Shown: in pieces, positions 1 through 64,000 of the stretch
How the letters are laid out: every line of letters begins with the position of its first letter
How positions within the stretch are numbered: the stretch's first letter is position 1
From: Zygnema circumcarinatum SAG 698-1b
Lineage: Eukaryota; Plantae; Zygnematophyceae
Length of the DNA stretch: 64,000 bases
NCBI GenBank assembly: GCA_037447605.1
Contig: CM074808.1
Location: forward strand, 992,001-1,056,000
Direction of reading: 5' to 3'
Made by a program: the position numbers and the translations under genes
Notes under the pieces: model-generated
Told to the model about the DNA's origin: nothing
Databases searched by the model: none
Seen by the model: the letters and a program-made list of their open reading frames with translations, nothing else

Positions 1-1688
1 GATACCATCTGGAAGAACTTCCCGCCTGCAGAAGTCAGCGCAGACAGAAAAAAGTTTTGTCAGTATTCACCATTTGCAGCTGAAGTCTGGTGTTGAGACT
101 CATATAATGTTTGATCGCATTTTCCCAATTTCCACAATGTGGTTTCATAAGGATCCTGACGATTAAAACATTATAAAGAGGAGAACCTCACCAAAAAACG
201 TAACGAGAACTGTTTAAGAACTCTGGGTCATGTTAGGGTACAATATGGTATTCATGAAATGGGAACCGCAAAGTTTTTTGAAGCTGCAAAAATAAATTCT
301 GGTGGAAAGCAGTTGTTTGCCTTCAATCCATATTTCTAAAAGAGCTTCAAAACGCAAATATGCGTAAATATATGGGCAACAATGCCGATCACGCTGAACA
401 GTCGGGCAGACGGGCAGTAGTCATATTTATTGGAGCACATCTCAGTAATCTTGGACATATTTTAAGTCAAACTGAACTCTAGTGATGTTCCACGAGCCTG
501 ATCAAATTCAAATCACTCAGGACTCATTGAAGGTACTGTACATACCCCACAAGAATTCCGTGAAGGTTTCCTTCTGTGCCACAGTTGGTAATATAACCCC
601 AATATTCGCTCTCCTCTATCTCCCACAGCCGTGCAAACCAGTCCAAAACACCGACCTCAAACTCCCGGGAATGAACTCCGTAGTTGCTCTCTATGAACGG
701 ATCCCCCAAGTTGTTGATAGAAAAGTGCTGGAGATGCGATAACGCCCCATAGTCAAAGTCTAAATTATATGGATAGCCTGCTCAAATACAAGAAAATTCC
801 TTTCCGTTCCCTGTTAATTGTGGCGGCAGTGCCTGCAAAATGCCTTGCAACTACTCAAAATTGCTATTCATCTGCAACCAATAAGACACTTATTTTCATA
901 AATGATGCAGGAAGTCAATGTGATGATGAGGTAGTTCTGCATTAAGTTTGTATAATGATGTCGAATTAGTGCTTGCGCAGATTCAAAAGTGAACTGCACG
1001 AACGTATCTTTCCAGATGAACCCCTCATATTAGAAAAGATAATTATCAACTGCCCATTTACACAAGCACAAGTAAATCGCTTAAAACATTAAAAATCCCT
1101 TGGAAACCCTTGGAAAGCCTTGGAAAGGGAAAATTCGCATGTTAGACCAGAAATTTGGCAAAGAGAGCCGGAAATTCTTAATACGCCGAAGTGAAGCTCA
1201 CCTAGATGGTACTTCGTTCTCTCGGTGAGAGTGCGCCGGTATTCAGCCAAAACTCCTGCCATGTGTGCTGCTTTCTCGCCAGTCTCCATGTCATCCTCTA
1301 AGGGCTCCGTTATTTTCATCGACCTCCCGTGCACGTCCCTGCTTTTAAAAACCCTTTTAGCTGCCATAATTCCTGTTTTCTTCGCATCTCCCACACAACC
1401 CACCGCTCCAGCTCCGGGGGTATCCTCACTTCGCTGACCGCAATTTTCAATCTGAGGCCAATTCGGTGATAATTGGAAAAATTTATGATTACCATCAGGC
1501 TCATAATTAAGATTTCCGTCCCCATCACACGCTCTCTCTGCATAGTCTTCTTCAGGAAAAGCAGGAAATGCGCCTCCTCCCGTCTCGCCTACAGCACACC
1601 AGCCGTTGGAGAGGCTCCTCAGCTGCAAAGACTCCAGCGGTATCTCCTCCGGCAGAGGGTGCGCCTCCTGCAATTCTAGCTGCGCCAT
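1..1688 (-). CDS. SDC1: Serine decarboxylase (group II PLP-dependent decarboxylase), 5' part; gene continues beyond the left edge
   Basis: Exons 1688-1202, 777-546 and 25-<1 join in frame at GT-AG junctions to give ...[39 protein letters not shown]|[77 protein letters not shown]|REVLPDGI, matching plant SDC. ATG at 1688. Confidence 0.93.
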
Positions 1689-2014
1689 GACCGACCACTC
1701 CTTCCCGCCCTCAAGCGCAAACAGCTATGGCTGCTTCCCTCTGCGGCCACTTCCGGCCACCCCCCCCCCTTTACGAGGCGCCCAAAGAACCTCTCCATGG
1801 AAGAGGCCCAGGCTATATGCTGTCCTGCAGGCTGCAAGAACTCACTGACAGCCGTCGATCTGTGATCGATCGGACGGCAGACGATGGACGTTTGAGGAGC
1901 TTGCTGCGCTTGACGCGTGGGAGGAGTGCAGGAGCCATTTGGACGGTTTGAATAGTGACGTGTCTGGGCTGTGAGGCAAATCGGGTGACGTGGCAATCTG
2001 AAACTCGCGAACGC

Positions 2015-2650
2015 GACGGTGGCGGTGGCGGTGGCGGTGACGGTGACGGTTGCGGCGACGGTTGCGGCGACGGTGGCGGTGACGGTGACGGTGACGGTGA
2101 CGGTGACGGTGACGGTGACGGTGACGGTGACGGTGACGGTGACGGTGACGGTGACGGTGACGGTGACGGTGACGGTGACGGTGACGGTGACGGTGACGGT
2201 GACGGTGACGGTGACGGTGACGGTGACGGTGACGGTGACGGTGACGGTGACGGTGACGGTGACGGTGACGGTGACGGTGACGGTGACGGTGACGGTGACG
2301 GTGACGGTGACGGTGACGGTGACGGTGACGGTGACGGTGACGGTGACGGTGACGGTGGCGGTGGCGGTGGCGGTGGCGGTGGCGGTGGCGGTGGCGGTGA
2401 CGGTGACGGTGACGGTGACGGTGACGGTGACGGTGACGGTGACGGTGACGGTGACGGTGACGGTGACGGTGACGGTGACGGTGACGGTGACGGTGACGGT
2501 GACGGTGACGGTGACGGTGACGGTGACGGTGACGGTGACGGTGACGGTGACGGTGACGGTGACGGTGACGGTGACGGTGACGGTGACGGTGACGGTGACG
2601 GTGACGGTGACGGTGACGGTGACGGTGACGGTGACGGTGACGGTGACGGT
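2015..2650. repeat. Hexanucleotide tandem array (GACGGT)n, ~106 units, with GGCGGT variant blocks
   Basis: Directly visible 636-bp array. Variant blocks lie near 2020-2075 and 2356-2398. It explains the poly-GD, poly-VT, poly-SP and poly-HR ORFs in the track. Confidence 0.99.
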
Positions 2651-2739
2651 GGTAGGGATAGATATAAAAGAGTGTCATGTTTTAGCATTCTAATCTTCTA
2701 AAAAAAAAAAAAAAATCAATCTAGAATTTCTTTCTTTCC

Positions 2740-2925
2740 CCTTCCCCCCTCCCCCCCTCCCTCCCTCCCCGTCGCTCCCTCCCCCCCTCCCCCCTCCCTC
2801 CCTCCCTCCCTCCCTCCCCACTCCCCTTTCCCCTTAGGGAGTGAAGGGGGGGAGGGGGGAAGGGGGAGAAGGGAGAATCATCAGAGAGAGAGAGAGAGAA
2901 CGAGAGAGAGACAGAGAGAGAGAGT
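2740..2925. repeat. C-rich tract followed by G-rich tract and (GA)n microsatellite
   Basis: ccctccct.. run (2740-2835), then gggggagggggaaggggg and gagagaga runs. A poly-A run lies at 2700-2715. Confidence 0.85.
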
Positions 2926-3399
2926 AAAATCAGTCTGAATGCAATCTGCCCAGAGTCATGCTCTAAGAGATGAGGCATCAGCATATAGAGAAGCGAGCAC
3001 TGACAGTGGATTAGAGCCTAAACACTAGCAGTGGTAAGAGAGCTGATATATATTTATTTGTTATTTTACAACATTGCGATCATTACACGTGAAGCAATGC
3101 GCAGGTGTCGGGGGTAGCATTTCCAAAATATGAACTTCTGCCGCTGACGATTCTCCTGCCTTCGCTTTCCCCTTACGATCTTTTCTCTATTCAGCCCCCT
3201 AAATCAAACTTTCTCCTTTGTGTCAAAACAAAAAAAAATACTTTGCAAATAAAAGAATATTGAACGTTGACAACCCAGTGGCCTCTCCTGACCTCCAATC
3301 TCCGTAAAAAAAAAAAAAAAAAATTTAGCGGTGGTTTCACCAGACCCTTGCAACTGCAAATCAAATGAATGGACCGACTCATCGAGGGATGCCTTGCAA

Positions 3400-5013
3400 G
3401 GCCATGCAAGGACCGCCTACGCGAGAAGGTACTGCACGAGTACGCGCACCACGGCCTCCCCCACAGCGCCGTGAATGTACCGCATGTTGGAGTGCACGCA
3501 GGAGTAGTGGAGGTCCTTGTTCTACACCCCGTGGTTGTTCTGATTCTTGCACGTGCCTAAATATCTCGCCGATTTTATAGGCCAAAAGTCCATGTATTCA
3601 ACGTCACCACGCTTTTCCATCAATCGCCTGCACACGAGTCGGAGTGAACCTACATCAAGGCTGTGCAAAAAAAGGGCAAAAGAAGGCGTTTCGCGTGTGG
3701 GTTCTGACAGAAATGCAGTGAAGTGAGCAGGCCTTCAACATCCTCCTCTCCCACCAGTCGCGTTAAGTCCCCCTTCAGAATGAAATACATGCAATACATA
3801 CGTAAAATAAAAAAAAAAGTCTGAGGGCCCCTCAACTTGTATATGTAGATCCGCCACTGTCTCCCACCTCCCCCCCCCCACTCCCCGTTCCTCTCTCTTT
3901 CTCGTCTTCATGGAGGCGAACAGCTCTGAGGGCTTGTCATTTGCTTTTTTTAAAGCTTCATTCAAATACTTTTCACTCGTTTACGCTGCGTTTTGGCAGA
4001 TAGGAACGATGCTGAATGGGCCGAAAGTCTCAAGAACAAAGAAAAAAGAAGAAAGAATACTTCTCGATGCTGAAGAGGTTTCAGGTTTACGATATCCACT
4101 ATGAGAATCTCATCATTCAAATGAATTTGCTCAAAATGTGATGCAATGGCAATATTTTTCGCGAACCAGAAAATCATGAACCTGGAACCAGGAACGAGGA
4201 ACTAGGAATCAGGAGACCGTTAAAAAAAGATTAAAGCTTAAATGCATCATAACATCTTCATATGAACGGCGGCCGGACAGCATATGTGAAGCATAAGGTC
4301 CACATACAGGAGGGGAGGAACTAGAGGAGAGCAAGAGAGAAAGAAAGAGAGAGAGAGAGAGGGGGAGAGAGAGATCGATAGAGAGCAAAAGGGAGCTAGA
4401 GAGAGAGAGAGCGAGAGCGAGAGAGAGCTAGAGAGAGAGCTAGATAGAGAGAAATACAGAGAGAGGGAGAGGGAGGAAGGGAGGGTAGAAGGCAGTGTGA
4501 GAGAAAGAAGAGCACACCTGCGATTCGAACGTGGTGTTCTAAGTCGTCGCCCCCCTCCCTCCAGCCCTCCGCCACCCCTTCCCAGCACTCCTCCTCTTTC
4601 TCCTCCAGCTCCTTCCTCCACCCTGATCCCTCCTTCCGCTCAAATCCCCGGAAGCCATGGCCTTCATTTGAACCGCCCCTCCGCTGTGAAGAACCAGAAG
4701 TGCGACTTTCCAAACTCCACGTGGCGGCGTGTAAAGCCTCGCCTTGGACAGGCGGGGGAGGGGCGCCACGTGGCACCTCCGTGGGAGCGCCAGGGAGCCT
4801 TCTGGTGTCGCTTCCGCGCAGGACAGGTGTCGCGGCGGCTGCCCAGGACCCGCCATGGCGGCGAGCGATGGAGAGGAGGAGAACAAGGGAGAGGAGGCGA
4901 GGAGGGATCCGGCAGCCATGGCCGGGCCCCGGGGAGGAGCCGGCAGGCACTTGGCGGAGGGAGACGAGGCGCCGAGTTGGTGATGTGTGGGAGCTTGCGG
5001 GGGGGGAAGCCAT
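3400..5013 (-). pseudogene. Probable disrupted multi-exon gene (type II membrane / SGNH-PC-esterase-like C-terminus)
   Basis: Candidate exon 1 at 5013-4518 (ATG in GCCATGG, hydrophobic stretch LLSLVLLLSIA, donor GCAG|GTGTGC). A distal segment at ~3620-3420 reads RLMEKRGDVEYMDFWPIKSARYLGTCKNQNNHGV*NKDLHYSCVHSNMRYIHGAVGEAVVRVLVQYLLA* with strongly GC3-biased codons but in-frame TAGs. The middle exons could not be joined in frame. Confidence 0.3.
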
Positions 5014-5147
5014 GGCTGGCTGCGACTGAGAGGACAAAAAGGAAAGTGGAGAGGGCCAAAAGTCAAGTAGAAAACGCCGCGTGAACTGATCCTCGTCGTC
5101 AGCGTTATTAGGGCTGACTGTATTCAGCCCTACTAGTATATTAATTA

Positions 5148-5344
5148 GGGGGAGTCAGACCTTGACCATCGCTTACGAAATTCCCGAATTCCTTATACTA
5201 GAAAAAAGTTTCGTGTACGAATTCCGGGTCGGGATCCGCGGCTCCGTCGTACACAGCCGTACCGAAATGCGTACCCAGCCAATGCTTAATTCGCCCGACA
5301 GGCTTACGAAATTGATTTGGCGATGGTCAAGGTCTGACTCCCCC
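5148..5344. mobile_element. MITE, 197 bp, perfect 25-bp TIRs, TA target-site duplication
   Basis: GGGGGAGTCAGACCTTGACCATCGC (5148-5172) is the exact reverse complement of 5320-5344. TA flanks lie at 5146-5147 and 5345-5346. No coding capacity. Confidence 0.9.
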
Positions 5345-7036
5345 TATTATACGGAATCGCTATTTCCACACCTTTTGTCTAGATACACGCCTTTAAGATT
5401 AAAAAATCCCCAATACCCTTCAGCCCCTAAAACAAAATCTGACCGTTGAATGTTACTTTCATCACGTTTGTGCCGTGCAATTTTGAGAAATGTACGGAGG
5501 CCCGAAGGCTGTATTATCATAGGCCATTTGTGGTCGCTTTCACATTGTTGTTGTTGTGTACAATAGTGGCGGTCCTTAGAAGATTTGATCACAGTCTGAA
5601 CAGGATACTAGGACGCTGTTCTCAGTGGGAACACGGGACGTCTGAGTATGGCACGTGGAGGGCGGCGATAGGCTGCGCGGTCAGCTTTGTATTGTTTCAT
5701 TGCTTTGGCGGACGACCGTACAAAATGTCCGGAGCGTACGAGACACGTGGGTGTACGGACGCCCAACACACGCGTTGAAGAGGCGCGCGCGATGGATGCG
5801 AAGCTTCGCGGAAGGCTGGCACGTCGAAGGAGGGCGTTTCCGGTACGGACACTCTCCCCCTGGCCATGGCGACCCTCAGGGTGAGCTCCAGCGCGGTGCG
5901 GGGCGAGAGCTCCGCGAGACGTGGAGCATCGTTAGCGACATGGAGGTGCACTGTGCGGAGGCGCGCGGCGGAACGTGGAGTAGTGCAGCGCTTAGTATTT
6001 AAATAGGATTTGTTTAGGATTTAATTAACCTGAGAGTTCAACTTAATTCAGCTGCAACTTGGCTCGTGTTGCTGAGTGCAGTTGCCTGGTTGTATGGGCA
6101 GCAGGAAGTAGGGGAGTGAGTCAGAGCAAAAATGGACGCCCTGAAGTCTTGAACTTAATGCTTGTTTCTCTTCATACTTAATTATGGAGTTTTGAGGCTC
6201 TCCTTTATTGCACTTCTCGGTGTTTCAATTTCAGTGTGTAATTCTCTCTTTCCGGTGTGTGCGTTGGGGAGGTTTATTCGCTGTTTTGCAAGCATGTCTT
6301 GGAGTGAGATTAGTGAGAGAGACCGTGCCCAAATTGTCAACACACATTGGGTCTCACATGTTGCCATTTTGAGTATTTCCATGTCCATTCCGCACAACCG
6401 CACATCGTTCGCGACCTTTCCGCCACTCTTTCAACTTCTCGTCTGCGACTTTTCCCCCGCTCTTCGCTGCTTGTACGAATTGTATGGACCGTACGGTGAA
6501 CACGACAACAGCAAACTGCTTCTGCATGTTTCTATCGCGCGTCCTTTAAAGGCACTTTTTCATTCACGGGCAAATACCATAACGCTTTTTTTGGCTGACC
6601 GCGGACAGTTTGCCCGAGACCATATGACCAATAAAGGCGCCACGTCAGTAATTTCGCTGTCAGAAATGCTGAGTAGCAGCGGGAAAAACGATGCTCTGCT
6701 GCCCGCGGTCAATGCCGTGCATTCTCGCTGCCCAAAAATTTCAGCCCGAACCTTCGTGAATGCCTGTGGGCGCCACGTCAGATACCGCACGTGTAGGAGG
6801 CTGCGCCGATTGGCCGCAGGTAGCGAGTTCCCGGCGCCGACACCCGCCCCCGCCCATCCATCCATGGACCATCCATCCAAGACGTCCCGGCCCAGCTCCC
6901 AAGGCCGGGGGGGGGGTTCAGGCCGGGCGGGGCCTTGCTCGTGGTTTTGGAGGATTTTCCTTGGAAGGCGGGCCAGGTGTGCATCAGGGCTCCTTGTTTA
7001 ACAGTGAAGGCGGAGAACGGGGTGTTGTTTGCAGCC

Positions 7037-9559
7037 ATGGCGGCCATGGCTTCCCTGGCTGAGAGAGCGGCTGTACGTGCTTCGTTTCCATCCCTGCAAA
7101 GCTGCGGCGATGTTTCCGCTAAGGCCGGGCAGAGGTGTGGGATGCTCTTGAGTGCGGGAGGAAGTGAGCGGCAGAGAGGGCTGGATGGCAAGAAGGCGGA
7201 AGGATCTTTTGTCGGCCTCCTTTCGAAGGGAAGGAATGATGTGAACAGAAAACAGTTAAGGCGGCGTTTGAGCTGCTCTCGGGCTGCCTTGGAAGAAGAC
7301 CAGGTCAGTTGTATAGGCCTTTGGGCTCTAGGTTGCATCGTCCCCTTGTTACGTTTTTCCCTTTTTCAACTTGTGATTGTGGATGGGCCCATTTCTTATA
7401 TGCTGGTGTATTGTTCGGCTTGGTTTGACTTATTTAGGCAGGATAATGGCTTTTTCAAAACTGCTGGGGCGCATGTCAGCTTCAGAGTCGTGCAAGCAAT
7501 GGTTTTTCCGAAGTTCCCTTTATTGCCTTTTATTTTTTTAGTTATTTAGAAAATGAAGCATGGTTGGACTCAGCTTACAGTGCAAGTGGAACAGGTTGGA
7601 ACGGAGTCTAAGAAAATATTGGATGAAGCTGTCGAGACTGTGAAGAGCACTGCTGCCGAAACCGCTAAACAAGTCGAGAACGGCACCGAAAAGGCCAAAG
7701 ATCTGCTGCTTAACGCCGCTCAGCAGCTGCGGGAGCAAGCAGACGCTCTCCGAAGTCAAGCCAGCATTGCAACTGAGCAGCTCGTGGAGACTGCAGGAAA
7801 GCACGCAGGTTTCACAGCTGAACAGTTGAAGGAGGAGACAGAAAAGACGGCTGCGCAGTTGAAAGCTGAGGCAGAAAAGGCAGCAGAGGAGCTGAAGGAG
7901 CATAGCGAAAGGGCAGCGGCACAGTTGGCAGCAACTGCTCATGAGACAGCCGAGATAGCGAAGGAAAGCCTTGTGGTTATCGTTGAGAACTCGCCAGAGA
8001 GTATCAAGGAAATTGCAGAAGTGGCCATTCACGCGCATTCAAAGGAGGCTGCAAAGAATGGAGCTGTAATTCATGATTTCTGCCTGGGAATTCCTTACGG
8101 TACTGACCTCTACAGTTAAATATTGTTTGCTTCCACATTGCCTCTAGAAAAATCCTGATGTCATGGAGGCATTACCACTCAGAAGTAGCGTCTTGTTCAA
8201 TCACGCAGCTAGACGTTCAAGCTATTTTAAAAAAAACAATCAACTTATCATAGCTAGTGGCTCTCTTGTGCAGGTGCTCTTCTTACTGTCGGAGGACTTT
8301 TCTGGTTCTTGGTTTCGGGAAGTTTGAATGCGCTTAGGTTTGGCACTATTTTGGGTGGCATTTTGCTTGCTTCGAGCATACAAAGTCTCAGAGTGTGGCA
8401 AAAGGCAAAGTCAACCATGGCTTACATCATAACTCAAGCAGGTAATGTGCTTTCAAGCAATAATGTGGTTCAGCAATTAGCATAAACAAGCTTTTGAAAA
8501 ATTAGGTCAATTATTGAAAGCATAGCTCACTAATCTGGAGAGGACAGGTCTGTTATTGACATGGCTGCAGCTTTGTTCAGCCTGTGTTATTCTGGATTTT
8601 CGAAGAACTGCCACTCTAGAATGGGAAGGATATTATTTAACGGCTTCCATGTGTGAGCCTTACCACGTTCAAGGAAATGCTAGAACATTATTTCTTTGTA
8701 CAGATCTTGAAATTCACGATTTTTTTTTCTCATGGCAGTGGTTGCCGCGATTGTACTGATCAAGGAGGCGTCTAAATTCACAGAGGTGAGAATTAGGGGT
8801 TGTTATCGAGGACCTGCTTTTCACCACTTGCTCCTTTACTTCACTGTGTGCTCACATCGTTGGTCTCCATTCAACTTCCAAAGTCACTCGTTGGATTCGC
8901 TAGTCTGCTGCTCTAAGCTTATTTACCTAGGCAGCGAATGCTGGGCAGTCATCCCTTATAGTGCCAATGAGGTCCAACCATTTTTTTGTTGTTGGACATG
9001 GGCAGACTGGAGCTATGTTTCCGACCGGGGTTACGGCTGTGGTCAGGTGAGTTTCTTCGTTTTGCTAAAAGGGATAGAGAATCAATGCTGTCGTTAGAAA
9101 AACATATATGCACTGCAATTAATATTTTGAAATGGAAGTTCATCACTGACATCACCTTGTTGTTAGTAATTAACCGTGTATAGACGAAAATGACCTTCTG
9201 TTGCCCTCCTCTGTCAAGGGGAGATAAACTATTTTCGTGTTGTCTTTTGCTTTTTGCATGGAGTTCTACATAGGTTGTACTGTCGAATTTGCAAAAAAGG
9301 GTTAGGGAATCCAACTTATGTTTTGCGGTGTTGTTGGGAATCGAGCTGTATGTTGTATGTTGTATTTTCTAGCCACACTCATGCCCCAATTGTTGGGGAG
9401 GAAAAGGTTTTTGAAACTTATTGAGAATTTTGTAAATGCCTAACAAAGTCTGGGGGACGGTGCTGCAGTGCCGCTATGGTTGCTTTCTATGCGTATGTAG
9501 TGTTGGCGGGAGGTCCTCCGAAGAAGAAAGTAGAGACGACGACATCCTTAGCAAGTTAA
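7037..9559 (+). CDS. FAX: Plastid FATTY ACID EXPORT (FAX/TMEM14) family protein with long helical N-terminal region (At2g38550-like)
   Basis: Six exons (~7037-7302, ~7594-8097, ~8274-8441, ~8739-8785, ~9005-9047, ~9467-9559). A transit-peptide-like start and an Ala/Glu/Lys-rich helical region precede IHDFCLGIPYG|ALLTVGGLFWFLVSGSLNALRFGTILGGILLASSIQSLRVWQKAKSTMAYIITQA...SAAMVAFYAYVVLAGGPPKKK, the FAX signature. Internal exon coordinates are approximate. Confidence 0.9.
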
Positions 9560-11745
9560 TCGGGTATGACTGTTCAAGCTAATTGTGCTCCTGAAATGCT
9601 CCAATAGCATCACTTGGTAAACGAATTCTGAAAATAAAGCTAGTTTAAGTAGAATGTCTAGGCCAGAATGAAGCGCATTAAAAACCAAGAGTGTTCAACT
9701 CTCGTCAGGTGCAATACCTAGTTCGGGAAAACTCATATTTTTGGGCCAAAAGCAATAGAAATAAGTTGTAGATGTCGAGATGTCTGAATCAGTAGGCAAA
9801 CTGTTTGTCTCCAATAGCAGAGTGTTTACCCAAAGTGATGTATTTTGGTAACGCTTGTAAAGCCTAGCAGGTTTATGGGTTATACAACTTGTCTGTATCC
9901 AGAACAGTGAGCAGTGAACAGTGAGTTTGTTCTCCTCCCATGCCAGCTCTCCACTCACATACATCTAGCTTAACTCCTCAACAACCTTCAGTTGTACTTG
10001 CCTTGTTAGCTGGATTCTAGATTCGTGTATCTTTCTTCATTACCTGTTAATTTTGAACTTAAATTTGCGAGATTCAGGTGTGACGTACGACTCAGAATGC
10101 CGGTCATTGTCTGAACCTAATATCCCCCGCTTACCCACTTCACCTTTCCTTTTTTATTGTTCTTACTTTCACCTCTTGTCGTTTGCACTGATGGCAGCCT
10201 TTTTCTTCTGCCAGTCTGGTTAATGGCCATTTAGCCGGTGTTCTGCGCTTCCTGCAGGCCATACTGACTCGTCACAATAGTTGTAGTTTGATTCTAGAAA
10301 GGAGCAAATAGCAGTCATATCTGCAAGACGACTATCTGACCTTATGTGTCTCCATTTCTGGTGCCCACGCATCTATTGGAATCTATCAAGCATGCTGCTG
10401 TCCCTTTGTTCGTTCCCTCCTCCTCTTCGCACCTCACAGCTCCTGTCATCTCCTCCTCTTCCACTTTCCCCTCAGCACCCCCCTTTCTCTTACACTCCGT
10501 TCCCCCTCCCCCCCTTCTCCATTTCCCTCCCCCCTTTCCTCTCTTTCTCTCCTTCTACCCCCTCGCCAGGCCTCTTATTCTCCACCGGCCTCTCTTTCCC
10601 CCCTCCCCTTTGTCCTTTTTTTTTCCCCACAATTTCCCTTCCATTCCTCTCCCTCCTGTCTCTCCCTCTCGCTCTCTCTCGTTGGCCTGTGAGGCTGTCT
10701 CGTGTGCAGTGGTAAGCCTACGTGTTACACTTCTATGGTCGCATCTTGTGCGCTTGTTAAGGCTATCAGACAGTTCCTTTCAGTCATCTCCTTTCACGAA
10801 ACACATCATTCTCTTTCTCATTCTCGTAGGGTCTTTTGGCCCATGGATTCGTTTCCCTCTTACCTTCTTGGGTTTTGACAACTGGTCCAACACGTTTACC
10901 TTGAATAATGTCAGGAGGCACACTTGCACTATTGCCCATGTCATAGCGTGCCCGTGCATCAGCAGCTTTGCCACACTTCGCGCTTTTTTTTTCGTAAGCC
11001 ATACTAGCCACATCCCTGAAGAGTTCCAATGTCGTCTTGATGATCAACTTGTGCAATTTCTTACAGCTTGGACGATTAGATTGCGAACAATCTGTGGTTG
11101 GCTGTGCAATGGTTCCCAACGACTGCCAAGTTCTGAAACAAAGCATTGGCAACAGTCGGCTAAGTGTGTTGCCAATGGTTTGTAACCATTGAGTGCAACG
11201 CGCGCAACCCTTGCAACGCCTGGTGGATCCGCTAATCAACGGGTGGATCTGCAAACAATTGGCGATGGTTACCTTTTCCTGCCCCGACAACCACTGCTGG
11301 TTGCTATCCATGCCAATTTTTTTATTCAATGGCAGCCCCTAACGATTGAGCCGTTGCCAACGCCGACCAATCATCACAGCCCACGTCAAAATGTGTTGGC
11401 ACACGGGAAGACCGGATTGGTTCCGTGTACCGCATCGACGGCCACCGCGCCACCTCACCTGCCTCGAACCTTTGCCCCCTCCCCTGGTCAGAAGAAATAA
11501 TTTGAAAGATGATTTATAAACATAATATATTACACTTTTTATATCCCACCTCCCGCAACCAACGCCCATCCCATTTCCCCCCATGGCCCCCACCGGAACC
11601 CATCCCATACCTTCCCATTCCAACCCCGCGCTACCGCCGCCAGAGGCCGCTCCCGTCCGGAGGCGCCGCCCGCCCAGGGCCCCGCACCCGCCCGGCGCCC
11701 AATTATCGGCCCTTTTGGCATTTTCGACTCGCCCCATCGGTCCCG

Positions 11746-12482
11746 CCGTGACGTCACGGAGGTGGCGGAGTGGTTTGTCTGCCAGAGATTGATCCATGCT
11801 GACGTAACCACGCGACAGGACGTTTGTCATACTTATGGAAGGTTTAAAGGTAGCTTTTGAACTTTGTCGCTTTTGGAAATACTCTCCACGTGGCAGTCAA
11901 ACATTGGCTTGAAACAAACAACTTTGGACCATGACGTCAAGTTTTTCACTTTGCCACCAAAATGACAAACGAGTCACAGAACGACAATAGTCAAAATGAC
12001 AAAATGTCGTTGTTGCCAGGCAGCAACAAATGAGTAGCTGACGTCACCCTGTCGAGATCCGTCCGCTGCCAATCGCAGTTTCTCCACGTGGCAGGACCTC
12101 CTCGTCATTGGCACGTGCGAATCTCCCTCGCCACTTGCCACCCGCCCCCGCAGGACGCGGGCGGCCGCCACCTGGCCGTCCGGTCGCCACCTGGCCGTCC
12201 GGTCGCCACCGTCCGTACAGTTTCAACGGTCGTCGTTATCGTTGACTCACTGACGCGGCCCGCCGCCCGGGGCGTGTTCTGGAGCGCCCGTTGACCGCCA
12301 CGTGGTAGGACGTCCCCACGTGGTGGCCGCTTTCGTCCTCCGCCGACCCCAGCGCCAATTCGGGCAGCAACTGGGTTCCACGTGGCAGGCCGTACGGCCG
12401 ACCGAGCGCCCGGGCCGCCCAGCGGGCCGAGGACCGCCGCCGGCCGGCCAATCATTGGCCGCCCTCGCGGGCTTCGCACGTG
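11746..12482. promoter_or_regulatory. Dense cluster of ACGT-core bZIP/bHLH sites (7 G-boxes, 3 C-boxes) upstream of the pyrophosphatase-like gene
   Basis: CACGTG at 11887, 12085, 12112, 12299, 12317, 12379 and 12477 (five are CCACGTGG). TGACGTCA at ~11749 (inside the 14-bp palindrome CCGTGACGTCACGG), 11932 and 12039. Confidence 0.65.
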
Positions 12483-12776
12483 CGACGAATGCACGCGCAT
12501 CTGTTTGTCGCACGGGCCATGCGACGCCGTAACTGCGATGTCGCACACCCCCGTGCGACAAAAGGCAGGTGCGCGCGGCGGCGGCGCGCGGATCGCCGGC
12601 GGCTGAAGGCACGAGCGGGAGAGGGAGAGGGAGCGGGAGTGGGAGTGGGAGTGGGAGTGGGAGAGGGAGAGGGAGAGGGGGAAAGGGGGAGAGAGGGAGC
12701 AGGAGAGGGAGAGGGAGAGAGAGGGAGCGCGGAAGACCTTCTCCACGAAGGGATGTGTCCCTCTAAGTTTGAGGCC

Positions 12777-15755
12777 ATGGCTGCCACGAGCCTCCCTTCC
12801 ACTCTGCCTCCTGCATGCCGAGATCCCAATGCCCACATCCTCTGCCGCACGCAGCCTCCATGGAGCGTTGTCGAACACGGCACGGCCGGCCAAAAAGACC
12901 ACCGCCTGCTCCTCCTGGACGGCCAGGGCCGCCACGTGTCGCCCTGGCACGGCGTCTCCCTCTATGCCGCCTCCAACCTCGTCCACATGACCTGCAAGAC
13001 GCCACGTGGCAGCTCCGCAGCGTACGAAGTCGCCCCCGACGAGGAGCTCCAGCCCCTCCGTCCGCGCCGCTCGAACCCTAATTTCCGGCGCGCGTGTCCA
13101 TGGAACCTCGGCCTTTTGCCGCAGACGTGGGCCAGCGCCGCCGCGCAGGGCCATGGCGGCCTTCCGTACGACGGGCGGCCGCTGGAGGTGGTCGAGATCG
13201 GGCGGCGGACGGCGCAGAGAGGGCGGCCGTACGCCGTGCGCCTTCTGGGAACCTTCGCGCTCGTGGAGGAGGAGGGGCCAAGAATTTCCTGGAAGGTGCT
13301 CGCCATCGCCGTGGATGACGTCATGGCGGACAAGCTCCGCTCGGTGGAGAGTGTGAGTCGGGAGATGCCCGGAACGCTCGAACACGTGCGGGAGTGGCTT
13401 CGCACGTGCGAGTGCTTGGGACCTGGTAAGGCTTTCGAATGAATTAGAGTTGTCTTGGTTAAGAAAAAAGGAAAAGTTTCATAAGTGTTTTTTGTAAGAT
13501 TTTTGGTTTATGGGTTTTGGTGGAGTTTAAAGTGGTTAAAGTGGCTGATTTTTGTAAGTTTGGGGAGGAGGGAATGTTCAGGTGACAAGTTCCGGAAATT
13601 TGGGTTCAACGAGCGCGCAGTTGAAGGGCAAATTTTGTCCACTCTCGTTTCGCAGACGCACACGTCGTGGCACGCTCTCCCACACCACCGGAAACCTCTC
13701 TCTCCCACTTCCCTCTCTCCCACTTATCTCTCTTCCACTTCTCTCTCTCCCACTTACCTCTCGTCCACTTCTCTCTCTCCCTCGTCTCCCTCTCCCTCTC
13801 CTCTCCCTCCCTCTCCTCTTCCTCCCGCTGTGGCGTACACAGAAGCGTGGAACGCCCAAAAATTGCATCTCAAGAAGCACCCAGCTGTGCCCCTATCTCC
13901 CTCCTCGACAGAAGCTGCTCACACAAATTTTCCTAAACAGAAAAAAGAGGCAGAGTGTGGCTCTACCATAGTGAGAGAAAACAACATAATGTTGGGAGGA
14001 GCGGAGTCGGGAAACTCCACTCCAGGGCGGGAAGAGCGACTACGGTGGCCTGCATTCTTCAGAGTGCATGTGAACTCTGTTACTGAGTTAAAACTGAACA
14101 CGGAGATTGGAGCAGACGCAGCTGGGAGGCAGAGAAACCACGAGAAGAATGGCGAGAGTTTCTCCTTTATGAGGAAGGTGTTCAAGTTGCCCTTCAGATT
14201 GGGCCGATCAGCGGGAGATAGAGGAGGTAGGACGAGTGGTCCTGTAGGAGGGCGCATATTGAGAGCATCTTCTGTGCCAGAGAAGGTGCTCCAAGGGATC
14301 AGCCATGGCTTCCAGGAGGCGGATTTGGGGGCATTTCGGCGATGGAATTCAGATGATGACAACTTGAGAAGTTCGATGTCGAAGGGGAGGAGGCGATCCT
14401 TGAGTGCACTGTCGCCTCCGAGTAGCTTAGAGGGGGATAGTTTGGAGGAGAGCAAGGGAGAAAGTCTGAAGGAAAGCAGAGAGGACGAGGTTGGGGGGGG
14501 TGCTGAAGTGAGGGAGGAGGAGAGGGATGGAGATGGGGGGCTCATGGAGAAGGAAAAGTCACTGAAAGTGACGGAGGACATGGCTATGGCTATGGATTCT
14601 TTTTCAACTTTGGGCGTTGAAGAAACTAGCGGAAACCACGTACCTTCTCTCAGTGGCTCTGATCAGTTCGTGAGAGTGAAAGAATCTCCTTCTATTGCGA
14701 GTTCGGAGGAAAGAAACTCGTCCTCTGAGAGCCTGGAAGGTTCATCCATGGCGGCAGATAGAAGCAGCAAAGAATCGGAGAAGGAGAAGGAAGAGAGCCA
14801 TGTGGAGGCTGAACTCCCTACGGAGGTAGAGGAGGATCTGGTCTTAGACGACGAGATTCCGATAGCGAGAGTGGTAGAGGGTGACTTTCCCCCTCCGCCT
14901 CCCCCTCCCTTTGACTCAAAGGGCCCAAAGGGCGGCCGCCAGGTCTCCTTCAACAACATCGTCCAAGTGTTGACCTTCAATCCTTCTCACGAGGAAATTC
15001 CCTTAGCGGCTCCGGTCACCTCGACGGCACCTCCATCCATTATTCCCTTTCCAAGGGCCGGCGGAGAGAGCAAAGAGAACAATATGAGGAAGCCGAAGGT
15101 GAACGAGAAAAGCTTCGGAGGAGGTCCCACTCATTTCCCTTCCTCGTGGCCTCCTGCTGCTGCTTCGGCGGCGAAGGGGCACCCTCACAAAGGCCATATC
15201 GTGCTGATGAGCCGCAACGGAGCTCCGCAGAGAGTGGGGGGGGGAGGGAAGACATGGACCCAAGAAGGGTTTTTGCCGCCGAAGCCACCGATACCTCCAA
15301 AGGCTCAGGAGTTTCCACGAGCGAGTTCGCCTCGGTCGAGTCTAAGTCCCACAAACGTGCCCTCGGGGGAGAGTCTGCTATGGAAGCAGATGCAAGGGCA
15401 GGGGCAGTTTTCAGGGCAGGCGAAGCCCAGGCTCTCTCCAAGAGGGATTGACAGCGGCAGCCGCAAGCTCGTGATAAAGACAGCCTTGAAGAGGGCGGAA
15501 GGGGGGTTGGGTTTTCAGGGGGCGAGCGATATTGGGTGGGTGGAGGAGAGGCCCTCCCTAGGCTTGCTGCCGTTTGTGGAGGATTCGGACCTGTACTCGT
15601 GCTCCGCCAGCGAGGAGAGCTCGCCGAGGTCGCCGGAATCCCCCAGTCCCTTGACCCTTTCACCGAGAAATTCCTCACACGGAATGGCGGCCGTGCATCC
15701 CATCGCTTTTGCCGCTGTTTCGGGCTTTGCCCTGCCTGGAATGGCTGGCTTGTAG
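12777..15755 (+). CDS. Family I soluble inorganic pyrophosphatase-like (PPa6-type fold, catalytic residues degenerate) fused to a ~690-aa Ser/Glu/Pro-rich disordered tail; ~940 aa
   Basis: Exon 1 at 12777-13425 (alternative ATG 12753) encodes DGQGRHVSPWH...WNLGLLPQTW...VVEIG...WKVLAIAVDD...PGTLEHVREWLR. The GT-AG intron 13426-13581 joins G+GT in frame to exon 2 (13582-15755). Exon 2 begins with the PPase C-terminal part (GDKFRKFGFNERA...QTHTSWHAL) and stays open to TAG. Confidence 0.85.
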
Positions 15756-16407
15756 ACTGCAGTTAACAAGGAGAGGGTTTATGCGTTTATTTATTCGATT
15801 TATTCTATCCTTTTTAAAGTAAGAGAGATTACTATCTCTTCTTACCGTCAAACTCCGATGTATTTGTTCACTAATACCGATCCTTAACTCGCAAACGGAG
15901 CTAGAAACTCTTTCGTAGGATAATACCTTTTTTGTACAGGAATGTATGGTAGGTGTGAGGTAGTAACTGAGAGGACATAGAGCGAAGCTTGACTCCTGTA
16001 AAATCAAGGGATAACACGAACATGTGCACGACAATCGTTTTTCTTCTCGTTCGGGTGTCGTGTGTGACCGCATTAGCGTGCCTTGGACAGGGGGGTAATC
16101 CGGGCACGGATTGCTTGTGGTTCGTTTCCAACCAATGCAAATGCTTAGCTCGTTGCAAACCGTTAAAAGAATGAAACTCAGACGACGTGTATATAAAATT
16201 GAATTAAGTTTGAAACCACACTCCTTTGTAAGGATACCTCCACCGTCTATCCTATATGTAAGGTTGAAACCACTCACAAAGCAGATAAAGCTCACACATG
16301 TTGGAAATTACGTGTAGTAACTGTACAGTTCTCAGTGCCCTTGTTCCTCCTATACAAAGCGCCCTGACGAGGATCGTCTCGTCCTATAGAAAGCAGGGCG
16401 CCTGCAG

Positions 16408-19400
16408 TCACGCAAAGATGCGGCCTAGTCGCACATCGATGACGCTGTACCTGTGCACGGAGGCACATTCGTTTCCCTGAAAGAGGTCGAGGGGGCCATG
16501 CTTCCCCTCCGCAGCATTTCCATGTGCGAGGACCTCTTCCAGGGGCCTAAGTCCCCTCCACTGCCGCTTCGCAGATTCCATAAGGCGCTCAGCTTCAGAG
16601 CTTCGGTTGGAGGCCAAGCCAACCACCTCCGCAAGGCGGGCTGCAGGGTGGCACGCATGGATGGGGAATGATGGTAAAGAGGGGGGGCGATCTCTTTTTT
16701 TAAGGGATTAGGCCAAGCAAACTCAAACCAGCTCAATGCTGAGAATAACGGTGGGACAGGACAGGGAGGAAATAGACTTCACCTTGTGTTAGCGACTTCA
16801 AGTGTGCCATGTCCAGGGGATCGCTTGCTTCTGCAAGGCGCAACAATGGAGGGTGTAAGGTGATCGGCTAAAACAGTACAACATTTAACTTGTCTGCGTG
16901 ATAGTTTTGTTGTGCAGGACTGATTACACAGCCGTGCTAGCAGGGCTGTGATGACAAAGGAACCACTTCCCGACACCTTCCTTCATTGCGAATCAGCGGT
17001 TCCAATCAAAGCATGAACTAGGAAGGCAGGCGGCAGCAACGGAGTGGGAATAAATCTTGTAGTAGGATTTTAGCATACACACCTTCAGGTTCAGCCTGTA
17101 ACCTAACTCCCAGCAATTCCAAGGATCGTCGATACAGTCCCTGTTGCAAGGATGGCAGCCAATCCAACATAATCAGCTGACGGAAAAAGATTACTATGTG
17201 GCATCTAAACAAGTAAAAACTCTCTTGTCATAGGGATGCCATCATACCTCGGCTACAATGCGATCACCCGAGCTCCTAGCCTTTGCCCTGCAGTTGTATA
17301 CATGCGCAATGGTAGAAAGAACAGCCCCAACACGAATATGCTTGTCACCTGCATCTCAAGACATGGGTTGTTTTTACTGGCGGGAGAAAAAGCAGTTTCG
17401 AATTTCAAAATGCAACCGTAACTTCAAATTTCACCGCTTGACTTCGGCAAGATCCCGTAAACCTCAGAAATGCAATCAGGAAGGCCCGCCATTCTTTACC
17501 CCAAGGACGACAATGTACAGCCACTCTCATGGCCCAAACCACAACCTTGGCACAAAAGAGCAAACTTACAATAAAGCAGGCCTAATTGCTGTACATCAAC
17601 TAACTGCAACAAACTAGCTGATAGCTCATCATTCAACACTCAGAAAAAGATTGGGAACGTAAACCTTACCACTGATTTGCTCAGCGTGGTTTAGGGACTC
17701 TGTCAGCCGTTTCTCTGCTCCTTCAAAGTCTCTGCAGGAAAAAGTAACCCCTCGACACTACAGCATTCATTCTTTTCCCAAAAACAGCGTCTAATGGATT
17801 TCCTCGTCTGAGGATCAGTTGAACCCTCTCTCATGTGGAACATGCATGTATCCCAAACACAGGGTCTATTCCCAACGGCAATAGTCTCCAAAACCTTGTG
17901 AAGATAACACCAATGTGAATCGCTCCTATTGACGAAGCAAAGTGCTGTGGAGAACTTACCCTGAATGTGCTTCTAACTGGCCCAAGCCCGCCAAAGAGCC
18001 CATAATCACTTCCTTTGGAGCCATGGCTGCTGCTGCAACAGCTAAATAGGGTGGTCCGGTCTCCGCTTGTCTGGCAAGATGCAGAGCTCTTTCATAGAGT
18101 ACTGAGGCATGTGACAAGCGACCATAGGAATGGCAGTGTTCGGCATCGGCGAGGACTGCAGCAGCTGCAATCAAGATGACAAAGGCATGGATTGAATCAT
18201 GACTGGACAAGCTACAACAAGGGTAAACACGAAGTGACAATGTGACAAAACACCATCAATGAGCAATATGACTTACCTGATCCGTAGACAAAGTCTTCAT
18301 TGAAGTTCTCTTGAAACGAATTAGCCTCGACAAAGATTCTTTCAGCTGCACACCAGCAAACAGGTTGTTCGTACCTTTCATAAATCCAAGTTAACAATGA
18401 ATGATCAGTGGGTTCCTAACGAAAGCCTTGCTCTTATTTTCAGCATCAATAATAATCCATACAGGCCATCCTTAACCTCATAGCCATCCTTTGGTTTGCT
18501 GACCTTACCAGTCTCCACATTTCCCCTCAGGTGCTCCGCAAACGCTAGTGCAGAGAAGGCACGGGATCTTAAAGCATGTGCTACTCCATCATCCCAGCCT
18601 TTTTCGCCTGCCGCAGTAGCAACTTGAACAGCATTGGTTGCATATCTGATCGCTGCTGCATCCTGCAGGCAGAAAATGCAAGCTTTTCTTTACTCCCGGT
18701 GCCCCAAAGATGAGCTGGCTTGGCATTAAGCTGGTCTATTCTGAAGAGTCGATGACCAACTTTGCACCAGAAGGCATGGGACCACATTGATAGAGTTGAC
18801 TGATCGAAATCCTTAAACTACTAGAGGCCTAAAACGAGATCAGCGCGCAATGCAGAACTATCGATGCCACCGACGACTGGATATTGAGTTTGATGAAGTA
18901 CAACGCACAAAACTAGCAGCTAAGACGTCCTTCACAAAGTCCCACACTCTGAATTGTGTAAAAAATTGGAATAATACGCATGAGCCAAGAGTGGGCCAGA
19001 TTGTGGGACGGGATAACCTACATTGTTTCTACGAAGCGAGAGGCCCGAATGTGCCTCTCCAGCAGCAACTGTAAAGAAAGGACAGCTCAGGACAAAGGCC
19101 TGTTAGGATATTCCCAGTCACTAGGCCACTCACTTAAAACAAGCGATGGGAACTAGGGCGGAAAATACTTAATTAGCATGGACATGCTCCGTAAAGCACA
19201 ATGCACCGATCGTCTCCAAACAATCGGGGCCATGCTTTTCTTGAACGTATGCTATGACAATTGTTGTCTGCCTGACCTTGAACTTCCGGCGAAGCACCTT
19301 CCAAGGTACTTGCTTGCTCCAAAACGCGGAAAGCATCATCAAAATTAGCCCTGCCAATAGCAAGTGAACCACAAGCATAAAGCATGCGACTAGCCAGGCG

Positions 19401-20256
19401 AGGAGCTAAAGCATAAACAGCAGTAGAATTTTCTGACAGAACTATGTCGGTTTGAAAAGATTCCTGATACTTCTCAAATCCCAACAGAATAAAACAAAAA
19501 CTCTCAAGAAATAACAGTCACCTGTCTGTATGGAGACTTGATAAAGCAAGCAACACCCTTCCAGCTGACGTTGCGCAGGTCTTTCCATCATTAACAAGGA
19601 AGGATAAACCATGTTCAAGTACACGAATTGCCTCAGCGCATCCTGCAACACGAGAAATGAGAAATGCTTAAATGACTGCTGTTGCTGCGTTCAAGTAGCA
19701 CACGTTTCCAGCAAGCAGCGCCGGTCCAACAGCCTCCTTTACTAAAGCATTAATTACTTCATTCATATTCTACTCAGGATTAAACGAGGTGTTACTTGGA
19801 CAGTAGATTGAATGATCGTCCGAGGTGTAGTGCTTTGCGAGACAAAACACCTTCAACTACGCCCATACCTTTCAGTCTATTCATCTCACTGTAGCGAATC
19901 ATCTCGTCAGCCATCTGCTCTCCACCGTCCCAGCTGCCGTTGTTCGTCAGAACTGCTCGCGTGCCAAATTCCCTTGCACGACTGGCAAAGGGCATGTCCA
20001 TAGCGTTCATCCCCGCCATATTTCCAGCTGATATCTTCTTTCCCGGGGAAAATAAGGTTCTCAAAGTAAAGGACATCGACAATCCTTCACTTTCGTTTGT
20101 CTTCGAATTTAACGAGCTTGCCAACCTACTGTCTTCTCGCACGCGGGAAGCTCCCGCCTGGTGTCTGGGGCTTGACGCTGCCGGGTACCGGCTCAAATCT
20201 CCAGCCATGGCTGTAATATTGGCAGCAACCTTTCTCGCCTGCTTCATAGGGGCCAT
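16408..20256 (-). CDS. TPR-like protein, NDP1/At5g02130-like (organelle-targeting N-terminus)
   Basis: Exon peptides ...HASVLYERAL...GLGQLEAHSG|DFEGAEKRLTESLNHAEQISG|DKHIRVGAVLSTIAHVY...AE|GLYRRSLELL and terminal SEAERLMESAKRQWRGLRPLEEVL...SVIDVRLGRIFA* follow the order of motifs I recall for the Arabidopsis At5g02130 family. ATG at 20256. Some middle exons are unresolved. Confidence 0.75.
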
Positions 20257-20589
20257 GGCTCCAAGCCGCCTGCAAAGCTGGTTAAGCCGCACTCTCCCTG
20301 CCAACCGCAGTGCCCCAGCCTTTCAATGTTTCCCGTTGGCCGGCAGAAACCAAAGCGCAATTTCCTCTTCTCTCCTCTCCTCTCCCTCTCCCTCTCCCTC
20401 TCCCTCTCCCTCTCCCTCTCCCGCTTTCGCCGGCGAGCAGCCTCCAGCGCGTCAGAAAGATGAGGGCGCGGCCGAGAAGGTCTTGGCTGCAACTTGCAAG
20501 AGGTCTCCTTGTCCACGGTGGAGCCACGTGGCAGGTAGCTTTCTTCCGTGTGAACGTATCCAGTATCGCGATCGGGACATTATCAGACC

Positions 20590-21698
20590 TGTTGAGGGTG
20601 GTGGCGTCGCATCTCGTGTTGATCGATTTGTTGATGATGCATTGGTTGAGGATTAGTCTCAAGTTGATGAGCTTCCTCACCTTTCAGATCCTCAGGTGTC
20701 TTTTTCTTTGCTTACTCGTGGTTTTGCTTTGCGTCCTTCTTACCTTTCGCGGACACTCCCTCCCACACTTACTTTCCTTGAGTCATTGCGACCTACTGAC
20801 GAGCGCTTGTTTTTTGTATGTCATCGCCTTTTTGGGTCCTGGTATGTTCTATCGGCCGAGGGCCCGCTTGCACATACGTGCGCTTCGCTCCCTATTTCGG
20901 CGGGCGGTTTGGGACTCAGCCCGACTGTTCGTGTGGCGCCTACTGCGTTTTGGGGTAGTTGGGCTCTTGTTGCTCCTATTCTGGCTTCGCGTTTTCTTGT
21001 GGCTGATCGTCCGTTGCTTCAGTCTGCTGTTGCTCGTGTTGATGATGGTACTATTCCGTTCCATGCTGCATCGCCTGATGCCCATGGTGTGCTTCCTACT
21101 ACTGCTCAGGCTCGTGCTCCCCCATTTGCGTCCACATTCGATCCGACACGTCGCGAGTTTTTGTCGCGTAGCACAGCATGAAGGCGATGCGGCCCTTCGC
21201 AACGAGCGCGCACATGCCCACCGTGATGTGACGTGGCTAACGAGTTTGGTCCTATGCCTGTCGCGAGTTGTGGGTGCCTCGACGCCCGTTTGGATGCCGT
21301 CCGTCCGTCCTCGGCCAGTGCGTGCGTCCATCCCTCGCTCCTTGGAGATGCGCGCACAGCCCTGGAAGGATGCTTGCCACTTTTTATCGACAGCGCATGT
21401 CCGTCGCCCTTCAGCGTGGCCCCCCTCCTCGCTTTTCCGCTCCTTTCGGTTGTTGGTGGCTGTTCGTGTCGGTGGCCTTCCGCCGCTCCCTCCCTCCCTC
21501 CCTCCGCGCAATGTGCCCCACATCGGCGACCTTAGCGGCGGCTTTTAGGGCTGCGTTGTTGAGCTTAGGCGTAGCTTTCTGCTCCTAGATTTTTTCCTTT
21601 TTGCCCTTAGTTCCTTTGTGACCAGTTCCTCGTGGTTCCCTATGATGATGTTGTCCATGCACATTTGATGGCATCATCGCCATCGTGAGATCAATGCC
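20590..21698 (+). mobile_element. 5'-truncated, decayed CRE-like (RLE-type) non-LTR retrotransposon
   Basis: The post-RT region reads FVDDALVED*SQVDELPHLSDPQVSFSLLTRGFALRPSYLSRTLPP...ASLPISAGGLGLSPTVRVAPTAFWGSWA. After frameshifts it ends with PSLAPW...LATFYRQRMSVALQRG, typical of RLE-bearing non-LTR elements. It carries an in-frame stop and frameshifts. A T-rich 3' region ends ...GAGATCAATGCC. Confidence 0.7.
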
Positions 21699-22310
21699 AC
21701 ATCCTTTTGCGTTCGCATACTATACTTGAGTCATGAGTCCGGCCTCCAACATAGCATAAAAGCCCGCGGCCGCCCCCCCGCCGCCCGGCGGCAGCCGCTC
21801 CGGCTCGGCCCGCGCCGCGACCCCGCGCGAGCCTCCCTCCCTTCCGCGTGGCGCGCCCGTACGGCCTGTAGCCGTCGTATGCTCTGCCGTACAAGTAGCT
21901 CCGTACGCGTCGTGGTACGCAGCGCCGCCGCGAGCATTCCAGTTCAGTCCAGTTGAGTCCAGTTCGCCGTAGCCGCCGTAGCGTAGCCCCCCGCCTCGCC
22001 TGCCAATCTCCGCGCTAGCTCTCAGTGCGACGGCGCTCGTGATGCGCTCCGCTCCGCTCCGCTGCTGCTGCTGGTGGTGGTGGTGCTTAAGCGTCAGTCA
22101 GTGCGGCGAGATCGACTTCATGGGGCTGCATTTTTCGCTGCCCCTCCTCGGAAGAGCTTACGTCAGCGATCCTGCTGCGAATCCAGTTCCGTCGCCAGTT
22201 TCAATTTAGCGAGATTCCATGCCGCGCGTCAGCACACAGTCACAGTCGTACATATCCGTACCGTCCGTATAGCGCAAGGTGGTGCGCCTGTGGCGCGGCT
22301 GCGGACCTCA

Positions 22311-22385
22311 TGCATGGACAAAATCAGCATGGGAAACCACGAGGAACTGGTCGCAAAGGACCTAAGCGCAAACGGAAAAAGCTAG
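22311..22385 (-). repeat. Partial copy of the retroelement 3' end (inverted relative to 21590-21662)
   Basis: TGCATGGACAAAATCAGCATGGGAAACCACGAGGAACTGGTCGCAAAGGACCTAAG aligns by eye (roughly 80%) to the reverse complement of 21600-21661. Confidence 0.85.
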
Positions 22386-22579
22386 CTAGCTTGACTTCGA
22401 GTCTAGTCCAGGCCATATCACATAAAAAAAGTTAACAATCAATCAGTCTGGTGAGACCATCTCTTAAATAAGAACTTTTTACTATTTTTGTCACAGTGCG
22501 CTCGCAAGTTTCCTTCCACCCGCACGGCACGGGCGACGCGACGGCAGTAGTACGGTACCGTATTGTTTCTGACGCGTCT

Positions 22580-25500
22580 TCACCTTATCCGGAGTTTCAG
22601 CTGTACACTCGAACAGTGCAGGTGCTCTAGCCACAGCGAGACATGCGAGTGCAAACGAGACGAGTGATGGGAATATTGTTCTTTCAATTTCTGAGCAAGC
22701 GCAGGATCAAAAGTCCTGTAGACGGTATCCCAAGGAGAGCATTGTTCGCACATGGAAGACAGGAAACCTTCAAATTGAGCTCCATAGTTCCAAACGATGG
22801 ACGCATTTGTTCCAAGCGATTGGCCGACATTCTTGACAAAAGACATGGTTTCTGCTCTTTCCCTACCCCTCATGAGTTGCCTTCCGACTATCGTAGCTTT
22901 TTATATAGCAGCCTTTGAATGAGAGCAGTCTTAGCCTTTACATAACGTATCGGTGGATTGACACTACCCCCGGGTGTCATTCAAGTACTTCTGCCTGTAT
23001 TATACAAGAATTCCTAATAGACAATCTGATCTGCTCTCTCATATAACAGAAGACTATGCGGCTGAGGGGAAATACAAAAAAATAAAAAAGCCAGTAACTC
23101 GTCAAAACTAGCTGTGTGAGAGTGACGGGCTTTTGGAGGTCAATCATCCTCAACCGCATTACGTTCAGTCTACATGCGAAAAAAGGAATAATTCAAACAC
23201 CTAAAAACGGCCTATACAACCCACACAGAAATTCCGCAGAGCGTTGTTTTGCATGTTTCATGGCGAATGACGCTTCTCCTTCAGCTCCGCAGCCTTTCTT
23301 ATGGCAATTCTGCAAGATTTCTTGAGGTAAGTTTCTCACCTACTACTTTCGTTGCAAAATCACACAAACATACCCAGGTTCACGCCATGAGCCTCCATGG
23401 AATCTTCAGGTTTGCTGAACCCCTCAGTTGTCACCTTGGGCCTGGGTGGCGGGGATACAAGTTTGGGCTGCCAAAAGTTGAGGATGCAGTTGAGGATGAG
23501 TTTTCCCACTTATCAAGTGAGGAGCTCGGGCTGAGTGTTAAACTTTCAGTCCCAGAAGGGCACTCCTGGCGAGGAGTTTCAGTTCCACTCACTCCTTCCC
23601 AATGAGAGAGCTTTTCTCCCTTGGTGTTGTGTGGGATATGCGACCCAGCGTCTTCGGAGTGACTCCCCGCCCCCTGTTTCGCTTCAGAAAGGAGAGACAC
23701 TTGGTCGTCACCCTCTACAGCTCTTAGAAAGTTTTCCGCTGTCTCTATTTCGTCCTTGGAAAGAGCTCGTTTATGCCTTCTTTGAAGAAGACTCTCCTGC
23801 ATCCAAGACAATAGACAGCGTATTGAAAACATTTTATTTCGGCTACCGTACAGCTCAACAAAGGCCTGTTAATACTACACTGGCAAAGTGTATCTAAACT
23901 TATCCCTGGCCCTTCTGCCTGTATCGAGCTACTGGGCGTCTGCATTAGACAAGCTAAAACTCACCAGTTTCACGCTAGATAAGGGGTAGAACTCCTCTCA
24001 AAAGGCTGTAAAGTGAGAGAAGAGTTACCCAGTCAATTAATTGTCTCGACGACGTCCATTTCCTATTTGTCAGTTGTAGTAGGAGGAAAAGCAACACATC
24101 CTCCAGACTCGCTGATGATGTCTAAAGATGAGGTTCGTCATCATAGTAACTGAAGGAGGCAGCAGAAGCACGTACCGCCTGTTGAGCCAGAACATTCGGC
24201 GAAAGCTTTTCTCTGCCCACTGACTGTCTCGCGTGCTTTGATGCCTGCAGCTCTTGCATCAATGTCTTACGCATCCATCTGAAATAGGCCAGCTCCTCTG
24301 CTTCTGAAGCACCTTGAAATTCGTTCTCCTCTAATTCCTCCAGGAGTTTCCAAATTCGATTAGGTATTTCAATTGGCTGGTCCAGCTCAGCCCTCTGCTC
24401 CGCACCTCTCTGCAGCAAAATTATGGACTCCTTAAGTCAGTGTAATGAAAGCGAAATCCTCTCAGATCATCAGAATGGCAGATGTGCTTAAAGACTACAG
24501 GAATGGACAGTCACGCGCTGGACGAGAGAACCAATTTGCACTATCTGATCCAATTGCAAAATGAATAATTAGAGAAAGGTCATAATGACAGTGACTGGTA
24601 GTGACAGGAAAAACTGACTCCAGAGTCAGAAGGTCCATGCTATCCACCTGGTTCACCAGCAATACCAGCTCCCGCGCCTCATCCTCCAGCTCCTTGTTTG
24701 ATTTTGCCATCCACCCTACCTTTGCCAACAACACTTTATTAGTTTTTTTCAGTTTAGTGACCTCCCGATCCAACTGCTTCACCTGGGCTTCCCCAGTCTC
24801 AAGCTTCCCTTCCAGTTCACCATTCTTTCCCTGCAAACGAGCCACCATCGCTTCCAACTCCTCCTCACGCTTGGTAGCATCTGAATCATTAATGCAAGCG
24901 AGAGCTATCTTAAGTTGAGAATTTTTGTGTGCCAACTGCTCCATTAGGGTAGCCTCAGATGATTTCAACTTTTCCAGCATCTCCTCAGCCTTGTCAGCCC
25001 GTGCTCTTTCTGTGGCTGCCTTTGTCCTCTCTAAGGCTACTTTTTGACCCAAGTCTGAAGCTGTTCGCCACAATTGGCTCAATTCTTCTCTCTGCCTCCT
25101 CAACTGCAGTTTCCTTTCGGTAGCAGCTGCATCCAGTTCTAACAGCATCTTCTCCAATTTTGCCAGCCGTTCTGCTTGACGCGATGCATCGGCCATACTC
25201 ATCTTCTCATCAATTTCACTAGTCAAAACTCTGTTTTCATCGTCCCAATGTCCTTCAGTACATCTTTGTCCAGTAGCTTTCTCATTGTTCCACTCCACTG
25301 CCATATGTGTGGCAGTACCTCTTGAACTACCAGGTTTCTGATCCAAAGGTGCTGCAGCTGGGAGACGATCGGAGACGATAGACACAAGCCCAGGAAGATC
25401 TGATTGAAGGTCTATGAGCTGCCTGCGCTCAGTATCCAGCTCAAGGGCCCTTTCATCATGCCGTTGAGCGAGGTTGCGGACAACATCATTAAGCTTCTGA

Positions 25501-27508
25501 AGTTCTTTCTCCTCTTCAAATGACCTTCCTCCAACCTCTTTACCTATCTCTCCAACTGTTTCTTCTGCTATAGTCACCAAACAATTCTCACGATTTCGCT
25601 TTGTAAAATGTGTACTGGCGTTTAGACCCTGGCATAAAACGATTCAGGCAGGCGCGAAGTCATTACAGAGAACGACATGTGCCTGGGCGAGCCAAAGGCA
25701 TCGAAAGCAGGGGACTTTCACTTTGAAGTTGCAGAGACATACAGGCTTGAACAATGCATCACCTTAAAAAGCAAAGTTTGACGACACGTGAAACTTCAAC
25801 TTCAAATGTGAAATGCATTAGTTTTGCAGGAAGCCAATATCCAGGCAATGTCTCCTCTTCTAACATATTTGCGATGCATCCTCTTCTTTGGAAATAACAG
25901 CCATATAAATTTAATGACCAGACATGAAGCTTGAGATTAGGGAGCAGCTGACGGAGTTCTTACCGACAGACGACGTTGGAGGCCTGACAGGATGTCCTCC
26001 AACTCCCCCTCAATGGCTGCTTGAAGACCCTCATCCCAGCCGGAGGGGCTACCACCTCTAAGTAAGCCTTCACTACCTCCATCTACGATTTCGTTCTCAT
26101 CTGTGTATCCACTGTCCTTCTCAAGGTTGCCCATTTCCTCATTGACAGTATCTGCACAAATTTCAAAATTTCCAATCAATATCCACATCTTCATTAAGAA
26201 GAACTTGCAATGTTGTAACCAATGCTGCAGAAGTGTGAGAACTCAGTGGTATTTTTCTGCTCATCCTCTACCAATGGTGACGCTATTTCCAACATGCCCA
26301 TCAAACACTTAGTCTACGGCAGCAGTCAGTTTTTCGGCCAGCTTTGTGCCATCACCTGAATATGCTTCGATCGTCTCACCGACATCGTTAAGTGCATTCA
26401 CATCAACGAGTCCTGCTTCCGTTCTGCACTTCTCTTCCGATCCGGCCTGGTGTGCGTCTCCTTCAGCTTCCGTAGTAGTCTTTCCAACCCGGGCATTGAG
26501 TTCCAAACAATCTTGTGACTTATCAACAGGTGACGTGTTTCCGGCTCCATCAATTACCAAATGGTTCTCCAGACGTGCCCGTAAATTGACTGGTGCTACG
26601 GATTTAACCGTTTCTCCCTGCGAACCGAGATTGCATTCCAGCAATATCAGGGAGGGTACGACGAAAAAAATGTTGAAAATGACTCAAGAAATACAACAAA
26701 TGCGGTTGGATGAGCATCTGTGCATGATTTGCAGATTTCCGCAGCAGAAGCCTTTCAGAATTTTCACATGAAGACTCACTCATTAACATCTTAACCTTAC
26801 TCATTCCTGCAGACCAGTTTTCAGAAGGCCCCCAAAATTTGGAAGCAAGAAAAAAAAAAGAAAATGAAAGGAGACAGCATCTCGCTAGTTCCTTCCTGAA
26901 GATGCTTGAGAATCGAAGACAACATTCTAAACCAGTATAGATATTTGACGTTCTTCTCTTTCGCGATACAGTAATCTCTCTGAATTTTTTTTGGAAACGC
27001 TTCGAGTCAACTTGTTTCGAATTCTCATGGTGAACGTCCGAAATTCTCAAAGTTTTACTTCATATGCAAAAGCCTAACGGCATACAGCTTCATTTACCAC
27101 CCCTTATCCTACCATAGAGCTTGCTGTGTTCACTGCTACGTTTTTAAGAATTCTAACATACAGGAAGCAAAAGCGGTTTCCATACCTGCAACGAAATCTG
27201 CGGCAAACGCGCGTGAGCCGCTGCATCAGAACACGACGAGGCTTCGTAAGTGAACATCCAGTCGCTTCCTTGACAACTTTCGCAGCTAACCCTACAGGAA
27301 GAATCCAAGGACGTCAAAATGGTTTCATCATGATCATATATTCACCACTGCAGGAATCAAAAAAAGTACCTTCAGCAAGCGCAGGCTTCATATGACCCGC
27401 CAAAAGCCGCGCACAGGCGTCGGTGAAGGACGCTTTCATCCTCGTCCATCGCAGCGAAAAGAGTCCTGTCGCTACAGCGGATCGCACTCTCCTCCTCCCG
27501 TTTGCCAT
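22580..27508 (-). CDS. CHUP1/AR791-like coiled-coil protein (apparently lacking the CHUP1 C-terminal domain)
   Basis: A large coiled-coil exon (~25630-24620) ends ...REVTKLKKTNKVL...NKELEDEARELV. The next exon reads EAEELAYFRWMRKTLMQELQ...REKLSP, resembling CHUP1 EVEELVYLRWVNACLRYELR...LSP. Ser-rich downstream exons follow. One phase-0 junction was checked (TCG|gtaag ... ccag|GGT). The start (27508) and end (22580) are tentative. Confidence 0.55.
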
Positions 27509-29099
27509 CGCGTCTCCTCGCCTTCCTCCCCTCCTCTCCTCCTCCTCCTCCTCTTCCTCCCTCCTCCACCTTGATCCTGCTCGTGCTCGTGGTCCTGCTC
27601 GTGCTCCTCCTCCTCCTCCTGCTCCTGCTCCTGCTCCTGCTGGTCCTCCTCCTGCTCCTGCTGGTCCTCCTCCTCCTCCTCGTGCTCCGCCCTGCTCTTG
27701 CTCCCGCAGCACCTTCAGGACTGCGCGCCCACGAGCAGAAAAGCGCACATTCAAAACTAAGCCGGCGCCAAGTGGCGTCCGCCAATTGGTCCTGAGGCTG
27801 TCGGGCCTGGAACGGCTACAGTACCGGGCCGTACATCCGACCGTACACAGGCTTGTCTGAACCCTCGCCCGCCTTTGCGATATTTTGCATACCGACGGGA
27901 TTTTGCGGCGGACCGGCAATATCTTAAAAAATTGAAAGTTTTCGGGATCAAGAAATTTAGCTGCCCGAAGATTGGAAACACGACTTTCCATTGGTTCATA
28001 ATTGCAAAAATGTACGGTAAAAAACGTTTTTTGTGCCAAAGACCGCGGGGCGAATAAAGCCAAACTGTACGAACCCACCATTTGAATTCTCGTACCGACG
28101 ATACTCTGTACGGACACAAGACAGAAGACGACAAATTGTAACGTTCCATGTATCCAAACAATGACGGAACAGCGTTGTGGTCAACCTCTGACCGCTTTGC
28201 GCCTATCCGGGAGCACCTTTTCCATGCTGCTGACGTGGCCGTGTCGGTGGCCCGCCGGGCAGGGCGGGCGGGTCCTCCGACAAAAAATTCCGGAAGGTTG
28301 CCGGCGGGCTGGTCGGAGGGAGTCGTACGGACTACGTACGAAAGGCATACGGAATGTCAGTCCGGCGCTGCGATCCAGGCACCCCGGGCGACTGTGCGAC
28401 AAAATGGCCACGGAACTGGCACGTGCTCAAATTCGTACCCCGCAGTTCCGTTTCTCGTCCCCATGGACAGCGTTTCTGTGCGGGTCAGATTCATAGTTTT
28501 TAGACTGAACGCGAAACTGTCAACAAGGCCATCATGAAAACGAAGGATGCTATTGGAGCAAGGAGGTCCCCCATGACATGGCATCACATGGCATCCATCA
28601 CCTTATGATGAGATAAAATGAGAAATTTGACACTAGCGGCTGCTTACGCCTCCAACAGGACGTGCTTGCAAGAAGCAATCTAGTGCCAGTGCAGGTTCAT
28701 TACTAAGCTAGGGGAGGACGCGCCTCGCTACAGTTCATGATGACGATGATCAGTCTCTCTATTCTCGTGTACTATACATCTAATAATTTGTACAGAACTC
28801 CCATTCCGTTAGCTTTACTGGCAGCCTTAGTCCACCAGAACAAGAGTTCTTATGCATCCTACCTGCTCCTCCCCTAACTACATCAGAGTAGAGACTTTAA
28901 TGCCTTGCCTGCATGGCCACGTGCACGTGCCTCGCAGATACCTTAAAAAGCTATTATATCCTCACTACTACTTCAGATTCAACTTCATCTTTCCAACACA
29001 TCCCCATTCCACCACGGTTGCTAGCAAAGTGCAACCAAGACTGGGAATCGCCTCCTTTCCCCACATATAGTTCGTCGACGAGCCCCACAGCTTTCATTA

Positions 29100-32000
29100 T
29101 CATGCCGATGCAGCGACGGCAGTACCCTCCTGAGACTTGGGCCATTCTGCAGAAGCCTCTCCTGCCATTGATGGAGGGGCCGATCCTTCTTTTGAGGGAT
29201 CTGCTGCCTCTGCTTCAGCTCTCTTCTGCAGCCTTTCTGCGGAATCCCCCCCTCCCCTGCTCCAAGACTGCCCCTGTGCCCCTCCTGCTGCCCCCTTGCC
29301 CTCCTTGCCGCCCTCCTGCTTCCCTCCACTGAGCTGAACAGGGAGAGAGATTCCTGCTGCGCGTGCCTGCAACTCCAATCATCATCACACCATAAGTTCA
29401 AGTCGAGGTGATGTTCGCTGATTTCTCAACAAACTAACTTCCAATGGTAATTAAACAAGAATTTCAAGTTCATGCAGGCAGTTGGAGCCCTATAACTGCT
29501 TCAGTGCACATTCTATTTAATACACACCTTTTCCTGCAGCATCGCATTCTGTGAACTGAGAAGCGAACATCTCTCTTGCAGTTGTGCAAGCTCCTGCAGG
29601 CAAACACATAACTGCAAGCTCAGCTCTCCCCAGTCCTGAAGCAGCTTCTGTCAGTAAAGCCCCCCACTAAGCCCGATAACCATTGGCAATTATGCCGTTC
29701 CTTCAACAATATGACAAGTATATTAGTAGTCAAAAGCTCACCGTTCGCAGGGCTGTATTGTCCGTAACGAGAGTGTGCACACGTGTACTGAGATCTTCAC
29801 ACTCGGCCTGCTTACGGAGCCGCGATCTCCGAGCCGACTCCCTGTTGCTCTGCTTGCGGCGCTGCCTCTTCACCTCACGTTCATCCTGGTTAATAGATAT
29901 GCGCGAATGACTCTCACATCATGTCAACCAGGGAACATGCTTTTGCTCGGTTGACAACTACATTCACAATTCACAATTCACAATTCTCATCCAACACGTT
30001 CTGCTCAATACGACGCAGAACACATTGACAGAATGCTGACGCAGCTTCTCGACGAAGGCCAAAGAAGTGAGAATCTTGCTCTTCGCTCAGATCAAAAGTA
30101 ATCGGAGATGGGGGGGGACTGTATACACGAAAGGAAAGAAAGAATATTTGTGGAATACAGGCAGGAAAATCACCTGAAACGGCATCGTCGGACCATCGGT
30201 GTTGAGTCCTCCAGAGCTTTGACTCCGGGAAACATGAGGGCCAACCCACATATCGGGTGTATATGCGTATGTTGCAGCCCCACTACCAGTCGGTGGCGAA
30301 GCCATGGATGGACGCCCTCCCTCACTGCTTGTCAGTGTTTCATAGCTTCGCTTATTCCGCCGCATTCCGCCTTTTACCGGTGCCTGACCCTGAGAGAATA
30401 GTATGGGTCCAAACTCGTTAGAAAAGCTGCGAAAAACAGGCGCAAATCTTCGATCTAGATTCACGTCAAGCTCAATGGCCATCACCAGCAAGAGTACAAC
30501 CATAATTCTTTACGGGCCCTTGGTCTCCCTATTGAAAGGCAGGATGAATGTGGTTTCTTACCCCCGCACTTCCACTGGATGCATCCGTTGCACTCCCATC
30601 ATGCGGAGCTGCTCCTCCTGTGAGAGGGGCTGCTGCAGGAGCTGCAGTGGTCACTGCAGGCGCACTAACATTCGCTGTTTCCGTTGCTTCCTGCAAGCCA
30701 TTGCCAAGTTTTGGGTCAGCCCACCTTCTTCCCGACATGCTCAGCTGCAGCATTCTCCTGAAATAGGATACATGCAGTTGAACACATTTTGTTTTGCCTC
30801 TCATCATAAGCCGTCAGCCATACCTTGGAGGGCGCTGATGGCGTGCTGGGATAAGAGTAGGGAGACGGGGGCGGAGGATGGCCGCTCATAGTCGGAAGTT
30901 GCGTAGGATACATTGCGCCGTATGCATATGGTGAAGGGGGAGGGGCGCCATAGGCAGCCATCATGGGCTGCGATGGAGTCACCACGTCCAAAGCGAAGGG
31001 TGTCAGCTTTAGCTGTAGGAACGCACATAACACATGCATTTCATGCATTCCAAAAAGGTGCAACTTTTGGAAGGAGCCAACATTGTTCGCACACGTATAG
31101 CAATGCAACTATCAGTAGGGATGAGGGGTTAAGCAGCATATAGCATATAGCATATAGCATATAGCATATAGCATATAGCATATAGCATATAGCATATAGC
31201 CCACCTGTGGCCCCCACATGTGTGGATGATAAGGTGTCGGCATTGGTGATCCATAGTAACTTCCAGGGTGTGCATGACCTGGCGGAGCGGACTTATAGTA
31301 CGCCTGCCCAACACATGTATGAACACATACTCGCCTTAAGTCCAAGTCAAGGCACTGGTGACAAGCACACGCGTGGACGTTTCTAATTTGGGAAAAGGAC
31401 AAGAATCCAGAAAGCAGAACTAGTCCCTCAGTACAATTGCAAGCCTACTACATACAAGCCGTAGCATCGTTGACTATGAAAATGCTCTCACAATGCGCAA
31501 CAATCGGCTTTCCGATGGGTGGACAGGGCTAGTAGCAATAAAGGAGCATAATATTCGTGCAAGCAACACCACTTAAGTACCATCGCGACCTTCGGACAGC
31601 ATGCATTTGGATTCCAGCTGAACAGCATGTATACTGAACCCCAGGTTACATGTCAACAGCCGTAACAAGGCCCATGATCCAGTCTCCCCACTTACTCTTG
31701 ATAACTCCGACTTATAGTAGGGACTCATACCGCTATCTAAGAAAAGATAAACCACCCTTCAACACTCTCCTCCAAATCCCGCCTACCACAGGTTCCCTCG
31801 ATATACGCTGCAGTCCATGTTATACAGATCACAGCTTCAACTCTGGATGTCAAAACAATACTGACAGTTCGACAGTTCCAAGGAAAAACAACAGACTAAG
31901 GTACAATGCAAAATACTTCCCTGGAACATGTAGTGAATCCAGAACTCCGCCAACTATAAGGTGGTTGCCCTCAAAGTGCTGAAATGGAAACGGTGGTGAC

Positions 32001-33147
32001 CAGTGCCTAACCAAACGTACTCTCTCCTCCCTTTCACTGTGTCCCAGGTACTAATAGTGTAGCAGTGAAATGACGCAAGTAAATTACTCAAGCAACAAGA
32101 AGCCAAAGCGTGTACAAATAAGGCCGAAAGTCAGATTAAACTAGACATAACGTGTCTAGGTCTAGGCCTAGGCCTGCACAAACGAATATGTCAAACAGTG
32201 ATTCTACGAAAGGACGCAGCAAGTTAAAGCAGGGACCTTCCACAGAAACATTACAGCAGCTCTCTTTTATGAACTCCGTTACTTTTACATGTCCAAATCC
32301 TACGAGGTCAAAAGAGCAATGTCCGATAGCAGACATGCAGGTACCGCTTGAACACTTATGAAATATCAAGCAGCAGCGACTTTTTTCACGAAACCGCCTA
32401 AGCACACTATGGCATAGAACGCGTAAATAGAGATAAATCTAGTATATACCTCCATTGCCGCCGCCCAGCCATTGTAGGGCGTTTGTCCATCCTTGTTTGA
32501 GTCTCCTGCAACCAGCAACAGTCCATATGTGTCTCTTTAAAACCACTGCTCAATGACCTGTATCCAACGCTAAAGGCTAACTACAACCCACTTACCCAGA
32601 CAATGTTCAAGCGGTCCATTCCCGCAGCTAAAAGCTGACATTCACGTGCACTATGTTAATTAGCAAACAATAGCGAGTTCCTCTCTACTGATATCGCACA
32701 GCGACAGACGTAATACCTACAGCTCGAAACACACTCCCTTCTCCTGGGAATCCATCCTGCAAATTTCCACTAACTGCTCACTAGCTACATCCACCCCACC
32801 ATCACCAACAAAAACCACTACCATCCACCGTCCCGCCTTCATAACCATCCCAGCCCTCCCACCCTCCCGCCATCATCTCTCCTCATTTCCCCTCCTCTCC
32901 CCCTCCTCTTCACCTTTCCCATCCTACTCCAAAACCTAAAAGTTCACTCCCTTCACGCACCTCCCTTCTCCCCGCTCCCCTGCGCCGGCGGCGCTCCCGT
33001 CCCTGCCGCTCCCCCTTGCCCTCCCCCCTGATGCTGTTGCTGCTGCGCCGGCGGCGGCGCCTTTCCAGCCGCCATCCCCGGCATCGCGGCCAGATGCTGC
33101 CTCGCCTGCCCAGCGACCTCCCCCGCTCCGCCTACAGCGCTGCTCAT
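29100..33147 (-). CDS. GBF: Group G bZIP transcription factor (G-box binding factor, GBF/CPRF-like)
   Basis: Pro-rich MFMR-type exons (YNGWAAAME|AYYKSAPPG...[10 protein letters not shown]|[14 protein letters not shown]) and basic region [48 protein letters not shown]|[16 protein letters not shown] at ~29880-29560. ATG at 33147, stop at 29100. Confidence 0.92.
31135..31200. repeat. (AGCATAT)n heptamer tandem repeat, ~9.4 units, intronic
   Basis: Direct reading. It lies just after the 5' splice site of a GBF intron on the minus strand. Confidence 0.95.
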
Positions 33148-33755
33148 GACGCCTCTCCCCCCCCGCTCTCTCTCTCCCTTTGCCCCTCCCTCCACTCCCC
33201 ACCCCACTCCCTCCTCCCCGGCTCCCCTACTCCCCTGCTCCCCTCCCTTCCTCTCCTCCCCTCCACCTCACTCCCCGCGCGATGGCGGAGGGTCGACACG
33301 CTGGCGCTCGGCCCCCCTCCGCGCCCTCCACGCCCCCCCCCGGGCGTGAGGTGGCGCCGATCTGGCGCTCCGCTGTCACCCGCGCGCGCATCCGACGGCC
33401 CCGCGCGGCCCCACGTCAGGGCGGGGCCGGTCTTGAGGCGGGGGGCGCGCGCCGACGTGGGCCGCCCGGCCCCATTTGGACGGCCGGAAACGCCGCAACC
33501 AGCGCCGGGGATAACGCCGGAACGGGGAGCACGTTCACACGGGCGACGCGGAACCGGATCCGGCCGTGCGGAGGTGTCAGCAGGAGCCGCTGACCTGGCC
33601 GGGCGGACGGGCGCCACGTGGCGCCCCGCGGGCGCCAGGGTGGGGGGGCTGCTTCGGGAGGAGGGCCCGCGACCGCGTAGGGTAGGTCGGTGGAGCCGTG
33701 AAATTTGTAGGGGCGTGCGACGGCTCGGATTGGTCCGTGATAGGCGGTAGGAGTA

Positions 33756-35100
33756 CAGTAGACCCCCCCCAAATTTTTCGCCATGGTTTCGGCAAATATT
33801 GGGCGAAAATATTGGGTAGCGAAAATATAATAAGGGTGTCCGTGTTAACAATAGACGGGCGGTATTATGTTAGAGTTGCTGTTTGTTCGTACGTAGCGTA
33901 TCGTATCGTATCGTATCGAATCCAAGAATAAGAGGAGAGGAGCGAGCGCCTCTTACGGCAACACGTGCGGGAAGTGTCGGTGAGCCCGTAACGGCTAGTA
34001 CAGCCAGTACGGCTAGTAAGGCTAGTACAGTACGACTAATACGGCTAGTACGGCTAGTAAGGTTAGAACAGTACGGTTAATACGACCAGTACGGCTAGTA
34101 CGGCTAACACAGACTTACCGTACAAAAAAGTGGTTTTGGCAAAATCAGGGCGAAAATATTGGGTTGCGAAAATAAGAGGGGCGAAAATATTGGGGTAACT
34201 CTACTGCACCCCCGCGTTTTGTCTTTCGCACCCCCGTTTTGAAAATTTTGCCTGCCCGTTTTGGTTGCCCCCCAGTTTTGAATATTTTGGGAAAAAATCT
34301 TTTTCCCGCCCCTTTCGTCCCCTCCGCTGCCCCCCCTCGAACCATTGCGGTTGCAAAACCTTCACCCGGTTATGAAGGAACGAGGTCGACCTTCTGGCGC
34401 GCGCAATTTGGCAATCAGCCGGGACAAGAGCTATTTCGAGTACGTTGAAGGGAAAAAATGTTCCAATTGCAAGCAAGTAGGCCACAATTTAAGATCTTGC
34501 CTTAATTAGGGGTAACCTAAAAACAGAGAGTAACAGTTGCCCAACATTGGTGACCTTTGCAATTGTGTTTAAGGTTGCGTTTTTGTACTTAAGCTTAGTT
34601 TAGTTTAGTTTTTTGTTCCTAGTTTTTTTATTTTGTGCTTGTTTCATTTGCGACTAATTTCTTGTGGTTCCCATGTTGACTTTGTCCATGTTTATTTGAT
34701 GGCCTCACCATCTTGAGACCAATGCAAATCCCCTTTTCTTTTGTCGCACATTGTTGGAAGTCAATAGTGAAAAGGAGAAAACGAGGGAATGGAATGTCCC
34801 AAAAATAATGAAGGGATGGGGAATGAAAACAACCTAACTCGACGCCTCCCGGTACCCACCCATAAACTTTACCGTTAAAAGGCAACCGCGGACATAAACG
34901 AACGATCATACATTTACTTTTATCGCGTTTCGCAACAGGGGGCAGCGGAGGGGACGAAAGGGGCGGGAAAAAGATTTTTTCCCGAAATATTCAAAACTGG
35001 GGGGTACCCAAAACGGGCAGGCAAATTTTTCAAAACGGGGGTGCGAAAGACAAAACGCGGGGTTGCAGTAGAGTTACCCAAATATTGGGGGGGTCTACTG
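33756..35100. mobile_element. Non-autonomous composite DNA transposon (TA TSD, CAGTAGACCCCCCC outer TIRs, ~150-bp inner inverted repeats, zinc-knuckle transposase remnant)
   Basis: Ends read TA|CAGTAGACCCCCCC (33756) and GGGGGGGTCTACTG|TA (35100). Inner arms 34186-34335 and 34937-35086 are near-perfect reverse complements. Internal ORF 34372-34509 is MKERGRPSGARNLAISRDKSYFEYVEGKKCSNCKQVGHNLRSCLN (CX2CX4HX4C). Confidence 0.8.
33988..34107. repeat. Degenerate ~9-bp tandem array (GTACGGCTA)n inside the composite transposon
   Basis: ACGGCTAGTACAGCCAGTACGGCTAGTAAGGCTAGTACAGTACGACTAATACGGCTAGTACGGCTAG..., preceded by (CGTAT)n at ~33899-33917. Confidence 0.9.
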
Positions 35101-35551
35101 TAGGGCGTACGAATTATGTACGGGTGTACGGTCCATAGAGGGTGTGTGGGGACTGGGAGGGAGGAGAGCGAGGGCTCGTGCCTGGGATTGGCCGAACATT
35201 GTTTGCCGTGGTTGGCTGGCCAAATGTTGGTTTGCAACTACTGGCAGGTGGTTAGCTGGGGCGCAAACCAAGGATTCAATGGCTGATCCAAGGGTCCGAC
35301 CCTGAAGGGAAGGCAATCAACTAGTAATGACTCGAGTTTATGTTTTTTAATAATAATAATAATAGTGATCAACAATGAAGGCATCAAGTCCGAGAAGGGC
35401 CATCCAAAACCGAGGGCATTGGACTATGTGCAAAACAATGTTTACCGAACACGTGGGCTGAACATTGCGGAGGGTTTGTCATGTACATTGTCCCTGGAAT
35501 TGTCCAAAGCCTAAAACACAAAGCGGGAGGACGAGCCAAGGAGGGCTCATG

Positions 35552-38347
35552 TCAACGGTCGATGCCCTTGTAAGCGGAGGCGAGGGCGGCCAGGCCGGCC
35601 TTGTAGTCGGGGTACTTGAGCTGCACCTTCAGCTCCTCCTTGATGCGTCTGTTGCAGACACGCTTCTCCCCTCTGCTTGCACCTCCCGCCTCTCCCTCTC
35701 TCCCAGGGGTCTCCACGGCTCGAGGAGCAAGCTCAGAAAGGCCCAGCAGGGCTCGCGCAAACACTAAAACATCGCTTCTTGGAGTAGGATCATCATCCAC
35801 TACATTGAATATGCCTCTGTCAACTCACAACAGAACATCAAGAGGCAACAGGTCGCCTCAAATTGCCACACAACCAGAAAGAAAAATGGAAGTCTTCGAT
35901 CTTGTTGAAAAAGATGTGCGAGTTTTCAAACCCGCTTTGAGCTCCCTTTCCTATGGCAAGGAGTCAGGGATGGACTCATACCTGCTCTGAGGCTGGGCTA
36001 TGCTTGCACAGATGACTTGGCACACATCTGCCAAGTGGCAACGTGCAGTATACCGCTGAGATTCTCGCCGTCTTTGACTTGCTGACAAAGTTTGACTATT
36101 CCTCAGCGTGTCCAGAATACTGCATCTTGCAAGAAACCATTGTGTTCGAATAAGCGAACTCGCAAAGGCACAAATGACTCAACATGTCAGGCTGAGTCAA
36201 TGCTGAGAGGCCTCCTCTACGTTTAGTTCAATGCTATGCGTTGGTTCTAAGAGAACAAGTGTTGCTACATGGATGGTGCCTACGAGCTGCGAAAGCGAAA
36301 GTTTTTCGATGAATGATTGCAAATTGCCCAACTTTAAATCGCATAAATTCAACACGTGTGAAGTTATAGACTTTTACTGAGATTTGTATGCTGTCCTTAC
36401 CTCCGCCCCGGCCCGTAAATGCCACCCAAACGAAAGACGTGGCTTGGCACATTCAAAGCTTCTCCCAACTGTAGCCACGCCTCCTCCGCCTCCACCCGAG
36501 CTTTGGCTTTCGCATCCATGGCTTTAGCAGGCGAGCTGAAGGAAGACGCAAAGCCATGAGTGGTTTCACTTTGAATTAACATTTTGGTTTCGTCGAGGGT
36601 TCCGAGTTGGGAAGAATCAGCCAACAGATGGAAAAGGAGCAGTGGAACAGAAGCAAGAAGGACAAAAGCATTATATGCTAGATGTGAAAATCTCCCAGAG
36701 TATGGTCAGCTAGAAGTATAGAGATGGAACACTGGAGCATCTGAAGTCATCATTTTCGGTAGTGAAAGCTTGAGCAAAAGTACTTCGAACTTAGAAGTTC
36801 ACCCGTTCTGTGCCGAAGAAATTGAAACAAATTCTGATGGCAATTCTCACCTCTCATCCACCATGTCTCCTTGCCAGTCTCCATACACAGCTGTCACCTC
36901 CCAAGAACAGAACGGCGGCCATGTACTGAGACATGCTGCAAGCTAAGTGTGGTCCCGCAGCATGGATGCGATTGTCAAGCGACTTACGCAACAAAGAAGT
37001 GGAGGTACTCACATGATGTAGAAAGATAGCCAATCCATCGCAAATTGCATTTGCTAGCCAATTGGATGTCTCCAGAATGCCATGTCAGCACCTGCAGTGA
37101 TACATCTGCGACCCCAACTCCTTGTCAGCTGCATTGTCGGCTTTTCATTATTGATAAAAGTTGAGGCACTTCGTTGAACTATGGATGTGTCGAGCTGTAA
37201 AACTCACTTAGATGACTTTTTGACCAAAGCTAACATAAGCCAGGGCCCTGAACCTGGAAAACGAAACCTCAAGACAGGGGCCAGGGGCCTTCAAAACTTA
37301 TTCAACTTAGATGTCTGCCTCCTTGTAACTTCCCTCATACAATATACCAACCACTCGCATGAAATTGCTGAAACGCATTGAATCGTCAATAGCAGCGACA
37401 CCTGATACCTGATCATGGCTCGGTGACAAGCAAGGAGGCACAGTGGACAGAATATGTGTGGCTTCATGAATGGCAAGTTTGCCCGAATGCCTGCACGCCA
37501 TCCTCAAACGCCAAGAGGTGACTGGTGACAGACATTCAAGGCTGCCGCATTCGATCTGAATTGTTGATCGTTTTTAGGGAAAAAAAGTGCTCAAATGAAG
37601 TCCACTACATTCTAGGAAGGAAGTAATGGTGTGTGATTGGATAAATCGGCTGGTGTGCTTGAAGTATCGTACCTGAGGCCATGACCGTCAACACTCGGGT
37701 TGAAGACATGCGCATCAATATCGCAAGACAAAAGGTTTTGTTGCGTCACCTGAGTGCGACAGGTTCCTGCAACTTCCCTGCATCCCACAAACCTCCAGTT
37801 CGGAGGGAAGGTCTGTAACAACCACGTACTTGGTAACTTCCTAGATCTAGTGGAGAATTGGAGGTCAAAAACAAACGAATCACAAACAGAAACGCCGTTC
37901 AGCATTTGTCTAACAAACCATTCAGAATAGCACCTGGTGGGCAAGACTTTCGGCTGCTTCGAAATGTTGCAATAGAAATGAAAAATCATGCATAAATAAA
38001 CTGTGCATAAGCCGAATCGAAACATTAGCTTACCAGCCGCTGTCCTTCAGCGTTCTTGCTATAGCTTCTCCAGCATACCCTAAACCAAAACAAAACAATT
38101 TTGGACGAGTGTCTGGAAGCATTGCTGGAGCATTCGAGCATTTCACGACGCATTGGCCATGCTTGAGGGAGGCTACCAAAACGAAAAAGCCCGATGCCCT
38201 CTGAATGTGAAAGCAGGACTTTCGCGGCTCTGTCCGGTATAGAGGATTGGGAGAATCTGGCAGAGTCGAGCAAGGAAAAACCGATTTTTTCAGAGGATGG
38301 TGCATGGAGAGAACTGCGTGCCAGGGTCCTAGTGCAGTAGCCCCCAT
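35552..38347 (-). CDS. NAD(P)-binding Rossmann-fold epimerase/dehydratase-like (atypical SDR, At1g19690-like), probably plastid-targeted
   Basis: KLFCFGLGYAGEAIARTLKDSGW (dinucleotide-binding Gly motif), AKARVEAEEAWL...HVFRLGGIYGPGR, and terminal DDDPTPRSDV...RGEKRVCNRRIKEELKVQLKYPDYKAGL. ATG at 38347 with a transit-like N-terminus. Confidence 0.85.
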
Positions 38348-39372
38348 GTTTTTGCTTTCTGCTGGAACTAAGCCCCCTTCGTCGTCTTTCTCTAGAGTAA
38401 GGCAGAAAGGCCTGCGAACTACACGTTTCTCTTCAGACGACTTTCACTTCCATGGCTGACGGTTTTTTACATTTTCTCTGATCAGGCAGCTTATTGGAGT
38501 GTACCTGACGGTTTTCAACATACAGCACTTTTCTTCACAACGCATGGCAGGATAGAGAAGTGGCTATCGCGGCTTGGTGAAGCCCCACTGTATTGAAATC
38601 GATCACTTGTACTGTATATATATCCTTCACAACAGCACCGGCGCGCGTGTTCGAACGCGATCGTTGAAAAAATGACAATTGGCTCTTTGGCAGCATCACC
38701 AGGAGTCTGTTGCACTTGCTCATAGTATTAGTCGGTATTGACCTGCCTATTTGCCTGCATGGAGGATGTTAGAGTTTGGGCTTATAGTCAGAACAAGCCT
38801 GTTCTTTTGAAGTCCAGACTAATGAAACATTTGGACGCTTACAAAATCACTCAACGTCTTCACTTCTCATTTGAGTACACCGTTTCTATACGTTGAAATA
38901 ACAAATGCAAGACAAAAAAACTTTACACAAGGTGCTACACAGAGCAGCCGCAACCATCCTCCTTTGCAGCCCTCAACGGGTGGTACTGTGGACATCGGGA
39001 TCACCGGAGGTTTGCATCTCTCAAACGAAATTACCCTTCTTCATGCAGACATCATTCACCATTCAGCTCATCGTCGCCAGAGCAACCTTACTCTTCCTGG
39101 TGAAGCTTGAGCTTTGGGCTTGAAAACCAGTTAAAAAAGTCAGAGAACTCCATAAAGATACCGTGTCCTATGTACATTATTGCAGCACTTTATTCTGACA
39201 GCACGCTGCCCTCAATAGGGTAGAAACCTAGAAAGAATTTCCCGCACAGCCTGATCATAGTGCCCTGCTCTGCCTACGCTACCCAAATTAACGATCCCCT
39301 TTCCGATAAGATGGAGGATTAAAGAACTTTCACAATGGCGGCTGCAACGCAGCAAACAGCCCCCTTTCTACT

Positions 39373-41253
39373 CTACTCTGCCTTGTCCAATTCGCTCATT
39401 CGCTCTATTATGGCCTGCACACATAACAAGCGCTTTTCATGCATTAGAAATGAAAAATTCTGAAGGTATCCCCTCCTTTTGCACATTTATTTGCTTACAG
39501 CATGTACGAGTATGTAAGCATGAACGCACCCGTTTGCTGGTCTCCTGCAGCTCACCGGCGAGTACAAATTCATCGAGGATCAAGTAGACCTGGCAACGTC
39601 CCACACTCTCCCAGATTGTAAGCACCGACAAACGCTTCCTCAAGAGCAGCAATATCAACATTACCAGTTCATCTATTCACTTTATGTACTGACTTCCTCT
39701 CTAATCCCCACTTTCCAATGAGGCAGAGGTAGCAGCACCTTATGGAAGTTAAAGACGAGGTCAAGCTCGCAAACGTTGCTGAAAAAATGGTCAAGAATCT
39801 CCACAAAGAGATGTATGCTCTCCAGGTACGCCAGCTCATTGTCTGTAAGGTCTACACAGACAGAGAAAAACAAGCCTGCATAGCGCCGGTAGATCACCTT
39901 GTAGGTTCGAAACTGCAAGCAGACAACATAAAGAAAAACAAAGTTGAAATCAGATATTTTTCCAGCCTTCACTAACGAAACTCCAGTCCAAAAATCCTGA
40001 ATTTACTGCTCAAGAACACTGTGAGGTTTTGCAGGTCAAGGAAGAGTCACCCTCTCATTCAGGGCTCCATAACCAAACCGACCTGGCCTACTAGCGCATA
40101 TCCAGCTACAAAAATGCGAAAGTTGCAAAATTCGGAAGTCCAGCCTCACCTCTACAAAATTGGTGAATTTTGGATCCCGATTCACGACCAAACGGTGTAC
40201 CTGCAGACAAAGCAGCGGCATGGACAAACAAACCCTTGAGAACAACAAATACCTCAGAATTTTCATGACCTTGCAGATGCATTATCCTGACAAATGACCT
40301 ACGATACAATCATCCAGTTTAATTTTCGAGAATAGTGGGACCATACTGACCAGTAATCAAAACGTGACCATACGTGGCTTAACCTGGAGTGGGGGAAAAT
40401 GGGTCTCTAGCACTTTCATTTCGACCTTTGGCCTCGATGTAGAGGAGCATTTACAAACCCAGCATACTGTAATTCCAACCAAAAATCAAACTTTTGCCCT
40501 TATAGAAGGATTTCAAAAAGCACATGATGGCTGGACAGAAACTACTCTACCAACGACCTAGGAAGTGGGAAATGCATAACCTAGAATTAGGGATACAGTA
40601 GGATAGTAAACAGAAGATGGTGCAAACTTGTATCGTCGTACTACACTACCTAAAAATCCATACATTATACACAAAAGTTACCTGTTCATACTATACTGAT
40701 GCGCTGACGTAAATGTGCACTACATTGCGGTTCACACCACACGCTGTTTCCCAAAACAAAACACTTTGACCAATCATCTACTAGTTGAGACGTGCGCATC
40801 ATGGTTCAACTTGATTAAAGGTGCCTATGCCAGCAACTTCACCGTCTACTAAACTCCGCGGGCAATGTCGAACTTTGTTGGAATTGTTCTATGAGCGTTT
40901 GATCCAGCAACAATCAAAGGCGTTTTTCTCTGTTTAAATCTGATGCGATCAATCATCCATATCGCTTCCTATTTCTAAACTCAAACGATCCAAACGGCCG
41001 TTCAGGCCTCAGAAAGGCTCATCAAGCCCCCTTTTTACACCGCCGACATACCTCATACTCGACTTTGTGCTTCTCAGAATCCTCTAGCGGCACATAATAC
41101 TTCGCCAGACGCGTCTTCCCCTGCCGGTTTTGCAGAAGAATGAAGCGAATCTGCCAGATTCATTAACAAGGTTACCCACTGTAAGCATACGATCTGCATC
41201 AAACGAGCGTCGACGACGACACAAACAGCACGGACTCAACACCCACCCACCAT
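39373..41253 (-). CDS. AP2S: AP-2 complex subunit sigma
   Basis: The first coding exon is ATG only (41253-41251). It continues [33 protein letters not shown]|[17 protein letters not shown]|[58 protein letters not shown]|[20 protein letters not shown]|[13 protein letters not shown]. Confidence 0.97.
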
Positions 41254-41793
41254 ATCTCAGCCGCGTAAATGTCTCTCTTCCAAGGCCCCGTGAATGCGCC
41301 TCTAGCGGCAGCCCCGCATAGCGCAACCCTTTCCGCCTGCTCGCCTTCCCTCCCTCCCTCTCGCTTGCCCCCTTCAGCCCTCTTGGAGCCCCTTCCTGCA
41401 AAGAGGCGTCCGTACATACAATGCGACCGTACGATGACGTTGGCTGCTGTACGCAACGGTACATTTTCCGTACGTACCAACGTCAGCGTACGTCACGTGC
41501 TGGAAGCACACCGGAATCGCTTCTGTATCTCTGTGCTCTGCAGGCCACGATGGGAGGCTTGAGGCCAGGGAACGCCTTTCCTTTACTATTACTAATTTAT
41601 TTGTTTATTTTTGGTGCTGTTACCGAAGTATGGACACTGCACAGAGCACAAGCTGCAACATGCAGCGGCTCATATTTGCATTGTGTGAGTATTGTGTTAT
41701 TGGGCAGGGTGAGACATTGCGGGGATTGTTTGAGTTCATGGTTGGAAAGGTCAGCTGCTTGGAGCTGCGAGACATATGTTTGGAAGGGGGGGC

Positions 41794-44700
41794 TCATAAC
41801 AATTCTTGAATAAGTCTCTCAATATGGTGCTTTGCGGCTGCTCCATGCTCACTTTGCCATGGAAGTGTAGCAAACAGAGACGGCCTCTCCAACAATGACT
41901 GCAGGTAAGCTGCTTGTCTCTCAGCAGAGCTCCGAACGTTGAGAAGGTCAAGTTCACGGCGCCATCTCTCGGCGATGCTTTTGACATCTTCCCACGCCTC
42001 ACAAAAGACTCCTGCAACAGCAAGTTAAAAAAAAAGATGAAGAGAAACAGCAGAAATAGAACAGACCGAACATCCTCACCCGTAACGTGCAACCTACTAG
42101 TTCCACATGCATGCTGCACCAGGTAGGTGCTTGACGTTGCTGAAGCTGAGGTACGGACAGAAGGGTAAGCAAAAGAGAAAGGCCGGACAGTCTACCAAGT
42201 TTAAAGTCATGGAACCACGCTGCGTCCCCTTCTAAAAAGCCACTGCTATCCCCAGCGTCTTCCTCAAAACGGAAACAGTCAGCCACCTTCTCTCTCTGCA
42301 TAAACATTTTCCAGAGATATCAGAACACAATTGCAAATACGAGAAAAAGAAAAGGGAAAGATAAACAAAAGTTGGCAACATGAATCACTCACTATGGTAT
42401 GGGTGAGTTGTGCAGCCTCTGCAAAGCCCTCAAAGAAATGTTTGCTGGGCTGGTGCATCTCGCTTGCCACTCCTTGGGGCTCATAGCAAACTGCATGGAA
42501 AAATATAGCTAGCTGCACTGCCATGGGTTCGGCAATGAAGTGCGAATATCTGCAAAATTCCAGTCAAGAAGGGCGAACCTAGTCTGTCCTTTTAGGCTCT
42601 TGAAGCGGAGACTGTTCTTCTCAAGTTCCCGAGTCCCAAGGCATATGAAATGAACTGTTCAGATTTCCTTCCTTCCTTCCTTCCTAAGCAGAAATGAGGA
42701 CAAGTGCAAAACCTTACTTGTGATACAATTTATACAAGCGGTGGAGCTCGTCCAGGTTGTGGTAGCACCGCCACGTGGAGGTATAGCGCTCGTCCAGAAC
42801 GTTCCACCATTGCAGTGTGAGCCCATCCTCTACTCCAAGGCGTTCCATGAGCCCAACCCACCGTGGCCAGAGCGGATGGCGGCACAGCCCCTGCTGCCAC
42901 CTTTCAACCATTGGGGCGGTTCTCTCCTTTAGCAGCATCCATGCTCGTTGCACTTGCTGTTCTGTTTCTTCCACTGTCCATCCGTTGTAGATTGCGACAT
43001 CAGCTCGAGTAAGCCGTTCACGAGAAGTCATCTGCTCCCAAAGAAAGAAAAACTATCCTAAGAGAGCCAGTTCCTTGAAACATCATACCAAAGCTATGAC
43101 TGAATGAGACTTTTCTTATAGCTCTCCCATTGAAACTCAGAAAATGCTTCGACTCTCTGAGACTCCTTGTATTTATTCTTACTTGAGCCTTCATCCTCTT
43201 CTCCGCCTCCTCTTCATTCAGGTTGTTCCGCTTCATGAGGCGCTCACATGCTTGCTCTTTGGAGGCAAAAACGACCCAGACTTCGTCCATTTCCTTGTCA
43301 GATCGAGCTTCAAGCATGAGGGCTGCCTCGGCCACACAGAAACGCACTCCCTGCTCCCCGAGTGCTTCCTTCTCTTCTACCACCAACCTCCTTACAGCTG
43401 GCCAGACAATGGAGGTTAGTCTGGCCATGGCATTTGCGTCACTAAACACAATCTTACCAAGGGTTAGCCGATCCACCGTGCCATCACCTGTGCGTAGAGT
43501 TCACGAAAACAAGGAGGAGGGGTCCCGTAAGACAGAGCATTCTTTAGACTGAATAAGCTTTCCTGATTAAGATTCATAGGACAGATAGCTCACAGACGGT
43601 TCCAATCAGCTGCCCTTCCGTCTTCAGATCCAGCATTTTCAAAACGTTGAATTGAAACGGGCCACCCGATGAAAAAATTCGCAGTCGTATAGTTTGAAAA
43701 CGTAGGCGCAATGTTCTTTTAGGGGGGCATGTACTCACCTGGCTTTAAAATCCCTGAACCGAATGTCTTTACTAAACTCTGAAATGTGGGAGTATGAGGC
43801 TCATATGATCGGTGTGCAAGCGCATCACAATCAATAGTGTGGGCCCCACACTTCCTCAATAGTTCGCGCACAAGGGATTTTCCACAGGCTATTCCTCCAG
43901 TGAGGCCGATCATGAACGGGGGGCAACTCAGAGGACCCCTCTTGAGTCGCTCCAGTGGAGACCTGCGATAACGATGAAATAGTATTCCAGGTGGAGTCAA
44001 ATTTATTACCTCATGCCTGTCTTGTTTCCATGTAGATAGTTCTATACGACTACGAGCCCCTCTTGGATTTCCACAAGTCTAACTCAATAACTTAACGCTA
44101 CTCGAGGCTTTTCTTTGCGGCTCCTTTAGCTCCTCTTCCGAATTGCTTCTGAATTATATTCTGAGGCATATTCATACATTGACAGGAGTGACGAAAGGGA
44201 GTAGGAAACGGAGTCATTGAATCAAACCTTGACAATGTAAAGAATGAAAGCAAACCGTCTTAACTCCAAATCTTAAGCAACAAACCATTTGAATCACGCA
44301 CTCATCGAGGAATAAATACTGATGCAAAAGTTCTTTTCTATCAACCATAGCCAGTTGTTTCCCGAAAGTAGACATGCTCAAAAAGCTCACCTAGGAACAA
44401 AAGTTCCAAGACTTCGCTTCCGGAGTAAAGTCGAACTCAGCTTTTCTTCTGACTCTACTGCAGCCTCTGCCACCATTTCTACAACAGCCACCTGCCATCA
44501 TCCCATAGTCAGTCAAAAGCTCCATCGAACTTTGCAAATCCTTAAGCACAGCTTCAACGCTACCTTACGGTGGCGGAATTGTTACCCTCAAAGTCGAGAA
44601 CTTCATTCATTCACTATGTGATGAATGACAAGACGCACCTCAAGGGCTTTAACTCCATTGGCCAGCCTTTTCCTGTTAAGGGCCTCCGCTCCCCCCTGTG

Positions 44701-45145
44701 TCTCAGCACTAACAACAATGCACTCCAGAGATGGATCTGTAGCTCCTCTTTGAGGGACAACTTCAGAGATTGGTACAAACTCAAAATTGAATTCCAACCC
44801 TTTGGAATTTGCCAATTGCCTTATAAAGGATTCGACGGCTGCACGACGATTCTCGTATGGCTCTATTAACTGCAAAAGAACAAACAGGGCTTTAACTGGA
44901 ATGAGCCCGCTGAAACCAGGTAGAGCAGACTTGAACATTTCCGAATTGGATAGAGAAAGGATAAGAAAAGGAGACGCGCTCACCTCAGATAGCTCTTTCT
45001 TGCTCTGTAATGCCTCAGTTGTGATGCCCACGACCAATCCACCGCCAGAGCGAGTCAGTGACACCGCCCTGTTAAGAAGCTGTCTATGTCCGTCATGAAG
45101 GTGATCGAAAGTGCCAGCCACCACAGTGGCCGCATACTTTCCCAT
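41794..45145 (-). CDS. COASY: CoA synthase: phosphopantetheine adenylyltransferase + dephospho-CoA kinase + C-terminal HD-like (COG4339-type) domain; 603 aa, 9 exons
   Basis: Exons 45145-44984, 44869-44639, 44491-44391, 43962-43739, 43487-43183, 43031-42718, 42549-42393, 42295-42196 and 42011-41794 have consistent phases (1812 nt). Motifs: GTFDHLHDGH (HxGH), IVVSAETQGGA, linker KLSSTLLRKRSLGTF, Walker A GLTGGIACGKS, then WW..LDERY...YHNL, AVQLAIFFHAVCYEP and YLQSLLERPSLFAT. Confidence 0.92.
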
Positions 45146-45810
45146 TTGAAGATGCGTAGGAGTGAGCACTCATGTGACGGGGCTGCTACTACGGTACTTG
45201 AAGCAGCACAGAGTCCTTGCTGCAAGGTCCAAAAACGCGATAGTCTACAAGCAATAAAATCGAAAGATGCCCTAAGAAACGACGACGTTCAACATATTTT
45301 GGAAACAGATGCGATGATGCTCTTTCTCGACTACGATACCATCAACAAGACTAAAAGCCACAAGAACAAAATGTAAGAAAGACGGTTTTTTGGGTTTCTT
45401 GAAAATTCAAAGCTTCAACGGCGCGCTTTTTTGAAAAAATGATTGACTTTCTTAACCTGCGCAAGTAAACCATGTTACCATGTTACCTTCACGAGTGCCC
45501 CCCTACAGGTCTTCCTGCATATCCCTGCATTCCCACCTCAAGAGGCACTGATCACACGCCAGGAACGGGTCCACTTCAACGAAAGTGGATTTCAAGCGTT
45601 CGACTCGCCAATGGTGTCGTTTGAACGTGTTGATCTCTTCATGATGGTTGGCTGCTTCAAGGCGGCTGCTTTGCAGACGAAAAGTGGAACCACGACGGGC
45701 TGAGATTAGGGTTGCCGATTGATGACAGTTGGGCTATGGCTTTGCTGTGAGACCTTCGTGAGCGAATTATTTGCAATCAACTGCAGGGTGCTGGTCCTGC
45801 TGGAGGAGCC

Positions 45811-48800
45811 ATGGCGGACGTGGAACAGATCAGCGCTATGGCTATGGAGAAAAGGGAGAAGAAGGAGAGGAAGAGAGTCCGCTTCAGTGGAGACCATGAG
45901 AGTGATGATGATGAAGCCCCCGAGTACGATTGGTGGTTTGAAGTCTTACAGGAAAGGAAGATAGCCAGAGGGAAGCAGCTGCAAGAATAGCGTATGTGGG
46001 TAATTAACTGGTGCAGAAGTTTCCATTCCTTGTTGGAATTATTTGTTTACTTAATTGTGATATTTCTGTTTCCTGAATGGGCATCCATATGCCTGGCGAC
46101 GGTCTATGCAGACCCCGACAGGCGCTCTTTCCGAAGGCGAAGAAAGCGAAAGAGAGTGTGGACGAGGAGGAAGATGGAGGGCCAATACTGGCAGCTGATC
46201 CTCGGGTCGCAGCAAAGGAGAGGGCAACAAGACGAAAGGATCAAATTATCGCAAATGATGATACCGGCATGCTTGATGATGTAGCCGATGCCGAAGAGGA
46301 GTATCAGGTGAGCTAGACAGCGTCCTTGATTATGAATACCTGTTGTTGGACGCTGGGAAGATTTGGAAGTCATTTGTATGGGCGTCTTAATCAAATGGGG
46401 CACATATGTTCAAAAAAATAGACGCCGCTGGAGTGATAAACGAGGCCTCATGCACGAGTTTTCCACCTTGTCACTAGGAAACAATCACCCTCTTTGAACG
46501 TAGTGGATTAGATAGTTATTGAAAAGGTAGGCATTCTGATGGCGTGAGAGCTTTGCTTGGTGCTTTCTTCCCTTATTTTTTTCTGTTTTAATCTGCAATC
46601 TTGCTTCTAGGACCTGCTCCAGGTGTTCAGGCTGTTCATTCTTTGAAGTACTCATTTTCACGTTCGCTTTCCTCCTCGAATTTATGGCGGTTGAAAAACC
46701 CTTTATCTTTCAATATCATCCGTATGTTACTGAATGTGCTTTTTGTTTGCACTTCTGCGACAGCTTTTTCTGTTCATTCCTCTGTTCTTCCTTCCCTTTC
46801 TTCCTTTACTGGGTGGTTTGGGTCCACAGTTGTTACTTCATTTTCTGTTTTCTGCACTTCAGCATGATGAAAGCACGTGAATGTACATGCAACTTTGGTT
46901 CACGGTTCAAGCAAGATAGGGACAGTATGAACAGCGTTGCGGATCAGAGGTTTTTTTTAAAACGGAAAGTTGAGTTCTGCGTGAGATGAAGCGAACGCAA
47001 ACTCTGTCATGCACAAACCCTGTGATATGAATAGCTGTGGCTTGTTGTTTCTCTTGTTTTCTAAACAAGAAACAATGGCCGAAAAGTTTACTGTCAAGCC
47101 TCCATCCATTTTAGGCCTTGTTGTGGTTGAATAATAGATTGCTCTCACTTGATTTCTTTGCGACGCTTTTCTGTATTTAGGGCAAAGATGCGGATGAAGT
47201 AAACGAGATCGAGCCATTTAATTTGAAAAAGGAGAGAGAAGAGGGTTACTTCGATGCAGACGGCAATTACGTGGAGTACCGCCTTGAGAAAGACATCCAG
47301 GTAGGGGCCGTGTGGGACCATTGCTGCAGAAGAGCACTTCCCTTATGGTCTCATCCTGCAACCTCTTGATATTACGTTATGAGTGTCATCGCAATAGTCG
47401 AAGGTGCTACTACTGTCTTATAGATCTCCTCCATATGATGTTGGAGTGAAGTGAGTCCTTAGGATTACCGCGATGGAATTATATAAGAGAATTGTTGGAC
47501 TGGAGTAATTGGAGTATAAGACGTATTGGAGTGTAACACTGGATAGGGGGCGGTAGCAGGATGCCTGGTTGGATAGCACAACAGTGGATGAGCGATTTGC
47601 AGCGAAGGCAGCCGCTCAAGCAGCGGCTGCTGATGAACCTCCACCTGAGCTTTCAGCAGCCGAGATGGCAGCAATTAAGCGGCGAATTGCAGATGCTTTG
47701 GAGCCCAACGAAACGGTGAGTCATGATTGCTAGAATTGTGCATAGTGTTGGAACCTCTTGTTTGTTCGCATAGCCATAATTGCATTCGGAAGCCTTATAG
47801 CAAAATAATAGCGGAGGATGCATGATGCGGGTTACAGGTTCTTCAGGGGCTGAGGAGATTAGGTGGAACAGGCCGTAAAGCTGGAAAAAAGAAAGGCATA
47901 CCACTTGGAAGAGATGAGCGGATGCCAGAAGGCACAAAGGAGCGATTTGATCGTCTCACAGAAGATGCAATGAAGCTTATGGATGCTGGAGAATATGGTG
48001 AGCTTTGATCGCTAGAGACTTCTTCCGATTCTTTTGACCGTATATGTGGAACAGCGTGGAATGTCAGAGCCTTGGGCTTTCCATATCCTCTTATTGAAAG
48101 CACGTTCAGTAACCTGTACTGACATATTTCTACGTCACATTTAGTTTGGGTCTTGAAAGAGTTGTCGGCATTAAAGAGCACAGAGTGTGTCCAAGCTTCC
48201 TATTCTCACTTCTGCAGCTCTCTTTGCTTGCAGGAGTTTATTCGGAAGCAAAGGAGACTTTTGAGCGTGAGGCAGGTGGGTGACTGCTGCAGGTGCTTCT
48301 CCGGACTTGGTTGGGACCATGCAAATTATTTCTTTATTTCGTTATTGAATCCTCAAAACCATTGCATTTTATCAAAGACTGGGGTGCAATAATCTTGCAC
48401 TTCTTTCCTGACAGTGTTTTTCCTGTGCTCCTACTATCATCCTGCAGCTGGTTATGAAGCTTTGGCTCGTGCGCGATCTGGACCGTCAACAGGCGGTTCT
48501 GATATGTTTGGAGATAGCGATGATGAAGAAGCCAAGGCACAACCCTTAAGGCCAGCGAGCAGCAGTGAGCCGATGCCTGAAAGCACAGAAGGCCGCGATG
48601 TTGCTATTCAACAGGGGGGTTCTACAAGTAGCGGTCCTTTGACTGATGGGCCATCAAACCAAGGTGTGAACATGGCATCTAGGATGTAAGAGCCACTTAT
48701 GTGGGTTCGAATGGCATGCAGCCGGATATGAGTGAAGTCAACGTATGTTGTGTATTTAGTTGTTAGCGAAGGTACACTATGTAGTGTGTTGATGTAAGTG

Positions 48801-49553
48801 GAGTTCACGTGGTCCGTGTCCTTAGCATTTCTCTCCATCCCTGCCTCCTCACGAGGCATGTTGTTTAATCAGTCATAGTAGCTGGAAAGGCGATTTGGTG
48901 ATCTCGACTTCATTACTTGTTTGCGTCCAAATCCATTCGATTTCTGAAGTTTTAGCACAAGCGGGGTCGTTTGCTCAGGTGCCACTTTATCAAGCGATTC
49001 TGGCTATGTGCTTGACCCATCAACAGGGTGAGTGCATTTATCAATCACTCCACAGGGATTATCATTGCATGAGCACGGCAGGTCCTCGAGGTTCTGTTTC
49101 CTTCAAATTAAACTTGTACTGACAATTAAGCCTCTGGTCAAAGCGTCTTTCCTACAGATTGGCTGGTATTCTAGCTTTTTTTCATTCCTTCATCAGACCT
49201 AGAGTCGATTAACCCCAAAGGACTGCTGAATCTGTGACAGGTACTATTACAACAGTAATATTGGCTACTACTACGATGCCAATAGTGGCCTCTTCTGCAG
49301 CGCGTCTTCTGGCCTCTGGTGAGATTCTCGTTCTCACCTTTCCTGAGTTTCACGATAACTTCCTGCTTGCAGCATGAGATTCTATATCTTATGTCAGTGT
49401 CAGGATGTTAACACATCATAGTACTTTCAGGCAGCATTCTCCAAGACTGCGTATTTCAGCCGCAGTTCCTTCTGAAGCAGGTCCCATGCTTATGGTTGCA
49501 GGTACCGCTACATAGAGAGCACCAGCACTTACGAAGAAATAACAGGAGGATAG
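45811..49553 (+). CDS. CD2BP2: CD2BP2/LIN1/U5-52K-like spliceosomal protein with plant-type C-terminal OCRE domain
   Basis: KRVRF start, DPRVAAKERATRR, IEPFNLKKEREEGYFDADGNYVEY...DAWLDS, LEPNET|VLQGLRRLGG, FDRLTEDAMKLMDAGE, and OCRE YYYNSNIGYYYDANSGLFCSASSGLW|YRY. ATG at 45811, TAG at 49551-49553. Confidence 0.88.
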
Positions 49554-50537
49554 TACTTCACTCGAGAGTTGACACTCTTTGCCTCTGCTGGGTGTTCGTT
49601 GAATTTGAAATGGTTAGATCCCCTAGAGTCTCAATGTGGCGAGTGTAGCTGAAGGACAACGACTTTCCGTATGTGTTGAGCTGCTACTCAACATCGCTAC
49701 ATGTGATCACATTCAGCCCTTCGTAGGGCTGCGTAATACACGTCAAATAGCAGTGCTCCGACACGAAGTTTACCTACAAAACACTGCTTTTGGTTTTGAT
49801 GAAAAGCTACTTCCCTGTGGGTATTTTTGGGAAAATCTTAGCACCTGGCTTCTGGAAGGACGATCCAGCCTTACTTGGAGAACTCCCGCACTGCATGCTG
49901 AAAGCCATTTCTTCGCGTAGACCGACACAAATACTTGTTTTGACGAAACCATTTGCATGGGCTCGGCACTCCCTGCATATGAATGCGAAATCCCCTTGAG
50001 TCGCTTATCGAATGCCCGACATGGAGAGTGCATTGTTGGTATTGTATGTGTGCTTGCTTGACAACCCCATCCTGAAAGAAACCATTGTACCAGTCACTGT
50101 ACAGTGTTGGCGGATGTGTCCATTGCCTGTTAGTCTTGCTTGGCCGTTCGTTGGGTCCATTCCTTTTCTTTATACCGCACGGTGTGTCTCTGACCAGCGG
50201 CCCGCACGGCTCTCTGCTCCAGCAGGCGGAGTCGTCCAAGGGCCCCGGGCAGGCGAGAGCCACTCTCAGAGTTTGCCACGTGTACACGTAGCTGACGTGG
50301 CATCCTGTGATTGGTCCAGTACAGTTTATTCGTGACTACAGTAGCGACCAACGTTTGCTCGGCGTCGAAAGTTCGGACGTCGGCGCTGGCAAGGCACCCG
50401 CTCGCGGACCTGCTCTCTTCCCTCCCACTCTCGCTCGGCCATTTCATTTGCTCAGTGAAAATTTTGCTGTTTGTTGCTTAACTACGGGCTGAGAACTGCG
50501 GATATTCCCAGAGGGATTTTGCTACCATCGCAGCGTT

Positions 50538-53500
50538 ATGGGTGGAGATTTTGAAAGGCTTCCTTCCTATGTGAAGCCGATAAAGTATTCTGTAATATTG
50601 GAGCCTGACTTGGATGAATTCAGCTTCAAGGGGTCTGTAGAGATTGAGCTGGATGTGCTGCAGCGCACCAACCAGCTGAAGTTTCATGCGCTGGACCTTG
50701 AAATCTTGAAGGTAAGCCCATTACAGTAATGCGCTCCTTTGCGGTTTTCAGAAGAAAAACGAGTAGGATGCTGCTGGAGGAGAAATTTACTTCACTCTTT
50801 TTGACATTTGTCGTTTCATTTTTTTGATTTTGATGGTTTTCACGGAACACTTGTTTCTCGTTCGGCACCATCAAAGTTTAAATCCACATTTAACTTCTAC
50901 CTTCGGATTTTAAGAGACTATTCCTGACATCAGTCGCTTTTGATCGTTTATGTTTCTTCAAGAACGGAGCCCTTTGTCCATCTACTTCCCTTATATTAGT
51001 TGCTGGAAGCTGAGTTAAATTGTAAAATTCTGCAGTTCATCCAACCTGATTCCTATGGTCATGACTAAGCCGAAATATTTGCTCTATCGTGAGGCATCTT
51101 GCTTCTGCGGTTTTGGGAAGTTATTTTGGCCAACGCAGCTATTGAAGTTGAGAGAGTGTCCGAAGTCAGTTGTGGCCATCTTGAAGCCTTGCTTTTGGCT
51201 GATATTTTTCTTCTCTCTTTCATGCAGTCGAATCTACCTGTCCGGCCACAATGTATTGAAAGTAGGTCAAGTAGCAATAACTTGCAAGGTTTTCTGTGGT
51301 TGTTGTGCAAATGCGAACACTCCTTTAGGTGAGGCTTTTCTTGAGATTTTAGTTGGGTTGTGCAGGCCGAAGTCTTCACCAATGGCAACTCTATCACGCC
51401 TGATGATACAACATTTCCAGTCGAGCTCGATAAGGAGGGTGGTACTGCAGTGCTGGGCCTTGGAAGTGGATTTCTCGAACCTGGAAAGGCTGCCCTGCAC
51501 CTCAATTTCCGGGGAACGCTCAATGATAACATGATTGGATTCTACCGTAAGTCATCAATTTAGAACGCTTCACTGATTTTTGGACGTGCTAGTTTTGCGT
51601 TTTAAGTATGGAAACAGAAAAACAACTTATATGAAAGAAATGCAAAAGCGAACACGCGGAGCTGTAGGTATACAGAATGTTGCAAATGAAGTCGAGTATC
51701 CGGCTCGATGCATTTGGAGTTTCGTGCAGGTGCTTCTTATACTAAGGATGGCAAGAAGGAGTACATGGCAACTACACAGTTTGAGGCTACAGAAGCTCGC
51801 AGGGCACTTCCCTGCTGGGATGAGCCTGCGTTGAAGGCCATCTTTGCCGTTACTTTGATCGTAAAACCTGGATTGACCGCTCTCTCCAACATGCCTGAAG
51901 TTGGTCGCGAGCTCCTACCGAGCGGATCGACAGCAGTTAAGTTTGCAGATACACCAATTATGAGCACTTACCTGTTGGCGTTCATTGTCGGTGATCTGGA
52001 GAAGGTGACCACGACCACAAAAGAAGGGGTGGAGGTGAGCTGTTCTTCCAATGCTGGATTCCCTCACATCCGACGACATGAATGCATGAGTGTAAATGCT
52101 GTCGTTTGGCATGGGAGACATGATATGCACAACAAGCTACATGTTGACGTAAGGTCGTAAGACAAATTTTATATCCTCTCATCTCAAAAGACAACGAACC
52201 CTACACAAATTCACTCAGGCAATGCTTAAGTTCCATTAAACGCAGCTACAGGAGCATTGAGTGAAGCTGAAGCTGCAGCCCTTTTACATCAAAAGGGCTT
52301 GTATCGAAAATGATAAGGAGAAATTTGAGTTCCAATGAATTGGCATCCTTACGAATGCCTGAAACCTCAATTAACGCATATTTCATGGCCTTCTGTACAG
52401 GTGAATGTATATGCAACTCCTGGCAACAAGGAGCAGAGCCGCTTTGCGCTGAAGGTTGCTGCAGATATACTGTCCTTCTTTGCTGACTACTTTGGCATCG
52501 CATACCCATTGCCTAAAGCAGATCTTGTGGGTAAGTTTGGCCTAACCAGTCACGGAGCTCTTTCTGTAGCTTTAACAACGCATACATACCTGTACGCTGC
52601 CGTCCATACTCAGAAATGCAGTCTTCACTTTCCTGTTCTTGTAAGGTGCATTCTCTTCCTTGTAGATGCACGAGTTATGGAGCTGGGAAATAAATTATTT
52701 TTCAAAAACTCGCACAACATTTTCTGCACAGCCTGCTCATATATTGAGTCAGTGGAGCATCTGAAGAATGTGCAGGCTCACATATCTGTTGTCGATCAGA
52801 AATTTTGTAACGTTTCCGTACAGGAATCGCATGCTTCTTTGTCTGAATGCTAGCCTAAGGCTGGGGCAAAACTGTATTTACTGCAGATATTTGCCTTACT
52901 GATGAATGGGGATCACTAATGAAATGTTTGTTAGAGTATGTGATTTGCGTAATCGCCAAGAGCATGTGCCTGCCATTTGCGCTTCATCGTAGTTAAGCAA
53001 TTGTGAGAGATGCCAATGCAATGCAGCGGTCCCGGAGTTTGCCATGGGGGCAATGGAGAATTGGGGGCTCATCACATTCCGCGATACCGCGTTGTTGGTG
53101 GATGAAGTAAAGTCATCGGCCTCCGCATGTCAGCATGTTGCCTACGTGGTTTCTCATGAGCTTGCTCACCAAGTAAGCTCTCGCACTACAGGGCCATTCG
53201 ATGAATGCAGGTCCAGCTCTTCTGTAATGTGTTGGGTTATGCTGCAGATTTGATGGTGAAGGTGATTTGATGGATGGTGACCGATGGTGATTGGATGATG
53301 ATTTGATTTGAAGTGATGGTGAGTCATGTCAGTGTAACCAGTGTCACACCACTTTGGTTTAGGCCCGCACAAACCTATGCAAGGTTTGGTACGTCAACTC
53401 AAAATCTCACTTTTTCAGCAACCTCATGCATGCTCAAGAGCGAGACGCCTACATTCATTTGGTAGACAGAAGCTCCTTGTTGGAGTCAATAAAAACGCAA

Positions 53501-56500
53501 ACATGTGCAAATTTGATTTACCTGCACGTACATCACCTTTTGCTGTTACTCCTTTCTGCCTGCTTCAATGTCTGCTCAAAGCTCGGAAGCACCTTTTCCT
53601 CAGAAGCCTTCTGTGATGGGAACTGCAGTGGTTTGGAAACCTGGTGACAATGGAGTGGTGGGGCGACCTCTGGTTGAACGAGGGCTTTGCAACGTGGGTC
53701 GGTTGGCTGGGGGTGGACCACGTTCATCCGGAATGGGACGTTTGGACGCAGGTGGGCGCACGTTAGAAGGAGCTCATGGATGCATGGATGCAAGGATCTA
53801 TTGTTCCACGTAGGATGTTGCCACCTTTGCGTAGAGTTGTTCGTGATGCGTGTGGTGTGCCTCTCCAATGGGGCTAGAAATTTCTCTAGGGTTGAATCAA
53901 TCCTCCCCCAGAGCCATCCATGATGTCATTTTCAATTTCAACCAAATCAAGAACGCAAATGCACTATAAACTGAGGTATGAGGTATAGCTACCATCCAGA
54001 AAGTAACCCTTAAGGATGCGTTGGATGGAATGGCATTCAAAACCGGAAGACTGCACCACTAGGCAAGAGATTGTTCTTCCTTCTGAGTATGGTAGGAACA
54101 GGTCAAAAGGCGGTCGCGGTGGGCATTCAGATGTATGTTCGTGTTTCCTGAAGATGGGACTCCTATTTTTCACTTTTGTGGTGCCCATTCTGCTGATGCA
54201 ATCGCGCTTCTGCTCCCTTGAGTAAGAATTTACCCATTGCAATGCAAGAGCTCTGATCTTCGTTCATCGTGCCCATGGTATGCACTTTGGCTTGTGGGTG
54301 TGTGGGAATCAGTTTGTGAGCACTGAGATGGGTTCTGCACTGGTGACCGATGCACTCCTTTCCTCCCACCCCATCGAGGTCCCTATTCGGGACCCTAAGG
54401 AGATCACACAAGTCTTTGATGCCCTTAGTTACAAGAAAGGAGCGTGTGTGGTTCGCCAGTTGGATGCTGCTGTCAACCCTGAAGTCTTCAAGCAGGTATA
54501 CTTTCTGAGGGGAGGAGGGGCTCCCACTCTCGTCTGTGGGCGATGCTGCACCTTTGTTCCCGTTTATGTCCGTAAATGGACTCGGATTCAGTAATCTATT
54601 CATTCTGCACATTTCTTTTGCAGACTTTGCCACCTTTGGAGCTTAACATGGTGTCAAAGCGTTTTGCAGGGTTTGCGGACCTATCTCAAGAGGCATCAAT
54701 GGGGAAACACTGTCACCAACGATCTGTGGAAGGCAGTAGAAGAGGAGTCTGGGAAGCCTGTGGAGAGCATGATGATGAGCTGGACGCAGCAGATGGGGTA
54801 TCCCCTCATCTCTGTGACCCCTTCTGCAGGGGGGGGGTTGCACCTTCGCCAAAGCAGATTTCTTTCAAAAGGACCTCCCACTGATGAGGAAGATTCACAC
54901 CTTTGGTGGGTCCCTATTACGGCCATGGCCGGTACAGCAGATGGGAAAACCCTGTCCCTCCCCATTACCATATTGTCAGAGAAGGAGGTAGACACAAGCG
55001 AATTGGAGTTCCCAGAAGGGGGGTGGTTGAAGCTGAATGCGGGACAGCCTGGGTTTTTTCGCGTAAACTATACTTCAGAGCAATGGGCTGCTCTAGCTAC
55101 GGCAGTGCGGTCTGCCTCCCTGGGTGTAACAGACCGCTTGGGAATTCTGATGGATGCGTTTGCACTCGCCAAGCCAGGGCTCTTAGCCAGCAGCCATGCT
55201 TTAGAATTGGCATTTTCCTTCAAAAATGAGACCGAATACACTGTTTGGAATCAGTTGAGCGGAGATTTGGGAGAGGTGGCTGTGCTGCTCTCCACAACCG
55301 AATATCTTGATCTCTTTGAGGCAGTGGGACGTGACCTCTTCACTCCCATTGCAGAGCGAGTGGGTTGGAATCCTCAGCCAGGAGAGTCGCATTTGGTTGC
55401 TTTGCTAAGGCCACTTGTTCTTGGTCGCCTTGGTGTATATGGTCACGAACCCACAATAGAAGAGTGCAGGAGGAGGTTTTCGGAGTTGCAAAAGGACCCA
55501 CAGTCAGTGCCAGCCGACCTGCGGAGACCGGTTAGCTATATTGCAGTGAAGTATGGAGGCCGGGAAGAATTTGAGGCTGCAAAGAAGCTCTATCGTGAAG
55601 CTCAGACACCGGACTTTAAACAAGACTGTCTTATGGGTAAGTGAAGCCAAAAGGTCGATAACGACCAGCATCGAGTTTCAGGGTCTTAACGAAGTGCTTG
55701 TCCGTTTCTGAACTCTTCGGATAGTGAGCAGTGACAAGCCATTTGAAGATGGAAAGAGGAGTGTTTTAATGGAGAAGTTTCATTGGTGTTGCTTGGATGC
55801 GGCCCCCTTCCTTCGTTTTGGAGCTACAGATGGTTTCCTTTGGGACGGAAGATTGTCTTTGTTAAAAGTCTATTAGGTCAGTTTGGAATTAATTAGCGGA
55901 GGCTGAGCCAGTGAGGTCTACGGTGTTGCAGCGATGGGGCAGACAAAGGATCCGGAACTCATTCGGGAGTATCTTGAATTTGGGCTGAACGAGAACGAGG
56001 TGAAAGCGCAAAATACTCTGTAAGTTGTCCCTCTATATGTGTATCGCCTATAGTGCATGCCTTCGTAGGGCGGAAAAATGCGAGCAACTGATCGTTTTCG
56101 AACTTTAGTATCGTTCAATCAATGAGGAGGCCGAGATTGACTTTTAGAAGCTCTGATGTCTTCACATTGAGGCAGGTTCTTTCTGTCAAACAGTCATTGC
56201 TTGAAATTGTTGAGACATGCAAACAACTATTAAAGATATACATTTTGATTGAAGCGAAGCCTTTGATAGAATACCAATTTTATATTATCATATAACAATA
56301 AAACAAATAATAATTCTATGTCGTTCTAATCTATTTTTTCCATCTTGTTTTCTTTAATATCTTGTATGCTGTGCTGCAGGTACATATTTGCCATGCTGTC
56401 TGGAAACCGTTGGGGGCGGGAAATTCAGTGGGACTTTGTGAGGGAACGCTGGGAAAGCATCTACGCGCGGTTTAAGAATTCCATGGGGCTCATTCAGGTA

Positions 56501-56932
56501 GGCAGAAGCTCCTTCTGCTCGGAAGCTGCCCCACTCTGCCTATGACCATTTCGAGTCCAACGAAGGGAAAATAATCCTTTTTTCGGAAATTTTCGAGCGA
56601 TCGAGATAGTGTATGCATTTTTTGAGGAAGGCCGTGGGATCAAAGAAGAAATAAAGTAAGAAGTAAAACAATGAAGGGGATGACATGGCTATGCATGACA
56701 TTGATGTCTGTATGTATGCATGGTGCAGCATGTCGTGTGCATGCCCCTGCGTGGATTCAGCACCAACGAGAAGGCGCAGGAGGCGGAGGAATTCTTCAAA
56801 GCACATCCCGTGCCGGAGGCGAACATGGAACTGGGGCGAACCCTGGAAGCCATAAGGTCCCGCGCAGTGTGGCTCGAACGCGACCGCGACGACATAGTCG
56901 CGTGGCTCACTCAAGTGTCGGCCAAGCTTTGA
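50538..56932 (+). CDS. APM1: M1 family (puromycin-sensitive/APM1-like) aminopeptidase
   Basis: [12 protein letters not shown]..., [43 protein letters not shown]|[23 protein letters not shown] (HEXXH+E), [14 protein letters not shown]1-like C-terminal exons ending [15 protein letters not shown]. Stop at 56930-56932. Confidence 0.96.
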
Positions 56933-57156
56933 GGCGCACGCGGAACACGAGTTTCCGTCGGGTTTCTTTCTTTTGAACTTCGGGGCTGGTATGCAGCTTG
57001 GAAGGAGATCGCTTCATATTGCTGGTCCAAGGGGGTATGTGTTGGAGAGTCGGTCTGTGGTAAGATGTGGCTTGCCCTCCCTGCCCGTGGGCTTGCAATT
57101 TCGGATACTTGTCGAGACATGTGACATCGTAAATGTTTCCACGGAAGAAAGGAAGT

Positions 57157-57305
57157 GGCATTGATCTCTCAATGGCGATGCGAAATGTACATGGACAAAA
57201 TCAGCATGGGGAACTACAAGGAACTGGTCGCAAAAGACCTACGCCCAAAAGAATTTAGGGTAGAGCAGAAAACGACGCTTGGGCTCAACAACGCAGCCCT
57301 AGAAA
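57157..57305 (-). repeat. Dispersed copy of the retroelement 3' end
   Basis: GGCATTGATCTC..ATGGCGATG..ATGGACAAAATCAGCATGGGGAACTACAAGGAACTGGTCGCAAAAGAC...GCTCAACAACGCAGCCCTA matches the reverse complement of 21545-21698. Confidence 0.88.
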
Positions 57306-57810
57306 CGCTCTACCCTTTACAAGGTTGAATTATATAACGAAACCAACATCCATGAATCTTTGATAGCCAAACACCGTAACAAAAGACTGACGGCATGATT
57401 AGTAACGAATCTTCATTACATTATTTAATTCACGTTACGAACGGGTACCACTACTGTTTGCCTTGATAAGTCATAAGGGAACTCTTGCTTTTACATGGTG
57501 TGACAACACCGTGAAAACTGTGCCTCTAGATAGATCTGCGCAGGAGATTGCAGCAGGCAGTGTGCCATGTAGTTGCAGTTGCTGTGCTGTGCCACACAAA
57601 GCATGCTACCAAGCGCATAGTAAAAATCTAGCAATGTTGTAGTGGCTCATCATAGCGCATCAAAGTTTGTGACACGCGGCGACACCCGAAAACCCGCCAG
57701 ATTTTTTTGTGCGAAAACTTCCGATTGACGTTGTGTTCTTGTAAAGCCAACATGTCAATCAGGCAATTAGAAGGGGAGGTATGCAATTGGAGACCCAGCA
57801 GTTTCAGCTC

Positions 57811-60800
57811 TCAAGCTGCCTTTTCCTTGGTCTCCAAAGCCCTCTTCCTCTGCGCCATCATGTAGGTGTACATGAAAGGTCCCCCTGCACAGGCCATGAG
57901 CCACAGAGCCTCCCTCTTCAGAACAGTGAGATCAACAGAGGCAGCTTTCTAAGATAGCGTGACATGTGACATGTGACAACGTGACACTTATGGAGAGTGC
58001 ATGCAACAGCAGCTCAACGCTTTCACTACCACGCACATACACAGAAAGCACGGGCAGAGAGTAATGAGTCACGACAGCCCAAACCTGGCACGTATGAAGC
58101 CAAAACAAGGATGCAGGCAATGTAGAAGTCGAACGCGAAGTTGAAGGAGTTGGGCATGCGAATGGCGTAGAGCTCCGCTGCCTGCACACTCCGCCATGAT
58201 CCAAAATAAGGTTCTCGGACTCCATTCCTGTCTTGCAAACCGTAATTTTGCATGATAAAGCCCAAAGAAAGCACAACCTTCTCTATCTTCCCTGTATCTA
58301 CCTGTGCAAAAACTGAACAGACTCAAATCATGTCCAGCTAACATAACTTCGTTTAAGTTTTTGGTTTCCGACCTCGTCTGAAACTTACGAGGGCCCTTGA
58401 ATCTCAATACTCGTAGCCATCAGAAATGCGCAAAGCCAATCACGGGAGAGAAAAGAATTAACATCACCTTTATGTGAGGCAAAGCGAGCCAAATGAGACC
58501 GACCTCAGAGACTATCCCTGTGGGGTACAACACGTAAAAGAGGCTGTATCTGCAAAGCCGAAATACATTCTATCTCATCAGAGCCCACCCATGATAGCTC
58601 TATTTCGTTTGCAATAAATCGATCGAGCTATAACTAGGCGGTCATTTGAATGAAAAGTCAAAATCAAGGCATGTGACTACTTTGCACTAAACGAAGAAGC
58701 ATATGGAAAGGGGGGAGAAGGACAGGAGAAGAGCAGCATAGCAACCTCAGCCAGAGGAGGGCAGGGTGAGCAGATCCCTGCACTTCCTTTAGAGCAAAGA
58801 AGGAGTACCGCACAATCTGAACCACAGTGGAATAAGGGACACCACACCTCACTTAAGCATAAGTTAAAATTGCACTAACTGAACTACACTCACGGTGTTT
58901 CCACATATAACCCCAAGCCCTTTCTCCTCCATTTATTTGAACCAAGGCAACCGCATCTTAAGCAACGAATATAGCTTTATTAAGCCGCGGACGAGACATG
59001 GACCCTTTTCCTGCTGAAACTGCACAGTCCTGAGTATGTAACGTCATCGGTACAGGGACGAAGTTCTGGTGTGGAAATTGTTCAAAAAAAGTTCAACTAA
59101 GCTCATTTGTATCAGAGATTTGCTCTACTCTTGTGCGAAGAAGGTCTCTCCTACCTCCACTGCTGACCAACTGAGGATGAGTGAAGTCACCAGGACGGAC
59201 TCCCGGATCTGCAATCCCCTCAAAGTGGCCATCATCCTGTCCGTGTAAGACTTCCTTGGAAAAATAGTTTATGCTCATGGTGACTATGTTTCATTCTATT
59301 TTCTCGGCTGATAAATTACGCCTGTGGAAGCCAACAGCAGTTGTTGACTGTATCACTGTATCAAGTTGTGTGAAAGTGGGGTAACATATTGGAGAAAAAA
59401 AGCATACCTGCGGGACGCTGAAGAGAATAAACCATGTGACAAAGATACGCGAGCCGACCTGCGGAACAGTGGCGGTAATGGGCGACCGCACAACTCCTGC
59501 AGAAAGGGGATTCCACATCCAACCCAAAGGCCAATACTGCTATTCACTTCCTCCCTCTGATCTCCCTACTCCAAGCAAGATAGTGGCAGTGAAAACCTCC
59601 AACAGCTCAGCTGTAGGAATGAAACAGATGTAAATCATGTGCACATCATGAGTGACTGGCTCAAATCAGTAATCACTGGGCGGGTGCATCTCTATGGTGC
59701 ACTGGCCAAACCGCGGAAGGAATCTGGAGGAAGCAGCTAACCTGCCAGACTGTGGAGAATCTGCCAATAGCAATGCCCCAACCAGCAATCTCTATGAGTG
59801 TACATAGTCAAAATCTCGTTCATGCCAAGTTACCCCAGGCTGCACCCTTGAAGAAAAAGAGTAAGCAGCGGCAGCAAAGGTGGAATCAGAGAAAAACCAA
59901 AAACTCTTCAACGAAATTTCCGAATTGCTGATTTGATGAGTTTGAAGTTCATGAGATATATTATATACAGACCATTGTGCAAAATACGCAAATGTTGTGT
60001 TGAACATTATCTGCAACACCTCGACTACCTCTTGATGTTCGTGATACCTCTTCGCACACCAATCTAGCTCTCACCATTTCAACATTCTTTTGGCTACACA
60101 TGAATACACACTGCAAAATGAAATATGTCTAATGAAATGAAATAAAGTCGCAGGTTGAGGTCGATTGGTCAAGTTTCACGTTGACACCGTTCCGTTGACT
60201 GCTAACGAGAACTTTTCGTATTCGACACCTAAGTTCTCTAGGAACAATAGCGTTTAAATTGCTTGTCTATAGTGCCTTAAAGCATATTTCTAACGGAAAA
60301 TTTCTATAGCCAACGCTGACTATAACTTACAAAAAAACGCGTGACTTTCTTCTCATGATCATTCATGGCAATGTGGAGGTTGCATTGGCATGACTTTGCA
60401 TCAGCGATTACTGCTGCTTTTTCCTTAGCTGCAACTGAGACAACTGCTCTTTTCAACGCTTCCCGCCTCCCTCTATGAACTCCGTAGCTTCAAACTTCAA
60501 ACTGCCGGCGAGCAGCTTATCCAGGTGAAGATCTACACGCTTAAACTTTTGAAGATGATTCAATTTCAGAAGGAAACACTGGTTTACCTCTAAAAGCGCA
60601 GCCGTTTGCCATATTTGAAGAGGCTTCTCAATTGCAGCATATACAGCTTTCGAGCCTGACTCCTGCAAAGTGATAGACGTCAAGTAAAGAATGTGTGTCC
60701 TGCAAAAATCAAGAAAACAAAGAAAATTTCAACACACACACACACACACACACACACACGTATTGCAGGTCGCGTAGCCGCTCTACAATAACACGTGACC

Positions 60801-60933
60801 CTGAAGCAAAGATAAAACCGTCCAATCAATGTTGCCGAATTTCATTCTGCAATAAGCAACCTAGCAAGACTCACCACCCAAGCGCCAGCGCCGAGTTGTA
60901 GAGGGCGAGGTAGGCCGACCTCGGGAACGCCAT
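57811..60933 (-). CDS. PAS2: Very-long-chain (3R)-3-hydroxyacyl-CoA dehydratase (PASTICCINO2/PTPLA)
   Basis: MAFPRSAYLALYNSALALGW|...VYAAIEKPLQIWQTAALLE|...GVVRSPITATVPQVGSRIFVTW|IRESVLVTSLILSWSAVE|IVRYSFFALKE...LLWLR|...YAIRMPNSFNFAFDFY...YVPG|GPFMYTYMMAQRKRAL. TGA at 57811-57813. Confidence 0.95.
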
Positions 60934-61671
60934 GGCTGTCTGTCTGCCCGCGGCGCAGTTAGGGCTAAGGGCCGCCCTCACTCGCTACTCCCCTCCCCCT
61001 CCCCTTCTTCCGCGGGGGAGGGCCGCCCTCCGTACGTCATTCGTACACCCTTCATACGGTTTTCGTACGGAACTCAGGCGTTCTCCAATGGATGTACGCC
61101 ACGTGGACATAAGATCCCTCCAAGCACCTCTCTGAAGCCGACTGTTAACGGCCTGTCACACAGTAACAGGATTTGGAACTGTGACAGAACAGTGACCATG
61201 GAAACCGTCAATTTAAGCTCAAAATTTAACAGCTGGAACAATACCCAAAAGTGTTCTCCACGGTCAGTTTCACAGCACTGGATGTTGTCATCTACTGCCG
61301 TACGATTTTGGCAGTTTGCCTGAAGCCAACAGCTTCCCTCACAGTGCCCCACGTGGCGCGCAATGATCACCGCCGCCGCCCCCCCGCCGTCCGATCTGGC
61401 CGGTTGCTGCCTTGCCGTACGAACGGTTTGTCCGTTACCGGTTCGCGCCCGCCCGCCCTCCTGGCGCCACCCGCCACGGCGGCGGGGACGAGACCGCCAC
61501 GTGGCGACGTTACCGGTCAAGTAACGGCTCGCGCGTGCGAGTCTAAATTTACATTTGGACCCTTTTTTTTAAGGAAAGATATTTACATTTGGAGCCTTTT
61601 TTTAAAGGAAAGATATTTCTATTTTGGTCCCAGCGAGGTCTCGTGGGAGGGGTCGGTCGCGGTCAGTCAGG

Positions 61672-61720
<49 letters not shown>

Positions 61721-61944
61721 CCTCTCCCGCTCCGCGTTAAAGAAAAGGAAGATACAAGTGCGCTGGAGGTGTGAGTTTGCTAATTTGCAGGGAGAGAGAC
61801 CGGGGTAGAGGCGAGAGATGAAGACGCGTGAGAGATGCTGAGGAGCGAGAAAGTGCGGAAGAGAGGAAAGCAGGCTGGGTTGACGAAGAGGCTTACTAAG
61901 GCTCAGGGTTAGAAGTAGTTCTCTCTTTTTGTGAAGCTCTCGCT

Positions 61945-62673
61945 ATGACTACTTCCCTCGAGGGGGGAGAGATACAGAGTGTTCGCAGGAGAGCGGAGAG
62001 CCGCCTTTCAAGAGCAGGAAAGTGTGAGCCCGAGCAGAGCGCCACATGCGTTGCAAACATGCTGCTTCCGTACTGCGTCTTGCAGCCTAGGACGCTGTCT
62101 CCTGCCCCATCTCTCACTAAGCAGGATCAGGAAGCCATGAGGAGTATGGCTGGAGAGTGGCGCCTCGCGCAGGAGCTAAACAGCTCCACGTTGCTTCAGA
62201 GGCCCTCTGCAGGGATGGAGCAGGGAGAGGGGAGGGAGGACGATTTGAACAGCGAGCCTGAGGTGGAGAGCTTCTGTTTGAATTCAAATAGTCAAAGCTC
62301 AGGGGTGCTCGCATGGCTTTTCACCAACCCCAAAAGTGCCGCTAGTAGTGAGGGCTGCAGTAGGAGGGATCACAGGAAGACAGGTAAGAGTGATTCGAGA
62401 GGTAAAGGCAGCCGTGGCTCGGGGGAGCCTGAACGCAGTGCAAGAAATTGTGATACGCGGTCGTCGAAGTGGTATCCTGCGCTTCCAGTGGTGCTGGAAG
62501 GAGATGGCCGCCACAGCCCTAATGCGCAGCAGAAGCAGGTAGTTGGGAAGGAGGGACGAGAGGGGAAGAGAATGGAAGTCACTCCTCGAGGCTGCAGGGA
62601 AGGGAAGCAGGTGGCGACGACCCTGACAGACATGGAACGGAAAGGGATGAGGTCTTTCCTGCAGCGGCACTAA
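61945..62673 (+). CDS. Hypothetical disordered protein (242 aa or first exon of a longer gene)
   Basis: ATG-initiated 729-bp ORF downstream of a GC/G-box island and (TC)n tract, divergent from PAS2. It contains KWYPALPVVLE, fitting the plant WxPxLxx[IV]xE linear motif. No recognisable folded domain. Confidence 0.45.
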   Translation: MTTSLEGGEIQSVRRRAESRLSRAGKCEPEQSATCVANMLLPYCVLQPRTLSPAPSLTKQDQEAMRSMAGEWRLAQELNSSTLLQRPSAGMEQGEGREDDLNSEPEVESFCLNSNSQSSGVLAWLFTNPKSAASSEGCSRRDHRKTGKSDSRGKGSRGSGEPERSARNCDTRSSKWYPALPVVLEGDGRHSPNAQQKQVVGKEGREGKRMEVTPRGCREGKQVATTLTDMERKGMRSFLQRH

Positions 62674-64000
62674 GAGTTGTTGTCGGACACACCTCCTTCT
62701 CTCTCAAATGTAAAAATTTGCAATTGGCGGTGGTCAGACAGGGTCTTAGTGAAAGTTGATATATTTTCGTCGTCGATATATTTTTACGAACTGACGATGG
62801 TTTCACAAGCAGTTTTTTGTAGTTTGGAAGTGTTTAAGTCCTCGTCACCGCTGCAAGAGTGGAGGCCTGGCTTGTAATTATAAGGTAATGGACGTGGGGG
62901 GGGTGAATAGCTACGATCTGCGTTGTCGTTCAATTGTTTGCAAGGTGTCCCTCCGCACCAGCTGTTGGTGTTCTGTCTGCCTTTCCATCAGTTAGTTGCC
63001 GGAGTAGGCATGACCATGGCCATAGCCAGTTTGTAGTCGTACAAATAGTACGACTGCACGCTTGTACTGTACCATGAAACGTTCAAGGCACACCTGGTAC
63101 GGATTTGGATTGTGAAACACATTTGTTTTTCATGGCATGTTCCGTGTTTTGTATGCATTGCAATGTCTCGTCCCTTGTGATCCTTCGCACCTTGCATGCT
63201 GTCCTTTCAAAAGCATGACAATATTGAATGTAAGTTTCGCTCCAAAGCACGTTGTGCAAGGGAAGTTCCACACCGCCCTTTCCCATATTCACAATTTGAA
63301 ACACTGTCGGCATTCCGTAATGGGAAGTTTGCAATACATGATCTGCTCTCTCGTGCATGCTCTGGCCATTGTAGAGCGTGCCCATCCATGTGAACTAGCC
63401 CCCGACGAGCAAGCACATAACCCAGCCTTTATTCGATAGAGAAAATATCAAATGGAAAGGAGGAAGATAGATATTCCCGGGGGTCTTTAAGGCGCAGGTG
63501 CAGGCACAGGCCCAAGAGGCGCTGACACCGACGCCGACACAGACACACACAGCCAGTCACACAGACGCAGACACTACGATGGCAATTCTGAACAGTAGCA
63601 GGACACAAAAAGTTCCCGGCGATAGCACACTGACTCATCAGTATCACATCGACCATGCAGAATTGTAAAATATTATCAACGAGACACTGGAAGACTTGCA
63701 CTGATAACTGATGCTAAAAGGCATATAAACGGCAAGGATTGGTTTAGACATCATGATAGCGTTTAGACCTTATGATGGCATCGCCGTCATGAGATCAATG
63801 CCGACTAGTTTTTTCACGGAAGGCAAGTGCATTTGGAGTCCAAATGCTTCTCTCCGCGTTCAACAGCACATGTAAATTCTAAAATTGTACAACCTCCTCT
63901 TCACAGATTCCGACTGGGATCATTACAGTTCCCATTAAGCTCTTTCGAATTCCTACAAGCTGCTAAGAAAGTGAGTGAGTCATACTATGTGAAGTCGAAA

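Follow-up and report, generated by a model that had tools for sequence, protein, structure and literature searches.

A two-exon gene of the alga Zygnema circumcarinatum SAG 698-1b, located on the plus strand of the window (the whole stretch of 64,000 nucleotides analysed here), encodes a 940-residue protein which consists of a pyrophosphatase-like head that has lost most of its catalytic residues and a long disordered tail. The tail carries a 14-residue island, an RVxF motif followed by a phiphi[xF] motif, that has been conserved across relatives in Mesotaenium, Closterium and Gonatozygon. Judged from these sequences, the protein probably docks on PP1/TOPP as a subunit whose head is a pseudo-pyrophosphatase, and an original prediction that had read the tail in terms of PP1 and 14-3-3 binding is thereby partly supported. 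The island provides a specific, cheap and falsifiable hypothesis of PP1/TOPP docking in which the residues to mutate are named. If true, it would represent a new architecture of PP1 regulators, in which a pseudoenzyme head is combined with a PP1 dock, and a lineage-specific elaboration of PP1 signalling near the origin of land plants, whose closest relatives among the algae are the Zygnematophyceae.

Gene structure and the pyrophosphatase-like head

Exon 1 (12777..13425, plus strand) encodes residues 1-216 and the first base of codon 217, which together form the family I pyrophosphatase-like head, and it is covered by transcript contigs. It is followed on the same strand by a GT..AG intron of 156 nt with 35% GC (13426..13581) and by a single open exon of 724 codons (13582..15755), which encodes the C-terminal helix of the PPase fold and then the tail of ~690 residues and ends with a stop codon at 15753-15755. 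An ORF of 756 aa (13485-15755, plus strand) extends from the adjoining intron through exon 2, and no longer one occurs within the window's first 30 kb. Residue numbers and local alignments are based on the spliced 940-residue model, whereas database searches and fold prediction covered the two exons one at a time. The splicing of 13426-13581 had been proposed from the DNA alone and is seen as a 156-nt skip in contigs from three studies (runs X1, X2 and X6); removal of the intron joins exon 1 to exon 2 in frame. The transcript also continues past 14.9 kb as anticipated and is unbroken along the tail, which is covered without gaps by an X2 contig (13581-16183) and an X6 contig (12734-13424 and 13581-16640). 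The intron is retained in one X2 contig (13398-13610). The 3' UTR extends at least to 16183 (15756..16183, plus strand), where the X2 contig ends, and overlaps the 3' end of a convergent minus-strand gene. The X6 contig continues into this minus-strand gene, whose intron is located at 16641-16782.

The head belongs to Pfam family PF00719 (E=1.8e-15, exon 1) and is matched over residues 29-210 by the human PPA1 structures 7btn and 6c45 with E-values of about 1e-26, the best PDB match to a PPase having E=8e-27. The match to canonical family I soluble pyrophosphatases (human PPA1, PDB 6c45; yeast IPP1, PDB 1e6a) is at the level of the fold, and the protein differs from them in the replacement of eight catalytic residues and in the addition of the 690-aa tail. 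Of the catalytic set, which in yeast numbering we take to be E48, K56, E58, D115, D117, D120, D147, D152, Y192 and K193, only E58 and D115 are retained (2/10 in reliably aligned columns) and E48, K56, D117, D120, D147, D152, Y192 and K193 are replaced, whereas canonical matches in the same alignment retain 10/10. The domain had been described as a dead pyrophosphatase, and both its family membership and the loss of most of its metal- and substrate-binding residues agree with this description. The region of the C-terminal helix of the PPase fold, DKFRKFGFNERAVEGQILSTLVSQTHTSWHA (residues 218-248, 13584..13676, plus strand), is conserved in the family consensus, and its residues 10-23, in the numbering of the exon-2 protein, form the only helix that an AlphaFold2 model shows.

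In phylogenetic analysis the head groups with a large clade of pseudo-PPases (SH-aLRT 100 and 99) whose long-tailed members come from Mesotaenium, Closterium, Gonatozygon and Netrium. Long tails are present in almost all complete members of the clade and absent from canonical PPases, the canonical relatives in the same search having tails of 0-195 residues. The zygnematophyte pseudo-pyrophosphatases (Mesotaenium endlicherianum Mesen1, Closterium CAI5973334.1 'unnamed protein product' and others, and transcripts of Gonatozygon kinahani and Netrium digitus) show head identities of 40-48% and share the loss of the same catalytic residues, a conserved C-x-C after REWLR and a long domain-free tail; however, the tails cannot be aligned except for short motifs, and the full RVxF and phiphi[xF] combination is present in a subset only. 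A profile word search with 22 full-length family members retrieved only P0018, P0030 and the fragment P0153. No published description of a zygnematophyte family of dead pyrophosphatases was found in the literature, and this large, multi-copy and expressed family has until now been without a functional handle.

Composition of the disordered tail

The 692 residues of the tail include 101 Ser, 71 Pro, 64 Gly and 62 Glu, and a Pfam search of the exon-2 protein at E-values up to 1 returned no domain, PP1c_bdg included. A single-sequence AlphaFold2 model has a mean pLDDT of 37 and no secondary structure past the PPase C-terminal helix, which is weak evidence of disorder since the model was made without an alignment. 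Composition, lack of domains and low pLDDT all conform to the original description of a disordered, low-complexity region rich in Ser, Glu and Pro. Direct translation likewise places the motifs named in that description: GGRQVSFNNIVQVLTF at 14931-14978, GRILRASSVP at 14250-14279, RRRSLS at 14388-14405 and AVHPIAFAAVSGFALPGMAGL with the stop codon at 15690-15755. Close to the head, a CT-rich tandem repeat (13696..13819, plus strand; Tandem Repeats Finder, period 15 nt, 8.3 copies) encodes repeats of SLSPTYLSSTSLSP. A polyproline stretch, FPPPPPPPF (14886..14912, plus strand), ends 8 residues before R669, the first residue of the candidate docking island. The C-terminus, AVHPIAFAAVSGFALPGMAGL (15690..15752, plus strand), is moderately hydrophobic (mean Kyte-Doolittle value of 1.43 over the final 20 residues), and among about 30 relatives a hydrophobic end is seen in P0010 alone; a tail anchor was considered and rejected, the hydrophobicity being borderline and unconserved.

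A word search with the whole tail gave zero matches, probably because low-complexity words swamped the search, and zero relatives came from metagenome scans in which the tail or the head was the query. Look-alikes of the tail in the ESM Atlas scored at most 0.77, a level within noise, and a 'GLC7-interacting protein 1' at 0.75 was given no weight.

The RVxF and phiphi[xF] island

The candidate PP1-docking island, RQVSFNNIVQVLTF, comprises residues 669-682 (14937..14978, plus strand) and lies within the predicted disordered region. RQVSF (residues 669-673, 14937-14951) satisfies the RVxF definition [KR]-x(0,1)-[VIL]-{P}-[FW] and also two stricter patterns in the published style, and the phiphi[xF] motif V679-L680-T681-F682 starts 6 residues after F673, which is within the defined range of 5-8. 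The RVxF and phiphi definitions are those of PMC10731240. Within this single tail the RVxF motif could be due to chance, as the original prediction had cautioned for short motifs in long disordered regions: when the tail alone is shuffled, loose RVxF arises with P=0.38, RVxF with a hydrophobic pair with P=0.11 and a stringent RVxF pattern with P=0.044, and 14-3-3 mode I and RRxS arise with P=0.55 and P=0.31, respectively. Such values would fit an explanation in which the RVxF and 14-3-3 matches are functionless strings in a long, weakly constrained region, as would the weak codon bias of the tail (GC3 of 0.60 vs 0.81 in exon 1) and the fact that the island is the only segment of the tail that aligns with relatives.

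As an account of both motifs, chance is nevertheless very improbable, and for the RVxF island it is already contradicted by comparison with the relatives. The pattern [RK]-x(0,1)-V-x-F-x3-[VI]-x-[VI], which was fixed before any relative was examined, is found in the tails of 5/32 relatives where 0.02 are expected, a count reached in 0/2000 shuffles. The five proteins (P0018, P0020, P0030, P0071 and P0075) belong to Mesotaenium, Closterium and Gonatozygon and have in common a 14-residue composite, [RK]-x(0,1)-V-x-F-x3-V-x-V-phi-x-F, between unalignable flanks. Identity is 44% in the island vs 5-8% in the flanks; conservation, which the original prediction had named as the key test, is borne out for the RVxF island only. 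When the islands are anchored on the V of RVxF, positions V0, F2, V6 and V8 do not vary, either -1 or -2 is basic, and phi-phi-x-[FIL] is found at positions 8-11, with variation at the x positions. An HMM of the island gives the six proteins (the query and the five relatives) 24-28 bits, whereas among 880 shuffled tails the highest score is 5.6 bits. On the other hand, the grouping of the six as one clade is not rejected in an AU test on a 38-row tree (p=0.63), and they may not represent independent retentions of the island. Simpler forms of the motif are enriched in the 32 tails as well, with loose RVxF in 19 (7.9 expected), RR-RVxF in 10 (1.1 expected), RVS[FW] in 10 (1.35 expected) and a stringent RVxF pattern in 8 (1.0 expected, and likewise with 40-aa block shuffles). 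The full composite is found in 6/33 long-tailed members (query included) and 13/32 relatives' tails are without any RVxF; at most some members of the family can therefore be expected to dock.

For RASSVP (residues 444-449, within GRILRASSVP at 14250..14279, plus strand), which had been proposed as a 14-3-3 site, a chance string is the best reading of the sequence. The site satisfies the loose mode I pattern R-x-x-[ST]-x-P, for which a match is expected by chance in this tail, and fails R[SFYW]xSxP. Mode I matches occur in 16/32 relatives' tails vs 16.0 expected, and the sole alignment of the site is a weak one to P0082 (E=4.1), so that 14-3-3 binding at RASSVP was rejected as a conserved feature.

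Putative docking on PP1 and kinase sites

A segment of the same kind is known from GADD34 (PPP1R15A), of which residues 552-568, KARKVRFSEKVTVHFLA, bind PP1 at about 144 nM and have been crystallised on PP1 (PDB 4XPN), as cited in PMC12723162. The segment has the same composite and spacing (a basic residue, V-x-F, three residues, V-x-V, and phi-x-F or phi-F-L) and is identical to the island at R(-2), V0, F2, V6 and V8; V564-H565-F566-L567 follows F558 at the spacing at which V679-F682 follows F673, and both segments are located in disordered regions. However, the resemblance is confined to 14 residues, the head here is a dead pyrophosphatase and the protein has no eIF2alpha- or actin-binding region. 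Neither Pfam (E up to 1) nor a word search with the island region (query residues 445-545; zero matches) revealed PPP1R15 (GADD34/CReP/ICP34.5) homology past the short motif.

By analogy, residues 669-682 would adopt an extended conformation and occupy the RVxF and phiphi grooves on the catalytic subunit of PP1/TOPP, like residues 555-567 of GADD34. If the island docks PP1 in this manner, the protein would be a PP1-interacting subunit that targets or inhibits the phosphatase or is itself a docked substrate. Phosphorylation of Ser672, which occupies the x position and has Arg at -3, could plausibly act as a switch that releases PP1. The RRSLS-type sites in other parts of the tail could plausibly be recognised by kinases or 14-3-3 and may be substrates in cis. 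In plants, docking of RVxF to TOPPs has been demonstrated experimentally (PMC13652734), and the green-lineage TOPP regulators SBG1 (PMC13652734), Arabidopsis KNL1 (PMC11797493) and TdRL1 (PMC12109034) are likewise disordered and use a conserved RVxF to dock type one phosphatases, as is proposed for the protein described here, RVSF-type motifs with Ser at x being common. They are unrelated to it in sequence, and all of them lack an enzyme-like head. SBG1 additionally requires SILK, a motif that the present tail lacks (the string is RILR); SILK, MyPhoNE, AIM and NES patterns are all unenriched in the family's tails.

An alternative to PP1 docking is that the island serves as a hydrophobic strand or short linear motif with another purpose, as an exportin-type NES, as a site for another partner or as a strand that packs on the pseudo-PPase head or its dimer. 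FNNIVQVLTF matches phi-x3-phi-x2-phi-x-phi and 5/6 islands contain a class 1a nuclear-export pattern; the island is also rich in beta-branched residues, which would allow it to join any exposed sheet, and most family members lack the full composite. This alternative is unlikely, since the basic residue before V-x-F is invariant in the islands and the exact spacing from RVxF to phiphi is needed by PP1 and not by an NES (PMC10731240, PMC12723162). NES-type patterns (11/31 tails vs 13.1 expected) and AIM-type patterns (7/31 vs 4.8) moreover show no enrichment, whereas variants of RVxF recur, among them a W form, RVxWGWVE, and basic-rich RRS[IL]SF forms.

The RRS[IL]SF forms lend themselves to a further reading, in which the tail functions chiefly as a 14-3-3 client controlled by phosphorylation and the RVxF-like strings are kinase sites rather than PP1 docks. 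The sites of interest would be of the RRSLS type, not RASSVP, and would be targets of CDPK, SnRK or AGC kinases. The query contains RRRSLS at residues 486-491 (14388..14405, plus strand), a basophilic-kinase or 14-3-3-like site of a type that is enriched in the family: [KR][KR]S[LIV]S is present in 9/32 tails (query included) vs 0.7 in shuffles, and 0/1000 shuffles reach this count. Four copies of RKSLSM[TL] are found in P0071 of Closterium, and one subclade has a conserved C-terminal motif, LRRS[LI]SF-x-E, which satisfies the kinase consensus phi-x-R-x-x-S-x3-phi. Such a client is possible, though somewhat doubtful as the main function of the tail, because it leaves the invariant V6, V8 and phiphi[xF] of the six island proteins unexplained, and because x of RVxF is S, H, R or K in these proteins and hence not always phosphorylatable. 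It is also compatible with PP1 docking and need not displace it.

Docking on PP1/TOPP may be extended to a more speculative proposal, in which the family as a whole consists of lineage-specific PP1/TOPP regulatory subunits whose head binds a phosphate-rich ligand or pairs with a true PPase. The head would then link PP1 targeting to phosphate or energy status, with the RRSLS sites and the Ser of RVSF as switches under kinase control; judged from the sequences, this complete scheme is improbable. Candidate ligands of the head under such coupling are PPi, polyphosphate, an inositol pyrophosphate or a phosphoprotein.

Gene structure and the tail of the pseudo-pyrophosphatase

The domain encoded by the first exon of the gene (12777-13425, plus strand) resembles family I pyrophosphatases (Pfam PF00719, E=1.8e-15) and matches human and yeast PPase structures with E values down to 8e-27. 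The exon is followed by a GT..AG intron of 156 bases (13426-13581) and is joined in frame to exon 2, which opens with the PPase C-terminal helix (DKFRKFGFNERAVEGQILSTLV...) and belongs to a 756-aa ORF (13485-15755, plus strand), unsurpassed in length within the window's first 30 kb. Database searches and the fold were run per exon, and the spliced protein served for residue numbering and local alignment. Contigs of public sequencing runs from three studies skip exactly the 156 intron bases and hence are transcript assemblies. A contig of run X6 spans 12734-13424 and 13581-16640 and one of run X2 spans 13581-16183, neither showing a second splice joint within the tail, which bears out the predicted splicing and the unbroken transcript beyond 14.9 kb.

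The intron is kept in one X2 contig (13398-13610; depth 12 versus 22-27 for the spliced form), which may simply be pre-mRNA; retention would lead to a stop at 13440-13442 and a head-only protein lacking the C-terminal helix. Directly upstream of the start codon, a (GAGAGG)n microsatellite some 115 nt long (12613-12727) lies within a 69% GC island. The transcript contigs start immediately past it at 12734, an edge that probably reflects trimming at the repeat by assemblers and filters. Third-position GC falls sharply 5' to 3' over 12777-15752 (0.81 in exon 1, 0.60 in exon 2), and GC content is 35% in the intron and 42% in the 3' UTR. A convergent neighbour on the minus strand (16177-16832) contains an intron at 16641-16782 (CT..AC on the plus strand). 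One X6 contig continues from the pseudo-PPase gene directly into this neighbour, so the 3' ends of both genes abut or overlap.

The tail (residues 249-940) is high in Ser, Pro, Gly and Glu, matched no Pfam families and yielded no relatives in two word searches. A single-sequence AlphaFold2 model has a mean pLDDT of 37 and lacks secondary structure past the PPase helix; having been built without an alignment, it is weak evidence of disorder. The tail and its motifs are as originally described, and all four islands translate as written: the RVxF island (14931-14978), GRILRASSVP (14250-14279), RRRSLS (14388-14405) and a hydrophobic C-terminus (15690-15755). In 20,000 shuffles of the tail, the probability of at least one match was 0.38 for a loose RVxF, 0.11 for RVxF with a hydrophobic pair, 0.044 for a stringent RVxF, 0.55 for 14-3-3 mode I and 0.31 for RRxS. 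Taken alone these motifs are not beyond chance, and the original prediction was right to make conservation the deciding test.

A zygnematophyte family of pseudo-pyrophosphatases

An exhaustive search with exon 1, run without a profile, yielded 1255 relatives, the top matches being 40-48% identical to the query head and many being 600-2000 aa long with an N-terminal PPase-like domain. The sequences read are the best 150 representatives of the 1255, and some of their models are gene predictions or fragments. All named sources are Zygnematophyceae, including Mesotaenium endlicherianum (at least seven models), several Closterium strains and Netrium digitus; two relatives come from run ERR2041121, which is Gonatozygon kinahani CCAC 0216 (PMC13730384). 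Across 137 aligned domains, canonical PPases retain all 10 reliably aligned catalytic columns and 71 representatives, the query included, retain at most five of the 12 scored; the query head keeps E58 and D115 only (yeast numbering). The pseudo-PPases form one clade separate from canonical PPases (SH-aLRT 100 and 99), to which long tails are nearly confined among the representatives read. Seven long relatives contain no Pfam domains besides PF00719. The literature searched contained no description of a zygnematophyte pseudo-PPase family and no work naming both inorganic pyrophosphatase and RVxF. The 5113 residues of the relative P0001 (NCBI, 18.7-kb contig) include 19 discrete PPase-like segments sharing about 29% identity with the query head, which suggests a giant array of PPase-like domains in tandem.

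A conserved RVxF island and its probable PP1 docking

The pattern [RK]-x-V-x-F-x3-[VI]-x-[VI] was fixed from the query island (RQVSFNNIVQVLTF) before any relative was known. With x(0,1) allowed, it recurs in the tails of five relatives: P0018 (RRVHFKDTVQVISF) and P0030 (KQVRFSNVVQVICL) of Mesotaenium, P0020 (RRVSFSQVVHVRTI) and P0075 (RVKFNEEVNVVMF) of Gonatozygon, and P0071 (RVRFNDEVDVLMF) of Closterium. Among 32 relatives with tails of at least 300 aa, drawn from the best 150 representatives, these five compare with 0.02 sequences expected, and 0 of 2000 shuffles reached five; an island profile gives the six proteins 24-28 bits and 880 shuffled tails 5.6 bits at most. Anchored on Val, V0, F2, V6 and V8 are invariant and the x positions vary; a basic residue stands at -1 or -2 in all six, five have a hydrophobic residue at position 9, and F, I or L fills position 11. 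The island passes the conservation test of the original prediction, its flanks having diverged (mean pairwise identity 44% versus 5-8% per 20-residue flank block), and blastp of the query tail against all other tails aligned nothing else at E<1.9. It sits 336-1728 residues into the six tails, a variable placement that would be expected of a short linear motif. Thirteen of the 32 tails have no RVxF. An AU test did not reject the six full-composite proteins as one clade (p=0.63, on a poorly resolved domain tree).

RVxF is defined as [K/R]-x(0,1)-[V/I/L]-x-[F/W], with a phiphi motif 5-8 residues downstream (PMC10731240). The GADD34 peptide KARKVRFSEKVTVHFLA (552-568) comprises RVxF (KVRF) and phiphi[xF] (VHFL). 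Its affinity for the PP1 catalytic domain is about 144 nM, and a crystal structure shows it on PP1 (PDB 4XPN; PMC12723162). The algal island is identical to it at R(-2), V0, F2, V6 and V8, and VLTF occupies the exact place of VHFL, so the family-invariant positions align with the defined RVxF and phiphi[xF] of GADD34. In the plant lineage, RVxF-dependent docking of type one phosphatase is experimentally established for SBG1 (PMC13652734), and Arabidopsis KNL1 is reported to recruit TOPP (PMC11797493). Docking of PP1/TOPP by a pseudo-pyrophosphatase-headed subunit is the most likely mechanism, and one we regard as rather probable. The island might instead serve a non-PP1 partner, a rival kept alive by the NES-like spacing of five of the six islands; NES patterns are without enrichment in the family tails, as are SILK, MyPhoNE and AIM. 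If PP1 docks here, a phospho-switch is plausible, since the x position of the query RVxF is Ser672 with Arg at -3; Ser/Thr phosphorylation at x weakens PP1 recruitment (PMC12723162). The phiphi part of the P0020 island (RRVSFSQVVHVRTIPR) resembles the TROPPO peptide of varicella-zoster pORF38, SNFVQIRTIPR, which binds the PP1 groove used by phiphi (PMC12723162), probably a convergence on the same groove.

Other motifs of the family tails

Looser forms are also enriched: loose RVxF occurs in 19 of the 32 tails (7.9 expected), two basic residues plus RVxF in 10 (1.1), RVS[FW] in 10 (1.35) and stringent RVxF in eight, query counted (1.0), the last equally with 40-residue block shuffles. Of two further recurrent flavours, RVxWGWVE-x2-E-[IF] is present in P0043, P0072 and P0131, and LRRS[LI]SF-x-E at the C-terminus in one subclade.

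The original interpretation is partly supported: its RVxF part passes the conservation test and its 14-3-3 part does not. RASSVP is not conserved; mode I is found in 16 of 32 tails versus 16 expected, and the sole alignment of RASSVP has E=4.1. The hydrophobic C-terminus of the query is likewise not conserved among relatives. Sites of the RRRSLS type, [KR][KR]S[LIV]S, occur in nine of 32 tails (query counted) versus 0.7 expected and are better kinase or 14-3-3 candidates than RASSVP. In the LRRS[LI]SF-x-E subclade the motif is part of a conserved C-terminal block, ERWGGGEGGLK[RK]...LRRS[LI]SF-x-E, common to P0052, P0058, P0067, P0068, P0070 and P0086, which could be a kinase site, a 14-3-3 site or a Leu-type RVxF variant. 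The tail of P0071 contains four RKSLSM[TL] / RKSLSL copies at tail residues ~1486-1690, upstream of its RVRF island.

Follow-up and report, generated by a model that had tools for sequence, protein, structure and literature searches.

A soluble pyrophosphatase is among the most conserved housekeeping enzymes, and a gene that places its fold, with a degenerate active site, in front of a long tail raises the question of what such a protein is maintained for. The gene lies on the plus strand at positions 12777–15755 of the window (the whole 64,000-nucleotide stretch of Zygnema circumcarinatum DNA that was analysed). A preliminary description, made from the letters of the window, held that its first part is a family I pyrophosphatase (PPase) with most catalytic residues replaced, unable to hydrolyse pyrophosphate (PPi) yet kept intact, and probably a ligand-binding or scaffolding domain.

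The gene is modelled as two exons. Exon 1 (12777–13425, plus strand) comprises 216 codons and, at its end, the first base of a split Gly codon. It encodes a 27-residue N-terminal lead and the greater part of the PPase-like head; translation could alternatively start at an in-frame ATG at 12753. It is followed by a GT..AG intron in phase 1 (13426–13581, plus strand; 156 nt, 35% GC). Exon 2 (13582–15755, plus strand; stop codon at 15753–15755) supplies the end of the head and a tail of ~600 residues, and is open for 724 codons versus 34 and 20 stops in its other two frames. The predicted protein thus has ~940 residues (216 + 1 + 723 codons). Taken by itself, the open frame of exon 1 says little about coding, because the exon is GC-rich (GC3 0.81, with only 2 stops in each of its other two frames). 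The open frame and canonical intron described earlier were nonetheless both recovered, and the observation that the head is almost intron-free also holds, the single intron being real and the family genes L003 and L004 having the same two-exon layout. Within exon 2, a CT-rich repeat of seven in-frame 15-nt copies (13681–13829, plus strand; repeat family D2, period 15) encodes an S/P/L/T-rich insertion; with a coding period of 15 nt, the repeat stays in frame. No in-frame GT..AG pair able to splice it out was found on reading the sequence, and a second intron removing it was rejected, as the GTs there are out of phase with the candidate acceptor at 13842. An inverted match of 26 nt that links exon 1 (13063–13088) with exon 2 (13592–13617) was also rejected as a trace of template switching, being equalled by 8 of 60 shuffles in an ungapped scoring test.

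The exon 1 and exon 2 products were searched separately. An exact-match query with the ORF product of exon 1 returned no record, and the Zygnema protein itself is absent from the protein collections searched. The exon 1 translation matched PF00719 at 58.3 bits (cut-off 23.5; E=1e-15) and human PPA1 (6c45) at E=1e-26 with HMMER; in total, 26 PDB PPases were matched at E<=1e-3, and the Thermus PPase at E=2.5e-4. Its AlphaFold model (pLDDT 90.2) was superposed by Foldseek on 6c45_A with E=3.6e-19, a TM score of 0.80, and an rmsd of 2.0 over 192 columns. All of the scaffold motifs quoted in the preliminary description (VSPWH, GLLPQTW, VVEIG, WKVLAI..DD, PGTL..VREW) are in the 12777–13424 translation. 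The fold then continues across the intron. The exon 2 product begins with 32 residues that align to the C-terminal helix in 17 family members; the last canonical PPase helix (FGFNER...THTSWHAL; 13599–13679, plus strand) lies here and aligns both to these members and to the canonical enzymes. The end of the fold had been placed at 13680, which proved too early: based on homology to a Closterium model, the eukaryote-type C-terminal wrap resumes past the repeat insertion, which occupies the loop before it, and runs to ~13910. In the Zygnema protein this wrap (AYTEAW, AVPLSPSS; 13833–13907, plus strand) holds the counterparts of the family motifs YExxW and PLSxP. The YExxW pattern was found in 21 of 42 tails versus 2.1 in shuffles; AYTEAW (13833–13850) is only a partial form of it and is not scored by the pattern. 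In the Closterium model the wrap segment is ordered (pLDDT 84–94) and, in structural comparison, corresponds to the yeast and human enzymes as far as residues ~281–285. The head takes up roughly 330 residues from the N-terminus and has the complete fold of a eukaryote-type family I PPase. In plants and algae, the plastid enzymes (PPa6/IPY1 type) are also eukaryote-type family I PPases. The earlier term "plastid-type" is right as far as it means eukaryote-type, with structural Z scores of ~30 to the yeast and human enzymes and ~21 to prokaryote-type enzymes and plant cytosolic PPA1.

Two alignments established residue equivalence: the HMMER alignment with human PPA1, and one of 161 rows made with MAFFT, 72 canonical domains among them. 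Thirteen active-site residues were followed (yeast numbering: E48, K56, E58, R78, Y93, D115, D117, D120, D147, D152, K154, Y192, K193). Among the canonical domains there is no variation at 12 of these positions (E, K, E, Y, D, D, D, D, D, K, Y, K), and 90% have R at the thirteenth, R78. The Zygnema head retains three of the 13, namely E58 (E84), D115 (D132), and K154 (K173). E48, which is E in 100% of the canonical domains, is replaced by K74 (codon AAG at 12996–12998, plus strand, in the motif C-K-T-P), K56 by A82, Y93 by L111, D147 by E164, D152 by S171, Y192 by C211, and K193 by E212. The metal signature D-x-D-P-x-D, which is the PROSITE PPase pattern, has become D-G-R-P-L-E (13170–13187, plus strand): D115 is kept, D117 is R134, and D120 is E137. 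The D120 and D147 replacements by E are conservative swaps. Both alignments bore out the nine substitutions listed in the preliminary description; that list lacked R78, which is also lost, with P101 in its column in the family-wide alignment, although the pairwise alignment to human PPA1 leaves this ambiguous by pairing R104 instead across an 8-residue gap. All four side chains that we take to hold the phosphates (K56, R78, Y192, K193) are replaced. Judging from these residues, Mg2+ and PPi are probably no longer bound productively by the head, and activity would be lost; the residual charge in the pocket (E58, D115, K154, and the two glutamates of D120E and D147E) may allow weak binding of metal or anions. 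A conserved C-x-C at Y192-K193 was considered as a new metal site and discarded, as no more than 20 of 65 heads have it.

A full HMMER scan with exon 1 gave 1255 matches in the representative protein search. The best family matches are 40–48% identical and lie in proteins of 217–2052 residues. Degenerate heads, the Zygnema head included, make up at least 67 protein clusters in one clade with SH-aLRT 99 (quick tree search with SH-aLRT support). The shared architecture is a degenerate PPase head followed by a long disordered tail; a Pfam scan of six full-length members detected PF00719 only, and no Pfam domain was matched by the exon 2 tail of the Zygnema protein. Protein P0001 is 5113 residues long. 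Named members come only from Mesotaenium (four genes) and Closterium (five proteins); many of the other members are Trinity transcripts, and a word search with the P0058 head returned Trinity transcripts only. Word-index protein searches with exon 1 and exon 2 were blank, which is not evidence of absence; exon 1 shares at least two 5-residue words with 47 family members. An ESM Atlas search returned canonical PPase clusters only. In our literature searches, we found neither a published description of the degenerate-PPase-head family nor a report of a naturally dead family I PPase from any organism.

At 36 alignment columns, conservation across the family reaches 80% or more; the Zygnema head has the conserved residue at 32 of them, equal to the family median (0.89). 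It also has the family-specific C that precedes the E48 column, K/T-T-P-x-G, Y152, and W-L-R. Gene structure also links the members: L003 and L004 have the layout of the Zygnema gene (the head first, a phase-1 intron following the ..C-x-C..P codon, and a tail encoded in a single long exon), with the intron at the same codon position and in the same phase, and several short family representatives end just beyond the intron point. The Closterium gene L005 is without the phase-1 intron. Selection was estimated from a pair of Closterium strains, the nearest relative of the Zygnema protein (only ~40–48% identical) being unsuited. Between Yama58-4 and Naga37s-1, the head differs by 52 synonymous and 4 non-synonymous changes (dN/dS 0.02, p=2e-28), and the next 75 codons have a dN/dS of 0.77 from nine differences only. 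The search for relatives and the dN/dS check suggested with the original claim thus yielded a multi-species clade and strong purifying selection on the Closterium head. The idea of a dead yet maintained fold is borne out by a monophyletic, transcribed family with the same degenerate site, in which the Zygnema member has family-median conservation. We conclude with high confidence that it is a maintained pseudoenzyme of this family, which probably goes back to a single origin from an active PPase of the eukaryote type; the Zygnema gene is one of its paralogues.

The tail is rich in S, G, E, and P. Its best-supported short motif is a putative RVxF-type docking motif for protein phosphatase 1 (PP1) with a downstream hydrophobic pair, RQVSF-NNI-VQV-LTF (14937–14978, plus strand), identified by tail comparisons; RQVSF corresponds to tail residues 452–456. 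It is the best local match between the Zygnema tail and that of its nearest relative (RHVSFRDLVEVLTF), the only tail island that these two have in common, and the second-best local match to the tail of P0018. Across the family, the motif was found in 8 of 46 tails versus 0.54 in shuffles (maximum 4 in 300), an enrichment of ~15x, and the members bearing it are spread over five or more subclades in the head tree. As it is present in only those 8 tails, PP1 docking may be a subfamily feature. RVxF is a short, degenerate motif, with a consensus given as K/R-K/R-V/I-x-F/W (PMC12109034). The tail also carries the motif RLRWPAFFRVHV (14037–14072, plus strand), the family "RPAFF" motif, found in 7 of 42 tails versus 0.15 in shuffles.

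Could the gene instead be a decaying pseudogene that is open by chance? The GC-rich exon 1 weakens its open frame as evidence, as noted above. This reading seems barely credible, however, given the contrast between the coding frame of exon 2 and its stop-rich alternatives, the intact splice sites of an intron common to L003 and L004, the retention of family-conserved residues at the family median, the intact tail motifs, and a repeat whose 15-nt period is in frame. Almost as improbable is a head that is still catalytic, hydrolysing PPi slowly or catalysing another phosphoryl transfer through its leftover acidic residues. It could draw on D115, E58, K154, and the two conservative D-to-E changes, but 10 of the 13 positions have changed: among others, the metal cluster has R for D117 and S for D152, and none of the basic and aromatic side chains that bind phosphate survives. 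In yeast PPase, even single conservative active-site changes lower activity strongly, and such variants have been solved as "active site variants" (PDB titles).

Readings that accept the loss of catalysis differ in what they assign to the head and tail. A small-molecule sensor would bind PPi, polyphosphate, inositol pyrophosphate, or a phosphopeptide in the old active site without hydrolysing it. According to the model, the pocket-forming fold would be intact, and K154, E58, and D115 are kept alongside a basic K at E48 and R at D117. Against this, the phosphate-contacting K56, R78, Y93, Y192, and K193 are all replaced, and all of the old active-site columns vary in the family (e.g., K/T/L at E48, R/E/K at K56, R/S/G at D117, and D at D115 in only 50%), though a ligand site should conserve its contacts. 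This variability argues against a new ligand pocket there, and we consider a sensor improbable. We give a similarly low chance to a head that pairs with or regulates an active soluble PPase, for example as a tethering or inhibiting heteromer. Many pseudoenzymes tether or inhibit active paralogues, the eukaryote-type PPases of yeast and animals are homodimers, and this family, which would descend from an active enzyme of that type, has kept the whole fold including the C-terminal wrap. The contacts of the yeast dimer include W52 and the H87 loop, however; the W52 column is G in 91% of the family, and the loop after R78 is shorter by ~5 residues in the family and by 8 in the Zygnema head. Somewhat less remote, though still unlikely, is a hub built on the disordered tail that does not have PP1 among its partners, the RVxF-like match binding something else. 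The occurrence of the motif in a minority of tails would fit such a hub, as would the presence of further conserved motifs without a known partner (RPAFF). On the other side, the motif fits the published consensus (PMC12109034) and stands as a single conserved island between otherwise unalignable tails, well above its frequency in shuffles.

On balance, we favour, as rather probable, the reading of the protein as a PP1-recruiting scaffold headed by a pseudoenzyme. The shape and surface of the head would be what has been retained, giving a folded module for interaction or targeting, and the disordered tail would bear short linear motifs, of which the RVxF-type motif would dock the PP1 catalytic subunit. 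The protein would then be a PP1 regulatory or targeting scaffold; this identification by itself, drawn from the tail motif, is plausible at somewhat below even chances. Of the two roles first proposed, scaffolding is the better match, with the fold core and tail motifs conserved; ligand binding is less so, the phosphate and metal columns being variable within the family. More tentatively, these proteins may be lineage-specific PP1 regulatory subunits that originated among the algae sister to land plants. The dead head would set the substrate or location, and the fold of a housekeeping metabolic enzyme would have been taken over whole and expanded into many paralogues, diversifying PP1 signalling.

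Mesotaenium and Closterium are conjugating green algae (Zygnematophyceae), the closest algae to land plants. Here, a dead PPase fold heads dozens of divergent, transcribed proteins. If their tails dock PP1, they would form a previously unrecognised set of PP1 regulators and a clear case of a signalling scaffold built from the fold of a metabolic enzyme. There is also a consequence for annotation: one family member, from a JGI metagenome, is labelled "inorganic pyrophosphatase", and labelling family members in this way would inflate counts of PPi-hydrolysing enzymes.

Compared with eukaryote-type PPases (yeast IPP1, human PPA1), the whole fold is common, from the N-terminal strands to the C-terminal wrap; the model of the Closterium relative aligns to yeast residues 1–281 and human residues 4–285 with Z ~30, at a sequence identity to eukaryote-type PPases of 28–32%. 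Unlike these enzymes, the Zygnema protein has most of its catalytic residues replaced, a shorter loop after R78, and a ~600-residue disordered tail added, and PPi hydrolysis is not expected of its head. With prokaryote-type PPases (E. coli PPase, Arabidopsis cytosolic PPA1), the head has the beta-barrel core in common, but these are more distant (Z ~19–21 versus ~30) and are without the eukaryote-type extensions that the head keeps.

To our knowledge, no PP1 regulator carries a PPase-fold head. PP1 interactors such as Inhibitor-2, KNL1, and GADD34 hold their docking motif in a disordered region, and RQVSF is likewise placed in the Zygnema tail, basic-flanked and followed by V-x-V and F. The motif occurs in only a subset of the degenerate-PPase-head family, and PP1 binding by the Zygnema protein is putative. 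The closest parallel for the head is found in pseudoenzymes on signalling scaffolds (pseudokinases, pseudophosphatases), in which purifying selection likewise maintains an enzyme fold whose catalytic residues have been lost.

The gene at 12777-15755 (forward strand) is very probably a maintained pseudoenzyme, a member of a degenerate inorganic pyrophosphatase (PPase) family for which no published description was found. Its two exons are open, with exon 1 running from the ATG at 12777 to 13425 (an in-frame alternative ATG lies at 12753) and exon 2 from 13582 to the stop at 15753-15755, on either side of a 156-nt phase-1 intron (GT at 13426, AG at 13581). Exon 2 contains no stop over 724 codons, compared with 34 and 20 in its remaining two frames. 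Searches and folding were run on each exon separately, and the predicted product of 940 residues is the codon sum (216 + 1 + 723). The canonical GT..AG intron and the open exon 2 agree with the intact gene of the preliminary description. Base composition changes steeply inside the gene (GC3 of 0.81 in exon 1 and 0.60 in exon 2), and the intron has 35% GC compared with mostly 46-50% in the surrounding window.

Upstream, 5 octamer copies are grouped within 900 bp 5' of the ATG (11886-12385). Over the whole 64-kb window there are 21 copies of the G-box/ABRE-like octamer CACGTGGC (1.7 expected) and 14 of the octamer CCACGTGG (0.8 expected); further G-box/ABRE-like sites lie at 4717-4773, 20524, 33614 and 61099-61504, where clusters stand in apparent promoters of other genes. 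The pattern suggests regulation of the bZIP/bHLH type (light or ABA-like).

The PPase fold of the N-terminal domain (the head) was borne out by profile and structure. Specifically, exon 1 matched Pfam PF00719 with 58.3 bits (cut-off 23.5, E=1e-15) and 26 solved pyrophosphatases, of which human PPA1 was the best (E=1e-26). An alignment-based model of exon 1 was confident (pLDDT 90.2, pTM 0.85) and superposed on human PPA1 over 192 columns with a TM of 0.80 and an rmsd of 2.0. The initial 32 residues of exon 2 align to the last canonical PPase helix in 17 family members.

For the active site, an alignment was made of the query and 160 domains, taken from the 150 top-ranking proteins of a full HMMER scan. 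Across 72 canonical domains, 12 of 13 catalytic columns were invariant (E, K, E, Y, D, D, D, D, D, K, Y, K); at these the query has K, A, E, L, D, R, E, E, S, K, C, E, such that nine of the 12 are changed and every substitution named in the preliminary description is correct. A further residue, absent from its list, is R78 (yeast numbering), which is R in 90% of the canonical domains and is also lost in the family-wide alignment, where P101 of the query occupies the column. A pairwise alignment with human PPA1 pairs R104 with R78 instead, across an 8-residue gap, and the position is therefore ambiguous. From these residues, the head has probably lost pyrophosphatase activity. In place of catalytic Y192-K193 the query has C-x-C (13407-13415, residues 211-213), as do 20 of 65 family heads, and 95% of family heads carry a Cys just ahead of the E48 column.

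Word-index protein searches with exon 1 and exon 2 returned no matches. The full HMMER scan covered 1.84 billion representatives and yielded 1255 matches, the best being 40-48% identical to the query in proteins of 217-2052 residues. Of the 150 highest-ranking representatives, about 67 have the degenerate site. In a quick-search maximum-likelihood tree, their domains and the query formed one clade (SH-aLRT 99, stem branch 0.46), with the canonical domains outside it. Named members were four Mesotaenium endlicherianum genes (ME000420S07042, ME000124S00201, ME000565S08349, ME000191S02480) and five Closterium proteins from four strains; the others include many EukProt Trinity transcripts, anonymous Logan and ENA contigs, and one JGI metagenome protein annotated 'inorganic pyrophosphatase'. 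No land-plant or chlorophyte name occurred among the members found, most of which have no taxon label. A Pfam scan of six full-length members detected PF00719 alone, and our literature search returned no account of a naturally occurring, catalytically dead PPase of family I.

Tandem architectures were also seen in the scan. P0001 (NCBI source, 18.7-kb contig) has 5113 residues and 19 PPase-like stretches with likewise degenerate catalytic columns (e.g., K,K,E,S,I,D,Q,E,S,S,K); dead PPase domains would here be strung together in a giant tandem array. P0013, P0026, P0034 and P0102 form a separate long-branched clade with 2-4 tandem domains each, 10-11 of 12 catalytic residues kept and Y192 replaced by L or F; these look like polyproteins of near-intact PPases.

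With regard to maintenance, the intron lies at an identical codon and in the same phase in L003 and L004, two relatives that come from other samples, and a number of short representatives predicted on genomic contigs stop just beyond its position. A Closterium gene (L005:3001-4200, sp. Yama58-4) encodes its initial 400 residues in a single exon, the intron having been either lost or never gained. Since a close orthologue of the query was unavailable, selection was measured on this gene and its counterpart in Naga37s-1 (L006). Over the 325 head codons, 52 differences were synonymous and 4 non-synonymous (dS 0.27, dN 0.005, dN/dS 0.02, p=2e-28), with a dN/dS of 0.006 in the core fold and 0.77, from only nine differences, in the 75 codons that follow. 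In that lineage at least, strong purifying selection therefore acts on the dead head, whose dN/dS, the ratio proposed as a check, is far below 1.

S, G, E and P are abundant in the rest of the protein (the tail), where no Pfam domain was found. The best local alignment of this tail with the 1001-residue tail of L004, the nearest relative, pairs RQVSFNNIVQVLTFNPS with RHVSFRDLVEVLTFDSS, and the RQVSFNNIVQVLTFNPS island is also its second-best match to Mesotaenium P0018. Three patterns were enriched in family tails, the figures resting on patterns chosen after examples had been seen. Of 46 tails, 8 carried an RVxF pattern, loosely defined and followed by a hydrophobic pair (shuffles gave 0.54, with a maximum of 4 over 300 shuffles); the members concerned are spread over five or more subclades of the head tree. 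'RPAFF' occurred in 7 of 42 tails (0.15 by chance); the query copy at 14037-14072 (RLRWPAFFRVHV) is a basic stretch followed by P-A-F-F, also present in tails of Closterium and unnamed transcript members. 'YExxW' occurred in 21 of 42 tails (2.1 in shuffles), the query's AYTEAW falling outside the scored pattern.

Several explanations can be weighed for such a protein. A decaying copy is disfavoured, as the query retains 32 of 36 columns conserved in at least 80% of the family (0.89, identical to the family median); together with the lost catalytic columns and the single clade, this upholds the intact but non-hydrolysing PPase proposed earlier. A ligand sensor is opposed by the variability of the former catalytic columns within the family: E48 is K/T/L, K56 R/E/K, Y93 L/I/V, D117 R/S/G and D152 S/A/T, D115 is D in only 50% and Y192 is C in 53%. 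The fold core and several family-specific residues (the Cys before the E48 column and, in query numbering, T75, G78, Y152 and L208) are conserved at 83-95%. This combination counts against the former pocket housing a new, conserved ligand site and argues for a head retained for its fold and surface. Thus, of the earlier proposal of a ligand-binding or scaffolding domain, the scaffold is favoured by the kept fold and the RVxF motif, and the ligand site is not. It is possible, although we hold it somewhat short of even, that the query works as a PP1-recruiting scaffold, in which the tail motif would recruit PP1 and the head would provide targeting or substrate choice. Rival readings are a partner of an active PPase, a hub without PP1, and residual catalysis.

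Among known PPases, the head is closest to the eukaryote-type enzymes. The model of the Closterium member P0004, ordered up to ~residue 325, shares their full fold including the C-terminal wrap (Z ~30 to yeast residues 1-281 and human 4-285), whereas prokaryote-type enzymes and plant cytosolic PPA1 are more distant (Z ~21), which indicates descent from a eukaryote-type enzyme. The family thus retains the wrap. By homology, its query counterparts are AYTEAW and AVPLSPSS (13833-13907), and the fold extends beyond 13680, where the domain had been thought to end. Immediately before them lies an in-frame CT-rich 15-nt repeat (13681-13829), which encodes an S/P/L/T-rich stretch inserted within a head loop; the repeat is the inverse complement of a purine-rich (GGGAGN)n tract directly 5' of the ATG (12601-12750), with ~70% complementarity and ~1.1 kb between the arms. 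In the tail, the query's RVxF-type motif agrees with the PP1 docking consensus K/R-K/R-V/I-x-F/W (PMC12109034) and may dock PP1.

Follow-up and report, generated by a model that had tools for sequence, protein, structure and literature searches.

The last two steps of CoA synthesis, a matter of textbook metabolism, are the conversion of 4'-phosphopantetheine to dephospho-CoA by PPAT and of dephospho-CoA to CoA by DPCK. In animal COASY the two enzymes follow one another in a single chain, PPAT then DPCK, and the animal sequences recovered here carry an N-terminal extension and end right after DPCK. Other DPCK fusions (CoaE-GrpB, CoaE-Nudix, CoaE-DHH/DHHA1 and CoaE-TldD) likewise have an extra C-terminal domain, and the Nudix and DHH partners are also phosphoesterases. 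A further group consists of stand-alone proteins of about 210 amino acids, from Chitinophaga, chytrids, Polysphondylium, Tribonema and molluscs among others, that carry the product name 'predicted metal-dependent HD superfamily phosphohydrolase' and for which a sequence search of the PDB found no solved structure.

Here we describe a CoA synthase gene in a 64,000-nucleotide stretch of the Zygnema circumcarinatum genome (the window). Its product shares with animal COASY the order PPAT then DPCK in one chain, with 36–39% identity over about 380 residues to vertebrate COASY, but it has no N-terminal extension and continues past DPCK into a predicted HD/PDE-fold tail of about 205 residues. The partner folds of the other DPCK fusions are unrelated to this tail, and those fusions are mostly bacterial and without a PPAT domain. 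We consider it probable that the protein is an active bifunctional CoA synthase whose third domain is an inactivated, HD/PDE-fold pseudoenzyme retained for a non-catalytic role.

Gene model and transcript

Nine exons, with GT..AG borders and consistent phase at all joins, combine into an open reading frame of 603 amino acids followed by a stop codon. The features of the locus are as follows.

41794–45145, minus strand: complete coding sequence of the CoA synthase with its three domains, in 9 exons; 603 aa, with the stop codon at 41796–41794
45145–44984, 44869–44639, 44491–44391, 43962–43739, 43487–43183, 43031–42718, 42549–42393, 42295–42196 and 42011–41794, minus strand: exons 1–9
44391–45145, minus strand: PPAT domain, residues 1–165, exons 1–3, with GTFDHLHDGH and KLSSTLLRKR; CTP_transf_like, NF001985
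42900–43962, minus strand: DPCK domain, residues ~178–385, exons 4 and 5 plus the opening ~44 codons of exon 6, with the P-loop GLTGGIACGKS; CoaE, TIGR00152
42718–43031, minus strand: exon 6, spanning the transition from DPCK to the HD-like tail, which begins at ~42866; uninterrupted ORF 42714–43031; tail profile alignment from residue 397
41797–42866, minus strand: predicted HD/PDE-fold tail, residues 397–603, end of exon 6 and exons 7–9; profile of 117 stand-alone members
41537–41853, minus strand: alternative intron of a single run, recovered from the loose end of X1 record 1, with its donor within exon 9 following 41853 and its acceptor ahead of 41537

Transcript data, in the form of Logan contigs, agreed with this model. 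All eight introns are removed in spliced contigs from four runs in four studies (with CT..AC ends on the plus strand), and exons 5–9 lie within one contig in each of two runs (X4 record 8 and X1 record 1). Exon 6 contains the C-terminal part of DPCK together with the opening ~50 residues of the tail; because this exon is a single uninterrupted ORF, the DPCK/tail junction is independent of splicing. The initial annotation had proposed one 603-residue ORF from nine exons in consistent phase, a third domain that is no splicing artefact and one transcript for all three domains, and joining and translating the exons together with the contigs through exons 5–9 confirmed each of these points. Every motif that it quoted (GTFDHLHDGH, KLSSTLLRKRSLGTF, GLTGGIACGKS and the tail strings) is present in the translation.

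The three-domain reading could still be an annotation artefact, with DPCK and the tail made as separate products or built from exons of two genes, since Logan contigs are strand-blind and may merge neighbours, and introns are retained in some low-depth contigs. Such an artefact is extremely improbable given the unbroken frame of the junction exon, the single spliced contigs of two runs, the recurrence of all joints in four studies and the occurrence of the same colinear architecture in more than ten other organisms.

The alternative intron, once located and translated, would exchange the last 19 residues for 54 others and yield a protein of 638 aa. An N-terminal extension or upstream coding exon was rejected, as an in-frame TGA lies at 45172–45170 and contigs of all four runs continue unspliced from 44984 to 45400. 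Also rejected for the window was a fusion with an epimerase-like domain, as in the Mesotaenium model; the homologue is a separate locus about 5 kb downstream (35582–36498). An Rfam scan of 41000–46500 gave no match.

PPAT and DPCK domains

Profile searches identified both core domains. Exons 1–2 match Pfam CTP_transf_like (6.7e-6) and the NCBIfam model NF001985, pantetheine-phosphate adenylyltransferase (4.4e-12 and 2e-9); this PPAT is archaeal/eukaryotic in type and carries the H.GH motif of nucleotidyltransferases as well as SST..R. Exons 4–5 match Pfam CoaE (7.3e-16 and 4e-19) and TIGR00152 (2.5e-20, over its cut-off), which places DPCK and its P-loop C-terminal to PPAT on the same chain. 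With both sets of matches on one ORF, the earlier assignment of a COASY-type PPAT–DPCK fusion in the green lineage is borne out. The two domains keep 56 of 58 near-invariant COASY positions and both look catalytically intact, such that one polypeptide would perform the last two steps of CoA synthesis, PPAT then DPCK.

An HD-family tail with lost metal ligands

Pfam and NCBIfam scans of the tail exons one by one gave no match. As single exons are too short for these models, we built a tail profile locally, exclusively from 117 stand-alone proteins; their family label is a JGI product name with the wording of COG4339, and the link to COG4339 rests on that name. Using hmmsearch (Z = 1e6), tail residues 397–602 matched positions 9–212 of the 216 in this profile with 111 bits (E 2e-30). 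A resemblance to the HD family as strong as this lies well outside what chance would produce. The alignment of the tail spans the profile in full, with the motifs R.YH...H, FFHD.VYDP, DNE..S, FLD.DL and IR.EY recognisable, whereas the stand-alone proteins keep all of these motifs and are free-standing. Even relatives with intact motifs are borderline for Pfam HD (PF01966, cut-off 22 bits), scoring 22.6 (P0025), 20.6 (P0010) and 16.0 (P0003). An ESM Atlas search with exon 6 returned no usable match, and a PDB sequence search with a profile of tails returned just chance spectrin matches.

Only 20 of 39 conserved family positions are kept in the window tail, and 19 are lost. Substitutions have removed three of the four canonical metal ligands (H436E, D465A and D530K), so that the tail lacks the H...HD...D ligand set, and with the further change N475S just H464, E476 and D528 remain of the ligand, DNE and D.DL residues. 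The sites of these changes are as follows.

42747–42749, minus strand: E436, codon GAG, in column 82, which is His in 100% of the 117 stand-alone proteins and is the first, invariant His of R.YH...H
42492–42497, minus strand: H464 A465, codons CAT GCA, HD dyad reading HA; columns 127–128, H and D in 100% of the family
42200–42208, minus strand: D528 F529 K530, family D.D reading D.K, preceded by H527, which is Leu in the family; columns 230–233

The initial annotation had described a C-terminal third domain of the HD family with a broken HD motif, and the profile match and the first two substitutions agree with this. Its statement that the acidic positions of DNE and D.DL are replaced was correct only in part: the four substitutions stand, but the Glu of DNE (E476) and the first Asp of D.DL (D528) are kept. 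Beyond the ligands and N475, the replaced positions include T509, Y541, Y544, Y552, R564, N594 and E598. The hydrophobic core positions A460, I461, F463, L531, L568, L572 and L602 are kept, as are R429, Y431, H432, H464, E476, S481, D522, D528, R549 and E551.

Conceivably, the tail has remained catalytic by rewiring its active site, with E436, H464 and a new H527–D528 dyad binding metal in place of H...HD...D. One ligand His and one Asp are indeed kept, Glu is able to ligate metals, and the Leu-to-His change that creates 'W(F/L)HD' is common to the window protein and P0006 although their DPCK domains are just ~55% identical. However, adjacent residues of a helix seldom bind the same metal, and invariants of the second shell and the substrate side have gone as well (N475, T509, Y541, Y544, Y552, R564, N594 and E598), and we regard a rewired enzyme as quite improbable. 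With three of its four ligands and roughly half of the conserved positions substituted, the tail of this alga most likely no longer binds the catalytic metal and is a pseudoenzyme. We infer this loss of activity, and any structural or regulatory role of the tail, from sequence.

Fold of intact relatives

The AlphaFold2 model of the Mesotaenium tail (pLDDT 94), compared instead of the window tail, shares its fold with class I cyclic-nucleotide PDE catalytic domains (VIA-align Z of about 15, with 200 of 215 residues aligned) and with HD hydrolases (2pq7, YpgQ 5dqv, YedJ 3gw7 and MESH1 5vxa; Z 10–13), at just 10–16% identity and with no PDB sequence match. Foldseek against the PDB returned the same families with weak E-values (0.02–0.1), the VIA-align Z-scores being clearer. 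In the full-length AlphaFold2 model of P0003 (pTM 0.83), a single long helix (388–417) leaves DPCK in the direction of the HD domain, as would fit three domains held in fixed positions relative to one another in that protein. We infer from sequence that the HD fold is kept in the window's own tail, which would form an all-helical HD-superfamily domain of ~205 residues, with a class I PDE-like fold, rigidly joined to the end of DPCK.

Distribution of the three-domain architecture

The order PPAT–DPCK–HD with intact motifs occurs in Mesotaenium, Spirogloea, an environmental relative, a choanoflagellate and other protists, and the liverwort Calypogeia has a three-domain protein whose tail is partly degenerate. 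Proteins of Mesotaenium endlicherianum (ME000204S02996), Spirogloea muscicola (SM000049S16775), Calypogeia fissa ('unnamed protein product') and Bicosta minor (EP00729 P007764) have the same domain order and are colinear with the window protein over their full length; identity to the streptophyte three-domain proteins is 44–48%. The tails of Mesotaenium, Spirogloea and P0086, which stands in for the Bicosta minor entry of the same 90%-identity cluster because the latter's own tail is truncated, keep 34–37 of the 39 conserved positions including H, HD and D, in contrast to the window tail. The Calypogeia tail is intermediate, with 26 of the 39 and HD reading HR. The fused tails group together as a single clade (SH-like support 0.93), and in the trees of the tail and of PPAT+DPCK alike the window protein belongs to a streptophyte clade with good support. 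A word-based search limited to the P0003 tail yielded just 3 further long proteins, and the true spread of the architecture is therefore under-sampled.

The PPAT–DPCK–HD layout proposed for this genome is thus real but not special to it, as it is also found, mostly with intact HD motifs, in the organisms above; the bacterial CoaD-COG4339 fusions mentioned in the initial annotation were not found. Because the design recurs in algae, a liverwort, a choanoflagellate and protists, what had been taken for an animal-style enzyme plus an extra is better read as a three-domain enzyme of old eukaryotic origin, the recovered animal sequences having the first two domains alone. The fusion is old and is common to streptophyte algae, the liverwort, the choanoflagellate and other protists. 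Most relatives still have the metal ligands in their tail, and there it presumably works as a phosphoesterase on a CoA-related nucleotide.

Literature searches found nothing on COG4339, on COASY with an HD domain or on algal or bryophyte CoA synthases, no paper on the fusion and no characterisation of the Mesotaenium, Spirogloea, Calypogeia or Bicosta three-domain proteins. The third domain that many non-animal eukaryotes have on their CoA synthase seems so far to have gone undescribed.

Evolution and probable role of the tail

Fast evolution of the window protein is confined to its tail. In the tail tree its terminal branch measures 1.46 compared to 0.46–0.91 in other streptophytes, whereas its PPAT+DPCK branch is normal (0.39 compared to 0.37–0.49 in relatives), and its tail is 30–35% identical to those of relatives, compared to 38–49% among intact tails. 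Separately, we observed that the tails of P0006 and P0018 are still more decayed, with large insertions, and fall under the profile threshold.

These features might mean that the tail is a functionless relic, drifting neutrally after loss of the phosphoesterase and eventually to be lost, with PPAT and DPCK alone of importance. A tail-specific branch about twice as long as those of relatives is equally expected from neutral decay, and the 19 lost positions, the further decay in P0006 and P0018 and the alternative splice that swaps the last 19 residues in one run all fit such a history. However, the frame has stayed open across four exons (207 codons), the profile match is still full-length, and the core hydrophobics and the ten other positions listed above are kept. 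The compact predicted structure of the three-domain relative P0003 further suggests that the protein as a whole may depend on the tail to fold. We therefore think a relic unlikely and favour a pseudoenzyme domain, in which the dead tail would be retained as a folded appendage supporting or regulating the DPCK/PPAT core.

A broader and more speculative reading, which we hold to be doubtful, is that its recurrent and ancient fusion to PPAT–DPCK identifies the orphan HD/PDE-fold family as a CoA-linked phosphoesterase, and that the copies which have lost activity, those of this alga and P0006 and to some extent that of the liverwort, have become ligand-binding regulatory modules that sense CoA-type nucleotides and adjust the last two steps. 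Such an enzyme might, for instance, take the 3'-phosphate off CoA or 3',5'-ADP, or dispose of mis-phosphorylated or cyclic CoA by-products. The gene neighbourhoods of five bacterial stand-alone members contain aconitase, glyoxalase/GSDH, RadC/LplA or COX genes and no CoA gene, and therefore give no functional support for a CoA link.

For this genome alone the significance is modest, the gene being expressed and encoding an unremarkable CoA synthase to which a degenerate domain is attached. The fusion is nonetheless a testable functional lead for an orphan HD family that is widespread in bacteria, fungi, protists and some invertebrates. It also provides a natural series, from intact (Mesotaenium and Spirogloea) through half-degenerate (Calypogeia) to dead (this alga and P0006), that allows catalytic, regulatory and structural roles of the domain to be compared.

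One spliced gene encodes all three domains

The initial annotation had described a nine-exon gene for a CoA synthase that joins a PPAT and a DPCK to a C-terminal HD-like tail. Every peptide string it quoted is present in the joined exons (minus strand, 45145-41794), whose GT..AG borders are consistent in phase and which together make up 1812 nt, or 603 codons plus TGA. The third domain is not a splicing artefact, as had been argued, since the end of the kinase and the start of the tail share one exon:

43031-42718, minus strand, exon 6, a single uninterrupted frame (ORF 42714-43031)

This exon encodes ~44 residues at the end of the kinase domain and ~50 at the start of the tail, making the DPCK-tail junction independent of any splice.

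We also aligned assembled contigs from four public sequencing runs, each from a different study, to 41600-45400. All eight introns are absent in contigs, with joints that fall precisely on the predicted borders (CT..AC on the plus strand), and exons 5, 6, 7, 8 and 9 occur together in one spliced contig in run X4 (record 8) and again in X1 (record 1); among its listed pieces, record 15 of run X5 links exons 5 and 4 to exon 1. Contigs with every intron removed are cDNA-like, though the runs are not on record as RNA. Introns 3, 4 and 8 are retained in some low-depth contigs. Between 44984 and 45400 the contigs show no splicing, and a TGA at 45172-45170 closes the frame, which makes the ATG at 45145 the start and leaves no N-terminal extension. 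The gene specifies one expressed polypeptide with an intact-looking PPAT and DPCK and a ligand-poor tail homologous to an HD/PDE-fold family; that the arrangement is an artefact of annotation is extremely improbable.

Further features were seen in and around the gene. One X1 contig carries an alternative intron (41537-41853, minus strand; GT donor inside exon 9 after 41853, AG acceptor before 41537) that would exchange the last 19 tail residues for 54 unrelated ones and give 638 aa; in the other three runs exon 9 reads straight through into the 3' UTR. Exon 1 contigs extend at least 720 nt upstream of 45400 (45400-46120), and a Lys/Glu/Asp-rich ORF runs on the plus strand from 45811; the 5' UTR may be long, or a strand-blind assembler may have joined divergent transcripts that overlap. 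A 26-codon upstream ORF (45093-45173, minus strand, ATG at 45173) runs across the main start codon (45145) in a different frame, and a (GGAA)n microsatellite lies within intron 6 (42659-42692).

The PPAT and DPCK domains are of the COASY type

Exons 1-2 match Cytidylyltransferase-like in Pfam (6.7e-6) and pantetheine-phosphate adenylyltransferase in NCBIfam (NF001985; 4.4e-12 and 2e-9), and exons 4-5 match CoaE in Pfam (7.3e-16 and 4e-19) and TIGR00152 in NCBIfam (2.5e-20). Over residues 1-380 the identity to vertebrate 'bifunctional coenzyme A synthase' is 36-39%, and this part of the protein belongs to the COASY type; the animal COASY sequences recovered differ in having no tail. A set of 24 COASY-like proteins of animal, streptophyte and protist origin has 58 positions with little or no variation, and the window protein retains 56 of them. 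Its branch in a maximum-likelihood tree of PPAT plus DPCK is of ordinary length (0.39 versus 0.37-0.49 in relatives). Judged by these residues, both enzymes are probably active, and the protein would convert 4'-phosphopantetheine to CoA in the cytosol.

The tail belongs to a divergent HD/PDE-fold family

Scanned one by one, the tail exons gave no Pfam or NCBIfam match. An exhaustive phmmer search with exon 6 returned 26 proteins, among them long ones in which the same DPCK end continues into an HD-type motif region (R.YH...H, FFHD.VYDP, DNE..S, FLD.DL..LG, IR.EY). A profile from twelve such tails found 429 proteins of ~210 aa, named 'predicted metal-dependent HD superfamily phosphohydrolase' by JGI and 'Metal-dependent HD superfamily phosphohydrolase' in UniRef, from Chitinophaga and other bacteria, chytrids, a lichen fungus, Polysphondylium, Tribonema, molluscs and a brittle star. 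Against a local scoring profile built from 117 stand-alone members only, residues 397-602 of the joined window protein align to positions 9-212 of 216 (111 bits, E 2e-30 at Z = 1e6); the entire tail is therefore securely homologous to this family, bearing out the proposed HD assignment. Intact fused tails score 170-250 bits with the same profile. Even for intact members the Pfam HD match is borderline, at 22.6, 20.6 and 16.0 bits where the cut-off is 22.

As a stand-in for the window tail we modelled its closest intact relative, Mesotaenium residues 1005-1219, with AF2 and a 48-row alignment. The model is all-helical (mean pLDDT 94.4, pTM 0.90). Its best Foldseek matches in the PDB, class I phosphodiesterase catalytic domains, Lin1889 and Ddi2, are all HD-superfamily proteins, at weak scores (E-values 0.02-0.1, TM about 0.6). 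VIA-align against 48,161 representative chains ranked PDE7A, PDE5, PDE8A, PDE1B and PDE4 highest (Z 15.5-14.8; ~200 of 215 residues aligned, rmsd 3.3-3.6), followed by the 'predicted HD superfamily hydrolase' 2pq7 (Z 13.3), YpgQ (11.1) and YedJ (10.0). From these fold matches and the borderline Pfam HD scores, the tail family is a divergent group with the HD/PDE fold, for which Pfam has no dedicated model. A PDB sequence search with a profile of the tails found no solved structure matching them by sequence.

The three-domain architecture occurs in other eukaryotes

The survey that the annotation had proposed recovered the same PPAT-DPCK-tail order in other algae, a liverwort and a choanoflagellate, within the reach of word-based searching:

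Mesotaenium endlicherianum ME000204S02996, model merged with an upstream epimerase-like region
Spirogloea muscicola SM000049S16775
Calypogeia fissa, a liverwort, 'unnamed protein product'
P0003, environmental cluster, JGI name 'phosphopantetheine adenylyltransferase/dephospho-CoA kinase'
P0006, EukProt transcriptome protein
'Rhum_' EukProt protein, annotated K02318/COASY
Bicosta minor, a choanoflagellate
Several ENA and Logan proteins

The five closest relatives, all of the green lineage, are 43-48% identical to the window protein over almost its entire length. A tree built from 129 sequences, tails together with stand-alone proteins, unites every fused tail in a single 14-member clade (SH-like support 0.93; two 191-aa fragments included), separate from the 115 stand-alone proteins. 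The streptophyte tails, the window's among them, form a subclade (0.999), and the same streptophyte clade appears in the PPAT plus DPCK tree (bootstrap 100); both trees accord with a streptophyte-type origin for the window. One old fusion in eukaryotes is the simplest reading of this limited sample.

The N-terminal region of ME000204S02996 has a Pfam NAD-dependent epimerase match, and its residues 235-421 map by tblastn to 35582-36498 (minus strand) in the window, ~5 kb downstream of the CoA synthase gene. Either both genomes have these genes side by side, or two genes were merged in the Mesotaenium model.

The window tail has lost most of its metal ligands

HD superfamily enzymes bind metal through H...HD...D. 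Of the 39 tail columns in which 85% or more of the stand-alone members agree, the window protein retains 20 (Y424, R429, Y431, H432, A460, I461, F463, H464, Y468, E476, S481, D522, D528, L531, R549, E551, L568, L572, A591 and L602); replacements include H436E, D465A, N475S, T509E, L527H, D530K, Y541V, Y544I, Y552L, R564Q, N594H and E598L. On the H...HD...D reading three of the four ligands are lost, so that the broken HD motif of the initial annotation was right in substance, but two residues that it had counted as replaced survive, the E in DNE and the leading D in D.DL. The tail is thus a family member by sequence that lacks the catalytic motif, and would be a pseudoenzyme domain unable to bind the catalytic metal. 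An active site rewired from E436, H464, H527 and D528 seems a distinctly improbable alternative.

Sequence comparison places the decay in the tail only, and it recurs across relatives. In the tail tree the window protein has a terminal branch of 1.46, versus 0.46-0.91 in other streptophytes, and its identity to other green-lineage relatives is 46-53% in PPAT, 52-58% in DPCK and 30-35% in the tail; intact tails are 38-49% identical among themselves. In the Calypogeia tail HD reads HR and D.D reads D.H, and the tail of the database relative P0032 likewise has HR; both retain 26 of 39 positions. Decay is so strong in P0006 and P0018 that their tails miss the profile. The window protein and P0006 share a change of FLD to (F/L)HD, and group as sisters with weak support (53) in the PPAT plus DPCK tree, so that their inactivation may be either common to both or parallel. 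P0060, a 603-aa JGI metagenome protein, has a PPAT, an intact HD tail and a middle region without a CoaE match; here the kinase, rather than the HD domain, appears to have decayed.

Neutral decay of the tail would account for such losses, and we regard it as unlikely. A dead tail may instead be retained as part of the fold or of an oligomer, or as a putative binding site. The intact relative P0003, modelled at full length, is compact (pLDDT 90, pTM 0.83, 633 residues), with one long helix (388-417) running from the kinase towards the HD domain, which suggests a fixed arrangement of the three domains; such an arrangement would explain why a dead domain is kept. Overall, we favour as the probable reading a CoA-making protein whose pseudoenzyme tail is kept within this arrangement.

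Action of the intact domain on a CoA-related phosphoester is plausible by analogy, because its fusion partner is DPCK and other DPCK fusions carry phosphoesterase domains (Nudix in P0064, DHH/DHHA1 in P0069). Five bacterial gene neighbourhoods gave no support for a CoA link. The DPCK partners seen among the database proteins P0064, P0069, P0066-P0081 and P0071 were Nudix, DHH/DHHA1, TldD/PmbA, GrpB, pyroglutamyl peptidase and thioredoxin.

In the literature accessible without subscription, we found nothing on the HD tail family, COG4339 or a COASY-HD fusion. Other algae and a bryophyte already have database entries with this architecture, so the sequence type itself is not novel; what is new is the inactivated variant. 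For specialists in CoA metabolism the conserved third domain is probably noteworthy, the degenerate window copy less so.
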